The notes under the pieces were generated by a model. The model was not told the DNA's origin. It saw only the letters and a list, made by a program, of their open reading frames with translations, and did no database searches. A stretch of 64,000 nt of DNA, from the NCBI GenBank assembly GCA_963769025.1, contig CAVYKI010000006.1, positions 64,001 through 128,000 on the forward strand, written 5' to 3'. Each line of letters begins with the position of its first letter. Position 1 is the first letter of the stretch. Position numbers and translations under genes: made by a program. This DNA is from an uncultured Verrucomicrobiae bacterium. Lineage in GTDB: Bacteria > Verrucomicrobiota > Verrucomicrobiia > Chthoniobacterales > Chthoniobacteraceae. Of the stretch, positions 1-64,000 are shown piece by piece.

Positions 1-1915
1 GATGGCGCGCGTGGTGAGCGGATTGTCCGCGCTCGCCACCCAATCGGCGAATGCCTTCCGACGGCCCTCGATCGAACCCGGGACGGGGAACGCGGGACGC
101 GGAGTGATCGCAGTCGAGCACGCTGAGCGTGCCGGGTTCCACCTTCGCGCCCTGCGCGAATGGATCGCCGCCGGTGAGGATGTAGCGTCTCCTCGAGTTC
201 GCCCGTCGGTCATGCGGTTCTGCGGGCATCCGCACCGGCGCAGTGACGCGACTTCACGTCCGGCGTGCGGCCGTCATAGACGGCGAGCGCGAACGGCTCG
301 TAGCGCTCCAGCTCCCACCTGAGCCGTTCGAGTCCTTTGCGTGCGATGCGTTCGTTGCCGAAGTCCTCGGGGTGCGAAGCCGACGAGCTTTGGCGGAAAC
401 TGATCCTCGGGGACACCGAGCTTCTTCATCGCCGCGCGGGCGGACGTCGAAGACACCGCCAAAGGCGCGCCGCTTGCCGCCGGGTTCCTGCGGGCGCGCC
501 TGCGCGATGGCCGCGTTCCACTTCGCCGGGTCGAGGCCCTTCTCCGCAAACCACTTTTCGGCGTTTCCCACGAGCTTCTCGTCGAGGCGTTGCAGCGTCG
601 CGAGGTATTCCGCGCGGCGTGCATCGAGGTAGGCTTTCTCCTCGAAGCCGGTGACATTTTCCTCCGGCAGAAAAGGCGCGGCCCGCTCGCTGAGCTGCGT
701 CGTGGCGAAGACGGCCTGCACCGAGTAGTAGTCGCGCGTCGGGATGGGATCGAACTTGTGGTCGTGGCAGCGCGCGCACTGCAGCGAGTGCGCGAGGAAG
801 GTCTCGCCGACGCTGTTCGTCACGTCGTCGAGGAAACGCTGCCGCGCGACCTTCGCCACTTCCATGCCGGTGAGTTCCCACGGCCCCATGCGGAGGAAGC
901 CGGTGGCGATCGAGGAGTCTGAGAGCTGGGAGTTCGCGGGTTGCGAGGCTTCAGCAAGTTCGTCGCCGGCGATCTGTTCGCGGACGAACTGGTCGTAGGG
1001 TTTGTCGGCGTTGAACGAACGCACCACGTAATCGCGGTAGCGCCACGCGTTGCCGCGCTCGTAGTCGTTCGCGAAACCGCTCGTGTCCGCGTAGCGCACC
1101 ACGTCGAGCCAGTGCTGCGCCATGCGCTCGCCGTAGTGCGGCGACGCCAGCAGTCGCTCGACGACCTTTGCAAATGCCTCCGCGTCGGGTCGCGAATCCT
1201 TCACGAAGGCATCTACCTCCTCCGGCGTCGGAGGCAGTCCGATGAGATCGAAAGTCGCACGGCGGATGAGCGTCACGCGATCCGCCGCGGGCGCGGGCTG
1301 GAGACCGGCGGACATCCTGGCGGCGATGAAGGCGTCGATGGGATTCCCGATTTCGGATTTTTGATTTTTGATTTCCGGCACCGCAGGCTTCCGCACGGGC
1401 TGATACGCCCAGAGCCCCTCCGGCTTGTATTTGCGGTTCGTCCACTCCGGCGAAAGCCCGCCGCTCGTCTTCACCGGGATGCCGTCCTCCGCCGACCACT
1501 TCTCCGCGTTCGCCTTCGCGATGGCCTGCATGCGCGCTTCGTCCGGCCACGGTGCACCGCCGGCGATCCACTCTTTGATCCAGCCGACCTGCTCCGCGTA
1601 GAGCTTGTCCGCTTCCTTCGGCGGCATCGGCTCCCAGTCGTCGTGCTTTCGCGTGACAGCGAGATAGAGCGGGCTTTCCTCCGGCTTTCCCGCGACCAGC
1701 GCGGGCTTTTCGCTGTCGCCGCCTTTGAGCACGGATGCGCGTGTGCGCATGTCGAGCCCGCCTTTGATCTTCGCCTCGTCCTTGCCGTGGCATGCGAGGC
1801 ATTTCTCATGAAACAGCGGCGCGATGCGGCGGACGAAGAGCGCCTCCGCGTCATCGGCAAGGACGAAGTGCGGCAGGACGATCACAAGCGCGCAGAGGAA
1901 TGGGGCGGGTCTCAT
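1..1915 (-). CDS. PSCyt1/DUF1549(/DUF1553) planctomycete cytochrome c domain protein; 3' end runs off the window; frameshift near 250-440
   Basis: Signal peptide MRPAPFLCALV; CxxCH motifs CLACH and CARCHDHK; DUF1549 motifs LIRRATFDLIGLPPTPEE and YGERMAQHWLDVVRYADT. Confidence 0.9.
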
Positions 1916-2090
1916 GGGGACTGTCAGAATGCCAACTACATTACGGCAGACTGTCCGGCTTGCAGGTTGTAAAAATCTCGTTCGCGCAAAGGCGCTGAGA
2001 GGCAAGGGAGCAGCGTCGGGTCGGGGGATGGCGCACGCCGGAAAGGCAGGACGCTTCTGCCACATTGTCCCGCCGCAGTCGCGCTGCGGG

Positions 2091-3860
2091 TCACTTCACC
2101 AGGGTCAGCAGGATCAGCCGGACGTCCATCACCGACTTGCCGGGGACGCTGAGCGCCTTGAGCGTGAGCAGGCCGCGGCCGGGTTTGAGCGCGAGCGTGC
2201 CGAGCGGGAGCGGCTTGAAGTCCTTCACGTAGGACTCGGACGCGCGCGGCGCGCGGTCATTGTCCTTGCCGCGCAATGCAGGATCGTGCGGCACGCTCAC
2301 GACCGCTTCGGTGCGGTCGCCGTTGAAGCTCAGCTCGACTTTCGATCCCACATCCGCCGCGGGGCACGTGTAATAGACGACGGCCTCGTATTTGCCCGCA
2401 GTCGCGACCTCGATGTCCCAGGTGATGCTTTCGTCGGCGCTCGTCCAATTCGTGAAGAACGAGCAGTTCGGCGCCTTAGCGCTGCGTTTCACGCCGCCGT
2501 GCGGGATGCCGTCGCGCGCGGGGAGTTGCGTGATGGGAAACTCCGGATAGCCGACGGTGAACGGCTTCCGCTCGTTTTTTCTCAGTCCGGGGAGCACGTC
2601 GTCCCTGTATTTCGCGGCGGCCTTCGCGAGTCGCGCGGCCACTTCGGGGTGCTCCTTGGCGACATCGTGATCCTGCACGGGGTCGGCGACCATGTCGAAA
2701 AGCTGCCCGGCGTTATCGAGCCGGTACTGCTGCGTGCGGACGCTGACTTTCCCCGCCCAGTGGGAGAAAATCATTCGATCCATCCATTCAACCTTCGGCG
2801 AACCCGTGAGCAGCGGCTTGAGCGACAATCCGTCGAGGGGTTTTTCGGATGTGACCTTGATGCCGCAGAGATCCGCGAGCGTGGGAAGCAGGTCCACCGC
2901 GCCGGCGATTTGTGTCACCCGTTTGCCCGCGGCGATCTTCCCCGGCCAGCGGATGACGAAGGGCGAACGCACGCCGCCCTCGTCGGTCGCACCTTTCTTG
3001 CCCTTCATGTCGCCATTCCAGCGCCACGTGTTCGGCCCGTTGTCGCTGAAGTAGATCACGATGGTGTCCTCTGCGAGTTTCAGTTCGTCGAGCCGGCGCA
3101 GGATGCGGCCCACGTTCCAGTCGATATTCGCCGTCATCGCCAGCGAGGCGCGCGTGTCCACGATGTCTTCCTGCTGCGGATTGCGCGCGCGCATTTTCAG
3201 GTCCGCATTTGCGAGCGGCGCAAAAAATTCATCCGGCACCTGCGCAGGCCAGTGAGGCGTGTGGTAGGGTACGTAGCAGAAGAACGGTCGCTCCTTGTTG
3301 TCGCCGATGAACTTCAGCGCGTGGTCCGTGAGATCATTCGTGAGGAAGCCCTTGCTCGTGACGAGCCGTCCGTTGTGCTCCACCGGCGCGTCGAAGTAGT
3401 CGCCCCAGTGCCCCGAGCAGAAGCCGTAGTATTCGCCGAAGCCGCGCCCGCGCGGGTGATACGGATACTGCATCCCGTTGTGCCATTTCCCGAACGCCGC
3501 CGTCGCGTAGCCCGCCGCGGTGAAAGTGTCCGCGATCGTCTTTTCCGTGAGGCTCATCCGCTCGCCACCCTCGGAGGTGCTCCAGACGCCGCTGCGCGGA
3601 TGCCAGCGCCCGGTGAGGAACTCCGCACGCGTCGGCGAGCACACGGGGCACACGAAAAACCGCTCCAGCACCGCGCCCTTCGTCGCGAGCGAATCGATGT
3701 TCGGCGTCGAGATGTTCGTGTTGCCATTGAAGCTCAGATCGCCCCAGCCCTGATCGTCGGCGAGAATGACGACGACATTCGGGCGTGTGTCATCGGCGGC
3801 CATGGCGGCAGATGCGATGAGGAAAAAAAGCAGCGCGAGGCGGGGGAGCAGTGAGTTCAT
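2091..3860 (-). CDS. Arylsulfatase (formylglycine-dependent) with C-terminal beta domain
   Basis: PNVVVILADDQG, CSPTRAEFLTGR (CxPxR), GKWH, FSDNG; signal peptide. Confidence 0.93.
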   Translation of the reverse strand: MNSLLPRLALLFFLIASAAMAADDTRPNVVVILADDQGWGDLSFNGNTNISTPNIDSLATKGAVLERFFVCPVCSPTRAEFLTGRWHPRSGVWSTSEGGERMSLTEKTIADTFTAAGYATAAFGKWHNGMQYPYHPRGRGFGEYYGFCSGHWGDYFDAPVEHNGRLVTSKGFLTNDLTDHALKFIGDNKERPFFCYVPYHTPHWPAQVPDEFFAPLANADLKMRARNPQQEDIVDTRASLAMTANIDWNVGRILRRLDELKLAEDTIVIYFSDNGPNTWRWNGDMKGKKGATDEGGVRSPFVIRWPGKIAAGKRVTQIAGAVDLLPTLADLCGIKVTSEKPLDGLSLKPLLTGSPKVEWMDRMIFSHWAGKVSVRTQQYRLDNAGQLFDMVADPVQDHDVAKEHPEVAARLAKAAAKYRDDVLPGLRKNERKPFTVGYPEFPITQLPARDGIPHGGVKRSAKAPNCSFFTNWTSADESITWDIEVATAGKYEAVVYYTCPAADVGSKVELSFNGDRTEAVVSVPHDPALRGKDNDRAPRASESYVKDFKPLPLGTLALKPGRGLLTLKALSVPGKSVMDVRLILLTLVK

Positions 3861-4039
3861 GCGGGGGGTGGCAAGCAAAGCATGTCTGTTCGACTGCGAA
3901 CAAGCTTTGCCGCGCGGTCCCGCGGCATTTCACAGCGGGCTACGCTGCGCGAGAGTCATCCTCTTCGTCTTCGATCCGAACCATGGCTGTAGGCGTTCCT
4001 TCGCGGAATGCAAAGGGGGTGACTGGGTATTTCGCCCGG

Positions 4040-5698
4040 CTATTTTCCGTCAGGATAGAAAATCACCTCCTTCACGTTCTCGTCGGCGACGTGGTTTCCG
4101 GAAATGATGTTCGACTTGTTCCGGCCACGGACGCGAAACGCGGTGGTAACGGAGTCTGTCACCGAGTTGTCGCTGGCGAGGATTTCCGCATCCTCCGCGG
4201 AGAGGGCATGACGCCAGCCGCTCACGGTGTTCCCGGTCATTTCCACGTGCGCTCCCGGGAGTGCCCAGACGCCGAAGTTCGGCGGGCCTCCTTTGCTAAG
4301 CTTGACGCCTTCAATCCGGTTGCCGATGACGCGAATCGTCCCGGCCACGCGGATCGCCGCGACACCGCCACCCCGGAGGGTGTTGTTCGTAAAGAGCGCG
4401 GTCGCCCCCTCGAACACCATCACGAGCGGTGGCATGTCCTTGGCGCGGGCAATTTGGTTGCCGCTCAGCGTGACCGTCCATCCTGAATTGATGCCGACGG
4501 CGACGGCGAAGTTTTCGAGAATGCGGTTGTCGCTCAGCACGGCGGTGTTTTTTCCACTGCCGGAAAAGCCGATGCCCGCTGCCTTATTCGCATGGCAATG
4601 GTTGCCGGTGACCTGCGTGTCGCTGCCGGTCGCGAGGCCGATGCCCGCCTCCCCGTTCTCAAAGCACTCGTTGCCCAGGATCGAGGGACGCGCCTGGTCG
4701 CGGGCACCGATCCCGGCGAGCACGTTGCGAAAGCAGCGGTTGTTGCTAATCACCGGCTCGGCCTTTTCTTCCACGCCAATGCCCGCCATGCCGTTGTCGT
4801 GGCACTCGTTTCGCTCGATGATGGGGCGCGTGTTGGCAGCGGTGCGGATGCCAATGCCCGCGCGGCGGTTTCCGTAGCAGACATTGTTGCGCACCGTCGG
4901 GCACGCCCCCTCGCTCACGCCGATCCCTGCGCGGATGTTGCCGTGACAGCGGTTGAACTCGACGAGGGGACTCGCGTTCTCATGGCCGATGCCGGCGTAG
5001 AAATTCTCGAAACAGGTGTTGCCCCGGATGACGGCCGTGGAGCCGCTCATCGAGCCGATGCCTCCGCCCATATTGCGGTAGCAGATGTTCCCGAGGATCA
5101 GCGGCGCGCACCTGCGGCCATCCACGCCGGCGATGGCAATGCCTGTGTAGCCGGAGTGGCGGACAATGTTGTGCCGCACCACACAGTTCACGCCGCGGAT
5201 GCTCACGCCGGCCACGCCAGGCGCGCCGATGTGCTCATGCGCCTGCTCGTTCCCCCGGGTCTCGAAATGCCTCTTCCACTCGGCGTCGTCATAGCGGCCT
5301 GCGTTGGCAACGGTGAATCCGTCGAGCACCGCACCCTCCGCCATGTCGACGCCCGGATGTGCGTCCTGCGTGCCGCCACCATCGATCACCGTCGCCTCGG
5401 CGCGTTTCAGTCCGAGTGTCCCCTGGGAATCGTCGCCGGCGCTCCGAAGCGTCACCTTCTCCTTGAGCCGCACACGTTCGGGATAGGTGCCCGGATCGAC
5501 GACCACGGTGTCACCGGGATGCGCCGCATCCACGGCGGTCTGAATCGTTCGAAAATCCGCGGGGACGCGCAACGTGGCTGCCTGCAATGGGCACGCACCG
5601 ACGATGAGTGATGGCACCGCGAGTAACGGCCAGCGGCGAAGCCAGCCCATTTTTCCGAGTCGTGATGAGATTCGGGGCACCGGGGTGAGGTCGTTCAT
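4040..5698 (-). CDS. Secreted right-handed parallel beta-helix repeat protein (NosD/pectin-lyase-like fold)
   Basis: VPADFRTIQTAVDAA...GTYPE start motif; many ~23-aa repeats AGIG..A.P.I..N.C..N; start codon uncertain. Confidence 0.8.
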   Translation of the reverse strand: MNDLTPVPRISSRLGKMGWLRRWPLLAVPSLIVGACPLQAATLRVPADFRTIQTAVDAAHPGDTVVVDPGTYPERVRLKEKVTLRSAGDDSQGTLGLKRAEATVIDGGGTQDAHPGVDMAEGAVLDGFTVANAGRYDDAEWKRHFETRGNEQAHEHIGAPGVAGVSIRGVNCVVRHNIVRHSGYTGIAIAGVDGRRCAPLILGNICYRNMGGGIGSMSGSTAVIRGNTCFENFYAGIGHENASPLVEFNRCHGNIRAGIGVSEGACPTVRNNVCYGNRRAGIGIRTAANTRPIIERNECHDNGMAGIGVEEKAEPVISNNRCFRNVLAGIGARDQARPSILGNECFENGEAGIGLATGSDTQVTGNHCHANKAAGIGFSGSGKNTAVLSDNRILENFAVAVGINSGWTVTLSGNQIARAKDMPPLVMVFEGATALFTNNTLRGGGVAAIRVAGTIRVIGNRIEGVKLSKGGPPNFGVWALPGAHVEMTGNTVSGWRHALSAEDAEILASDNSVTDSVTTAFRVRGRNKSNIISGNHVADENVKEVIFYPDGK

Positions 5699-5958
5699 GC
5701 CAGAGCCACCCGACCAATTTTGAATCGTTAGCACGGAACCGCGAAGCAGCCAATAAAACGGCGAAACTCTGCTCAAAAGGCGCGGCTGAATTCCCCTGTT
5801 GTCGGGTAACCGCTTCCCGGGAAGCACCGCGCTTCCGCCTGAGCCTCAGCGAGGGGCGTCGCGCAGCTGCGCTCTGTGTTCGTTTGCTGGCGACCAAGCC
5901 GCGCGTACGGCTCCGTTTAAGCCAGCCTGGCGCGGTAAGATTGCAGGCGGCAGCGAGG

Positions 5959-6415
5959 CTACTTTGCCTTCTTCGGCTCTTCCCGCGCGCATTTGCAGAG
6001 CCACTCCTCGCTTCTTGCAGCTCCCGCAGACCTTCGTGTCGTATTGCAATCGGGCGGTGACGGCCTTGGCCTTCGCGTTGTCCTTGAATTGCACGATCAG
6101 CCACTCGCCGGCCTTCACGATGGGGACGACGAAATGACCGCCGTCTTTTTCCACGGCGAGCTTCTCGGGCTTTGTGCCGGTCGCCGGCCGGTGGCGGTGA
6201 GCATCTGTTCGCCGAGCGCGACGGGCTTCATGTCCTTGTCGAGCAGCGGCGATGTGGAACTTGCCGCCCTTGACGGTGACTTCGCCGTGCATGGTTTCGT
6301 TCTTGGAGAACTCGAGGATGCGTCCGCCGTTCGGGCCGACTTCGACTTCGCCGTGCGCGAAGGCTGCGGCGGTGAGGGCGAGGCTGCCGAGCAGCGCGAG
6401 GATGTGTTTTTTCAT
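5959..6415 (-). CDS. Small exported putative metal-binding protein at the end of the RND operon (frameshifted)
   Basis: Signal peptide then HGEVEVGPNGGRILE; C-terminal CGSCK..WLCKC ending at TAG 5959-5961. Confidence 0.7.
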
Positions 6416-6504
6416 GTTGGTTTGTTTGTGTGTGTTTGCTTTGCGGTCCGGGTGAAGGTGACCGCGCCGTGGCGTCCAGACCGCCGCCGCGGCGCGGAGA
6501 GTTG

Positions 6505-9500
6505 TCAGTGTGAGGCGGGCGCTTCGTTCGTCGATGGCCCGCCGCGCGGCCTTGCGGCCGAAGGTGTAGAAGACCGTCGGGCGTGACGCCGAGGCCGAGC
6601 AGCGTGCTGGTGATGAGTCCGCCGACGATGACGACGGCGACGGGATGCAGGATTTCCTTGCCCGGCTGATCGGCGGCGAGGACGAGCGGGATGAGGCCGA
6701 TGCCGGCGGCGAGCGCGGTCATGAGCACGGGGACGAGCCGTTCCTTCGTGCCGCGGATGACCATCGCCTTGGTGAAGCCTTCGCCCTCGTGCTGCATGAG
6801 GTGCAGGTAGTGGCGAGATCAGCATGATGCTGTTGCGCGCCGCGACGCCCGCCGACGGCGATGAAGCCGACGAGCGTGGCGATGCTGATGTTGTTCAGCT
6901 TGAACTAGGTGAAGACGAGCCCGCCGACGAGCGCGAGCGGGATGTCGCAGAGCACCTGGAAGGCGAAGAACGGCGTGCGGAAATAGCCGTAGAGCAGGAA
7001 GGCGATGACGACGAAGACGACCGCGCTGAGAGATGGCGATGCGCTGCGAGGCTTCGCTTCTGCGCCTGGAATTCGCCCTCGTAGCGTGATGAAGTAGCCC
7101 TCGGGCAGCTTCACCTTCTCGCGCGACTTCGCTTTTGCAGCTCGCACGACGAGCGTGCTCGACATCGCGCACCGTCGGCTTGATGGCGATGGCGAAGCGG
7201 CGCTGGCTGTTTTCGCGGAAGATGACGTTCGGTCCCTTCGCCTCGCGCACGTCGGCGACGAGCGAGAGCGGGATGCGCTGCAGGCCGCCTTCGCTGTCGT
7301 GACCTCGATGGGCAGCTCGGCGAGTTTCTCCGGCGATCTCGCGCCACTCCAGCGGGCAGGCGGATGACGAGATCGACGGTCGCGCTGGCCTTCGCGCAGC
7401 TCGGCGACGTTCTCGCCGCCGAGCAGCGTGGAGAGCTGTTCGTTGAGCTTGCCCGGCGTGATGCCGTAGGCGGCGCGCGCGGTCGCGGTCCGCCTCGATG
7501 CGGAGCTGCGGGATGACGGATTGCTGATCGAGCTTGGCGTCCTCGAAGCCGGGGATGCGTTTTCGCGACGCGCCTGCACCTCGATGCCGAGCTGCCGCAG
7601 CTTGTCGAGGTCGGGGCCGAAGATCTTGACCGCCACCGGCGCGGAGACGCCGCTGAGCATGTGGCCGATGCGGTCGGCGAGCGGCCCCATCACCACGCTG
7701 AAGGTGCCGGGCACGCTCTGCACTTTCTTGCGCACGTCGGCGAGGATCTCCGCGCGGCTGCGCTGCGGGCTCGCTCTTTTCGGTCGCGGAAATCCACGTC
7801 GAACTCCGCGGTGCGACACCGGCACGACATGGTCGCCGCGCTCGGCGCGCCCGAGACGGCGGCCCGACCTTTCGCACTTCGGGGACGCTGAGGAGCTGCT
7901 GCTCGATGCACGTCGGAGATCTTGTTCATCTCCTCGAGCGAAGTGCCCGGCGCGGCGGTGGTGGCGACGAGCGCGGTCTCCTCCCGGAACGCGGGCAGGA
8001 AGTCCTTGCCCATCTGCGGATAGAGCGAGGAACGCGGCGACGACCATCATGCCGACGACGCCGAGCAGCAGGAACGGCTGCGAAAGCCCGAAGCGCAGCA
8101 GCGTGTGTTCGAGCAGCCACTTCATGCCGCGCGTGACGAAGCCGTCCTTGTGCGCGTCGCCTTCCTTCGGCCGGAGCAGGAACGAGCAGAGCACCGGGAA
8201 TGACCGTGAGCGAGACGACGAACGACGCGATCATCGAGACGATGGTGGCGATGGCGATGGGCGCGAAGAGCCGGCCCTCCACGCCGCTCAGGCCCGAGCA
8301 GCGGCAGGAAGACGAGGATGATGAGCAGCGTGGCGTAGAGGATGGAATTCCGCACTTCGCCGGAGGCGCGCGCGATGACTTCGAGCCGCGGCTGCGGCTG
8401 CGGCAGCGCGGCGTTTTCGCGCAGGCGGCGGAAGACATTTTCCACGTCCACGATGGCGTCATCCACGACCATGCCGATGGCGACGGCGAGGCCGCCGAGC
8501 GTCATCGAGTTCACGGAGATGCCGAACCATTTGAAGACGAGCATCGTGATGGCGAAGGACAGCGGCATCGCCATGAGCGTGATGAACGTGGTGCGGAAAT
8601 TCAGCAGGAAGAGGAAGATGACGATCGTCACCATGATCGCGCCGTCGCGGATGGCTTCCTTGAGGTTGCCGATGGCGTGCTCGATGAAGTCGCCCTGGCG
8701 GAAAAGCAGCATCGGTCTCGACGCCCGCGGGCAGCGTCGGCTTGCAGCTCGGCGAGCGCCTTCTCGATCTTCGCCGTGAGCGCGCGCGTGTCGAAGCCGG
8801 GCGCTTTCGTGATGCTCATGCACCACGCCGGCGCTTCGCCGTTCACGCTGCGCGTCGCCGCGCATCGGCTCGACGCCCCACTCGACGCTGCGCCACGTCG
8901 CCGATGCGGATGCGGGCGGTCGCCGACCTTCTTGACGACGGTGCTGCGCGATGTCGTCGAGCTGCACGGTCATGGCGAGATTGCGCACCATGATTTCCGT
9001 CGGTGCCGGTGTTGATGAAGCCGCCGGTCGAGTTGCTCGCCGCCTCCTTCGCGGCGGTTTCGAGTTCGTCGAAGCGTGACCTCGTGCGCCGGCCATGCGG
9101 TACGGGTCGGGCTGGACCTGCGATCTGCTTGACGCCGCCGCCCATGTTCAGGACTTCGGCGATGCCGGGGATGCTTTGCAGGCGCGGGCGGATCGTCCAG
9201 TCCGCGAGCGTGCGCACGTCGCGCGGCAGCGATCTTGCCGTCGCGGCTGCGCACGCCGACGAGCAGGATTTCGCCCATGAGCGAGGCGACCGGCGTCAGG
9301 AACGGCTGCACGCCCGTCGGGCAGCGTGCTCGCGCACGCCCTGCAGCCGCTCCTGCACGAGCTGCCGCGCCTTGTAGATGTCCGTGCCCCAGCCGAACTC
9401 CGCATAGACGAGCGAGAGCGACACGTCGGAATTCGAGCGCAGCCGCGTCAGCCCGGCGACGCCCATGCAGCGCGCTCTCGATGCGGCTGCGTGACGCGCG

Positions 9501-9689
9501 TCTCCACCTCCTCCGGCGCGAGGCCCGGCGCTTCGGTGAGGATGATGACGGTCGGCTTCGTGAGATCCGGCAGCACCTCGACCGGCAGTTGCATCGTCGT
9601 CTGCACGCCCGATGACCATGAGCAGCAGCGCCAGCGCGAGGACGATCGCGCGGTTGTGCAGCGACGAGGCGGATGAGCTTGTTCAGCAT
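6505..9689 (-). CDS. CusA/CzcA-family heavy-metal RND efflux permease (multiple indels)
   Basis: MLNKLI start; [61 protein letters not shown]. Confidence 0.92.
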
Positions 9690-9692
9690 GGC

Positions 9693-10874
9693 CTAGTGCG
9701 ATTCCGCTTTCGGGGCCGCGTGCTCGGCGCGTCGTCCGCCTTCGGCTTGCGCAGCATCGCCACGACGAGCAGCACGAGCAGCAGGCCGTTCGAGGCGAGC
9801 GAGAAAGATCGTGAGCGTCGAGAGCCGTGCCGCCGTGTGCGTGGCCGTCGCCGCCGCTGCCGCGCGGCGCGCCCGCTCTTCTGTCCGGCGGTCATCTCGC
9901 AGCCGTCCTCGTTGTGCTCGTGGCCGTGCGCGGCATCGAGCGCCTCCTTCAGCGACACGCTGCCCTTGCCGGCAAAGCCGAGCGAGTAGGCGCCGCGTCG
10001 TCACCACTTCATCGCCCGGCGAGGAGGCCGCCGGTGATTTCCACGAAGCGGTCGTTCATCGCGCCGACCTGCACCGGCATGCTCACGAAGGTGTGCTTGA
10101 GCGAGTCGTCGTAGTGCTTGACGATAGACGAAGCGGTTGGCCGCGTCGCCTTGCAGCGCGACGCGCGGGACGCTCATCACGCCCTCGCGTTTGCCGAGCA
10201 CGATGGAAAACTCCGCGCGCATGTCCGGGCGCAGCACGCAGCCTCGGGATTCTCGACGTGAAAGGCGGCCTCGAGCGTGCCGCTCTTCGCATCCGCCTCC
10301 GCGCCGAGATGCGCGAGCGTCGCCTCGAAGGTTCGTCCCGGCACCGCCGTCACGCGGATGTGCGCGGTCTGCCCGGCGCGCAGTCTTGCCGACGAGGTGC
10401 TCGGGCACCGCGGCGACGGCGTGGACCTCGGCGAGATCGATGATTTCGACCAGCGAATCGTCCGGCGTCACCGGCTGTCCGGGCACGACGTTGACCGCCG
10501 AGACCATGCCGCTGATCGGCGCGGTGAGCCGGATGGACGGCGGCGGATCGCCGGGCTGCCGGCTCTCGATCACGGCCACCTCCGCGCCTTTCTCGATCGC
10601 GCGTGTCGATGTGCGCGCTCACGCTCAGCACGCGCCCCGGCACGCGGCTGCTGACCACCGCGCGATGGCCCGGCGCCACGCGGATGCGGCCGAGCGCGAA
10701 GACCGTTTCCTCGAAGTCGGTCTCCTCGGCTTCGACCGTTTCGATGCTTGAGATTCTTCACGCCGGTCTCGTCGAGGATGACGGTGTTGGCGGCTTCCTC
10801 GGGCGAAATCGGCGGCGCGCAGAGGCGCGAATGCGCAGCAGCGCGGCGGAGAGGATGGTGAGTTTTCTGATCAT
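9693..10874 (-). CDS. RND periplasmic adaptor (MFP) with His-rich, hydrophobic C-terminal tail (multiple indels)
   Basis: [29 protein letters not shown]; tail HGHEHNEDG...[11 protein letters not shown]; directly upstream of the RND permease. Confidence 0.85.
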
Positions 10875-10904
10875 GGATGGAGGTCGAGAGTGGGATTCAA
10901 AGGT

Positions 10905-11254
10905 TCACGCCAGCGGTTTTCAGCAGGCGCATGGTGAGAAAGTAGAGCGCGACGGTGAGCGCCAGGCCCGCGCGCGAGCGCGGGCCAGAACGCCACGCCT
11001 CGCCGCAGCAGCCACGGCACTGCGAGGAACATCGGCAGCGTCGGCAGGACGAACAAGAAGGTGCCGGTCATGTGCCGTCCGATGAGTGCGGTGTCGCGCG
11101 TCCCCGCGTAGAGCCAGATGAGCGCGAGCAGCGAGACGAGCGGGAGCGAGTGGACGATGCTCGCGGCGGTGTTGTTGCGTTTCGCCAGTTCCGAGACGGC
11201 GACGATGATGCCGCCGCTGACGATACCCTTGGCAATGAGGAGTGCGGTGTTCAT
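10905..11254 (-). CDS. DUF3147-like small membrane protein
   Basis: IAKGIVSGGIIVAVSELAKR..ASIVHSLPLVSLLALIWLY; four hydrophobic segments; one indel near the 3' end. Confidence 0.8.
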
Positions 11255-11262
11255 GGCGTCGT

Positions 11263-12528
11263 TCACTTGTGGCTGGCCGATTTCGGCGCGAGTGCGGTGG
11301 CACCGGTGGCGGCGAGGTAGCGCGTTCGGGCCAGATGGTAGTCGCGCAGGGCGGTCACGAGCTGCACTTCGAGTTCAAAGCGCCCGCCCCGCGCGCGGAC
11401 GACCTCGGTGAAGGCGCTCTGCCCGATTCCGTACGAGTTCCGGCGCTGCTCCTCGATTTTGACCGCCTGCGGAATGAGATCATCGGCGATGGACGCGACG
11501 ACCTTGGCCAGGCCGGCCATTTCTCCGCGGGCACCGGCGACTTCACCGCGGATCTGCACCGCGAGGGCGTCAAGTTCCTTGCCGGCACGCGCTGCGGTGG
11601 CGTTCGCCTCGCGGATGCGGCCCTCGTTTGCGTTCCAGAGCGGAAGCGGCAGGCTGAACTTCAGCCCGACCATCGTGTCGCGTTCAAATCCCTGCGGCGC
11701 ATCCTCGGTGCGCGCGTGCTCGGCGGTGAGTCCCACGCCGATGTCGGCCCATTTGTTCGCCATTGTGAGCGCCGCGCTTTCCCTCGCCGCCGAGGCACCG
11801 TGCTGCGCTGCCTGGTAATCGCCGCGCCTTTCCATGTTCACGCGGCCTGGCGGGGTTCCGGCGGGCATGGGCAGTTCACCGCGAATCTCGACCGGAGCGG
11901 GCGCTGTCACGCCGAGCAGCGGGCGCAGTTCGCCGAGCAGCGCCGCCTGTTCGCTGTCGAGCAGCAGGAGCGCGGTGTCGAGCTGGCTGCGCTCGAGCTG
12001 CACCTGCGCCGCATCGACCTGCGAAGCCTCGCCCGAAGCGACGCGCCTGGTCATGAAGTCGCCGAGTTCGCGGCTGGCGGCGATCTGTTTCACGCGTACC
12101 GCGCGCTGCTGGCGAAGCGCGAGCAGTTTCACCGCGAGCGCACGCGCATCTGCGGCGAGCCTGCGTTCCGCGTCGCGGACCTCAGCCTCGGCGGCGGCCA
12201 GTTGCGAACGGGACACGGCCTTTTCCAGCCGCAGGCGCCCGGTGAGCGGAAACCGCTGCATGAACTCCAGCCGGAAGCCGCGCTCCGGCATGCGGACGTT
12301 CTGCGCGTATTCGAAATCGAGTTCGGGATTCGCAAGCCGCCCCGCGCTGTCGAGCCTGCCGCGGGCCTCCTCGATGCGGAGCCGTGCGGCGGCGAGTTGC
12401 GGGTTGTGCCGGCGCACCTGCTCGTCCACGCCGTCGAGAGTGAGCGACAGGCCGCCGCTCCCCGCAGCAATGGCGGCGATGGGCAGTGCGAACAGAAAGC
12501 TGAGGAGGTGGAGTTTTCGGAAAGGCAT
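11263..12528 (-). CDS. TolC-family outer-membrane efflux protein (CzcC-like)
   Basis: NPQLAAAR...LANPEL; FSLPLPLWNANEGRI; helical repeats; first structural gene of the operon. Confidence 0.9.
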   Translation of the reverse strand: MPFRKLHLLSFLFALPIAAIAAGSGGLSLTLDGVDEQVRRHNPQLAAARLRIEEARGRLDSAGRLANPELDFEYAQNVRMPERGFRLEFMQRFPLTGRLRLEKAVSRSQLAAAEAEVRDAERRLAADARALAVKLLALRQQRAVRVKQIAASRELGDFMTRRVASGEASQVDAAQVQLERSQLDTALLLLDSEQAALLGELRPLLGVTAPAPVEIRGELPMPAGTPPGRVNMERRGDYQAAQHGASAARESAALTMANKWADIGVGLTAEHARTEDAPQGFERDTMVGLKFSLPLPLWNANEGRIREANATAARAGKELDALAVQIRGEVAGARGEMAGLAKVVASIADDLIPQAVKIEEQRRNSYGIGQSAFTEVVRARGGRFELEVQLVTALRDYHLARTRYLAATGATALAPKSASHK

Positions 12529-12662
12529 GATTTTGAAAATTGCGGGTGGATGCGAGCGTGCGCAGACGTGCGGACACGCGGGATCCGGCGATGGGCCGGG
12601 GTGATTAGGCTGACGCCGCAAGATTCGCCGTGCCATCCGGGCACGACGATGCGCGTCAGGCG

Positions 12663-13037
12663 TCAGGCGATCTGAGGCGGATGATCGATGCCGAGCGGCA
12701 CCGCATCCGGGGGGAATTCATCCGTGTGAGACAGGAAGCCCGTCGGGACGAATGCCGCATCGGCCGCCCACAGTGTCCCAGCGGTGAGCGTGGTGAGGAC
12801 GACGTGGCAGATGCACTGGCAGCCGTCACCTTTGTCGGGGGCCTGATCGTGGTCATCGGGAGCGCAACCGGAGTGTTCCGTCTCCGCCGGCCCGTGCGAT
12901 CCGCAGCACTCGCCGAAAACATCCACGCCGAATCCCGTGAGCACGAACAGGGAGACGATGGCCAAGAAAACGCTGGAGCGGAGGAATCGCAAGACGGGCG
13001 GAGGTAACGGGCAACTCGTCGTTGTGTCAAGGGACAC
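12663..13037 (-). CDS. Small Cys/His-rich leader protein of metal-efflux operon
   Basis: Hydrophobic N-terminus, ECCGSH..HSGC..CQCICH, C-terminal IDHPPQ; start uncertain. Confidence 0.65.
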   Translation of the reverse strand: MSLDTTTSCPLPPPVLRFLRSSVFLAIVSLFVLTGFGVDVFGECCGSHGPAETEHSGCAPDDHDQAPDKGDGCQCICHVVLTTLTAGTLWAADAAFVPTGFLSHTDEFPPDAVPLGIDHPPQIA

Positions 13038-13101
13038 GTCCGGCTTGTCCGATGATCAGCGGGCGAATGCGCTCGCGCGGCCTAGAGCTCCGGCAGGCAG
13101 C

Positions 13102-14577
13102 TCAGTGCCGGGTAATCGGGAACTGCTTCCTGAGCAGCGCCGCCGCTTCCGCCTGGGCCTTCGCGAGGGCGGGGGAGTCGATGGCGTTCTTCATTTCGTG
13201 CGGGTCCGCGGCCGCATCGTAGAGTTCGCGTGCGACGGGTTCGCCGGTCTTCCAGTCGCGCCACTCGGTGTAGCGGACGCTGGCGGTGCGGACGCTGCAG
13301 CCCATCACGGACGGCTGGCCGCCCGGCTCGCGGTCGTAGTAGGCGGGGCGCGGGTGCTGGGTGAATGCGGCGGGCTTCAGTGCGAGCGAAGGATCGTCGA
13401 GCAGCGGCGCGAGGTTTGTGCCTTCGAGGCCATCGGGCCTTGGCAGTCCGCAGAGAGCGGTGAGCGTGGGAAAAAGATCGAGCAACTCGGTGGGCGAGGA
13501 TGTGCGTTTGCCGGCGCTTTTCATCCCGGGCGTTCCGATGAAGAACGGCACGTGCGCATCCAGCTCGAAGTTCGAAGTCTTCCCCCACAGCGTGTGCTCG
13601 CCGATCTGGTAGCCGTGGTCGGCGACGAACGTGACGATGGTGCGGTCGCCGACGCCGCTCGCGTCGAGCGCGTCGAGCACCTTGCCGAGCTGCGCGTCCA
13701 TGTAGCTGATGTTGGCAAAGTAGCCGTGGCGCATCTCCGCGGCCTGTTCGGGCGTGAGCCGCTTCTGGTCCTTCGCAGGGCCGAGGATTTCGGTGCTCTG
13801 GTGAAAGGCAATGTCCGGCGCGCCCGTCGGGCGGGGTTCGGTGTGTGCGTCGAGCGGCGGGAGCTTTGCGCGGTCGTAGAGATCCCAGTATTTCTTCGGC
13901 GCGTTGAAGGGCGCGTGCGGTTTCCAGAATCCGACCGCGAGGAAGAACGGCTCGCCCGTTGACTTCACCTGGCCGAGCACCCGCACCGCCTCGGCGGCGA
14001 CGCGACCGTCGAAGTACGCCTCGTCCGGCACGTCGCGGCATTCGCAGAGGCCGTTCTTCGCGTAGCCGAATCCCGACACGGTCGTCGCGAGGTTCGGCGG
14101 CAGCGGGCCTTCCACCTTTGCGACATCCTCGCCGTGGTTCTCGTAGTGGAGGAATTCCGGCGCGCTCCACGAGCGCGGATCGCCGTGCACCTTCGTGTGC
14201 CAGTTGTGGAAGATTTTCCCGACGCAGCGCGTGTCGTAGCCGTGCTCCTTGAACCACAGCGGCAGCGTCGTCACGTCCGGGTTCAGCTCGCGAAAGTGCG
14301 TGCCATTGTTCCAAATCCGCAGCGTGTCGGGCCGGAGTCCGGTGAGGAAGGACGAGCGCGACGGATTGCAGACGGCCTGCTGCGTGTAGGCGCGGTCGAA
14401 CTGCAGCGAGCGCTTCGCGAGCCGGTCGAGGTTCGGCGTGTGCGCGGGCGATCCGTAGCTGGCCAGCTCCGCGCGGAAATCGTCGGCGACGATGAAGAGG
14501 ACGTTCGGCTTCTGCGCGGCGGTGGCGGTGGCGCAGATAAAAATGAGAAATGCGAGGAGGCGGGGAAGCGTGTTCAT
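13102..14577 (-). CDS. Sulfatase (iduronate-2-sulfatase-like)
   Basis: KPNVLFIVADD, CNPSRSSFLTG, GKIFH, GFWKPHAPF, ADHG. Confidence 0.93.
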   Translation of the reverse strand: MNTLPRLLAFLIFICATATAAQKPNVLFIVADDFRAELASYGSPAHTPNLDRLAKRSLQFDRAYTQQAVCNPSRSSFLTGLRPDTLRIWNNGTHFRELNPDVTTLPLWFKEHGYDTRCVGKIFHNWHTKVHGDPRSWSAPEFLHYENHGEDVAKVEGPLPPNLATTVSGFGYAKNGLCECRDVPDEAYFDGRVAAEAVRVLGQVKSTGEPFFLAVGFWKPHAPFNAPKKYWDLYDRAKLPPLDAHTEPRPTGAPDIAFHQSTEILGPAKDQKRLTPEQAAEMRHGYFANISYMDAQLGKVLDALDASGVGDRTIVTFVADHGYQIGEHTLWGKTSNFELDAHVPFFIGTPGMKSAGKRTSSPTELLDLFPTLTALCGLPRPDGLEGTNLAPLLDDPSLALKPAAFTQHPRPAYYDREPGGQPSVMGCSVRTASVRYTEWRDWKTGEPVARELYDAAADPHEMKNAIDSPALAKAQAEAAALLRKQFPITRH

Positions 14578-14681
14578 GTGGGACACGAAGGAAAGCACGG
14601 GCGCACGCACGGGAACAAGCCTTGCCGCCTGAGCCCGCAAATCGAGTTGTCGGGGTGCGCTCTCCATGCTTTGGCATGTGC

Positions 14682-15176
14682 ATGGAAGCGGCCATCCTCA
14701 ACAGCCGAAAGTCATGTCCCCAATGCAGAGGGGACTTGAGGACTGTCGCATTGGGCTTGGTGATCGTTGAGAAGTGTCCCGTTTGCGATGGGATGTGGGT
14801 CGGTTACGAGTCCTTCGTTCGGATTTGCAAGGATTCCGCCAGTCGCAATGAGATGATGTCGGATCTGGCGCCTGCCGCATCCTCCCCCAACCGGGCGGAT
14901 CCAAATTGGCGTTACCGACCGTGTCCAATCTGTGGTGATTTGATGTCGCGGATAAACTTCGCTGATATTTCAGGAGTGATCGTTGATGTCTGTCCGCGGC
15001 ATGGGGTCTGGTGCGACCGGGACGAGATCCGGCAGATCGTCAAGTTTGTCGAATCAGACGGCTTTGAGCGGTCGCGAAAGTTTCGGAATGAAACGGAGAA
15101 GGAACGCGCGCGGAGCGACGTGCTATGTAGCGCACTTCGTGCGATCGCCACTCAATGGAGCTACCCCGGATGGTAG
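14682..15176 (+). CDS. Tandem zf-TFIIB-like zinc-ribbon protein
   Basis: CPQC..CPVCDGMW and CPIC..DVCPRHGVWCDRDE. Confidence 0.8.
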   Translation: MEAAILNSRKSCPQCRGDLRTVALGLVIVEKCPVCDGMWVGYESFVRICKDSASRNEMMSDLAPAASSPNRADPNWRYRPCPICGDLMSRINFADISGVIVDVCPRHGVWCDRDEIRQIVKFVESDGFERSRKFRNETEKERARSDVLCSALRAIATQWSYPGW

Positions 15177-15185
15177 CCGCCGCTT

Positions 15186-15972
15186 TTACTCCGTAAAGTC
15201 GGTGTCCGGCTTCGTCAGGTCGAGTTCCTTGATCCACGCGTTGCGGTAGCGCACGTCGTGGCCTTCGCACTGGAGCTTCAGGCCGCCGGGCGTGTCGGTG
15301 ATTCCCTTGCCGCCGTCGTTGCCGCCGTCGATGCCGGACTTCGGGCCGCCCCAGACCTGGTTGATGGCCACGTTCGTGTGGACCTTGATGCCGTTGAAAT
15401 ACATCGAGACGAGCGGCTTCTCCACGAGCTTGCCGTCCTTGAAACGCGCGGCGCGGAACGTGATGTCGTAGGCGTTCCATTTTCCGGTGCCGGCGTAGGC
15501 GTGGTAGGGCGACTCGGTTTCGTTGATCACCGCGCCCATGCCGTGCTTCGTCTTGTCGCCGTCGAGCACCTGGATCTCGTAGCGGTTCTGCAGATACACG
15601 CCGCTGTTGCCGCGCGGCTTCGCGATCCAGAATTCGATGTGCAGCCGGAAGTCGCGATACTGCTTCTTCGTCACGATGTCCGCGGTGCCGAACTTCCCGC
15701 CGTCCGCGACGCGGTCGTCGGTCATCACGGTTGTGCCCTTGTCCTTGTCCACGGGATCCTCGACGATCTTCCACTTGATCGGCATCGCGGACTTGAAGCC
15801 GCGGCCCTTCCCAATAAATCCACTTCTCATCGAGCATCGCGCGCGAGCCATCGATGATCACTTCGGCGCCCTCCAGCGGCTTGGCGCCGACGCCGGTTTC
15901 AGCGAATGCGAGGGGCGCAAAAAGCGCGCCGGTGAGAATGACGGATGCGAGAGGGATGCGGGGGATGTTCAT
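15186..15972 (-). CDS. DUF1080 (3-keto-disaccharide hydrolase-like) protein; one indel near 15800
   Basis: YRDFRLHIEF..GNSGVYLQNRYEIQVLD; WNAYDITF; LQCEGHDVRYRNAWIKEL. Confidence 0.88.
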
Positions 15973-16068
15973 GTGGGCGTAGTGGGAGTGCATCGGCTAG
16001 CGGGAGAGCGGAACAAAAGCGACTCCCATGTTTGCGGGTTCAAAACGGCGCATGAATCGCGGTGGGCG

Positions 16069-16611
16069 TCACTTGAAGTCCGCCCGCACTTCGGCAAAAT
16101 CGAAGTTGCCCACGGCAAAGAGGCTGCGGGCGAGCACTTCGATTTTCACACAGCCTGGCGGCAGTGTGAAGGTCCGGCGGAAGGTGTGCCAGTAGGGTGA
16201 GTTGCCAGAAGCAACCACGGCGGCGGAAATGTTCGCGCCTTTGGCGTCCTTGTAACGCAAGGCCACTTCCACCGCGGCGTTCTTCTCGGTCTTCAGGTTT
16301 TGCGGCTTGCCACGCATTCTTCCATAGACGTTGACCGAGACGGCCTTTGGGGGCACGGCGAGTTCCTGCGAGACGCCCGCGTTGGCCGGTTGCGCGCTGG
16401 AAAGGCGCAGGAAGGTTTCCTTGCCGTCGTTGAAAATCACACCGCCGGCGTTGGGATACGCCGGCTTCCAGCCCGCCGGGGGTTGGCCCACCGGCAGTAC
16501 ACTGAATTTTCCGTTGGGCAAGTCGTGCTCCGACGGTTTGGGATCGGCTGCGTGAGCCGGAGTGCATGTGAGGGCCGCAAGCGCTGAGAGGGCGAGGAAC
16601 GTGGTTTTCAT
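16069..16611 (-). CDS. Exported hypothetical protein, carbohydrate-binding (galactose-binding-like) fold likely
   Basis: Signal peptide MKTTFLALSALAAL; LPNGKF...WHTFRRTFTLPPG..FDFAEVR pattern. Confidence 0.65.
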   Translation of the reverse strand: MKTTFLALSALAALTCTPAHAADPKPSEHDLPNGKFSVLPVGQPPAGWKPAYPNAGGVIFNDGKETFLRLSSAQPANAGVSQELAVPPKAVSVNVYGRMRGKPQNLKTEKNAAVEVALRYKDAKGANISAAVVASGNSPYWHTFRRTFTLPPGCVKIEVLARSLFAVGNFDFAEVRADFK

Positions 16612-16745
16612 GGAGGAAGAGGCTGGCGAAACAGCGTGCATGAAATGCCATACGGCGGTGACAATTTTGCAAACGAATTGTGACGGCAGGACGAGGCGGC
16701 GCGCAGGAGAATCGACAACCGCGCGCAGGTCGCCGACATTCCGCC

Positions 16746-17636
16746 ATGCCCAAACCGAGCACCGTGAGTGCGCCCGCCGAACTTCTTGCGTATCTCTTCG
16801 CCGCCTGGCCGCAGGAGAAGAAGAAGCAGATCCGCACGTGGCTGAAGTTCCAGGCGGTGACAGTGAACGGGCGGCCGGTGACGCAGTTCAATCATCCGCT
16901 GAAAAAGGGCGATGTGGTGGCGGTTCGCACGGACCGGTTTGCGGTGCCGAAGACGAAGCTCGGCGCGGGGATGAAGGTCTATTTCGAGGACGCGCACATC
17001 ATCGTGATCGACAAGCCATCCGGCCTGCTGAGCATCGCGAGCGAGGCGGAGCCGGAGAAGACGGCGTACTTTCAACTCACGGAATACCTGCGCCTCGGCA
17101 ATCCGCGCGCGAAGGAGCGCGTGTGGATCGTCCACCGGCTCGACCGCGAGACGTCGGGGCTGATGGTCTTTGCGAAGACGCCGCTGGCGAAGGAGACGCT
17201 GCAAGGCGGCTGGGATCGCGTGGAGAAAAACTACGAGGCGGTGGTGGAGGGGCGGCTGCCGCAGGAAGCGGGCACGTTCGAGTCGGACCTCAACGAGACG
17301 AATCCCTTCAAGGTCTTCAGCGCGCCGCCGAGCGAGCTCACGCGCCATGCGGTGACGCATTACCGCGTGCTGGCAAAAAGCGAGTGGCGTTCGCTCGTCG
17401 CGCTGACGCTGAAGACGGGACGCCGGCACCAGATCCGCGTGCATCTCGCCGACGCCGGCTGCCCGATCGTCGGCGACGAGAAATACCACGCGAAGTCCAA
17501 CCCGGCGAAGCGCCTTGGGTTGCACGCATGCGGCCTGCGCTTCCCGCATCCGGAGACGGGCAAGGAGATGAAATTCGAGTCGCCGCTGCCGAAGGATCTC
17601 GCGCGCCTGGTGCCGCTGGCGAAACCCGCGGGCTAG
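16746..17636 (+). CDS. RluA-family pseudouridine synthase
   Basis: IDKPSGLL, VHRLDRETSGL (catalytic Asp), TGRRHQIRVH, PIVGDEKY, LHA. Confidence 0.95.
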   Translation: MPKPSTVSAPAELLAYLFAAWPQEKKKQIRTWLKFQAVTVNGRPVTQFNHPLKKGDVVAVRTDRFAVPKTKLGAGMKVYFEDAHIIVIDKPSGLLSIASEAEPEKTAYFQLTEYLRLGNPRAKERVWIVHRLDRETSGLMVFAKTPLAKETLQGGWDRVEKNYEAVVEGRLPQEAGTFESDLNETNPFKVFSAPPSELTRHAVTHYRVLAKSEWRSLVALTLKTGRRHQIRVHLADAGCPIVGDEKYHAKSNPAKRLGLHACGLRFPHPETGKEMKFESPLPKDLARLVPLAKPAG

Positions 17637-17699
17637 ACCGTTGCGTGTCTCGCCGATTCCGGGATGAGGCAGCGTCGGCTGGAGTTCGGCCGCCTGTTT

Positions 17700-17728
17700 C
17701 CCTCCGCGTCTCTGCGTCTCCGCGTTTC
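17700..17728. repeat. Short tandem (CTC[C/T]GCGT)n intergenic repeat
   Basis: ctccgcgt-ctctgcgt-ctccgcgt in the convergent gap between the RluA gene and topB. Confidence 0.6.
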
Positions 17729-17751
17729 AAAAAATGGAGCCGCGAGGCTCC
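17729..17751 (-). terminator. Intrinsic terminator for topB
   Basis: GGAGCC-gcga-GGCTCC hairpin (17736-17751) next to an A-run that reads as a U-tract on the minus strand, about 10 nt after the topB stop. Confidence 0.65.
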
Positions 17752-17760
17752 CACGGGAGC

Positions 17761-20323
17761 CTATTTCGCCTTCGTCTTCGCGGCCCGTTTTGCCGGTTTC
17801 GCGGGTTTCTCCGCCTTGTCCTTCGCCGTCGGCGCTGCGGCCCCGTCCTTCGCCGGAGCCTTCGGCTCGCGCGCGGCGAATTCGAAGCCGACCTTGCCGT
17901 CCTCCTTCAGCACGAGAAACGCCTTGAACGAACGACCAGTGCGCGCGCTGACGAAGCCCGTGAGCAGCGCGGTCTTTCCGTCCTTCATCAGCGCCGCGAT
18001 GTCCGAGCGCGTGAGATTTTTGCGGAGGATCGTCTTTCCGATCCGCACCTTGCATAGGTTCGTGGCGCGCTGGTCGCACTGGAAGACCTCCGCGGCCTCG
18101 AAGATCTGTCCGGTCGCGCACATGCGGCACTTGCAGACGGGCTCCGGGTTCACCCACTCGGGCTGCGTGCCGTCGCCTTCGTCTTCCTTCTTAAAGTCGA
18201 AAGTCACCTTCCATTCCTCGCGGTCGAGCTTCAGCGGGGCGGAAAATGCGCGGCCAAATTTGCTGCGAAAGCCCTCGAGCGGGCCGACCTGACCTTCCGT
18301 GAGGAGCTTCGTGACTTCGCTGCGTTCGAGTTCGCGGCTCGCGACGGTTTTCCACACGGTGAGGCCGCAGCCTGGGCACGTGTAACTCTTGAAGCTCTCG
18401 GCAAACGGCGTCGCGGCGCACTTCGGGCACACGACTTCGAGCGGTTCAAAATTTCCCTGAATCTCGCCGCCCTGGTGGTTCTTCACCTTGTTCACGATGT
18501 CCGTCGTGAGGCGCGCGGATTTCGTCCATGAACTCGACGCGCGAGAGTTTGCCGCGCTCCATCTGCTTGAGCTTGAATTCCCACTCGCCGGTCAGTCGCC
18601 GGCTGCGTGAGGCTCTCGGCGTCGAGATTGCGCAGCAGGGTGATCAGCGAGAGCCCTTTTGCGTGACGATCAGTTCGCGCCCCTCGCGGATGAGGTAGCC
18701 CTCGTAAATCAGCCCTTCGATGATCTGCGCGCGCGTCGCCGGCGTGCCGAGGCCGCGCTCGGCCATCGCCTCGCGGAGTTCCTCGTCGTCGACGAGTTTG
18801 CCCGCGCCTTCCATCGCGGAAAGCAGCGTGCCTTCGTTGTAGCGCGCGGGCGGCTTGGTGAGGCTTTCCTTCACCTCGATGGCCTCGGTCTGCGCCTGCT
18901 CGCCGGGCTGCGACGGGGACGACGGCCTTCTCGCTGTCCGTCGCCCTCGGCCTCGCGGCCGTAGACGGCCAGCCAGCCGGGATCGATGATGATCTTCCCG
19001 TCGTCTTGAACGTCTCGCCCTCGACCGTGGTGATGCGCGTCGTGCACCTCGAACTGCGCCGCGGGATAAAACACCGCGATGAAGCGCCGCGCGACGAGGT
19101 CGTAAGATCTTCTGCTCCGTTCTCGCTCGAGCCCTGCGGCACCGTGCCCGTCGGCACGATGGCAAAGTGATCGCTGACCTTCGCGTTGTTGAAGATGCGC
19201 TTGTTCGGCTGCACCCAGCCGCTCGCGCAGCGCCTTCTTCGCGTGCTCGGCGAGCGAGCGATCCTCGAAAGCTGCCCATCACGTTCTTCGCCGTCGCGAG
19301 GTGATCCTCCGGCAGGTAGCGCGAATCGGTTCGCGGATAGGTGAGCGCCTTGTGCTTTTCGTAGAGCGCCTGCGCGATTTGCAGCGTCATCTCGCGCGGG
19401 AAATCCGAAGCGTCCGTTCGCTTCGCGCTGCAGCGTGGTGAGGTCGTAGAGCAGCGGCGGAACTCTGCGTCGTCGGCTTCTTCTCCTCCTCGATCGTGCC
19501 CGGCTTGCCCGTCGCACTTCGCGACGATGCGCGTCGGCCTGCGCCTTGTCCCAGATGCGCTCGGCTTCGCGCTGTCTTCCTCGGCCGCCTTTCTTGAAAT
19601 GCTGCGTCGAACCAGCGTCCGCGATAGCTGCCCGGCGGCGACGCCGAAATCGCCGAACACCTCAAAATAGGCGCGCGGCTGGAAGGCGCGGATCTTCTCC
19701 TCGCGCTCGACGAGGATGGCGAGCGTCGGCGTCTGCACGCGGCCGGCGGTGGTCTTCTGGAAGCCGCCGCCGTGCGAGTTGAAGGCGGTCAGCGCGCGCG
19801 TGGAATTGATGCCCACGAGCCAGTCCGCCTCGCTGCGCGAGATCGCGGCGTCCGCGAGCGGCTGCATCTCCTCGTCGCTGCGCAGGTGCGCGAAGGCCGT
19901 GCGGATCGCATCCGGCGTCATCGATTGCAGCCAGAGCCGTTTGATCGGCTGCTTCGCGGCCGTCGCGCGGATGATGTTGCGGAAAATCAGCTCGCCTTCG
20001 CGGCCCGGCGTCGCAGGCGTTGATGATTTCGCCGACGTCCTTGCGCTTGATGCAGGCGCTTGAGCACCGCGAGGCGGCTCGCGTTCTTCTCGATGGGCTT
20101 CAGGTCGAAGTACTCCGGCAGGCTGCGGGAGGTTTTCGATCTTCCACTTTCCGCGCGCCTCGCTGCCCTCCGGCGCGGCGATCTCGAGCAGATGGCCGAC
20201 CGCGCAGGAGATCACATACTTGTCGTTCTCGTAGAACTCATCGCCGCGTCCCGGCTTCATCCCGAGCACCCTCGCAAGGTCTTGTGCGACGCTGGGCTTC
20301 TCGGCGAGGACAAGTGTTTTCAT
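17761..20323 (-). CDS. topB: DNA topoisomerase III (type IA) with C-terminal zinc-ribbon/Toprim_Crpt repeats (multiple indels)
   Basis: LAEKPSVA, GREGELIF, AGRVQTPTL, LTYPRTDS, GLGTPATRA; C-terminal GFRSKFGRAFSA / GFVSARTGRSFKA repeats. Confidence 0.92.
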
Positions 20324-20520
20324 AGGAAGGTCTGGCTGGCGGGGCGTGGGGAGTTAGGCGGTCAGCGGTGATCGCGCAACTGGAAAAATTTCACCCATCT
20401 CAATTCTCGCGAGCAAAATTTGGCGGATGAACGCGGCTTGAAACTGCGAATGCGATGTTTCCGAAATGCTCCTTGCCGGGCGCGGTGCGGGAACTGATAT
20501 TCCGCGCTCCTTTTTCCAAA

Positions 20521-21615
20521 ATGTTGCAACCACCTCTTCATGATCGCGGCGTCATCGCCCGCTGGCGGGAGTTCCTGCCGGTGAGTGCGGCGACCCCCGT
20601 CATCTCCCTGAACGAGGGCTCGACTCCGCTGATCCATTCGCCGCGGCTGAGCGCCATCGTGGGGCGGGGGAGCGAAGTGTATGTAAAGTACGAGGGACTG
20701 AACCCGACGGGGTCGTTCAAGGATCGCGGAATGACGATGGCGATCTCGAAGGCCGTTGAGTCCGGCGCAAAGGCGGTGATTTGCGCCAGCACGGGCAACA
20801 CTTCCGCTGCGGCTGCGGCGTACGCAGCGCGTGCGGGCATCACGAGCATCGTGCTGCTGCCGGCGGGGAAAATCGCGCTGGGCAAGCTGGCGCAGGCGTT
20901 CATGTACGGTTCGAAGGTCGTGGCCATCGAGGGAAACTTTGACGATGCGCTGCGGCTCGTGCGCGAGATCGGCGAGACGGAACCGATCGCGATCGTGAAT
21001 TCCATCAACCCGTTCCGGCTCGAAGGGCAGAAGACGGCGGCGTTCGAGATCATCGAGACGCTCGGCGATGCGCCGGATCTGCACATGATCCCCGTGGGGA
21101 ATGCGGGCAACATCTCGGCGTACTGGATGGGCTACCAGGAGTTCAAGGCCGCCGGCCGCTCGAAGAAGCTGCCCGTGATGACCGGCTTCCAGGCCGCGGG
21201 CTCCGCGCCGATTTTCCACAACAAGGTGATCGACAACCCGGAGACCGTCGCGACGGCGATCCGCATCGGCAATCCCGCGAGCTGGGACAAGGCCACGGCG
21301 GCGATGCGCGACTCCGGCGGAGCGGTGGACATCGTGACCGACGCCGAGATCCTTGAGGCGCAGTTCTGGCTTGCGAAAAACGAAGGCATTTTCGTCGAGC
21401 CAGCGAGCGCGGCGAGCATCGCGGGGCTGATGAAGTGCGCGGGCAAGGAGCGGTGCTCCGCGTGCCCGCTGCCGCGCATCCCCGAGGGCGCAAAGATCGT
21501 CTGCACCGTCACCGGCCACGGCCTGAAGGATCCGGACGTCGCGCGGGATCGCATTTCGGGCATCGTCACGGCGAGCGCGGACAAACGCGCCATCCTGGAC
21601 CTCCTCGGCAGCTAG
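20521..21615 (+). CDS. thrC: Threonine synthase
   Basis: [52 protein letters not shown]. Confidence 0.96.
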
Positions 21616-21634
21616 CCTTTCCCCTTTTTCAATA

Positions 21635-23416
21635 ATGAGCACCTACAACTGGATCGAATCAACGGCGTGGCAACTTCAGTTCTTCGGCCTTCCGAACCGT
21701 GTTCCGTGGCCGGCGGACGCGCAGAAGCCTGACGACCAAAAGGGCGAATTCGACATGCCGACGCTCCTGCGCGGCGTGGAGACGTGCGTGAGCAGCGAGC
21801 CGACGGTCATCGGGCCGTGGCGCGGATTCCTCGCGGCGTCGGAGCATTTTCAGGAAATGACGGAGGCGCTGGAGGATCAGGAATACGCGCGTGCGTCGGA
21901 GCTGCTCACGGCGATCGACAAGGAGCATCCGGGTTCGGCATACGGGCTGTTCCATCAGGCATACGTCCACCGGCAGAGCGGCAATGACCAGGAGGCCGTG
22001 CGCCTCTACGCGGATGCGTCGCAGAAGGCGCCTGGCGTGCCTTTCATCTGGAACAATCTCGGCGCGATGCTCGCGGAAAATGGCCAGCGCGACCAGGCTG
22101 TGCAGGCGTTCAAGAACGCGGTGAACATCAACCAGAGCGACGCCGTCGCCCTCGAATCGCTCGTGCAGCTCAAGGCCGCGGTGAAGCTGCTCCGCGACCA
22201 GAAGGATCCGAACTCTGCGGTTTACGTGCCTGTCGAGCAGTTCCGCGAAATGGCCGCCGGGCAAATCGATCAGCTCGCCGCGAACCCCGACCAGCTCGTC
22301 GCATTCGGCGAGCAGATGCTCCGCGACGGCGTCATTCCCGATGTCGGTGTGAAGGCGCTGGAAAAGGCGGACTCGGTGAAACCGAACGACCCGCGGATCC
22401 TCGCCGCACTCGGCGCGGGCTACCGGCTCACCGGGGCCTTCGACAAGTCGAAGGCCGCATTCGAAAAGTTCACCGCCGCGCGTCCGGACGATGCGTGGGG
22501 CTTCTTCAACATCGCGCAGACGTGCAACGCCTCCGGCGACAAGGCGGGCGAACGCGCCGCGCTCGAAAAGACGCTCGAACTCGACCCGAACATCCAGGCT
22601 GCGCTGGGCATTTACTTCGATCTGCAGTCAGACCACGGCCCCGGGAAGGAGAAGGCGCTCGTCGAATTTGCCGAGAAGCGCGGCGCGTGGATGCCTCTGC
22701 TCCTCGCGAGCAGTGTCGCACGCCAGCGGGACGACATCCCGGCGGCGGTCGCGCACGTCGCGAAGGCCTTCGAGCGCAACCCGAACTCCGAGGAGGTCCT
22801 GCTCCAATATTCCGCGATGCTCGGCGACGCCGGCGACGCGGCCACGCTCGATTTCGCGATCCTGCCAGCAGTTTCTGGCGGGCGCTTTTCGAAGCGGCTC
22901 GACTGGAATTACGCGCAGTCACTCAAGCAGGTCGGCAAGACCCAGCAGGCCATCGAGGCGCTGCGCCGGGCGCAACTCGGCGACGCGCCGGATGACTTCA
23001 AGGCCGCCGCCGCCACCGCGATCGAATTTTGGACCGGTCTCCGCGCGCAGTCCGGCGAGATGCTCGAGGTGCACCGAGGCGGATCGCTGCTGCGCCCCAT
23101 TCTTCTCTCGCTGGAAGACGGCGAAGGCGGCGTGCTCATCCACCCGCGCGCGCCGCTGCCCGCGCACCACAAGTTCCCGTGGCGCGCCCGCGAAAACGGC
23201 GGCACCGAGGCGCGCGTCCGCCTCCAGCAGGGACAGGCCGGCCTCGGCGCCACGCCCAAGCCGCTCGGCGTCTTCGTGGTGAAAAATGTCACGCCCGCCG
23301 CGGACGGGCCGACAAACATCGACTGCCGCGTCGAAGCGACGCCCGACGGCCGCCTGCTCTTCAGCGCCGGCCAGGACGGCCGCATGCTGCCTGTCGAGTG
23401 GGCCGGACTCGCGTAA
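21635..23416 (+). CDS. TPR-repeat protein with C-terminal Hsp70 substrate-binding-like domain
   Basis: Intact 593-aa ORF; TPR motifs (WNNLGAMLAENGQRDQAVQAFKNA etc.); C-terminal ~105 aa resemble the DnaK SBD-beta. Confidence 0.85.
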   Translation: MSTYNWIESTAWQLQFFGLPNRVPWPADAQKPDDQKGEFDMPTLLRGVETCVSSEPTVIGPWRGFLAASEHFQEMTEALEDQEYARASELLTAIDKEHPGSAYGLFHQAYVHRQSGNDQEAVRLYADASQKAPGVPFIWNNLGAMLAENGQRDQAVQAFKNAVNINQSDAVALESLVQLKAAVKLLRDQKDPNSAVYVPVEQFREMAAGQIDQLAANPDQLVAFGEQMLRDGVIPDVGVKALEKADSVKPNDPRILAALGAGYRLTGAFDKSKAAFEKFTAARPDDAWGFFNIAQTCNASGDKAGERAALEKTLELDPNIQAALGIYFDLQSDHGPGKEKALVEFAEKRGAWMPLLLASSVARQRDDIPAAVAHVAKAFERNPNSEEVLLQYSAMLGDAGDAATLDFAILPAVSGGRFSKRLDWNYAQSLKQVGKTQQAIEALRRAQLGDAPDDFKAAAATAIEFWTGLRAQSGEMLEVHRGGSLLRPILLSLEDGEGGVLIHPRAPLPAHHKFPWRARENGGTEARVRLQQGQAGLGATPKPLGVFVVKNVTPAADGPTNIDCRVEATPDGRLLFSAGQDGRMLPVEWAGLA

Positions 23417-23489
23417 GCCGGGTGTCCGCGAATTGACCGGCAGCGCCGGGGCTTTGCGGCCTTTTCCTACGCCGCGGAACGCAATGCAT

Positions 23490-23744
23490 TCACTCCGGCT
23501 CCAACGCCCGGAGCGCGTGGCAGGCGGCAGTGCAAATCTGCGGATTCGCAAGTTCGGCGATTGCCGTGATGAGCGCGCTGTCCTCGCCTGCCGCCCTCAT
23601 CTCCGTGAGCATCTGGTCAAACGCGATGCGTCGGACGGAGTCCGGGCACTGCTCCAGGCGAAACAGCCATTCGCGCAGGTGCGCGTGATCCCGGATGGCG
23701 TGGACCAGCGTGACCACTTCCTCGGAGATTTGCCCGTCGTCCAT
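23490..23744 (-). CDS. Hypothetical small helical protein
   Basis: 84-aa ORF with protein-like composition, immediately downstream of the 23754-24056 gene. Confidence 0.55.
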   Translation of the reverse strand: MDDGQISEEVVTLVHAIRDHAHLREWLFRLEQCPDSVRRIAFDQMLTEMRAAGEDSALITAIAELANPQICTAACHALRALEPE

Positions 23745-23753
23745 TTGCCGGAG

Positions 23754-24056
23754 TCAGTTGAAGGTGCTCAGCTCCAGCTCGGCTTCCTGTTCCTCGGCGA
23801 TTTCCTCCAGCGGGGCGAAGCGTTCTGACTTGAAGGCGAGCTCCTCGCTGCCTTTGTGCGTGGGGTCGGGCGGATTGACGAGTTCCTCAAGCAGGAGCGC
23901 GATGGTCGCGGAGTCGGAGCCTCGCATGGTCTCGCGGCGCAGGCACACGTCGCGGATGGTGTAGGTGCGGCCTTTCACCGGGAGCTGGTTGAAGAATTCG
24001 ACGACCCACTTTGGAAAGCGATCGTCCACGCAAACTACGCGCTGGCCTTTGATCAT
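23754..24056 (-). CDS. Hypothetical protein (SH3-like GQRVVCVDD motif)
   Basis: MIKGQRVVCVDD..PVKGRTYTIRDV..LLLEELVNP..FKSERFAPL; typical codon usage. Confidence 0.7.
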   Translation of the reverse strand: MIKGQRVVCVDDRFPKWVVEFFNQLPVKGRTYTIRDVCLRRETMRGSDSATIALLLEELVNPPDPTHKGSEELAFKSERFAPLEEIAEEQEAELELSTFN

Positions 24057-24165
24057 GAGTTGAGGGTTTGAAAGTTGAGAGTGTGAGCGGCGGGGGCGAC
24101 GGCACGTTACGCGCGCCGCGCCGCGCATACCAACTCCCAACTTTCACTTTGAAACCTCAACTTTC
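24057..24165. repeat. Low-complexity imperfect inverted repeats in divergent intergenic region
   Basis: gagttgagggtttgaaagttgag versus caactttcactttgaaacctcaacttt. Confidence 0.45.
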
Positions 24166-24233
24166 CGTTGACCCGGTGGCACGACGCCCGTAACAACGCG
24201 CCCTCACTTTTCTCACCACACCTTTCACCGAAC

Positions 24234-24383
24234 ATGGGCAAGCAATACAACAAAGTCGAAAAGAAGCGCCGCCGTCTCAATTACCTCGTGCGCCGCAAGG
24301 CGAAGGCGGCAGCCGCAGGCAAGGGTGGCGTGAAGGTTCGCGCGAAGCGCCCTGCCAAGAAGAAGGCCGCAGCCGCGGCGTAG
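24234..24383 (+). CDS. Small very basic protein (49 aa)
   Basis: MGKQYNKVEKKRRRLNYLVRRKAK...KKKAAAAA; good codon usage. Confidence 0.7.
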   Translation: MGKQYNKVEKKRRRLNYLVRRKAKAAAAGKGGVKVRAKRPAKKKAAAAA

Positions 24384-24425
24384 GTCTCCCGGCGGATCGG
24401 GCTGCTGTCCGGATGAGGGCAAGCC

Positions 24426-24856
24426 ATGCGCTATCTCCTCGTCGATGCGCACAGCGTCATTTTTTCGTGGCCGGAGCTCCACGAACTGCACGGCGCAATC
24501 GGCTCGTCGCGCGTGAGGAACTGACGCGGAGGCTCACGGCGTATCAGGACGCGACGGGTGTGCGCGTCGTGGTGGTGTTCGACGGGAAAGGGGCGCGCGC
24601 GAATTCGGAGAAGATGCCGGGTGGCATCCAGGTGTTCTATTCCGGCGGAAAGGACTCGGCGGATTCCATCATCGAGCGGCTCGCGGCGAAGTATGCGGGC
24701 GAGCACGAAATCACCGTGGCGACGAATGACCATCTCGAGCAGCAGACGGTGATCACGTTTGGCGGGCTCGCCATTTCCGTGGAGGCGTTGCGCAAGGAAC
24801 TCGAATCGGCGGACCGGGATGTGACGCGGGAGATCCGCCGGCTGCGGAAACGCTGA
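24426..24856 (+). CDS. NYN/YacP-like PIN-fold nuclease (one indel near 24495)
   Basis: MRYLLVDAHSVIF..., VVVVFDG, SADSIIERL, VATND. Confidence 0.85.
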
Positions 24857-24861
24857 GGCGT

Positions 24862-25989
24862 TCAGCGCGCGGCGGCGTGCGCGTTTGCTCCCGCCGATCA
24901 GCCGCACGAGGAGCTGGCTGAGGACGACCTCGGTTTCCGTCGGGGCGGAGACGAGCGTCACGTTTGCGTCCAGGCACGCCTTCAGCCCGGCCTGCAGTTC
25001 CGGCAGCGTGAAATTGCGCGCGCCAGCCGCGGCGAAGCCGAGCGAAAAGGCGTTCAGCTTGCCTTCCTTCGTCCGCGGCAGATGCGCGATGGCGGCGGCG
25101 GGGAGGCGTTCGAGCGTCGAGGTGAAATGGAACGGATTCGACGGCGCGGCGAGCTTGTGCCGGACGAGGAGATCCTTTGCGAGGAGGAGGTTTCGGACGG
25201 TGGGGATGATCGTCGCGAGCAGGATGCCGATGGCCTTTTCGCCGTTGAAAAGGAGCTGCTGGAGGAGTTCCAGCGCCCGCTGAAGCTGCCGCGCGGAGAT
25301 CGCATTGCCGAGTTCGAAGATGACGCCCGCGCGCGACATCGGCGTGAGCATGCGGACATCGTCCTGCGTCACGCGGCGGTTGTCCTTGCCGAGGTAGAGG
25401 TCGAGCTTCTCCAGCTCGCTCGTGATGGCGTAGCGGTCGCCGCCCGTGTAGAGCGTGAAAAGCTCGATCGCGTCCTCGTCGAAATTCAGGCCCTGCTGCC
25501 GGGCGAGGTCGCGGCAGAGGATGACGGCATTGCCGCTCCCAGCCCTGCTTGGTGGAATCCAGCCGGTCGAAAGTCTGCATCTCGCGCGATCTTGTCGAGC
25601 GTCTTGTAAAACGAGCGCCGCTTGTCGATGGCGCCGCCGCTGAGCAGGAATCGCGTGCCTTCCGGCAGCCCGCGTTGCAGCAGCGCCGTGAGCTTTTCGA
25701 TCGCGTCCTTCGTGGCCTGCGCGCCGCCGGTGCGGTCGTCGGCGAGGAAGTTCGCGTCCTGCAGCCACACGAGCTTTGCGCCGCCGAAAAAGCCGTACGT
25801 ATCCAGCGCCTCGATCGTCTGGAAAACCTTCTGCGCCGCGTCGTCCGCGTTCATCGCCTGGCCGTTGATGACCTCCTTCCCGAAGTCCCCCGGCGGCGCG
25901 AGCCTTTCCGCCAGCTCCCGCGCCACGCGCTTCACCTCGAAATCGTCCGTGCCGAGGATGGCGTGGATGGGGGCGGCGTCGTTTTTCAA
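24862..25989 (-). CDS. holA: DNA polymerase III delta subunit (indels near 25530-25580; 3' end approximate)
   Basis: AILGTDDFEV, GFFGGAKLV, IDKRRSFYK, ELEKLDLY, IFELGNAI. Confidence 0.88.
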
Positions 25990-26871
25990 GGCGTGGTCGG
26001 GATGAGTGGCGATGTCGCGTAGCTCTTAAACTCGCTCTCGACCGCATCCAAGTTCAGAAAGCGGTTTCCGAAGTGATTCCGCGCCGCCGTCTCGAAGAGC
26101 GCGCCCTTTCCCATCGCGTCGAGGAACGCCACGAAGCCCTTCTTGTCCGCCGCCGAGAGGAACCGCACGAGCTTCTGCGACTCCTCGTAAAATGCGGCCA
26201 CGTTCTCCACCTCCGCCGGGTACTCGCTCGCGGACGTCAGCTCCGCGAGCGGGATGTACAGCCACCGCTTCACCGGGCTGGCCTGCGGCCGCGCGTTGTA
26301 TCCGCGCGCGCGGTAGAATGCCGCGCGGCAGCGCGACGCCGCGTATTCCGCAAAGCCTTCGTTCAGCCACAGCGGGATGCCCGGGCCGAAAAAGCGAAAC
26401 AGCACCAGATGCGTGATCTCGTGCGGCAGCGTCGCGTTGTCCGCCATCGGGCCGGGCTTTCTCAGGATGAAGAGCGCGCCCTCGCCGTGGATGCCGCCGG
26501 TCCACGGATCCAGCCCGCCGAACTTTTGGAACGCCTTCCAGTCGGCTGCATCGTCGAAAAGGAACAGGTGGCACTTCCGCTCCCATTTGGTCGTGTCCCG
26601 GCCGAGTTCCGCCGCGATCACGCGGTAGTAAAATTCCGCCTCCACCGAGACCGACGACGCCGTCGGGCGGTCGAAGAAATGATAGACGAAATGCTCGGTC
26701 TCGCCGTGCTTCCAGTCACTGGCGCGGACTGTGCAGCGCCTTCTTCCCGAGCGCCGTCAGCGTCCGGTCCGAGAGCTTTTCAAACGCAACCTCCGGCAGC
26801 CCGCCGGCGGATGTCTCCTGCCCAGCGCAGACGCAGGCGACGAGGAAAATGAAGACGGGCAGAAATCGCAT
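25986..26871 (-). CDS. Exported peptidase MA-like (gluzincin) protein; indel near 26730
   Basis: Signal peptide MRFLPVFIFL; LPHEITH (HExxH) and WLNEGFAEY. Confidence 0.78.
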
Positions 26872-27025
26872 CCCCGCCAGAGAGGCAGCCCCCGTGCCAG
26901 CGGGCGGGATTCCGGCCGCTATTCCTTCGTCGAACAGATGCGTCGTAATCCTATTCCGTCGGGGCGAACGGGCGGGGGTACGAAGATCGACAGACGACGA
27001 CGCAGGCTTGCGCGGCTTTGCGGGA

Positions 27026-28157
27026 CTATTTCCGCGGCACGGCGAAGACGACGCAGACGGGGGCGCGCCGGAGACTTGCGCGGCGGGGGTGAGCTTTCCG
27101 GTCGCGGGGTCGATCTTGTGCGAGGCGAGGCTGTTGTCGTTCTGGCCGGCGGCGACGAGCCATCCGCCGTCGGGCGAGATCGCAAAGCCGCGCGGCACCT
27201 TCACGTTGGCGGGCGCGTTCTGCACGAGCGTCACCTTCCCGTCCGTCGCCGATGGCAAAGACGGCGATGCTGTCGTGGCCGCGGTTCGAGACATAGACGA
27301 AGCGGCCGTTCGGGTGGCAGAAGATCTCCGCGGTGCTGTTTTTCTGCGCGTCCGGGGCGCCTTCGGGCAGCGTGCTGAGCGTCTGGATCGGCCTTGAGCG
27401 TGCCCTTCTTCGCGTCATGCGCGAGGACGCGTGATCGCGCTCGTCATCTCGTCGCACACGTAGGCAAAACCGCCCTTGGGGTGAAACGCGAGGTGCCGCG
27501 GGCCGCTGCCGGGCGGGACTTTCCCGCTCGGCGGATCGTTCGGCGTGAGCGTGCCCTTCGCGGTGTCGAAGCGATACACGAAGACGTCGTCCGTCCCGAG
27601 GTCGCAGGCATAGACGTAGTCGCCGCTGGGTGTAGATGGAATGGGCGTGGGGCGCCTTCTGGCGCGAGGCGTTCACGCTGCTGCCGGTGTGCTGGACGAA
27701 GCCCGACGCGGGCCCGACGGAGCCGTCCTCGCGGATCGGGAGGGCGGCGACGCTGCCGCCGCCGTAGTTTGCCGCGAACACCGTCTCGCCGCCGGGATGC
27801 ACCGTGCACATGGCAGTTCCCCGCGCCCTTGGTGGATTCGTCGTTCAGGTGCCGGAGCGAGCCGTCCTTTTCGATGGCAAATGCGCCGACGGTGCCGCCG
27901 CCTGCTCTCGATCGCGGCGTAGAGGAATTTGCCGTTCGGATGGACTGCGAGGAAGCTCGGGCTCTTCGCCTCGGCCGCGAGGACGGGGGCGGTGAGCGCG
28001 CCGGTCTTCAGGTCAATGCGTGCCGCGATAGATGCCGAGGCTGCCGCCGGGCTTCGTGTAGGTGCCGATGTAAAATTCCGCCACGTCTGCGGCGGAGGGG
28101 GGCGGCGAAGGAGCCGAGGAGGAACGGGAGGGCGATGAGCGTGAGGGTCAGTTTCAT
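27026..28157 (-). CDS. Lactonase family (6-phosphogluconolactonase-like beta-propeller), multiple indels
   Basis: FYIGTYT, ANYGGGSV, RQKAPHAH, CDLGTD, GPRH, SNRGHDSI, PRGFAISPDG. Confidence 0.88.
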
Positions 28158-28199
28158 GAATGTGAGGGGTGTGGATGGGAACGGTCCGGCGCGGGTTCG

Positions 28200-30904
28200 C
28201 TATTCGAGGAGGCGGCGGATTTTTTTGCGGGCGTGGTCGAGGGTGAATGGCTTCTGGATGAAGTCAACCAGCGGGTCATTTCCGAAGCGGCTCGCGACAT
28301 CCTGCGTGCTGTATCCGCTCATGATGAGCACGCGCAGATCGGGCCGCAGTTTGCGCAGTTCGCGCAGCGTCTCCTCGCCGTCCATCTGCGGCATCGTGAG
28401 ATCGAGAAAGACGAACTGCACGTCCCCGAGCGACGGGAACAGCGCCAGCGCCTCGCGCGCCATTGGTCGCGGTGATCGTCTGGAACCCGAGGAATTCCAG
28501 GAAGCGCGTGGCGACATTCCGGACGGTATCCTCGTCGTCCACGACGAGGACGAGCCCGCTGCCGCGCCAGTCGTCGGCCGGCGGGCCGGCAATCGGCGGC
28601 TGGCTCCGGCGACCTCGCCGGTGGCGGGGAGCAGCACGCGGAATCGCGTTCCGTGTCCCGGCTGGCTCGCGACCGTGAGAGCGCCCCGGTGGCCGCGCAC
28701 GATCCCGAGCACCGCGGCGAGCCCGAGGCCGCGGCCCGGTGAATTTCGTCGTGAAAAACGGGTCGAAGATCCGCTGCAGCACGTCCGGCTCCATGCCGCA
28801 GCCGGTGTCGCTCACTTCAAACCAGACGATAATTTCCCTCCCTCGCATCCGGCGAGGCATTCGCCTTTGCGAGCTCCGCCTGACTCAGCCAGCCGGTGCC
28901 GGTCGAGACGCACACGGTGCCGTCGCGTTCGCCGAGCGCCTCGCTCGCGTTGATGACAAGATTCATCACGACCTGGCGGACCTGCGTCACGTCTGCCAGC
29001 ACCGCCGGCAGCTCGGGTGCGGGCTTGAAATCGAGGCGCGCACGCTTGCTGATCGAGATGCCGAGGAGGTTCATCGTCTCGCGGACCAGCGCATTCATGT
29101 CGAACGCCTGCACGTCGAAGCGCCCCTTGCCGGAATACGCGAGCATCTGCCGGCACAGGTCCGCCGCGCGGCTCGCGGCCTTCTCGATCTGGTCGAGAAA
29201 GGCGTGCGCCGCCGAGTCCGGCGGGAGCTCCGCGGCGGCGAGGCTGGCGTTGCCGAGCACGCCCGTGAGCAGGTTGTTGAAATCGTGCGCGATTCCGCCC
29301 GCGAGCACGCCGAGGCTTTCGAGCTTTTGGGTCTCCTGGAGTTTCGCCTCGATGGCGCGGCGTTCCTCCAGCGCCCGCCGGCGTTCGCTGATGTCCCGGA
29401 AAAATCCATGCACGCGGATGCCGTCGCCCGTGTTCTCCGCGTTTGCGTTGAACTCGAAGGTGGCGACGCGGCCGTCGGCGCCGGCCATGTCCATCTCCAC
29501 GTTTTGGATGCGGCCTTCCACGGGCAGCTTCGCCAGCGTCTGCGCCGCCAGTTCGTGATGCCGGGGCGCGACGAAATCCAGATAGTCGTGCCCGACCAAA
29601 TCCGCCTGGTCCTCCGCCCCGAGGAATGTGAGGAACTTGTCGTTCACCGCGACGATCCGGCCGGACGTGTCGAGCTGCACGTAGCCGGTGTTCGTCGCGT
29701 GGATGAGCGTGTTCAGCAGCCGGTCCGAGGCCTGCAGCTTCTCCAGCGTCTCCACCGTGTAGGTGATTTCCTCCGCGAGCCGCAGGTAGGAACGCACGGA
29801 GCCGTCGGGATTCCGGAGCACCGAGTTCCACCACAGGCAGTGGATGACGCGTCCGTCCTTCGTGAGATTGCGGCAGCGCAGCGTATTGTGATCCTCGTCG
29901 CCACGGTCGAGCCGCCCGAACGTCTCCGCAGTGAACGCGGTTTCATCCGGGTGGATCGCATCCAGTTCCGCCAGCGTCCGGCCGATCGCTTCGCGCGATG
30001 TCCAGCCGAACATCTTTTCGGCGCGACCGGCCCATCGCGTGATCCGCGAGCTGGCGTCCATCTCGGCGACGAGCAGCAGCGAATTTTCCAGATGCTGCGT
30101 AAGCCTCAGGCGCGCGTCCGCGAGTTCGTCGGCGGCGCGTTTCATGTCCGTGACGTCGCGGGCGATCGCGATGAGTCCCAGCAGGCGCCCGCCGGTGTCG
30201 CGGAGCGGATACTTGCTCGTGAGGAACCATCCGGCCCGGCCGTCGGGATACTGGAAGCGCTCCTCGCGATTCACGATCGCCTCTCCGGTGCGCAGCACCT
30301 GCAGGTCGTCATCCAGGTAAGCCCGTCCAAACTCCTCGGGAAAACCAAGGTCGGTCGTCCGGCGTCCGAGCACCTGCTCATCGGGATATCCTGTCAGTCT
30401 CTGGTGCGCGCCGTTGACCATCACGTAGCGCGCCTCGGCGTCCTTCACGATGATGATGTCCGGGATTCCATCCATCACCGTGCGCAGGAGGTGGCGCTCC
30501 TCGGAGACGCGCTCGAATTTTTTGCGCCGCGCCGTGACATCGCGCATGCTCAGCAGCGTGCGATCCTCCCCGAGCGGCAGGGCCACCACCTCGCATGTTC
30601 CGGCTTCGCCGCCCTTGCGGAGAAAGGCCGTCTCGCCGTGCCATTGTGCGTTGCTCGCGAAGACCTGCTGGACGGCCGACGCGAGGCCCCGCACGGCGTC
30701 CGCGGATTGCAGCGCGTGAACCGACATCCCCTGAGCCTCGTCGGGCGACCAGCCGAAGACTCGCGTCGCCCCGCTGTTCCATTCGAGGATGCTGCCGTCC
30801 CGGCCCGCGACAATCACGGCTTCCTCCAGCAAATCGACAAGCGACTCTGTCGGCGGGCGTGTTGCCGCGATGCGCGTTGGCTGGCTGGATGGGGCGGGCG
30901 TCAT
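28200..30904 (-). CDS. Multi-PAS hybrid sensor histidine kinase/response regulator (indels near the 3' end)
   Basis: Four PAS-like segments; [40 protein letters not shown]; receiver [20 protein letters not shown]. Confidence 0.93.
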
Positions 30905-31047
30905 CGGAAGGCTCGGTGCGGCGCAAGAAGCAAACGGACTTACGCAGGAATGCAAGGGTGGACGCCCCGCGGCGCAGATGCCTGCCGGCTGACGTGTGGG
31001 ATAATAGCGTTTGAACGTTCCGTCGCTCTGGGTGACTAATGGGTCGC

Positions 31048-31413
31048 ATGCAATCCACCGCTGCCAGCCTGGTCGGGCTTTTCGTCGCCATTGCGATGAG
31101 CTTCGGTTCCTTGTCACTGCTGCCGGCAGGGGACTGCGGTGCGCGGGAAGCGCAACGTGCTTGCACGTGTTGCGTTCAAACCGCGTCAGACGGCTGCTGC
31201 GCTGCGCCGGAAAACCGCGCGCCCGCGCAGGAGCCAGCGGCGCCTTCCACCTCCGTGTCCGGGCAATGGCAGCCCGCGGCGCTCGCCCAGCGGCATCCGG
31301 TCGCGATTCTGCCCCCGGTGGATGCAGTCATTTTCCCGTCGGAGAAAGCCGGCCTTTGCGCCCGTGCAGACGGGCACACTTTCCAGTCGGTGAATTGCGT
31401 GTGGCGGGTCTGA
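31048..31413 (+). CDS. Small Cys-rich leader protein of Cu/Ag efflux operon
   Basis: Hydrophobic N-terminus; CTCC..GCC; C-terminal HTFQSVNCVWRV. Confidence 0.6.
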   Translation: MQSTAASLVGLFVAIAMSFGSLSLLPAGDCGAREAQRACTCCVQTASDGCCAAPENRAPAQEPAAPSTSVSGQWQPAALAQRHPVAILPPVDAVIFPSEKAGLCARADGHTFQSVNCVWRV

Positions 31414-31495
31414 GAATGCCTTGACGCCAGTGGTGTGCCCGGACGCGGCGAACGCCGCGCGGGCTGGGTGAACGTCAACGCAATTTCCCAGACTC

Positions 31496-33165
31496 ATGAA
31501 AAAACTTCTCATCCTCATTCTCATCGCTGCCGCCGCCTTTGGCGGATGGTGGTTCGGCAGACACGGCCATTCACACGTCGTGACGCCCGCCGGACGCAAG
31601 GTCCTCTACTACCAGAGCTCCATGCACCCGTGGGTGAAAGTCCGACAAACCGGGCCGCTGCACCATCTGCGGGATGGAGCTTGCGCCTGTATTCGAGGGC
31701 GACGCCGGTTTCGATGCCGACTCGACGCTCATCACGCTGACCAAGCAGGGCGTCACCGTCACGGGTGTCGAGACTGCGCCCGTGGTGAAAAGGACCATCC
31801 GGCGCACCATCCGCGTCGCGGGAATGGTCGATGACGACGACAGCACGCATCGCCGGCTGAGTGCGACCGCGGAAGGGCGCATCGAGAAGCTCTTCGTCAA
31901 TTACGTCGGCGCCGAAGTCACCGCCGGGCAGCCGCTCGCCACGATCTACAGCCCCGCGTTGCGGAATCTGTTTGCCGATTACCCGCTCATCGCGCGCCAG
32001 CCAGCCTCGCCCCAGCGCGACCAGCTCATGAAGAGCATCCGCGAACGGCTGCTGCGCGTCGGGCTTTCGGTCGAGGAGCTCGATGCGGCTCTCGCATCCG
32101 ACAAGATCCCCGTGGAGCTCAAGGTATACACGCCCATCACGGGCACCGTCGTCTCGCGGAATGTCTATGAAGGCCAGTACGTGAAGGAGGGCGAGATGCT
32201 CTTCGAAGTCGCGGATTTTTCGAAGATGTGGTTTGTCTTCGACGTGTATGAGCGCGACCTGCCGTGGGTCCGCATGGGCGCGGAGGTCGAAATCACGACG
32301 CCGGCGTTGCCCGGACGCGTGCTGAGCGCACCGATCACGTTCATCGATCCGAATCTCAACCCCGAGACGCGCAGTGCGCGCGTCCGCGTCGTGCTCGAAA
32401 ATCCCGTGACGAACGAACCCGGGAAGCATCGTCACGAACTGCTGCACAAGCTCTACGCGGAAGGACGAATCAGCTCCGAGACCGCGTCCACTCTCACCGT
32501 GCCGCGCAGTGCGGTGCTGTGGCCCGCGGGGAAGCCGATCGTTTACGTGGAGAAAAGCACGGGCGTCTATGAGCCGCGCGAAGTGCAGGTCGGCGTCGCG
32601 GGCGATGACCTTTGGGAAATCGCCGGAGGTCTGGTGGAATGAGCGCGTCGTCACGAGCGGTAATTTGCTGCTCGATGGCCAGTCGCAAATCAATCGTCCG
32701 CCCGAACCACCGGGCACAAGGCGGCATTCGCTGATGAGCCCAGCGGAAGGCGGCGCTCGATTTCTTTGCCACTCTGTCCTCACTTGGCGAGGCACTCGCC
32801 GCCGACAAGCCCGCGGATTTCCGGCAGTCGCCGCGCAGCTCGCCGTACTGCGCGCTATGCTCGTGCGTATTCGGCGAGCGCGCGGAGAAGCTTTCACTAC
32901 TCGCGAAGCTGCCGGACACCGGCGACCTCCCCGCGCAGCGCGAGGCATTCTACCCGCTTAGCGAAGCCGCTGCCGAATTCGCCTTGGAATTGCGCCGCGA
33001 GGACGACGGATTCGACGCCGTCAAGATCTTCGCGTGCGACATGGCAAAAGGGAACGTGCCGAGCGCTCCCAAGGAACGCGGGCGCTGGATCAATTTCAGG
33101 ACAAGTTCCGGAATCCATGGTGGGGCGCTGAAATGCTCGAATGTGGCGCGGAGGTCCGGCCATGA
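31496..33165 (+). CDS. cusB: CusB-like RND adaptor with N-terminal heavy-metal-binding domain and C-terminal DUF3347-like domain (indels)
   Basis: YYQSSMHPWVK..PG.CTICGMELAP; GRIEKLFVNYVG; IYSPAL; C-terminal CDMAK..NPWWGAEMLECG; ATGA overlap with the next gene. Confidence 0.85.
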
Positions 33166-36100
33166 TCCCGAAGCTCATCGAGTGGTCGCTGCGGAACCGC
33201 TTTCTCGTCGCCTGCGGCACGCTGCTGCTCGTCGCGCTCGGCATTCCGCGCTGCTGCGACGCCGGTCGATGCGATCCCGGATCTCACCGAAAACCAGGTC
33301 ATCGTCTTCGCCGATTGGAAGGGCCGCAGCCCGCAGGAAGTCGAGGATCAGGTCACCTATCCGCTCTCCACGCGGCCTGCAGGGACTCGCGGGCGTGAAG
33401 GAAGTGCGGGCGCACCTCGCATGTTCGGATTCTCGCTGATCACCGATCATTTTCGAGGATGACGTGGACACCTATTTCGCGCGGACGCGCGTCCTGGAGC
33501 GCCTGAATTTCCTCGGCGACAGTGCTGCCCGACGGCGTCACGCCGCAGCTCGGCCCGGACGCGACCGGTCTCGGCTGGGTGTATCAATATTATCTCGACG
33601 TCGATCCCGCGAAGGCGCCGGACGGCGGCTATGATCTCGGCCGAGCTGCGCGTCGCTCCAGGATTGGTATATCCGCTATCAGCTCGCCAGCGTGCCGGGC
33701 GTCGCGGAAGTCGCCAGCATCGGCGGCTTCGTGAAGCAGTATCAGATCGAGGTTTCCTCCACCAAAATGCGGGCCGCCGGCGTGACGCTGATGGAGGTGA
33801 TGACCGCCGTGCAAGACGCAATCTCAATGTCGGCGGAAAGGTCATCGAGGAAAACGGCATGGAGTTCGTCGTGCGCGGCATCGGTTTGGTGAAGAGCACC
33901 GAGGACCTCGAACAGATCGTCGCTGCACGAGCGGTGAAGGGCACGCCGATTTATCTCAGGGACATCGCCACCGTCGCAGATCGGCGGCGATTTCCGCCGC
34001 GGCGCGCTCGACGTCAATGGCCACGAAGCGGTCGGCGGCACGGTGGTGATGCGCACCGGCGAAAATGCCAAGGCGGTGATCGAGCGCGGTGAAGGAAAAG
34101 ATCGCGCAGATCGCTCCGAGCCTGCCGCCCGGCGTGACCATCAAGCCGTTCTACGATCGCAGCGAACTCATCGACCGCACCATCGACACGCTCAAGCACG
34201 CGCTCATCGAGGAAATCATCCTCGTCACGCTCGCGCACATCATTTTCCTCTTGCACTTCCGCAGCATCCTCATCGTCACGCTGCCGCTGCCGGTCTCGAT
34301 CCTGATCTCGTTCCTCCTGATGAAGCAGTTCGGCATCACCTCGAACATCATGTCGCTCGACCGGCATCGCCATCGCCATCGGCGTGCTGGTGGATGCCGC
34401 GATCGTGGTGACGGAAAACGTCATCCGCCATTGCGAAGAGGCGGAGGAGGAAAGGGGCGGCGCCTCACCGCGGCGGAAACGTGGCGACGTCACGCTCGGC
34501 GCGTCGCAGCAGGTCGGCCGGCCGATCTTCTTCGCGATGGCCATCATCATCCTCGCCTTCGTGCCGGTGTTCGCGCTCACCGGGCAGGAGGGGAAACTCT
34601 TCCATCCGCTCGCCTTCACGAAGACCTTCGCGATGATCGGCTCCACCCTGCTCGCGGTGACGCTCGTCCCGGTGCTCTGCTCGCTGCTCGTGCGCGGCCC
34701 GTTCCACGCGAGGAGCGACAACTGGTGATGCGTTCCCTGCTCCGGCATCTATGATCCGGTGCTCGACTGGGCGCTGCGCCACCGCAAGACCGTGCTCGCG
34801 CTCGCCGCATTGCTGCTCGTCGCCGCGCTTACGCTCGCGCTCGGACTGCCGCGCGCGGTGCTCGCGAAGCTCGACGGCTGGCCGCGCGCGCAGACTGCGT
34901 TCGCGGGATCGGCAGGGAGTTCATGCCGCCGCTGAATGAAGGCAGCCTGCTCTTCATGCCGGTGTTCATCCCCACGACCGAGCCTCACCGAAGTCAAGCG
35001 GGTCATGTCTTGGCAGGACACGGTGATCGCGGAGACGCCCGAGGTGCTGAGCGTCGCGCGGAAAACTCGGCCGCGTGGAAACCGCGACTGATCCCGCGCC
35101 GGTCGAGATGATCGAGACCACCATCATGCTGAAGCCGCCGGAGCGAGTGGCGCGCAGGCATGACGCTTGCAGAAACTGCAGCGCCGAGCTGACCGCAGAA
35201 GCTCACGCAGGTGCCCGGTTACGTACCGGGCGCGTTCCTCCAGCCGATCGAGAATCGCCGATCCTGATGCTCTCCACCGGCATCCGCGCACAGCTCGGCG
35301 TGAAGATTCTCGGCGACGATCTCGACACGCTCCAGCGGCTCACGTCCGAGGTCGAACGCGTCATCCGCGAGGTGCGCGGAGCGGCGGTGTTTCGCCTCTG
35401 CGCGTGCAGGGAAAGCCCTATCTCGAGATCGACATCGATCGCGAAGCCGCCGGGCGCTACGGCCTGAGGGCGGAGCAGCTCTTCGCCGTCATCGAGGCCG
35501 GCCTCGGCGGACGCAAGGTCGCGACGACCATCGAGGGACGCGTGCGTATCCCGATCCAGGTCCGCCTCGCAGCGCGAGGAACGCGACGACATCGAGCGCA
35601 TCGGCTCGCTGCTCGTCGGCATGCCGAATGGGAAGCACATCCCGCTCGCACAGGTCGCCACGATCCGCCGCACGAGCGGGCCGAACGAAATCCAGAGCGA
35701 AAACGGGCGCCTGAAAAGCTACGTGCAGGCCAACGTGCAGGACCGCGATCTCGCCGGCTTCGTGAAGGAGGTGAAGGCGCGCGTCGAAGCCATCCCGCGT
35801 CCGCCCGGCGTGAAGTTCGAGTTCGCCGGCGAATACGAAAACCAGATCCGCGCTCATCGAGACCATGTGGCTCGTCGTTCCCTGCGTTCTCGTCGTCATT
35901 TTCCTCCTGCTCTACATCGTCTATGGCAGCGCGAAGGAAGCCGCGCACGTCATCCTCGCCGTGCCCTTCGCGCTCACCGGCGGCGTCTTCCTGCAATATG
36001 CCCTCGGCTACAATTTCAGCGCCGCCGTCGCCGTCGGCTACATCGCGCTCTTCGGCACCGCGATCCAGACCGGCGTGGTCATGGTCGTTTATCTCGAGGA

Positions 36101-36404
36101 AGTCGCTGGAGCAAAAGCGCAAGGCCCTGGCGCCGCCTTCACCCGCACCGACCTCATCGCCGCGGTGAAAGAAGGCGCGCGCCTGCGCCTGCGCCCCAAG
36201 GTGATGACCGTCGCCACCATCGTCGCCAGCCTGCTGCCCATCATGTGGAGTTCCCGCACCGGCGCGGAAGTGATGAAGCCCCTCGCCGCCCCCGTCATCG
36301 GCGGCATGCTCAGCAGCCTGCTCCACATCCTCGTCGTCACGCCCGTCATCTTTGCATGGCTGCGCGAAAGGGAATGCCGGGGTGAAGCCGCGGGCGAAAA
36401 GTAG
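33162..36404 (+). CDS. cusA: CusA-type Cu/Ag RND efflux permease (multiple indels)
   Basis: [60 protein letters not shown]. Confidence 0.93.
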
Positions 36405-36593
36405 GGCCGCGCATTCGCATAGGAAGACTTCCCCAAAAAACTGTTGCCAAATGAGCGTGAATATTCAGTAAATCCCCACTGCATCGATTTGGCCCCCCAA
36501 ATGAACACTGACACGGCACGGCAGCGTCTGAGAGGGGACGGAGGCGAGGAAGGCTCCGTCCGAGTCCAGCCACCCTCCAAGTCGTCACAGTTT

Positions 36594-36803
36594 GGCAACG
36601 TGGCCACCTCGAACGGAAACATCGCCGGGAAAACCGCATCTCTCGGAACCCGGACGGGCGCCATGGATTCGCTGCCATTCACCATTTCCGGCAGGGCCGG
36701 AAGCATGAAAATCCAAACCGGAACCATCGGAGCCCAAAACCGAACCATGGAAATCCAAACCCGCACCATGGAAACCCCAAACCGAACCATTTTCACCTCG
36801 CCA
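36594..36803 (+). repeat. Degenerate 21-bp tandem array, about 10 units
   Basis: Units such as GGAAGCATGAAAATCCAAACC, GGAACCATCGGAGCCCAAAAC, CGAACCATGGAAATCCAAACC, CGCACCATGGAAACCCCAAAC in exact 21-nt register. Confidence 0.8.
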
Positions 36804-36877
36804 AGCATCGCAACGACCCCACCCGAAAGCCGCGAAATGTAAATCCAACCACTTCCACATCAACCATTACCGCCACC

Positions 36878-37645
36878 ATGCCCGACCAACCCTCCACTCC
36901 GCCCCCGGCAGCCACTCCAGCGCCCGACGGAAAGACCCGCGCCAAACGCGCCGAAGTCAACCGCGCCACCCTCAACGACATTTTCCTCGCCGACAAGTGC
37001 GCCAAAGCCGCCGCCGAGGACGAAAACATTGCCACCCTCTCGGGACGCGACTGGACCGCCCAGGAACAGGCCGGCCTCACCGCCGGAGTCACCCTCGCCG
37101 AAGACCTCGTCCGCAAAATCAAAGCCGCCCGTGCCGGCAAAAAGACCCGCACCCAGACCGAGACCGCCGCCCGCGAAGAACTCCTCGCCGCCCTCGACCC
37201 CATCCTCACCGGAGCCAAGCGCACCTTCCCCGACCGGGCCGGAGAGCGCACCCTCTTCGGAGTCGGCGAAAACATCGCCAACTCCACCACCCACAGCCTC
37301 TGGCGCCTCGCCCGCGACACCCACGAAAACCTCACCCCCGGCGAAGGCGAAGCAGGCTACCCCAGCCCCGCCAACTACACCCTCAAAGGCGTCCTCCCCG
37401 AAGAAATCGACCGCCTCGGCGACCTCGCCCAGAAATACAAGGACGCCGACTTCGCCCAGGCCGAAGCCAACCTCACCGCCGCCGAACACCTCGACCGGCT
37501 CAACCAGCACATGGACAAAAAGCTGAACCCCCTCCGCCGCGAACTCCAGCTCACCGCCGAACAAGCCTGGCCCTACCGCGAATCCACCAACCGCAGCAAA
37601 CGCCTGGCCTTCGGCCTCCCGGGCAACCGGCCGATGACGGAGTAG
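36878..37645 (+). CDS. Hypothetical all-helical protein with two internal repeats and atypical C/A-ending codons
   Basis: Intact 255-aa ORF; the two halves end AKRTFP..RTLFGV and AEQAWP..RLAFGL. Confidence 0.85.
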   Translation: MPDQPSTPPPAATPAPDGKTRAKRAEVNRATLNDIFLADKCAKAAAEDENIATLSGRDWTAQEQAGLTAGVTLAEDLVRKIKAARAGKKTRTQTETAAREELLAALDPILTGAKRTFPDRAGERTLFGVGENIANSTTHSLWRLARDTHENLTPGEGEAGYPSPANYTLKGVLPEEIDRLGDLAQKYKDADFAQAEANLTAAEHLDRLNQHMDKKLNPLRRELQLTAEQAWPYRESTNRSKRLAFGLPGNRPMTE

Positions 37646-37684
37646 CGCCCGCGCTCGATCGAAGCCACCCACGGTCTTCCGGCC

Positions 37685-37836
37685 ATGAAAGCCGCCGCCC
37701 GCAAACCGAACCGCAAGGCCGCTAATCAGCAGCCTGCCCGCTGCATGACCCGCGCACTCGCGCGAGGCCCGCGCCGTGGGTAGTGGCAAGGGCAAGTTCG
37801 CACGGGGTCGCCTTCCTGCGCACGCTGAAAAAATGA
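37685..37836 (+). pseudogene. Possible antitoxin remnant
   Basis: Short basic frame MKAAARKPNRK...VAFLRTLKK whose TGA overlaps the ATG of the PIN gene (ATGA); disrupted. Confidence 0.4.
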
Positions 37837-38295
37837 CCGCGTATGCCGGACACTTCAAGGTGGAACGCCTGCAAGATCACCGATGATGGGAATCACCGCG
37901 CAGCAGTCGAAGTATTCGACCGGTTTCGCCGAAATCCGAATCCTCTGGACGCCGTCAGCGCGTCGAGGTCTTCAATTCGCCCCGCCAGCTTGAGCGTGCG
38001 GGCGTGATCATTGGGGGCAAGTCCCCACGTTGATCCGCCTGCTCGAACAGGAAGTCCGCCTCGGCTACTGGCCGCGACGCCGAGTTCGACTGGCGCGACG
38101 CCGTCCGCACCGCATGAGAACACAGCGCCGAGCACGGCCTCACCGTGCCATCCGCGGAAACGGATCTTTTCCACGTCGCCATCGCCATCGAAACAGGAGC
38201 CGACACGCTCCTGACATTTGACGGGGAGCAAAGAAGCTCTCGCGGAAGCCGCAGGCGTGCGAGTGCTCCCGCTACGTCCGACTGCGGTGAGAAAT
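37833..38295 (+). pseudogene. vapC: VapC-like PIN-domain toxin, disrupted
   Basis: Reassembled MTAYA(D)TS..RVEVFNS..EFDWRDAV..DLFHVAIAIETGADTLLTFD..LAEAAG; several indels and a TGA near 38115. Confidence 0.7.
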
Positions 38296-39574
38296 AGACG
38301 ACTGTTTGGTCTGCCCCTTTCACCCTTGTTTCACTCCAAGATAATCTCAACTTGTCCAACGTGAAGATTTCCTGGCCTGACGAGATGACACTCGCTTTGA
38401 TTTTCGGAGAGGGCGATGATTCTGTTGCGGACATTGTGCTGTCATCAGGACAACAACCGTGTCCGTCGTATGCATTGGGATACAGGCGGACCAGTGGAGT
38501 ATCTATGAAGCGAGGAAATTAAAGTTCGCCACGATGGTCGAATTAGGCAATTTCCGATGTCTTGTGGCATACGTCGAGAGTGCGCTTGGCAGAACTTCCG
38601 AAGGCATCTGCCCTCTTGGAGAACAGCCCGATTGGTAAATGTGGACAGCGTCCATGAATCAGGTCGCTGGGGGCAGAGTGAAAAGATCTGCTCGCGGAGA
38701 TCAGACCCAAGTCCCTTGAAGTGATATCCGCCAATGTTCGAGGTCGCCTTTTACTCGGCTCGAGCGATCACTTTGACTGGATGGTCTATGACCGTTATCC
38801 TGTAAAAGCCCGACGGCGTGAAGACCTCATTTACATCCAATAAAATAGGTCGATATGCCGAAAACGTCCATACGCCTTGCGCCGGGTTTACTACATTCCT
38901 GGACAGTATGCGACAGACCGGAGAGTATCCGTCGGTGGTACGCAATCGCGGATTGCACGCCGGTAACGCGAGGGAGGGTGTCCAATTTCGTAGCCTCATC
39001 GGAATTTGTCAACGGCAGCAAGTCGACTCGATCTAGGTGGCTCAACGTGAGATCGCGTGACGACCACAATTGGTGGGCTCAACGCCTCAAGGTCGACTCG
39101 CGAGAGCGGCTCTCGGGACAATCGTTCACCCGAGGACTCACATCGCTCTCGAGGATATGCCGAAGCCGCGCATCAGATTCATCGAATGGGGCCACCGTAA
39201 CCTCCAGTCGGTCAAACGGGTCGAGTTGTTTCCATTAAGAATTGGGCTGAGAATAAGATAGCGGACCAAAAATTTCTCACTCCTACGGCGCGTTCCCTAC
39301 TCGAGGAGGACGTACAAGCCGTTATTGATGCACTCATCTTTTTTGATGAGAAACTCCCTTTTATTCACGGAGCCGATTGGCGCGATAAGCTCCTGAGAAC
39401 CCTGCAATCCAGAATTGATCACTCCACACTCGCTCCCTATCTTTCCAAAGGCGAGGAAGCTTGGTTAGTTCAGCGGAATCAGCCGGCGAATGAGATACTC
39501 CTTCTTGAAATTTCTCATTATGGCACGCTCTTCAAAGCACTCGCCGAGTGGCTTCCATTACCCCCTACTCGCTA
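38295..39574. other. Low-GC insert containing a fragmented plus-strand gene of unknown function
   Basis: Visibly more AT-rich than the flanks; start-less open frame 39201-39574 (NWAENKIADQKFLTPTARSLLEEDVQAVIDALIFFDEK...LAEWLPLPPTR*). Confidence 0.55.
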
Positions 39575-39594
39575 ATTCGTGGGAGAAAACCGTG

Positions 39595-40863
39595 CTAGAT
39601 GCGAATCTGCCCGGTGCCGCGGAGCACGTATTTGTAGGTCGTCAGTTCCTCCAGCGCCATCGGGCCGCGGGCGTGGAGCTTGTCCGTGGAGATGCCGATC
39701 TCCGCGCCGAAGCCAAATTCGCCGCCGTCGGTGAAGCGCGTGGAGGCGTTCCAATAGACGGTCGCGCTATCGACCTCGGCGAGGAAGCGCTCGGCGGCTG
39801 TTCGTCGCGGTGACGATGCCGTCGCTGTGATGCGAGCCGTGCTCTTCGATGTGCGCGATCGCTTCGTCCGGTGAATCCACGACTTTCACCGCGAGGATGA
39901 GTCGAGAAACTCGGTGCGGAAATCCTCGCTCGGTCGCGGGCTTCGTTTTGCCGCCGAGCAGTTCGACGGCTGCGTGCGTCGCCGCGGACGTCGCACGCAG
40001 TTCACCCTTTTCGAGCAGTGCGTCGCCCGTCGTCGCGAAGAATTTCGTCGCCACATCGCGATGCACGAGGACAGTCTCGATGGCGTTGCAGACGCCGGGG
40101 CGCTGGCACTTGGCATTGATGCACGATGCTCTCCGCCATCGCGAGATCGGCGTCCGGTCCACGTACATGATGCAGATGCCGTCGTAGTGTTTGATGACCG
40201 GCATGCGCGCGTGGCTGACCACGGTTTCGATCAGCCCCTTGCCGCCGCGCGGCACGATCACGTCGAGGTATTGGTCCATCTCGCACAGGTGACGCACGGC
40301 TTCGCGGTCGGTCGTCGGGGATGAGCAGCACGCGTCGCCGGGCAGGCCGGCCTGCGCCGCGCCGCGGCTGAGCGCGGCGGCGATGGCGACGTTCGAGTGG
40401 ATGGATTCGCTGCCGCCGCGGAGGATCGTGGCGTTGCCGGTCTTCGTGCAGAGCACGGCGGCGTCGCTGGTCACGTTCGGGCGCGATTCGTAGATGATGC
40501 CGACGACGCCGATGGGGACGCGGACTTTCTGGATGCGCAGGCCGTTCGGGCGCGTCCAGTCGCGGATGATCTCGCCGACTGGATCGGGCAGCGCGGCGAC
40601 CTCGCGGATGCCATCGGCCATCGCCGCGAGGCGCGTCTCGGATTGAGCGTGAGCCGGTCGAGCATCGCGCCGGAAAGCCCGTCGGTCTTCGCACGGGCGA
40701 CGTCCTCGGCGTTGGCGGCGAGGATGGCGTCCTGCGCGGCGACGAGTTCGTCGGCCATCGCGAGGAGGCCGGCGTTTTTCTGCGCGGTCGTGCACTGGCG
40801 GAGCTGGCGCGCGGCGGCCTTTGCGCGTTTGCCGAAGTCGAGGATCTGGTCGTTGAGATTCAT
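39595..40863 (-). CDS. proA: Gamma-glutamyl phosphate reductase (indels)
   Basis: [52 protein letters not shown]. Confidence 0.94.
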
Positions 40864-40878
40864 GGGCGATGCGATTTT

Positions 40879-41663
40879 CTACTGCGCCTGCAAGGGGACC
40901 AGCGGCGGGAAATAGGTGCCCGCGGGTTTTCCCGAGGCTGCGCGGATGATCTGGCCGGCTTTCCTGCCGCTGGCGATCACGGTCGGGATGCCGGCCTGCA
41001 CGGCGGTGCGAACGGCCTGGAGCTTCGAGGCCATGCCGCCGACGCTGAGGCGGCCTTTTTCCTGACGGACGAATTTTCCAACCTCATCCACGTCATCGAC
41101 GCGGGTGAGCGTGCGGCCCTTGGAGTCGAGCAGGCCGTCCACGCTGGTGAGGAGGACGAGGAGATTTGCGTCGGCGAGGATGGCGACCTCGGCGCTGAGG
41201 TGGTCGTTGTCGCCGAATTTGAGCTCTTCGACGGCGACGGTGTCGTTCTCGTTCACGATGGGAATGACGCGATTGGCGAGCAGGCGGCCGATGGTGTTGC
41301 GGATGTTTGCGTAGGCGATGCGGCTGTTCAGATCCGAGTGTGTGAGGAGGAGCTGCGCGACGGGCATGTTATGCCGTGCGAAATGCCCGGAGTAGCAGGC
41401 CATCAGGCATCCCTGGCCGACGGCTGCGCAGGCCTGGCGCGTCGCGAGATCCTCGGGCCTCGACATGAGGCCGAGCGAGCCGAGCCCGGCCGCCACCGCG
41501 CCGCTGGAGACGATGATGACCTCGTGTCCCGAGCCCGCCAGCACGGAGACTTCCTTCGGCGATGCGCGGCAAACTGCCGCTGGTCGAGGTTCGTGCCCTT
41601 GGCGGTGGCAAGAATCCCGGAGCCAAATTTCAGGACGATTCGTTTGTATGCGGTGGCGGGCAT
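40879..41663 (-). CDS. proB: Glutamate 5-kinase, short form without PUA domain (one indel)
   Basis: RIVLKFGS, VSSGAVAAG, NENDTV..FGDNDHLSA, GGMASKL. Confidence 0.94.
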
Positions 41664-41767
41664 GAGGCGCCGGTAGATAGCGCGGCGACGCGGAATGTCG
41701 AACGAGGAATCACTTCTGCCAACTCCGGTCTTTCCCGTCGGCGGCGCCTCATGCTATCAATCGCTCC

Positions 41768-43722
41768 ATGAGCAAACCAACCCCAGCCACGCAGGCCGCG
41801 CTCGACACGGCAAAGCTGATCGAGTCCGTCGCGCAAAATGTCCGACTGGTCGCGGAGGCCGGCGATTCCGCGACTTATGCGGAGAGCATCACGCAGCTCG
41901 CGGAAGGCGGGCACTGGACCGAGATCGTGGATCGCTTTTACAAGACGCTGGCCTTCGGGACCGGCGGGCTGCGTGGCCGGACGATCGGCCGCGTGGTGAC
42001 GGCCGCCGAGCGCGGCGGGGCGGAGGCGGTCGAGCGGCCCGCGCAGCCGTGCGTCGGGACGAATGCGATGAACTATTTCAACATCAGCCGCGCGACGCAG
42101 GGGCTCGTGGCGTATCTGCACGAGTGGTTCCGGAAGAAGAAGCTCCCGGGGCGTCCGAAGATCGTCATCGCGCACGACCCGCGTCATTTTTCCCGCGAGT
42201 TCGCGGAGCTGACGGCGAAGGTCGCCACCGACCTCGGCTGCGATGCGGGGCTCTTCGAGGGGCCGCGTTCGACGCCGGAGCTTTCCTTTGCCGTGCGCCA
42301 CACGAATGCGACGGCGGGCATCGTGATCACCGCGTCGCACAACCCGCCGCATGACAATGGCTACAAGGCGTACTTTGCCGACGGCGCGCAGCTCGTGGAG
42401 CCGCATGCCGGGGCGGTCATCGCGAAGGTGAACGCCATCAGGACCGACCGCTACAAGCCGCTGCCGAAGGCGAAGCAGGGCAAGCGCAGCAAGCTCGGGC
42501 GGGAGGTGGACGAGGCCTACATGAAGCGGCTGGAGACGCTCGTGCTCGACCCGCGATGGTGAAGGCGGCGTCCGGCCTGAAGATCGTCTTCACGAGCATC
42601 CACGGCGTCGGCGGAGTCATCACGAAGCCGATGCTGGAGCGGCTCGGTTTCCGGTTCACGGTCGTGCCCGAGCAGGATGCGTTTGACGGGCGTTTCCCGA
42701 CGGTGAAATCGCCGAATCCGGAAAACGCCGAGGCGCTCGCGATGGCGATTTCGCTCGCCGGAAAGGAGCTGGCGGATGTCGTGATGGCGACCGATCCCGA
42801 CTGCGACCGGATGGGCGTGGCGATTCGCAATGCGAAGGGCGAGATGGAACTGCTCACCGGCAACCAGATCGGGTCGCTCATCGCCGCGTATCGGGTGCGG
42901 AAGCTGATCGACCTCGGAATCATCACCGCTGCGAACGCCGCGAACTGCGCAATCATCAAGACATTCGTGACCACCGATCTGCAAAAGGCGATCGCCGCAA
43001 AGCACGGCCTGCGCTGCGTGGAGACGCTGACCGGTTTCAAATACATCGGCGAAAAGCTCGGCAAGTACGAGGCTGCACTGCCTGCGGCGGCACGGGCAAA
43101 TTACCGGAAGCTCAGCGAGAAGGAGACGCGGGATCTTCGGCTGAAGCACTCGACCTACTATGTCGCCGGCGGCGAGGAGAGCTACGGATACAGCGCGCAT
43201 GATTTTGTACGCGACAAGGACGGCAACGCCGCGGTCGTGATGTTCGCCGAGGTCGCCGCATGGGCGAAGTCGCGCGGGCTGACGATCGACACGCTGCTCG
43301 ACGAAATCTACGCGGAGTACGGATTTTACTGGGAGAAGAACGGGACGCTCACTTTCGAGGGCGCGGACGGTGCGGCGAAAATCGCCAAGCTCGCCGCGAG
43401 CTACGCCAAGACGCCGCCGAAGGCCATGGACGGCGCGAAGGTCACCGGCGCGCGGGACTTCATGGCGAAGACTTTCAAGGACGTGGAAGGCGACGTGATT
43501 CCGAAGGAAAAGATGGTGATGTTCGATCTCGCCGACGGAAGGCGGGTCGCGGTGCGACCGTCCGGCACGGAGCCGAAGATCAAATTCTACCTTTTCGTGA
43601 GGCGCGATCCGAAGGGCGCGCGGTTCGCGGCGGCGGAACTCGGCGCCGTGAAGACCGAGGCGCGGGCGTCTCTCGATGCGCTTTGGACGTGGATTCAGGC
43701 GGACGTGAAACAACGCCTCTAA
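41768..43722 (+). CDS. Phospho-sugar mutase (phosphoglucomutase/phosphomannomutase); indel near 42555
   Basis: FGTGGLRG, ITASHNP, TDPDCDR, EESYG, RPSGTEPKIKFY. Confidence 0.94.
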
Positions 43723-43778
43723 TCCTCCCGGTGTGGCTCGGTAATCGCTTAGACAGGCACAACAACTGACTCCAATTC

Positions 43779-44087
43779 ATGGGACGTGAAATCAATCTCG
43801 ACGGAACCGAAATCTCGGTCATCAAGGCTCTCGGCATCGGGGGAGGCGAGATCGACGGCGGGACGCTGATATCGCGTTGCCAGGATCTCGAAATCGCCGA
43901 ACTGATCGACACGATCCGCGGACTCATGATGCAGGGCTACGTGGATGCCGACTCGAATTCATTTTACGACGCGGAGGAGATGGAGGACGTGAACTTCCGC
44001 GTGAACTCCGGCTACTCGAAGGATCTGAAGGAAGCGCTCGACCCGCAGCCCACGGCGAAGAAGAGCAAGCGCGTGCGGCGCGAGTAG
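43779..44087 (+). CDS. Hypothetical protein, winged-helix-like
   Basis: Intact 102-aa ORF; EISVIKAL..ELIDTIRGLMMQGYV pattern; basic tail. Confidence 0.7.
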   Translation: MGREINLDGTEISVIKALGIGGGEIDGGTLISRCQDLEIAELIDTIRGLMMQGYVDADSNSFYDAEEMEDVNFRVNSGYSKDLKEALDPQPTAKKSKRVRRE

Positions 44088-44143
44088 CGGCGGCGCAACA
44101 TCGCGACTTGGCAGCGGGAACGGTTGCAGGGCATCTCGGTGCG

Positions 44144-45844
44144 GTGACGAATCAATCCACGCCCGCCAACATCCCGCATCTTGCACGCTGGTGGCCATGG
44201 GCTGCCGGCGGTGCTCAGCGGCGTGTTGCTCGTGTTCAGTTTTCCGCCGTCGGACATCGGCGGATTTGCCTTCATTGCACTGGTTCCGCTGCTCATGGCG
44301 GTGTGGATTCCGCAGGGCGGAAAAAGGCGCGGGCTCTTCCATTTCGGTCTCGGCTACGTGACGGGCCTTGTCTTTTTCGCGACGACATTCCGGTGGCTGT
44401 CCGAGCTGGCGCCGCTCTTTCACGCGCCCGTGCTGAACGGCCTGCCGCTTCTCTTCGCGGCCTACCTTGCGCTTTTTCCAGCCACGTGGGCGTGGCTCGC
44501 GGGCTGGATCGCCGGCGCGTCACTTCCGCCCGGTGCCGCCGCCGGATCCGCTTCTCCCGTTCGAGCGTCCGGTCCTGCTGCTATCCACACGCAATCTCGG
44601 CATCGCCATCTTTTGCGCAGCCGCGTGGGTCGCGCTGGAATGGACGCGCGGATGGCTGATCTCGGGCTTTGGCTGGAACGCGCTCGGCGTCGCGCTGCAC
44701 AGCGAACTTGCGCTCATCCAGATCGCTGAGTTCACCGGCGTGGGCGGCATCAGCTTCCTCCTCGTGATGTGCAATGCGATCGGTCTCATCACCGTCCTGC
44801 GTGTGCGCGCGGAAATCGGGCGCGTCCGGTTGCGGCCCCACTTCGACTTTGCCATCACCGTCGCCCTGGTCGTCTTCGCATTCGGACTACGGCGTCCGCG
44901 TGCTCACCCGTGCGCCGGGCACACCCGAGGACGGAGTGGCGCTGAAGGTCGCCGCGGTGCAGCCGAACATTTTGCAGGAGTGGAAATTCGACCTCGGGCG
45001 CTGGCCGGAAATCTTCGAGCGGATGCGCTCGCTCAGCGACCTCGCGGCGCTGACCGCGCCGGATGTCCTGCTGTGGCCCGAGGCCTCGGTGCCGGGCGGG
45101 ATGATGGGCGATGCGGACACGGTGGCATTCATGCGGGAGCGCGCCGCGCTGGTCCCCGCGATGATCGTGGGCACGGATGACATGAACCGCGGCGCGATCG
45201 GCGAGGATCACAACAGCGCCGCATTCATCCGCACCGGCGAGAGGGAGCCGCAATTTTACGACAAGCGGCAGCTCGTTCCCTTCGGCGAATACCTGCCGTT
45301 CCGTCCGCTGCTCGGCGGCATGCTGGGAAATCTTGTGCCGGGTGACTTCAAACCGGGAAAGGCGCCGGGCGTATTTTCGCTCAAAAACCCGGCGCTGAAG
45401 CTCGGCCCGCTGATTTGCTTTGAGGATACGCGTGCGGACATCACGCGCGAGCAGGTAAGGGCGGGCGCGCACGTGCTGGTGAACCTCACCAATGACGGCT
45501 GGTTTGGGCAGACGGCGGAGCTGGCCCAGCACATGAACGACGCCATCTTCCGCTCGATCGAAAACCGCCGGCCGATGGTGCGCTGCACGAACAACGGAAT
45601 CACCGCGTCGGTGGACAGCTTTGGCCGCGTGGACCGCTGGCTGGAGCCATTCACGCAGGGCGCGGCGACGCGCCGGATCATGGTATCGCAATCGCCGCCG
45701 GAGACATTTTACACGCGGCACGGCGCGGTGTTTGCCGTCGGGTGCACGGTGCTGGTTGCGCTCGCCGGCGGCGCGGTTGCGTTTTCGCGCCGCGCTACTC
45801 GCCGCGCCGGAGGAACTCGACCTTCGCGCTCAGCTCGGGCGTGA
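44144..45844 (+). CDS. lnt: Apolipoprotein N-acyltransferase (indels)
   Basis: WVALEWTRG..GFGWN; VQPNI; WPE; YDKRQLVPFGEYLP; ICFED; TNDGWF; RCTNNGIT. Confidence 0.93.
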
Positions 45845-46790
45845 GGAAGCGGTCCGGGTTTTCGATCTGCACCTTCACCTGCAGCGTGCCCTTCTGGCGG
45901 CTGGCCTCGGGCGCGATCTCCGTGACGGTGCCTGCGTAAACTTTCTCCGGCCATGCCTCGGGGCTGACTCGGCAGCGCTGGCTCATGGTGACTTTCGGAA
46001 GGTCCGCCTCGCTGATGTCCACCTCGACCTGGAGATCGTTCGGGTCGGCGAGCGAGAGCAGCGCATTGCTGGGGCCATGCGTGGTCGAGCCCCCGAAATT
46101 CTGCGGCGTCACCAGTTCGCCGGGATGGGAAAGTTTCTCGAGGATGACGCCGTCGATCGGCGAGCGGATCACCGTCCAGTCGAGCCACACCTGGGCCAAC
46201 GCGCGCGTGCCCTCGAGCTGGCGCACTGGGCCTCGGCGGATGCGACGGCGAGCCGCGCCTCGTCCTCGCGCTCGGCTGTTTCGTTGTGGGTGAGCCGGAG
46301 CTTTCGGACGCGGTCGAAGTTGATTTTCGCGCGTTCCACGCGCGACCCGCGCGGCGGCGAGCTGGCCCTCGATTTCCGCGACGCGGGCCAGTTGCTCGGA
46401 GTCGTCCAGCCGCACGACGATGTCGCCCTTCTTCACGCGGTCGCCTTTTTTCACGCCGATCCACTTCACCTCGTTCATCGTGCGCGGACTGATTTCGATC
46501 CGCTCGCGATTGATGATGTAACCGCTGACAGTCAGGACTGCGTCGCCGGCCTTCGCGGGCTTTTCGCGCGGCGGAGTTGCGATGTTTGTTTCTGCGGATG
46601 TGGTCGCCCGCGTGCCATCGTGGGCTTCCTTGCCCCCGGTGGTGCGTGTGTCCGAGGCCCACGGCTTGGCAACATACAAGGCGACGGCGGTCGCGAGGAT
46701 GACTGCGAGAATGATGAAGCGAAACGAGCCCTGCGAACGCTGGCGGCGGTTCTCCGAGATTTTGATGGTCTGCAACTTGGCCGCGTCCAT
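45795..46790 (-). CDS. Membrane fusion (HlyD/MacA-type) adaptor protein
   Basis: N-terminal TM; VKKGDRVKKGD; IRSPIDGVIL; VEVDISEADL; QKGTLQVKV. Confidence 0.88.
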   Translation of the reverse strand: MDAAKLQTIKISENRRQRSQGSFRFIILAVILATAVALYVAKPWASDTRTTGGKEAHDGTRATTSAETNIATPPREKPAKAGDAVLTVSGYIINRERIEISPRTMNEVKWIGVKKGDRVKKGDIVVRLDDSEQLARVAEIEGQLAAARVARGTRENQLRPRPKAPAHPQRNSRARGRGAARRRIRRGPVRQLEGTRALAQVWLDWTVIRSPIDGVILEKLSHPGELVTPQNFGGSTTHGPSNALLSLADPNDLQVEVDISEADLPKVTMSQRCRVSPEAWPEKVYAGTVTEIAPEASRQKGTLQVKVQIENPDRFLTPELSAKVEFLRRGE

Positions 46791-46810
46791 TGCGGGCACT
46801 GTAACGCGGT

Positions 46811-47977
46811 TCAGACCGCCTTCAATGCCTCGATCACCGGCATGCGCGATGCGCGCATCGCGGGCAGCAACGCGCCGAGCACGCCCACGACCGCGGCGAA
46901 GACGAGGCCCTTTGCGATGACGGACGGGGTGACCGTCAGCTGAAACACGATTTCGCTGAACGTCTGGAAATTGAACGTGCCCGTCTTGTAGCCGTTGACC
47001 GCGAGCGATGCGGCGCCGCCGATGACGCCGCCGACAAAGGCGAGGCACGCACCTTCGAGCAGGATCGCGCTGACGATGGAGCGCCGGCGGAAGCCGAGCA
47101 CGCGTAGCGTTCCGATTTCCCGCGTCCGCGCGCCGACGCTCGCGTACATCGTGTTCATCGCCGCGAGGACCGCGCCGACGGACATCACCGTTGCGATGAC
47201 ATTCCCTGCAAAGCGGATCGGCCCGGCGGTCTTCGTCTGCTCGGCGTAGTAGCTCGTCTCAGCGACGACGCGCACGGTGAGGCGGCGGTCGTCCTCGAGG
47301 CGCTGTTTCAGCCGCACACCGGCAGCCGCATCCACCGGGCGGATGAGGAGGCTCGCATAGTTGGCGCGGTTGAAAATTGCGCGCGCCTCGTCGGAGTCCA
47401 TCCACGTCTCCGAGTCGAACGCGCTCCCGCCGGCATCGAAATGGCCCACGACCGTGAGCGTCCGGGTGCCGAGTCTGATTTCATCGCCGGGATTCATCCC
47501 GGTGAATCTCCGCGCGAGGCGGGCGCTCACGGTGACCTCGCGTTTGCCGGGCGAAAACCAGCGGCCTGCGACGAGCGTCACCTGCGGGCGGAGCGACGGG
47601 CCGTTTGGCGACACGCCGCGGAAGATGACGTTTGCGCCGCCCTCGGAGCCGGCGGCACGCTGGAGGTAGGCGGCGACGAGCGTGTCTGCGGAAATGAGCG
47701 GCTTGCCGGCCTCGTCGCGCGCGATTTCCTCCGCGTATTGGATCGAGCGCAGGTCATCGAGGGTGATCTGGCTTGTGGATTCGGAGTCCGCGCCCTTGCG
47801 GACGACGAGCAGGTTGCGTGGGTCGCCGGTGGTGCCGCCGGCGGTTTCGAGACCGGTTGCCAGCGCCTGCATGAGGATCCACACAAAGACGACCGCCGCG
47901 ACTCCGAGCACCGTAGCCAGCGTCGAGCGCCATCGGATGAAGACGTTGCGCAGGCTGTATCGGAGCGGCAGTGCCAT
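46811..47977 (-). CDS. ABC transporter permease (MacB/FtsX type)
   Basis: LRYSLRN; NTMYASVGARTREIGTLRVLGF; LPAMRASR. Confidence 0.92.
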   Translation of the reverse strand: MALPLRYSLRNVFIRWRSTLATVLGVAAVVFVWILMQALATGLETAGGTTGDPRNLLVVRKGADSESTSQITLDDLRSIQYAEEIARDEAGKPLISADTLVAAYLQRAAGSEGGANVIFRGVSPNGPSLRPQVTLVAGRWFSPGKREVTVSARLARRFTGMNPGDEIRLGTRTLTVVGHFDAGGSAFDSETWMDSDEARAIFNRANYASLLIRPVDAAAGVRLKQRLEDDRRLTVRVVAETSYYAEQTKTAGPIRFAGNVIATVMSVGAVLAAMNTMYASVGARTREIGTLRVLGFRRRSIVSAILLEGACLAFVGGVIGGAASLAVNGYKTGTFNFQTFSEIVFQLTVTPSVIAKGLVFAAVVGVLGALLPAMRASRMPVIEALKAV

Positions 47978-48007
47978 TTCCGCGATGCGGGACGCGCTGC
48001 CGCCGCC

Positions 48008-49014
48008 TTATTGCGGCGGCGGTCCGGGCGGCGGCGTTCCCGTGCTCTTGAACGTCTGGAGCGCCGCCTTGTCGCGCTCGGTGCGCTGTTCGAGCACCTG
48101 CTTGAGCGTGTTCACCTGGTCGGGCGAGAGCGTCTTGGCCGCATTTTGCAGGACACGGGTCTGGTAGTCCTGCTGCTGTTTTTCCCATGCAGCGAATGTC
48201 GAATCGTCCTTGAGCAGATTCAGGACGGTGCCCGGGTCGTTCTTCGAGGGATCGAACGGATTGGCCGGCGAGTTTTCCCGTTCGGTTTGCATGAGATCGA
48301 TCAGCCCCTCCTTTTGCGCCTCCGCCAGCGGCGTGCCGGCGGAGTTGAATTCGTCCGCGAACTGGTTGACGGCCGTGCGTTCGGGCACCGACCCCTCGTA
48401 TTCGCTGAACTGGTCGTAGCCTGCATCGCCGAGCGTGGCCTTGAGCTTGTCGCCAAATTCGCCCTCGACGGCCTTGAGCCTCGCCGCCGTCTCCTCGGCA
48501 CTCCCTCCCGTGGCGCGTGCCGTGACGATCGCGGTCTGCCGGTCCGCCAGCAATCCCATGAGCACCGTGGTGTCCTGCGGGGAAAGTTTCATCTTCTTTG
48601 CAAACGCGGCGTATTGCGTGCGGACCCTCGCCGCGGACTGGGTGCGGAACATCTTCTGTCCCTCTGGCGAGTTCATCATCGCGATGAATGCGCCCATGTT
48701 CGGCCTCCTGGGATCCCCGGGGCCGCCGCGGGAGGGGCGCCGTCGGGTCCGGCTTCCGGTCCGCGCGGCTGCTTCGCCTGAACCTGCAGGCGATCGCGTT
48801 CGCGCGTGAGGCGGTCCACATTCTCCCGCAGGGGATCCGTGGCGGCGAGTGCGGCCTTTTCACCGGCGAGCGCGGTGTCCCGCTCCGCGGTGAGTGCGGC
48901 GATCCGCGCGTCGCGCTCGGCGAGCTGGCCATGGTAGCGGAATGCAAACCACGAGCCGCCCGTCGCGGTCAATGCGAGGAGGACGATGAGGATTCTTCTT
49001 GATATGGTAGTCAT
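48008..49014 (-). CDS. Membrane-anchored coiled-coil hypothetical protein (indel near 48700)
   Basis: MTTISRRILIVLLAL TM, coiled coil, YAAFAKKMKLSPQ...TLSPDQ helical domain. Confidence 0.7.
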
Positions 49015-49189
49015 TGGTGATCTCCGGCCGGGCGTGGGCCGGCGTCCCGCGTTCATCGGCACTTGCTTGTCGTGAACGCCCTGGTGGAAGCAAAGGGATT
49101 GTTCATGGAACAGCATCCCTGAGAGGCTATCGGGCGTCAAGTGTGCCGCGGATGCTTGCGTGCATGCGCTTCTTCGCGATGCTCCGGCG

Positions 49190-50097
49190 ATGTTTCGCCT
49201 TTCCGCCGGCCTCGCCCTCTTTCTCTCGTTGCCCTGCATGCGGAGGATCGGTTCGTCGTGGACGACGAGGCATTCGAAGCAACCGCCACCGCCGCCGCCA
49301 CCGCGCTGCACAAGCAGGGAAAACTGGTGTCCCTCAAGAAACTCCGCACGCAGCTCAAGCGCGCACACTGCGAACTGGCGTTGCCCGAGCCGCGGAAGGA
49401 AAAGCTCCGCCCGCCGGAAATTTACCGCCTCGTCCGCACCAGCACCGTCGTCGTGGCGACATTTTACGAGTGCACCGAGTGCAGGAAGTGGCATTTCGAC
49501 AGCGCGTCCGGCTTCGTCGCCGCGGATGGCGTGGTGAGCACGTGCGAGCATGTCGTGAATTTCGAGGACGACGAAATGAAGGACGGATTCCTCGTGGTCG
49601 CGGATGCGAAGGGGCGCGTCTTTCCCGTCACGGAAGTCCTCGCAGCCAATGCCGATTCGGACACCTGCCTGCTCCGCGTGGCCGGCCTCGATCTGCCTCC
49701 GCTCCCGCTCAGTCGGACGGCCCAGGTCGGCGATCCCGTCTTCTGCCTCAGCCACCCGGATGGCAACCACTGGATGTTCACCGCCGGGATGCTGTCGCGC
49801 TTTTTCATCAACCGTGAGGCCGCCACCGACGGCGACAAACCGCCGCAGAAAACGCAGGTCGCGCCTTCGCTCTACATCAATGTCACCGCCGAGTATTCAC
49901 CCGGCAGCAGCGGTGCGCCGGTCGTGGATCGAAAGCGGAAACGTCGTCGGCCAGGTCGAGAGCATCACCTCCAGCATCGAGGACGAAGGGAGGACGGCAA
50001 AACGGTCTCGGCCAGTTACGGCATGCCGCTCCGCTCGTGTGTCGCCGCGGAGGAGATATTGAAGCTAATGCGTTCGGCGGAAAGTCGGGAAAAGTGA
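49190..50097 (+). CDS. Exported trypsin-like (S1C) serine protease (indels)
   Basis: ASGFV..STCEHVV (His), DTCLL (Asp), YSPGSSGAPV (Ser); CTEC insert. Confidence 0.82.
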
Positions 50098-50753
50098 CCT
50101 CCGCCGCTTACTTAAACGCCGCCATTGGCGCAGGCGGCTTGATGGCCTGCCGGTCTGCCTCAATCAACTTCCGTTCTGCGATGCAATCGGTGCATTGATA
50201 CACCAGCGCGCTCACAGGTTCGCCCAGGGAGGAGCGCGTTTCCCGGCGGAGAACGATCCGCTCCGCGCCGAAACGGGAACCGGGCCGTCGCCGCCAGATG
50301 CTCGGACGCCACTGCCGGCGACCAAGCCCAATGCGCTTCCGTCAAAGACGATCGGGAACTTCGCGGACGTTGCATTTTCTCGACGATGCACCGGGCATGA
50401 TGTCGTTGGCGGCGTCGGTAGCGAGGTGCCGCGGGTGCGGCGACCTGCCCGACGGAGATGCTGCGCCGCGATCCGACGCATCGCTGTGCTCGCTGACGGT
50501 GATGCGACCCGCGGCACGCCGAGCGTTCGCCCTCGTTCCCGGGTCCGGATAGCAGTCCCTGCGTCGGAACTGCCGCCCGCCGGTTCGCAGGACGGGCGCA
50601 CCAGCATCCCGAGTGGTGCGAGAGATGGAGGATCAGGCGCGCATGGGACGTGGTACGGGAACTGCCTCGGCAAGGTAGCACACGATCGGCGTGGCCCTTG
50701 CGCAATGGGTATCTGCCGGACGGCGCCGTCGACGGCGCGTCCTGCCAAGGCAA

Positions 50754-50791
50754 ACACCCCGCGCTGGCCGGGCACACTCCGCGCGGGGTGT
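50754..50791 (-). terminator. Hairpin downstream of the oxidoreductase gene
   Basis: 11-bp inverted repeat ACACCCCGCGC / GCGCGGGGTGT; weak U-tract. Confidence 0.4.
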
Positions 50792-50817
50792 GAATGCTCT
50801 TGCTGGCGGTGTCGTGC

Positions 50818-52173
50818 CTAGACGACCGCCGTCTTGCCGGGGATGGCGCGCGGATACATGCCGTTCGGGCCGGGCTTCGGACCGGCGTCGGCGTCCCAGG
50901 CGAGGTTCTTCGGGAAGAGTGTCGATCTTCGAGTCGAGCGCGGCGTCCCACTCGAGTTCCTTGCCGGAGTAGGTGGCCATGCGGCCGAGGATCGCGGTCA
51001 TCGTGCTCTTCGCGCCGTACTCGGCTTCGTTGTACGGCTTGTTGTTGCGGATGCCGTCGAAGAGATCGTCGTGCTCCTGCTGGTACGGATCCTTGGCGCC
51101 CTCGGCCTTGTAGCGCCACTGGTTCGTCGCCGTCAGGATCTTGTAGCCGCTGATCGTCGGCCGTGCCCTTGGTGCCCTGCGACATGCTCGGAGACGTTGT
51201 TCCAGCAGCCGGGCTGTGGCGGCACTAGCTGAAGCAGAGCGAGCCGTCCTCGTATTCGAACTCGCACGGCGAAGTGATCGAAGATTTCGCCGTAGTCCTT
51301 GCCGCCGCGGACTTCGCGGCCGCCCATGCCGCGGGCCTTCACCGGGATGGCCCTTCTTGACCCAGTTGATGACGTCGAGGTTGTGGATGTGCTGCTCGCC
51401 GATGTGATCGCCGCAGATCCAGGTGAAGTAGTACCAGTTGCGCATCTGGTATTCCATCTCGGTCAGCTTGCGGCCGGCTGCTTCTCGAGATCGGCGCGCT
51501 TTTTCAGCCAGGGGCGCTGGCCGTTCCAGTAGGCGCGCATCGAGACGATGTCGCCGATCGCGCCGTCGTGCAGCCGCTTGATCGTTTCGAGGTAGCCGGC
51601 CTGGTGATGGCGCTGCAGGCCGACGCCGACCTTGAGGTTCTTCTTCTTCGCTTCCGCCGCGGCGGCGAGCACCCGGCGCACGCCGGCGGCATCGGTCGCC
51701 ACCGGCTTCTCCATGAAGACGTGTTTGCCCTGGCTTGCACGGCTTCCTCGAACTGCATCGGGCGGAAGCCGGGAGGCGTGGCGAGGATGACGACATCGGC
51801 CGGCGCGATCGCCTGCTTGTAGGCGTCGAAGCCGACGAACTGGCGCTCCTTCGGGACAGCCGACGGTCGCCGTGCTTGCCTGCAAATTCGCGAGCGAGGA
51901 GGCCATCCGGTCCTCGTGGACATCGGCCATGGCGACGAGCTTCACCGGCCCGAGGTTCGAAGTGCTGAGCGCCTGGTTGGCCGCGCCGGAGCCGCGTCCG
52001 CCGCAACCGACGAGCGCGAGCTTGAGCTCATCTCCGCCCGAGACGCCGAGGGCAAAGCGGGCAGGGGAGAGCGCGCCGACGAGTGCAGCTCCTCCGAGCG
52101 CCGCGCTGCCGCGCTGGAGAAAGCTGCGGCGGGTGAACTGATCCGGGGTGATGATTCTGGGTTCCTGATTCAT
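50818..52173 (-). CDS. Tat-exported Gfo/Idh/MocA oxidoreductase (indels)
   Basis: TRRSFLQ twin-arginine signal; [40 protein letters not shown]. Confidence 0.92.
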
Positions 52174-52457
52174 GATGGGTTGTGGGTTTCGATGGAGTGA
52201 AGGGGCGCGAGCCTAGAGCATTTCGAGCGGGCTTGGCTACGCCCGAATGACCGGGGGCCGCGGAATTTCTTTGCTGCCCTGACTTCGGAAACGATGACAA
52301 AAACGCAAGTACCGCCGTCCGCCGGAAATGGAGCGATCGCGTGCGACAGCGCCGGTTCCATGGGTGAACCAATGTGCTTTCAATCGCTGTCGATGGAGCA
52401 TGAAAAACGCGGCTTGCGAATCGAGCCGGGAGCCGTGACACGGGAAGTGCCGTTTCT

Positions 52458-53135
52458 ATGAAGACACTCGTTCTCGCTGCCGCCGCTTTGGTTTCCACGA
52501 TCGCCAGCGCCGCCGAAACGGCGTCCCCCGCCGGGGCCTTCGATCTTCAGAATTGGAAGCTCCAGATCCCCGGGCCGAAGGAGGTCAGACAGCTCACCGG
52601 CTATTCCTCCGGATACTTCTCCCTGAACGAAAACCGCGAGATGGTCTTCAAGCTCGACGCCGCGGAGAAGGGGGACGACGCCCAACACCGAGTACGTCGG
52701 TTCCGAACTGCGCCACCTTCCGGAATGGCGGGTGAACGAACCGCACAGCCTGGCCGCCGAGGTGAAGGTCTCCTCCCGTCTCGATCCGGACAAGGTCACT
52801 GTCCTGCAGATCCACGGCATCGGGAAGACGGCGGCAAGGGCCCGCCGCTCGCTGCATCGCGCTCGCAGAAGGGCGGCCTTTTCGCCGGACGAAGACGGAC
52901 AAGGCCGGCAAGCGCCACCTGATTCCGTCCTGCTCAAAAAGGGTATCGGCACGGACTGGTTCAGGTCGAGATTGGCATCGCGAACGGCCAGCTCGAAGTC
53001 ACCGTGGACAACGAGCGGAAGCTCAGCCGGGACCTCGCCTACTGGAAATTCCCGAACTACTTCAAGGCAGGCTGCTACCCGCAGGCTACCAAAGGCACCG
53101 TGGAGGTCGTTTTCCGGAAGCTGACGGCGAAGTGA
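52458..53135 (+). CDS. Polysaccharide lyase family 7 (alginate lyase), indels
   Basis: FDLQNWKLQIP; (R)SELRH; VLQIHG; NYFKAGCYPQ. Confidence 0.88.
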
Positions 53136-53229
53136 GCAAACGTGGCTGTAGTCGTCGCGCCTGCGTAGTCGTGGAAAACGAGCTCGGCCGGAATGGCCAT
53201 CCCAGCCGGGAGACGGTGGTGGAGCGGCC

Positions 53230-53523
53230 TTACGGGCGGCTTCCGAACCTGGGGTCGTGCATTGGTTCCTCCGGCGGTGGCGTATAGAGTCGGATGCGCG
53301 GCGTCTCCTTTTCCGGCATGGGCTGCACGACCCCGCTCATGTCGTCGCTGGCTGTGATGACCAGATGCGCAGTGAGCCACACGGCGGCGCAGATGAGCAG
53401 CACGCAGAGCAGCTTGCACCCGACCACGGCGGGTGTGTTTTCATTTGGGCGCCAGCAACGCGGACACGTTTTGCGTGTCCAGCTGTACTGTGTCCGGCAA
53501 TTTTCGCAGCGGGCGTTGAACAT
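53230..53523 (-). CDS. Small zinc-ribbon single-TM protein
   Basis: CENC..CPRC followed by a hydrophobic segment. Confidence 0.6.
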   Translation of the reverse strand: MFNARCENCRTQYSWTRKTCPRCWRPNENTPAVVGCKLLCVLLICAAVWLTAHLVITASDDMSGVVQPMPEKETPRIRLYTPPPEEPMHDPRFGSRP

Positions 53524-53653
53524 TTCCTGGTAGCGGGCCCCTCCTTCGCCCTCAGACTTACAAACCCAGATCGGCGGCGTTTGTTACCGGTTTCCTGAAG
53601 GTTTCTGTCCTAAATGTTGCGGTCGCGATGCCGGGGCCGCTGCGATGCAGGCG

Positions 53654-55183
53654 CTATCTTGGCTTCGGCCACTCCACGACGAAGCCGCCCACGTACTTCG
53701 TCGCATCCGGGGTGCTTTGCAGCATTTCCTTCCACGCGAAACCCTTCCCGCCCACCGGCGCGAGCGTGAGCCATGCGGCGCCGCTCAGCTCGGCCTGCCC
53801 GGCTCCCAGTCGGTGAAGGTGAACGGCTTGCCGGTGATCCACGTCCACGGGCCTCCGTTCTCGGTGCGGATGCCTCCCAGCCAGACCTGGTGCCCCCGCC
53901 TCGGCATCGCCGTTGCGCAGATCGTGTTCAAAACATCGCGCTCTCCGGCACTGCTGATGGTGGCGAGATTCCTCCCATGGCCTTGGCTCGCGCCGCGGCT
54001 TCCGTCCACGAGACTTGCTCCTTTACGAGGAGGTAGCGGTAGTTGCCAACGCGCGCGCGTCCCTTGCACCCGGCCGCGCCGGGAGGGTGTTGGCGCCGCG
54101 CCGCCAGCGGATCGCCGCGGCGGGGATCGCGAGGCCGAGGATTGCGACGACGCTGAAAATGACGGTCATTTTCCGCCGGCTGCTGCGGGTGCCGCCCGTC
54201 GTCGCGCGCTTCGCGACCGTGCGCTTGAGGATTGGCTCGATGGCATTTCGCAGCTCGGTCGCGCTGCCGTAGCGGGCCGCGGGATTCCGCCGGAGCGTGC
54301 GGGCAAGGATGAGGTCGAGCTGCTTGTCGAGGCCGGGACGGCCCGGGACGGCAGGACGTAGCCGGGGAGGGGGATTTTCCCCGTGAGCATGTAGTAGAGC
54401 ATGACGCCGACGGCGTAGATGTCCGCGCGGTGATCCACTTTCGCCGCGTCCGTCAGCGCCTCGGGTGCCATGAATTCCGGCGTGCCCATCGCAACGTGCG
54501 TCATCGTGAGCGACGCGGTCCCGGGAGCGGTGCATTTTGCGAGGCCGAAGTCGGCGACCTTCACGGCAACTGGCTCTCGTCGAGCATGATGTTCGAGGGC
54601 TTGATGTCGCGATGGATGATCCCGTGCGCGTGTGCGCACGCGAGGGCGTCGCAAACCGCGACGGTGATGCGCAGTGCCTCGGAGGGTTCCAAAGGTCCAC
54701 GCTCCTTGACCAGCCGATGGACGTCGGTCCCGTCCACACATTCCATGACGAAATAAAGCAGCCCGCCGGAGGTCTCGCCCGCGCCGTACACGGAGACGAT
54801 TCTGCCGTGCCTGAGCTGCGCCATCGCGTTGCCCTCGCGCTTGAACCGCTCGGCGAAATCCGAGATGCCATCGTCAGCTGTCGGCGGGAGGATTTTGATT
54901 GCGACGAAGCGGTTGAGGCTCCTGTGCCAACCCTTGGCACCGCGCCCATTCCACCGCGCCCGAGGAGGCTGCGGATTTCGTGATCCGGAAAATCCGCCTG
55001 GAGCTCCTCCGGCGACGGCGGGTCCCAGTCGCCGGGCCCGCTCTTCCTGCAGGCGATGCCAAACATGGCCCCAAGCGCCGCCTCCGGCAGCGCCGTCCCC
55101 GGAGACGGCTCATCCGTGCCCGGCGCGCTGGCGGGCTCCGGTGGGAGGCTGCGTTTGTCTTGGGTTTCCACGTGCGGTGTCAT
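53654..55183 (-). CDS. Hanks-type Ser/Thr kinase with TM helix and C-terminal C-type lectin-like domain (indels)
   Basis: GRGGMGAV, VAIKIL, HRDIKPSN, DFGLAK, GTPEFMAPE; TM VIFSVVAILGLAIPAAAI; SWTEA..LATISSAGE..VWLGG..WTWITG..FTDWEPG. Confidence 0.88.
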
Positions 55184-55254
55184 CCGGGGGACGACGCCTC
55201 GAGCAGCTATCGAAACGGCCCGCGAAACGCAAGCGCCCGGCGCGGTCCGGCGGG

Positions 55255-55698
55255 CTATTTCTGCTGCCGGACCAGATCGGCGAAGCGCGCGAGTTGGTCG
55301 GCCTCCGCAGCGCTGCCTTCCTTGCGGAGCTTCTGCGCCTTCGCTTCGAGTTTCGCGACTAGGATGCGCCGTGCGTCGTCCGTCCCGGCTGCGAGCCTGG
55401 AGCGGGCTTCCGCGGAAAGTTGCGACAGCTCCGCTTCCACGCTCTGCCACGCGTCGCGCGCCTTTGGCGAATCGATGGTGCCCTCCGCAAGCCGCGTCCA
55501 CTGCTGCGGCAGCAGGTCCGTTCGCCCGGTCCACCCGTCGCGGACAAACCAAAACACGCCGGCCGCGAGCACCACCACCACGGCAAGCGTGATCATTTTC
55601 AGAAGCCCGCGCAGCAGCAGCGAGAAGATGAGCAGCGCCACCGCCGCGGCACCGCAGGCGAGCACCTTGTCGGTGAATAAATGCCGCCAGCCGTCCAC
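55255..55698 (-). CDS. Hypothetical membrane protein (two TM helices plus helical C-terminus); start uncertain
   Basis: ALLIFSLLLRGLLKMITLAVVVVLAAGVFWFV followed by charged helices. Confidence 0.65.
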   Translation of the reverse strand: MDGWRHLFTDKVLACGAAAVALLIFSLLLRGLLKMITLAVVVVLAAGVFWFVRDGWTGRTDLLPQQWTRLAEGTIDSPKARDAWQSVEAELSQLSAEARSRLAAGTDDARRILVAKLEAKAQKLRKEGSAAEADQLARFADLVRQQK

Positions 55699-55910
55699 AC
55701 TCGGAGCCGCCGCCGCGACGTTCGCGAAGCAGACGGCGCAGAGCGCGGGGAGGACGGAGCTGACGGCTTCTCCGCCGGGCAGCGCCTGCCGCCCGGGAGT
55801 TTTGGCTGGTGAAGGGTGAATGGTGGCCTCGGGTTGAATCTCGAGACTCGATACGCGATGCCACGCCCTTCCGGGTTCTGAACGCCGCCACCGCACCCAC
55901 CCACACGGAT

Positions 55911-56678
55911 TCACCAGCCTTCCTGCTTGAGGTAGGAGGATTTGATGATCCCGATGTTCGCGGACCGGCATCCGCGGATCCTGGCTGCCGGGCTGCATGT
56001 CGCGCATCCATGCTCAGCGGGCGGACGCTGCCGTCGAGGAACGCTGCCAGTGCATCGCGTCCATGCCGGAAATGCATGGTCTTCTGCGTCGGATCGAGCA
56101 GGTAGAACTCCTCGACCATCGGCTTCTTCGCCGACGCGGGCGCCTGGAAGGTGTTCACCTGCGCACAGGTGGCGAAGACGATCATCTGCGCCGGATCCTC
56201 GACGCTAAGCGAATTGCGCGGCGCTCCCGGTGGAATCGGCGACCAGCGCGACGTTGTAGCCGTAGCCGTAGTTTCCGTTTTGGTAATTCGGCTTCAGCCG
56301 CGGGCTTGAACGCCAAGGAAGGCGGGGTCGGTCTTGACGCCACCCGACGCGCTTCGCGTTCCGCCCGAGCGGTCCCCTCGAATAATCGCAGGTTCGTTTT
56401 CCCTCGGCCATTTTCGACGAGGCGGTCGTCTCGAAACCAAACCACCACTGCATCCACCGTCTGGCTCCACGCCCTGCCGATACGGCCAGGGAAGGTGCCT
56501 GTCGTGGTCCTTGAGGTAGAGGTGCCCCGCCACCATCAACTGGCTGAGCGAATGCGCGCTGATGGCCCGTGCGCTGGCCATCTTTGCGCGCGATGACACG
56601 GCCATCGATCAGCGCGCTGAGGATGGCAATGATTGCCACCACCACGAGCAGTTCGATGAGTGTGAAGGCCTTCTTCAC
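55911..56678 (-). CDS. Prepilin-type N-methylation domain protein with H-X9-DG motif (DUF1559-like), indels
   Basis: KKA|FTLIELLVVVAIIAILSAL; YGYGYN; HFRHGRDALAAFLDGSV; ends YLKQEGW*. Confidence 0.88.
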
Positions 56679-56690
56679 GGCAGCGCGATT

Positions 56691-57638
56691 CTAGACGCGC
56701 CGCCTCCTGACGAAAGCGAGCACCCCGCCTCCGGTGAGAAGCAGCAGCGCAGTCGTCGGCTCCGGTACCCAGTAGCGTGACGCCGATCTGATGAATGGTC
56801 ATGTCGCCGATGAGCGCGGGCGTGGACGGGTAAAAGGAATTGTAGCCATCCGCGTAGGCCATGATCGCGAGCGAATCCACGGCGAAGCTCGGACTGATGA
56901 ATGACAAATCCAGCGCAGGCAGGCCGGTGTCCAGAAAGGCCAGCGACGAATCCTGCAGGGTGAGAGTCAGCAGCTCGGTCGCCGCCGTGTAATTCAGTGT
57001 CGCGATGAGCAACGTGGCCTGCGGCAGCTGATCGATGGCCTGCATTCCATCAGCGAGATCGGAGTCATTGCCATACGACGCCGCGAAATTGCCGAATGCA
57101 TCGCCGCGGCGATCTGCGCGCCGAATACCGAGGGCGTCAGGGCCGTCCGAAGTCGTACGTCGGCGACAGATTTGGGTAGTAGCTGAACTCGACCGTGCTG
57201 AACACGTTGGATGAGCCGGGTGCCGGATAGAATGGATCACTCGGGCAAGCCCGGTGCGATTCCCCCCCGTGACCGAATGATTCACGAGGCCGAACGCGAA
57301 CCTGCATGAACTCGTTGTCCGGGGCGCTTTGCGTGACGTTGGTGAAGCTGAAGCGGGCCGTGAGTGTGAATTCATCCGTGCTGGTCGTCGCGCTGGCCGG
57401 AATCGGCAAATCCAGGGCGGACCGTCGGCTTTGAGGACATCCACATGCACGCGCAGGGTGCTCTTTCCGGTTAATCCCACACAAACTGACCGTTCGAGTT
57501 ATCGCCCGCCCCGAACGTCCAGCCATTGGTTGAACGGGTCGGTCGAGAAGTCCGAGACCACATTGATGGCTGTCGAGACGCGCAGCCAACGCAAGCGTGA
57601 GGACGCCGGCACCGGCCAGGATTAGTTTTCTTTTTCAT
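56691..57638 (-). CDS. PEP-CTERM sorting-domain surface protein (indels)
   Basis: C-terminus VPEPTTALLLLTGGGVLAFVRRRRV*; ATG at 57638 followed by a basic N-terminus. Confidence 0.88.
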
Positions 57639-57714
57639 GGTTGGTCTCTGTTGGTTGAGAGAGACCAGGACACGACACGGCGCAGAGCGCGCCGCGGCGA
57701 GCAGACTGATCCCT

Positions 57715-57955
57715 CATTCTTCTTTTTTGCGAAGAAGTTTTGCCGCGCGCATCCGCACACGCGGCGGCGCGAATGAGAGCGGATCGGGGAAATGTTCTGG
57801 CTCCTGGCTTGCGGCACCGCCCGGCTTTCGCCCGCCAACCTTCTCCCCGCCTTCACCTCCGCTGTCGCGGAGATTGGCACATGGGGAGTCGTATCCAGTT
57901 ACAGCAGCGCAACTGCTTCCGATTTTCACGGAATTCCTTCCACCGATCCGCTAAC
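57715..57955 (-). promoter_or_regulatory. Cobalamin riboswitch (variant)
   Basis: Minus strand GGAA-TTCCG-TGAAAAT-CGGAA-GCAG-TTGCG-CTGC-TGTAA-CTGG...GCCAAT..GAAGGC...CCAG-GAGCCAGAACA-TTTCC; closing 10-bp stem; downstream hairpin loop complementary to L5. Confidence 0.85.
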
Positions 57956-58023
57956 GTTGAACTCGCAAAGAACTGAGCCCGCGTTGAACAGCCAGCGGCA
58001 GCGTGCGGCAAGCAAAATTTCGG

Positions 58024-58672
58024 TCAGCGTTTTTTTCCCCGCGCCGGCTTTTTCCCCGCGTCGCGTCGCGCTGGCCCGCAGGCGGTGAGTTGCGACACGA
58101 TGTCCTCCAGCGCCGCGAGGCCAAAGCTGATCTTTTTGAAGAACGACCGGTTGTGTGGGACGAGCACGAAACGCGGATGCCCCGACCATAGGACGCGCAG
58201 CCTGCGGTCCAGTGCCACGGCCTGCTCGGTGGTCTCGTTGCGAATCGGATTTCCGCCCTCGATGCTGGCGCCTCCGACCGCAGCGGACTCAAAAAAGATG
58301 ACGGCATCGTAGCGCGCCAGCTCGGCGTCGAGGGTCGTGCCGCTCGCCTTGAAGCCTTCCTTCCGTCGAGCCGGGCGGGAGTGGGCAGAGCCATCCACCG
58401 TGCCGCGGTCGCAGAGCAGGATGCGGTCGGGGTAGCGGGCTCCCTGCACGTCCTCCAGTCCGCGCTGCAGATGGAAGATCGCCATATCGCAGCGCGGGAC
58501 GCAGGCGCTGCGTGCCGGGAAAGCCACCGCTGAAAAGCAGCGTCGCCGCCTCGGGCACGAACACCACGCGCTCGCCGATCTCGCGCCGGAACAAATGGCC
58601 TGCGGTCGTCTTCCCCCCGCCGGGACCGCCGGTGAGGACGATGCGGCAGCGTCCATTTTGTGAAGGATTCAT
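58024..58672 (-). CDS. P-loop NTPase (AAA_28/NadR-like nucleotide kinase fold), indels
   Basis: RIVLTGGPGGGKTT, VPEAATLL, LLCDRGTVDG, RYDAVIFF, NPIRNE. Confidence 0.85.
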
Positions 58673-58729
58673 GCCGGAGGATAGCGTCCGCCGGCGATCC
58701 GCTGCGAGAAAACTCGCGCCGCGCCGCGG

Positions 58730-60363
58730 CTACTGCGGCTCCTTGTGCACGAGGCGGACGATCACGCTGTCGCCGGACCACGTCGGCGGATTCGCCTCGT
58801 CCCACATCTTGAACTGCGACCAGTAGGCATCCCACTCGCCGCGGCGGATCGTGCAGATCGCCGCGCCGTGCTCCTTCGAGGAACGCCCGCAGGCCGCCCG
58901 CCTTTCCGACTCCGTCCATTCCGGCGATCACCGGGATGTCGTGCTGCGTCCAGTTGAACGCCTTTTCCCTCGTCCCGATCACGACCATCGGCAGCCGCGT
59001 GTAAAAGTGGACGCCGCGGACTAGCACCTTGCCGGCGAGCATCGGTTCGTCTGGCCGGAGCTTTCGCATAGCGTCCGCGACCGGGCGCCCGGAGCTGAAC
59101 TCCTCCACCTTGTCCTGCGTGATTACCAGCGCGCCGATGATCAGCGCGGCAGTCGCCGTCGCATTGACGCCGATCCACACGGCGAATTTGCCACGCCAGA
59201 GCGCGACGAGCCCGACCGCCAGCAGGCCGGCAAACACGAGCGCCGGAGTCTGAAACGGCTGCGACTGCTTCACAAATGGTGCGGCGCAGCAGAGGCCGAT
59301 CTGCACGATGGCGAGCAACAGCACCACGACGCGCTCCTTCGTGTCGCGGAATCCCTTCGCCAAAAGATCGTCCAGCACCACGCCGATCAGCACCGCGACG
59401 GGGACGAACACGAAAAAGAAATACGATGGCAGCTTCGACTGCGCGCAGGTGAGGAAGACAAAGCTCGTGATCAGCCAGCTCCAGAAAAAGACGAGCCGCG
59501 GATCGTGGCGGATGCCGCGCGCAGCCCGCGAGAAGGCCATGGCGAGCGCCGGGATCCACGGCAGCGAACCGCCGATAAGGATGCCGAAATAATAATAGAA
59601 ATGGCGGTGTGCCTGATGCTCGGCACGGAGAAAGCGCCCGATGTTTTCATGCACGATGAAATGATGGAGGAAGCCCCAGCCGTGCTGAACCGTCATGACG
59701 ACGTACCAAGGAATGCCGATGGCGAGATACAGCGCGATCCCGATCCACACCGCGCGGCCGCGATACGGATGGGGCCGTTTCGTCACGAACGAAAATGCCC
59801 CGGCCGCCAGCAGCGTCACGATCAGCCCGAGCGGGCCTTTCGTGAGCATGGCGAGGCCGCCGAGGACAAAATGCAGGATGATCCATCTGGCCCGGTTCTT
59901 CTCATCATCCACAGCGAGCCAGTAGAAGAAGAGCGCGCCACCGATGAAGAGGGCCAGTGAGATGTCGGTGAGCATGAGTCGCGACATGATCGCGTACTCC
60001 AGGCCGCTCCCGAGCACGACTGCGGCCAGGCAGGCCGGCGCGCCGGTTGAAGACGCGCGTGACGAACCAGTATATGAGGAAGACGAGCAGCGTGGCCGGC
60101 AGCGCGGAAGGCACGCGTCCGGCCCATTCGCTGATGCCGAAAATTTTGAACGAAGCCGCGACGCACCAGTAATAGAAGATCGGCTTCTCGAACTGCGGCT
60201 CGCCGAAAATCTTTGGCGTCAGCCAGTCATTGCCCTCGACCATCTCCCGGGCTGTCACCGCGTAGAAAGGCTCGTCCGGGTCGATCAGCCCGATCCGCCC
60301 AAGCCCCGCCCAAAAAATCAGCAAACTCAAAACGAGGAGGAGGAGGAGATCGCGTGTTTTCAA
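58730..60363 (-). CDS. ArnT/GT39-like membrane glycosyltransferase (indels)
   Basis: LIDPDEPFYAVTAREM, FEKPIFYYW, LTKGPLG, SKLPSY. Confidence 0.9.
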
Positions 60364-60519
60364 ATTTTGTGGTGTGGCTAAGAGTGGAATATGGGCTTCG
60401 TCCGGAAACGGGCGGGAGGAGTCTCGTTTCAGGCGCTGCGCGTCAATGCGGAAACGCCCGTTCGCCGCAGCCGCGCCGCTCCACCGTGCATCCGGACGCT
60501 GGTGTGATCCGCTGAAAAA

Positions 60520-61896
60520 TTACGGCTGCTGTGCGAGCGTCCGTTCCAGCCACGATGCGGCGAACGCGATCTCCTCATCGGAAATGCAGAATGGCGGGGT
60601 GAAGCTGAGCACATTTGCAGACGGTGAATCCGCAAGGAGAATGATGCCGTCCTTCAGCGCGCGCTTAACGACGGAAAGCGCAAGACCGGTCGCCGGGACG
60701 TTGCTTCCGCCTTCCGTCAGTTCCATGCCGAGCATCAGGCCGACTCCACGAACGTCCGCGATACACGGCGAACGAATGGACTGCAGCGCGGTCTTGAATG
60801 ACCTGCCTCTCGCTCGGACCGCGCGTGCCATTTCCGGATCGCGATGCAGCGCGATCGATGCCAGGGCCATCGCACATCCAATCGGATTGCCTAGAAAGGT
60901 GCTGGTGTGCAGCGCTTCGCCGGAGGAAACCGGCCATGCATCCATCACGTCGCCGCGGCCCACGCATGCGCTGAGTGGAAAACCTCCGGTGAGCGCTTTT
61001 CCCAGGCAAATGATGTCCGGTGCAACTTCCGAATGCTCGCAGGCGAACAATTTCCCGGTGCGGTTGAATCCCGTGAGTATTTCATCCGCGATGAGCAGAA
61101 TCTTATGCTCGTCGCAGACCTGCCGCAGGAGCCGCAGGAAATCCCGGGGCGGCACGACGCAACCGCCCCGGCCTTGGATCGGTTCGACGAGGATGGCCCC
61201 GATTTCGCGCTGCCGGATGAGGGCATCGATTTCCCCGCGCAATTTTTCCAGGCACGTCGTGGAGCAATTGGGAAAATCGCGGCCATCGAGCCGGAAACCA
61301 GCGGTCACGTCGTACGGACAGCGGAAACATCCGGGATACGGGAGGAGCGCGGCGAAATCCCTGAGCTGCGCGCGAAAAGGCTCGCGGAAAAATTGAATGC
61401 CTCCCGCTGCCAGTGCGCCGAAGCCCAAGCCGTGATAGCCCCCGCGAAATGCAATGACGCCGGGTTTTCCCGAATGCAACAGCGAGGTCTTCAATGACGC
61501 CTCGACCGCTTCGAATCCGGAATTGCACAGGATGGTCTTCGCACCACCCGCCCCCCATCGCTCAAAGGTGATTGCACTCAATTGCTCACAGAGCTCCGCC
61601 TTCCATTCCGTAGGATGCACGTCACCCATGGCGTGCATCAATGCAGACGCCTGCGCTATGAGTGCGTCACGGATCTCCGGCCGCGTGTGACCGGTGGCCG
61701 CCACACCGAAGGCCGACGTGAGGTCCAGAAAGCGGTTGCCGTCCGCATCCCAGACATTCGCGCCCGATGCGCGCTCCCAGAAAATCGGCCAGTCTTCCGC
61801 GGTGAACGTGACATTCCGGGACTCAAAACGTCGGAGCTTCGCGGCAAGGGCGCGCGAACGGGGGCCGGGAATATCGCCTTGGATTTGTGGGAACAC
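60520..61896 (-). CDS. Class III PLP aminotransferase (4-aminobutyrate/ornithine aminotransferase-like)
   Basis: WDADGNRFLDL, NSGFEAVE, EPIQGRGG, IADEILTGFNRTG, LGKALTGG, TFLGNP. Confidence 0.92.
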   Translation of the reverse strand: MFPQIQGDIPGPRSRALAAKLRRFESRNVTFTAEDWPIFWERASGANVWDADGNRFLDLTSAFGVAATGHTRPEIRDALIAQASALMHAMGDVHPTEWKAELCEQLSAITFERWGAGGAKTILCNSGFEAVEASLKTSLLHSGKPGVIAFRGGYHGLGFGALAAGGIQFFREPFRAQLRDFAALLPYPGCFRCPYDVTAGFRLDGRDFPNCSTTCLEKLRGEIDALIRQREIGAILVEPIQGRGGCVVPPRDFLRLLRQVCDEHKILLIADEILTGFNRTGKLFACEHSEVAPDIICLGKALTGGFPLSACVGRGDVMDAWPVSSGEALHTSTFLGNPIGCAMALASIALHRDPEMARAVRARGRSFKTALQSIRSPCIADVRGVGLMLGMELTEGGSNVPATGLALSVVKRALKDGIILLADSPSANVLSFTPPFCISDEEIAFAASWLERTLAQQP

Positions 61897-62020
61897 GCCC
61901 TGCCTTTCGGCAAAATGCGTGCGAAACGGAAGCCCGAACCGCACGCGACGGAGAGATCGCGCTTGCCAGCTTGGAGCGCGCACCTAGTCTGCCTCGCCCA
62001 ACCTTGGTACCAAGCAACGC

Positions 62021-62485
62021 ATGACATTAGGCAATCTCCTTTCGAAAGAAACGATCCTCCCGGAGATGCAGTCGACCGAACGGTACGCGGCCATCGCGGA
62101 ACTCGTCTCGCTGCTAGTGGCGCATGGCCAGATTGCCGAGGCAGATCGAAAGGATGTGCTGGCCGCCCTTCGTCGGCGGGAGGAAACGATGAGCACCGGG
62201 ATCGGCTTTGGGATCGCGATTCCACATGCGTCGAGTGACAAGGTCACGAAGGTGGTCGCCGCCTTCGGACGGTCCTCGCAGGGAATCGAATTTGAGGCGT
62301 TGGACAATTCGCTGGTGAAGTTTGTAGTCCTTTTCGTGGTGCCAAAGGATCAGTTCCAAACGCACCTGCGGACGCTCGCTGCCATCGCAAAGTTTCTCAA
62401 TGACCGCTCGGTCCGCGAACGTCTCGCGACTGCGCCCACGGGACCGGACATCTTGGCGGTCTTTGAGAATAATCAGCCTGCGTAG
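62021..62485 (+). CDS. PTS IIA-domain protein (PtsN/Fru-type)
   Basis: REETMSTGIGFGIAIPHA; IEFEALD; HLRTLA. Confidence 0.92.
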   Translation: MTLGNLLSKETILPEMQSTERYAAIAELVSLLVAHGQIAEADRKDVLAALRRREETMSTGIGFGIAIPHASSDKVTKVVAAFGRSSQGIEFEALDNSLVKFVVLFVVPKDQFQTHLRTLAAIAKFLNDRSVRERLATAPTGPDILAVFENNQPA

Positions 62486-62568
62486 CTCCGGTGCGCGCTT
62501 CGCGGGAATGTGCCGTGCGGGACTGACGCCCAAGCCGCAGCGCAGCCCAGCGTCGCTTCCTTTTCTCC

Positions 62569-64000
62569 ATGGAAACCATCCAAAGCATTCTCGCTTCCCG
62601 GCTCATCGCCGCCGTGGGCGACACCGGCGGAACGGAAGTCACGGTCCAGCCGGCGACGGACGCCCGTTTCGGCGACTACCAATCCAACATTGCGATGCAG
62701 CTTGCCAAGGCACGTCGCGCAAATCCCCGGCAGGTAGCCGCGGAAATCCTGGAGCGGATCGCGGTCGAAGACATTTGCGAGACGCCGGAGATCGCGGGCG
62801 CGGGGTTCATCAATTTTCGCATGAAGCCAGCGATGCTTGCTGCGCACTTCATCGCGCTCAGCGCCGAAGAAAGGCTCGGCGTTCCCACCGTTCCGCAGCG
62901 TCGGATTGTCATCGATTTTTCTTCGCCGAATGTCGCGAAGCCGATGCATGTCGGGCATATTCGCAGCACTTTTCTGGGCGATGCCCTCGCGCGAATCGGC
63001 AGGTTCCTCGGTCATGTCGTGTTGACAGACAATCACATCGGGGACTGGGGTACACAATTTGGAATGCTCTGCCTGGCGTGGAAGACCCTGCTCGACAAGG
63101 ACGCACTCGCAGCAGACCCTATCGGAGAACTCGAACGCATCTACAAGGCACAGAATGAGCGCTGCAAATCCGACCCCGCGCAAATGGATGCGGCGCGCGG
63201 CGAACTTGTAAAGCTGCAGGCCGGCGATGCGGAAAATCTCTCCATCTGGCGTGAGATGATCCGGCTTTCGCAGGTGCAGTTCGACGCGATTTACTCGCGG
63301 CTCGGGATTCATTTCGATCGTCACGCTCGGCGAGTCATTTTACAATCCGTGGCTTAAGGAAACGGTCGCGGAAATCGTCTCGAAGGGAATTGCCCGCGAG
63401 AGCGACGGCGCATGGTGCGTCTTCAGCGATGGCACACTTGCGCAAAAGGACGATCCGTTTTTGATCAAGGACGAGAACGGCTGGAAGGATCCGCGCCCGC
63501 CCTCGTGCAGAAAGCCGATGGTGCTTCGAATTACACCACCACCGACCTAGCCACGATCGCCTACCGCATCCGCGAATTTTCGCCGGACGAAATCATCTAT
63601 GTGACCGACGGACGGCAGCAGCTTCACTTCCGGCAGTTCTTCGCCGTCTGGCGCCGCTGGCAGTCTGCGAGCAGCGTGAAGCTCTCGCACGTGTGGTTCG
63701 GCAGCATCCTCGGCGAGGACGGCAAACCATTCAAAACGCGCAGCGGCGACACGGTGAAGCTCGCCGATTTGCTCGATGAAGCGGAGGATCGCGCCGCAAA
63801 AGTGATCGCGGAAAAAAATCCTGAAATGCCCGAAGCCGAGCGTCGGAATATCGCGCGCATCATCGGCCTCGGCGCCGTGAAATACGCCGATCTGCTCCCG
63901 AACCGGCAGGGCGATTACGTTTTCTCGTGGGAGAAAATGCTCAGTTTCCAAGGCAACACCGCGCCGTATTTGCAAACGCCTATGTGCGCATCCGCTCGAT
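62569..64000 (+). CDS. argS: Arginine--tRNA ligase (partial, indels)
   Basis: FGDYQSN, DFSSPNVAKPMHVGHIRST, HIGDWGTQFG, YVTDGRQQLHF, KPFKTRSG, GNTAPYLQ. Confidence 0.96.

Follow-up and report, generated by a model that had tools for sequence, protein, structure and literature searches.

The window analysed here, a 64-kb stretch of DNA from the verrucomicrobial genome G000, carries on its minus strand a cobalamin riboswitch followed by two genes, one for a PEP-CTERM surface protein and one for a prepilin-type protein. The aptamer (57770..57961, −; window coordinates throughout) matches the full RF00174 model over positions 1–189 with 54.3 bits (E 9.9e-11), above the gathering threshold of 31.5, and is the sole Rfam match within the 64 kb. 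The covariance model thus bears out the aptamer that the initial annotation had read upstream of the PEP-CTERM gene from the letters alone; its distance from the ATG at 57638 is corrected from about 80–310 to 132–323 nt. The folding z-score of the leader is −4.15 against shuffles. A sigma-70 consensus scan returned no promoter; a probable one (57983..58011, −), TTGCCG and TTCAAC at a spacing of 17 nt, is proposed; L051 shares its hexamers and spacing, and L044 is arranged similarly. A conserved 5′ leader segment (57963..57973, −) is complementary to the loop side of a downstream hairpin, which lends it a putative role; it is nearly invariant in 19 aligned leaders, the variation being too small for a pairing test. 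Upstream of the riboswitch, a frameshifted AAA_28-type gene (58024–58672, −) keeps its position in several genus relatives.

Downstream of the aptamer, the leader appears to hold an expression platform of the translational type (57639..57777, −), made of competing helices. In one, CUCAUU (57777–72) pairs with AAUGAG (57718–13) and encloses the hairpin 57737–19; in the competing helix, GAGGGAUC (57715–08) pairs with GGUCUCUC (57666–59), and folding indicates that the latter can pair instead with the ribosome-binding region at 57649–43. When 19 genus leaders were aligned over the aptamer and four downstream elements, CUCAUU/AAUGAG together with CUUCU/AGAAG was paired in 94.7% of cells, with six double changes and 0 of 500 shuffles as high, a control that kinship alone can pass. 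The GAGGGAUC/GGUCUCUC helix was paired in 100% of cells, its changes being one-sided only and 458 of 500 shuffles reaching as high. A hairpin between GGUCUC and the ribosome-binding region is possible in the window and most close relatives, and is weak or absent in five leaders. A terminator search of the leader gave none. The simplest reading is a translational OFF switch, the direction being taken from the way in which known cobalamin riboswitches act.

The first gene behind the switch (56691..57638, −) would encode a PEP-CTERM protein of ~310 aa from an unnamed family, orthologous to that of L033:3194-4132. It shows a signal-peptide-like start and a VPEP-TM-RRRR tail, and the orthologue scores 19.4 bits with TIGR02595 (cut-off 16) and 20.1 with PF07589, just under the cut-off of 20.7. 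The second gene (55911..56678, −), which starts 12 nt past the stop of the first, would encode a prepilin-type H-X9-DG protein of ~250 aa, here called the pilin. As the initial annotation had it, an A|FTLIE prepilin signature and an H-X9-DG motif are read there: KKA|FTLIELL, with Ala, not Gly, at position −1 of the cleavage site, and RH-GRDALAAFL-DG, a literal H-x9-DG motif. Also in line with that annotation, no btuB, btuF, cob or metE gene lies directly behind the pair; a small membrane protein gene comes next, then a kinase-like gene. The former (55255–55700, −) has a weak DUF4131 match below the cut-off and trails the operon in pilin- and receptor-bearing members of the genus alike.

Both genes are frameshifted, being split over several reading frames with 25–36 non-triplet gaps relative to four intact orthologues. 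This could mean that both are decaying pseudogenes in this strain, a reading we regard as most improbable: 17 of the 26 neighbour genes that have an intact copy for comparison are also multi-frame, metH included, and the genes are intact on a second haplotype. Because so many neighbours are affected, the breaks are most likely read errors or assembly noise, and protein work was therefore done on intact orthologues. The second haplotype lies on contig C8, within a copy of the same 48-kb region (80–97% identical) that holds the other of the two riboswitch matches in G000; each of the two leads a PEP-CTERM gene and a pilin gene. The leader (83%) and the pilin region (~80%) are retained on C8. The PEP-CTERM coding region of C8, however, is unalignable to that of the window and encodes an unrelated protein of 227 aa. 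Since this gene differs between the haplotypes, the slot behind the leader holds an exchangeable cassette. The small contigs of G000 (C1, C5, C7, C8, C11, C13) are largely divergent duplicates, 80–98% identical, of regions on large contigs, and the assembly thus mixes strains or haplotypes.

Intact orthologues of the pilin pass TIGR02532 (26.8–28 against a cut-off of 16.3) and PF07963 (26.3–26.8 against 21.2). With the DUF1559 (PF07596, SBP_bac_10)/H-X9-DG (TIGR04294) family they share the N-methyl prepilin motif, the length of ~250 aa and the RH-x9-DG near the C-terminus, and the nearest named Atlas cluster is DUF1559 (0.92). They differ from it in staying under the cut-offs of both models; thus, the G014 orthologue scores 12.8 against 19 with TIGR04294 and has no PF07596 match. 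Other riboswitch-led pilins do pass, L039 with TIGR04294 (22.6) and L038 and five Planctomycete loci with PF07596. In the available part of its description, the DUF1559/H-X9-DG family of PVC bacteria is expanded, accompanied by secreted-protein genes and given no ligand (PMC8567305). The expansion initially noted for PVC bacteria is not pronounced in this genome, which has 23 prepilin motifs and 2–3 H-X9-DG-like motifs. Of the 24 genus relatives, 22 each have a single strong match to the pilin profile, and the window pilin would, by sequence, belong to a mostly single-copy, B12-associated subfamily, set apart from the wider family by its copy number, its B12 control and its alternation with a TonB receptor (see below). 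It is not a member of the Verru_Chthon cassettes, scoring far below the cut-off. A search of the sequences of solved structures with the pilin gave no match, and a complex prediction with the lectin-fold domain of its partner scored 0.01, which is no answer either way.

The riboswitch is present in all 24 same-genus genomes and in 33 of the 41 genomes searched. PEP-CTERM gene(s) and the pilin gene stand behind it in 20 of the 24 genus relatives, 19 of the 24 having one or two PEP-CTERM genes and then the pilin directly. The operon of G019 is longer, also taking in DUF6580 and a BtuF-like gene, with the pilin last; contig ends interrupt those of G013 and G023. G001 and G010 have a TonB-dependent receptor of 634–635 aa behind a near-identical leader and before the downstream gene common to the pilin-bearing relatives, in the slot that the pilin genes occupy elsewhere. 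The order of riboswitch, PEP-CTERM and prepilin gene, whose recurrence the initial annotation had proposed as a check, is kept within the genus and also in the wider order and phylum, and it recurs in records labelled Planctomycetota.

Pilin and receptor were not found together. Among the 41 relatives, 31 have a strong pilin match, nearly always once per genome, 7 have a full-length match to the G001 receptor (6 of them riboswitch-led) and none has both; in G028 the pilin profile reaches no more than a weak, partial match (E 1.4e-8), and in G025, G032 and G036 neither gene is clearly present. The search was widened to a phylum draw of 151 genomes, none of which except G000 had entered the building of the pilin profile. 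It listed 113 riboswitch matches, of which 100 loci were examined, 3 were already in the set and 10, being sub-threshold, were placed by coordinates. A receptor is led by 26 of the 100 riboswitches, a pilin is included in 37 loci, and no locus has both; behind the remainder stand cob, nrd, metE-like or mutase genes or others without relation to these (Pfam check of 15). Four of the ten sub-threshold matches adjoin a receptor and six a pilin. Counted by genome, the 31 with a riboswitch-led receptor and the 69 with a pilin (E ≤ 1e-12) do not overlap. A Planctomycete-phylum draw (61 genomes, best 30 loci, 20 of them extended by up to 10 kb) gave 7 receptors, 4 pilins, 19 loci with neither and none with both. 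In the genomes searched, then, the pilin excludes a riboswitch-led BtuB-like receptor, where ‘BtuB-like’ denotes riboswitch control rather than a match to a BtuB-specific model. Both states occur within each of four families (f1, f19, f33, f41), and since the genomes are kin, about four swaps, rather than dozens, can be counted as independent.

The exclusion concerns the riboswitch-led receptor. G000 keeps three TonB receptor loci outside riboswitch control, its best match to the receptor of its relatives being plug-only (E 5.7e-19), and other TonB receptors likewise persist in many genomes with a pilin. PF00593 goes unmatched in 9 of the 31 pilin-bearing relatives, G002 (100% complete) and G014 (98%) among them, and throughout families f25 (0/24) and f32 (0/14), where the pilin typically lies directly behind the riboswitch. 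Among the 12 top-scoring pilin loci without RF00174, four have a class-II or core cobalamin element, four are cut by contig ends or split, and four, those of G033, G072, G136 and G160, show none; the motif search for missed aptamers recovers only 33 of 100 known loci, so that its misses weigh little. A sub-threshold cobalamin element is found at 2 of 8 weaker pilin paralogues. In G136 (L195:2726-3100), an operon of DUF4465-PEP, GPYAP-PEP and pilin genes has a divergent Fur-family regulator gene in the riboswitch position, possibly a switch to metal-dependent control.

In the relatives, the PEP-CTERM slot holds five families: that of the window, DUF4465, and three for which labels were coined in this analysis, namely C8-type, propeller-like and GPYAP-type. 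The DUF4465 protein of G013 matches the B12-bound structure 9hmu (E 1.9e-21), and B12 binding has been demonstrated for a Coraliomargarita DUF4465 protein in a paper whose available part mentions neither PEP-CTERM nor prepilin (PMC13398666). C8-type and GPYAP-type proteins have no sequence match to solved structures; the propeller-like label comes from one weak match (1l0q, E 0.021), and the link of the C8 type to DUF4430 is an Atlas lead (0.76). As separate observations, B12-associated surface domains are found fused to each other, DUF4465 to GPYAP and C8-type to ESFAT-type (P0045, P0067, P0073; L102, L103, L110, L117, L123, L142). At six loci of Verrucomicrobiia (L075, L079, L084, L087, L038, L063), the same domains end like RRFYRV instead of PEP-CTERM, a tail whose sequence suggests an alternative anchor.

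What the pilin does for these proteins, or without them, can be weighed from their co-occurrence. Surface proteins are encoded in 22 of the 37 pilin operons, which would suit a pilin that serves as a cargo-specific type II secretion export adaptor for B12-binding PEP-CTERM proteins, B12 itself entering via another, unregulated channel. Indeed, pilin subclades partly track the partner type in a quick tree (a single non-B12 paralogue included, and monophyly beyond its reach), and P0067 joins the lectin-fold domain to DUF1559, although this may be a broken-frame artefact. In addition, the pseudopilin of a Verrucomicrobiota alginate cluster is linked to enzyme export by its authors (PMC13274419). 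However, 15 of the 37 operons are without any of the six recognised surface families and hence without a recognised cargo gene, and in G119 it is a TonB receptor that has DUF4465 and GPYAP-type genes on its flanks, the pilin being absent. The pilins of G014 and C8, 72% identical, adjoin unrelated PEP-CTERM proteins, and export does not predict the exclusion of btuB. We therefore consider the export role unlikely. The operons without surface families and the G119 arrangement argue instead that it is the pilin, and not the PEP-CTERM protein, that alternates with BtuB. In these comparisons, the pilin is the constant member, often alone behind the riboswitch, and the PEP-CTERM gene the exchangeable one. 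The initial view of the two genes as a B12 module gains support from the synteny and from DUF4465 in the slot, with the refinement that the pair is not a fixed one.

The PEP-CTERM family of the window deserves separate treatment. Its relatives comprise 71 close and several hundred distant ones, close homologues are titled Chthoniobacteraceae or Chthoniobacterales, and its sole Pfam domain is the tail. Its loci are riboswitch-led in 20 of 21 cases: 17 were scanned, 16 having RF00174 upstream on the same strand and the lone miss sitting 1 kb from a contig end, and for the other 4 the riboswitch had been established beforehand. Both Verrucomicrobiia and Planctomycetota are represented among these loci, and in the five Planctomycete ones the DUF1559 gene stands first. 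The family has no sequence match to any solved structure; its orthologue has no match to PF14717, and profile comparison with DUF4465 gives a probability of 0.7%. Whereas the single-sequence fold has a pLDDT of 31.6, the model from a 149-row alignment reaches 95.2 and predicts an L-type-lectin/ConA-like β-sandwich, similar to legume lectins with Z 14–15 and rmsd 3.0–3.1 over ~200 residues (5eyx, Z 15.0, 3.0 over 200; 1ciw, Z 14.2, 3.1 over 199). The fold matches listed are lectin/GH16-type sandwiches, with no solved B12-binding protein among them. What separates the family from L-type lectins is the identity of 8–13%, at which fold likeness of a model shows no function, and the B12-riboswitch context; it is the regulation and the slot, rather than the structure, that point to its putative ligand.

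The lectin-like fold brings up a further explanation, in which the operon serves adhesion under B12 starvation: the lectin-fold protein and a pilus adhesin would attach the cell to B12 producers or particles and leave the vitamin itself untouched. Planctomycete pili-like fibres do bind dextran, according to one report (PMC5394234). Yet a proven B12 binder, DUF4465, fills the slot elsewhere, and adhesion would hardly be expected to replace a transporter gene in place, which makes this account very improbable.

As to the host context, metH lies just outside the window, on both haplotypes. Five genus genomes were tested (G000, 83% complete, and G001, G002, G004 and G014): none has a match for CobS or for BtuF (PF01497), and DUF6580 is found in three, G000 among them. 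All five have PilT-family ATPases, secretins and exosortases, with three PF09721 matches for the last in G000. This inventory is consistent with a cell that scavenges B12 and is equipped with a retractile pilus; as the receptor-using G001 has PilT ATPases and secretins too, the machinery does not discriminate between the two states. The missing BtuF in G000, G002, G004 and G014, the Ala rather than Gly before the cleavage site and the Pfam name of the related domain, SBP_bac_10, would all be in keeping with a pilin-like protein that never enters a pilus and acts as an inner-membrane-anchored periplasmic cobamide binder in place of BtuF. We judge this quite improbable, given that G001 likewise has no BtuF, that the exclusion concerns an outer-membrane receptor, and that BtuF-like genes follow the pilin in 5 of 37 operons (against 4 of 26 for the receptor) and are also co-encoded in L063, L080 and L086.

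With moderate confidence, we prefer to read the locus as a B12-repressed corrinoid-scavenging operon: cobamide would be captured by swappable surface proteins, and the prepilin-like protein would carry it across the outer membrane in place of BtuB, presumably as a ligand-specific pilus subunit retracted through a secretin. The switch, the gene order, the cassette exchange and the receptor exclusion are observed; upon these, the following steps would supply repression, binding, assembly and transport. At low B12, the operon would be translated. Exosortase would anchor the PEP-CTERM protein at the surface, where cobamide would be captured much as by BtuG, BtuH, BtuJ and BtuK in Bacteroides. Prepilin peptidase would process the pilin-like protein into a minor, ligand-specific subunit of a type IV or type II (pseudo)pilus. 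This subunit would take up the cobamide and be drawn through the secretin into the periplasm without TonB, and an inner-membrane transporter, DUF6580-type here and BtuF-linked elsewhere, would then supply MetH. The pilin would be the core of such a system, and the PEP-CTERM proteins its optional, swappable parts.

Inward movement of cargo by such machines has been considered before. In competence, pilin-like subunits, retraction ATPases and secretins are proposed to move DNA inward, and pili-like proteins of Akkermansia mucin utilisation reportedly have been proposed to do the same for their cargo. Unlike in type IV pilus uptake systems, the cargo here would be a cofactor of 1.35 kDa, and the operon is without machinery genes.

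The closest known layout is the Btu system of Bacteroides thetaiotaomicron (BtuB, BtuG, BtuH, BtuJ/DUF4465, BtuK), a cobalamin-riboswitch-led operon with several surface capture proteins; the available part of its description has BtuB-centred relays only (PMC13616437). The riboswitch-led layout is the same, and DUF4465 recurs in the operons of the relatives. The differences are threefold. First, the window operon is without a TonB receptor, and a prepilin-type gene is its constant member. Second, the anchor is PEP-CTERM here and a lipoprotein tail there. Third, the surface protein of the window differs in fold. G000 has neither the riboswitch-led receptor nor the BtuF that define BtuB-type operons, and the locus is thus not one of them, though it would work alike.

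Our literature search, with subscription journals and supplements mostly outside its scope, found no paper linking cobalamin riboswitches to PEP-CTERM or prepilin proteins, nor any description of mutual exclusion between pilin and BtuB. A riboswitch-led pilin that alternates with BtuB hints at an undescribed B12 import route. This touches on two open questions: the import of large nutrients by PVC bacteria that have few TonB receptors or lack them, and the function of the expanded DUF1559/H-X9-DG families. With a mostly single-copy B12-riboswitch pilin that swaps with a BtuB-like gene, such studies gain a ligand that can be named, MetH-dependent growth at low B12 as a selection, and a gene to knock out; the unnamed surface families (lectin-fold, C8-type, propeller-like, GPYAP-type) are candidates for new B12-binding folds. 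A tentative generalization, quite possible if short of probable, is that PVC bacteria import nutrients by a retractile pilus and a secretin in place of TonB-dependent receptors, with H-X9-DG/DUF1559 prepilin-like proteins as the receptor subunits, each specific for its ligand. The B12-regulated member would then be the first with a nameable cargo, and the lectin-fold PEP-CTERM family a new cobamide-binding class. Likewise, the tens of paralogues found in other PVC genomes would correspond to the set of TonB receptors that other bacteria possess.

The survey of riboswitch loci also turned up targets of other kinds. Second riboswitches in L003–L006 and L094 lead a gene for the small chain of ribonucleotide reductase (L094 by Pfam, the others by resemblance). 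In family f42 (L089, L091, L092, L093), cobalamin riboswitches of 108–120 bits precede HlyD-type membrane-fusion genes (L089 and L093 by Pfam), an unusual target, and in family f20 (L161, L163, L168, L172) weak cobalamin riboswitches stand before a secreted-looking protein of 1330 aa, the first 600 aa of which have no Pfam match.
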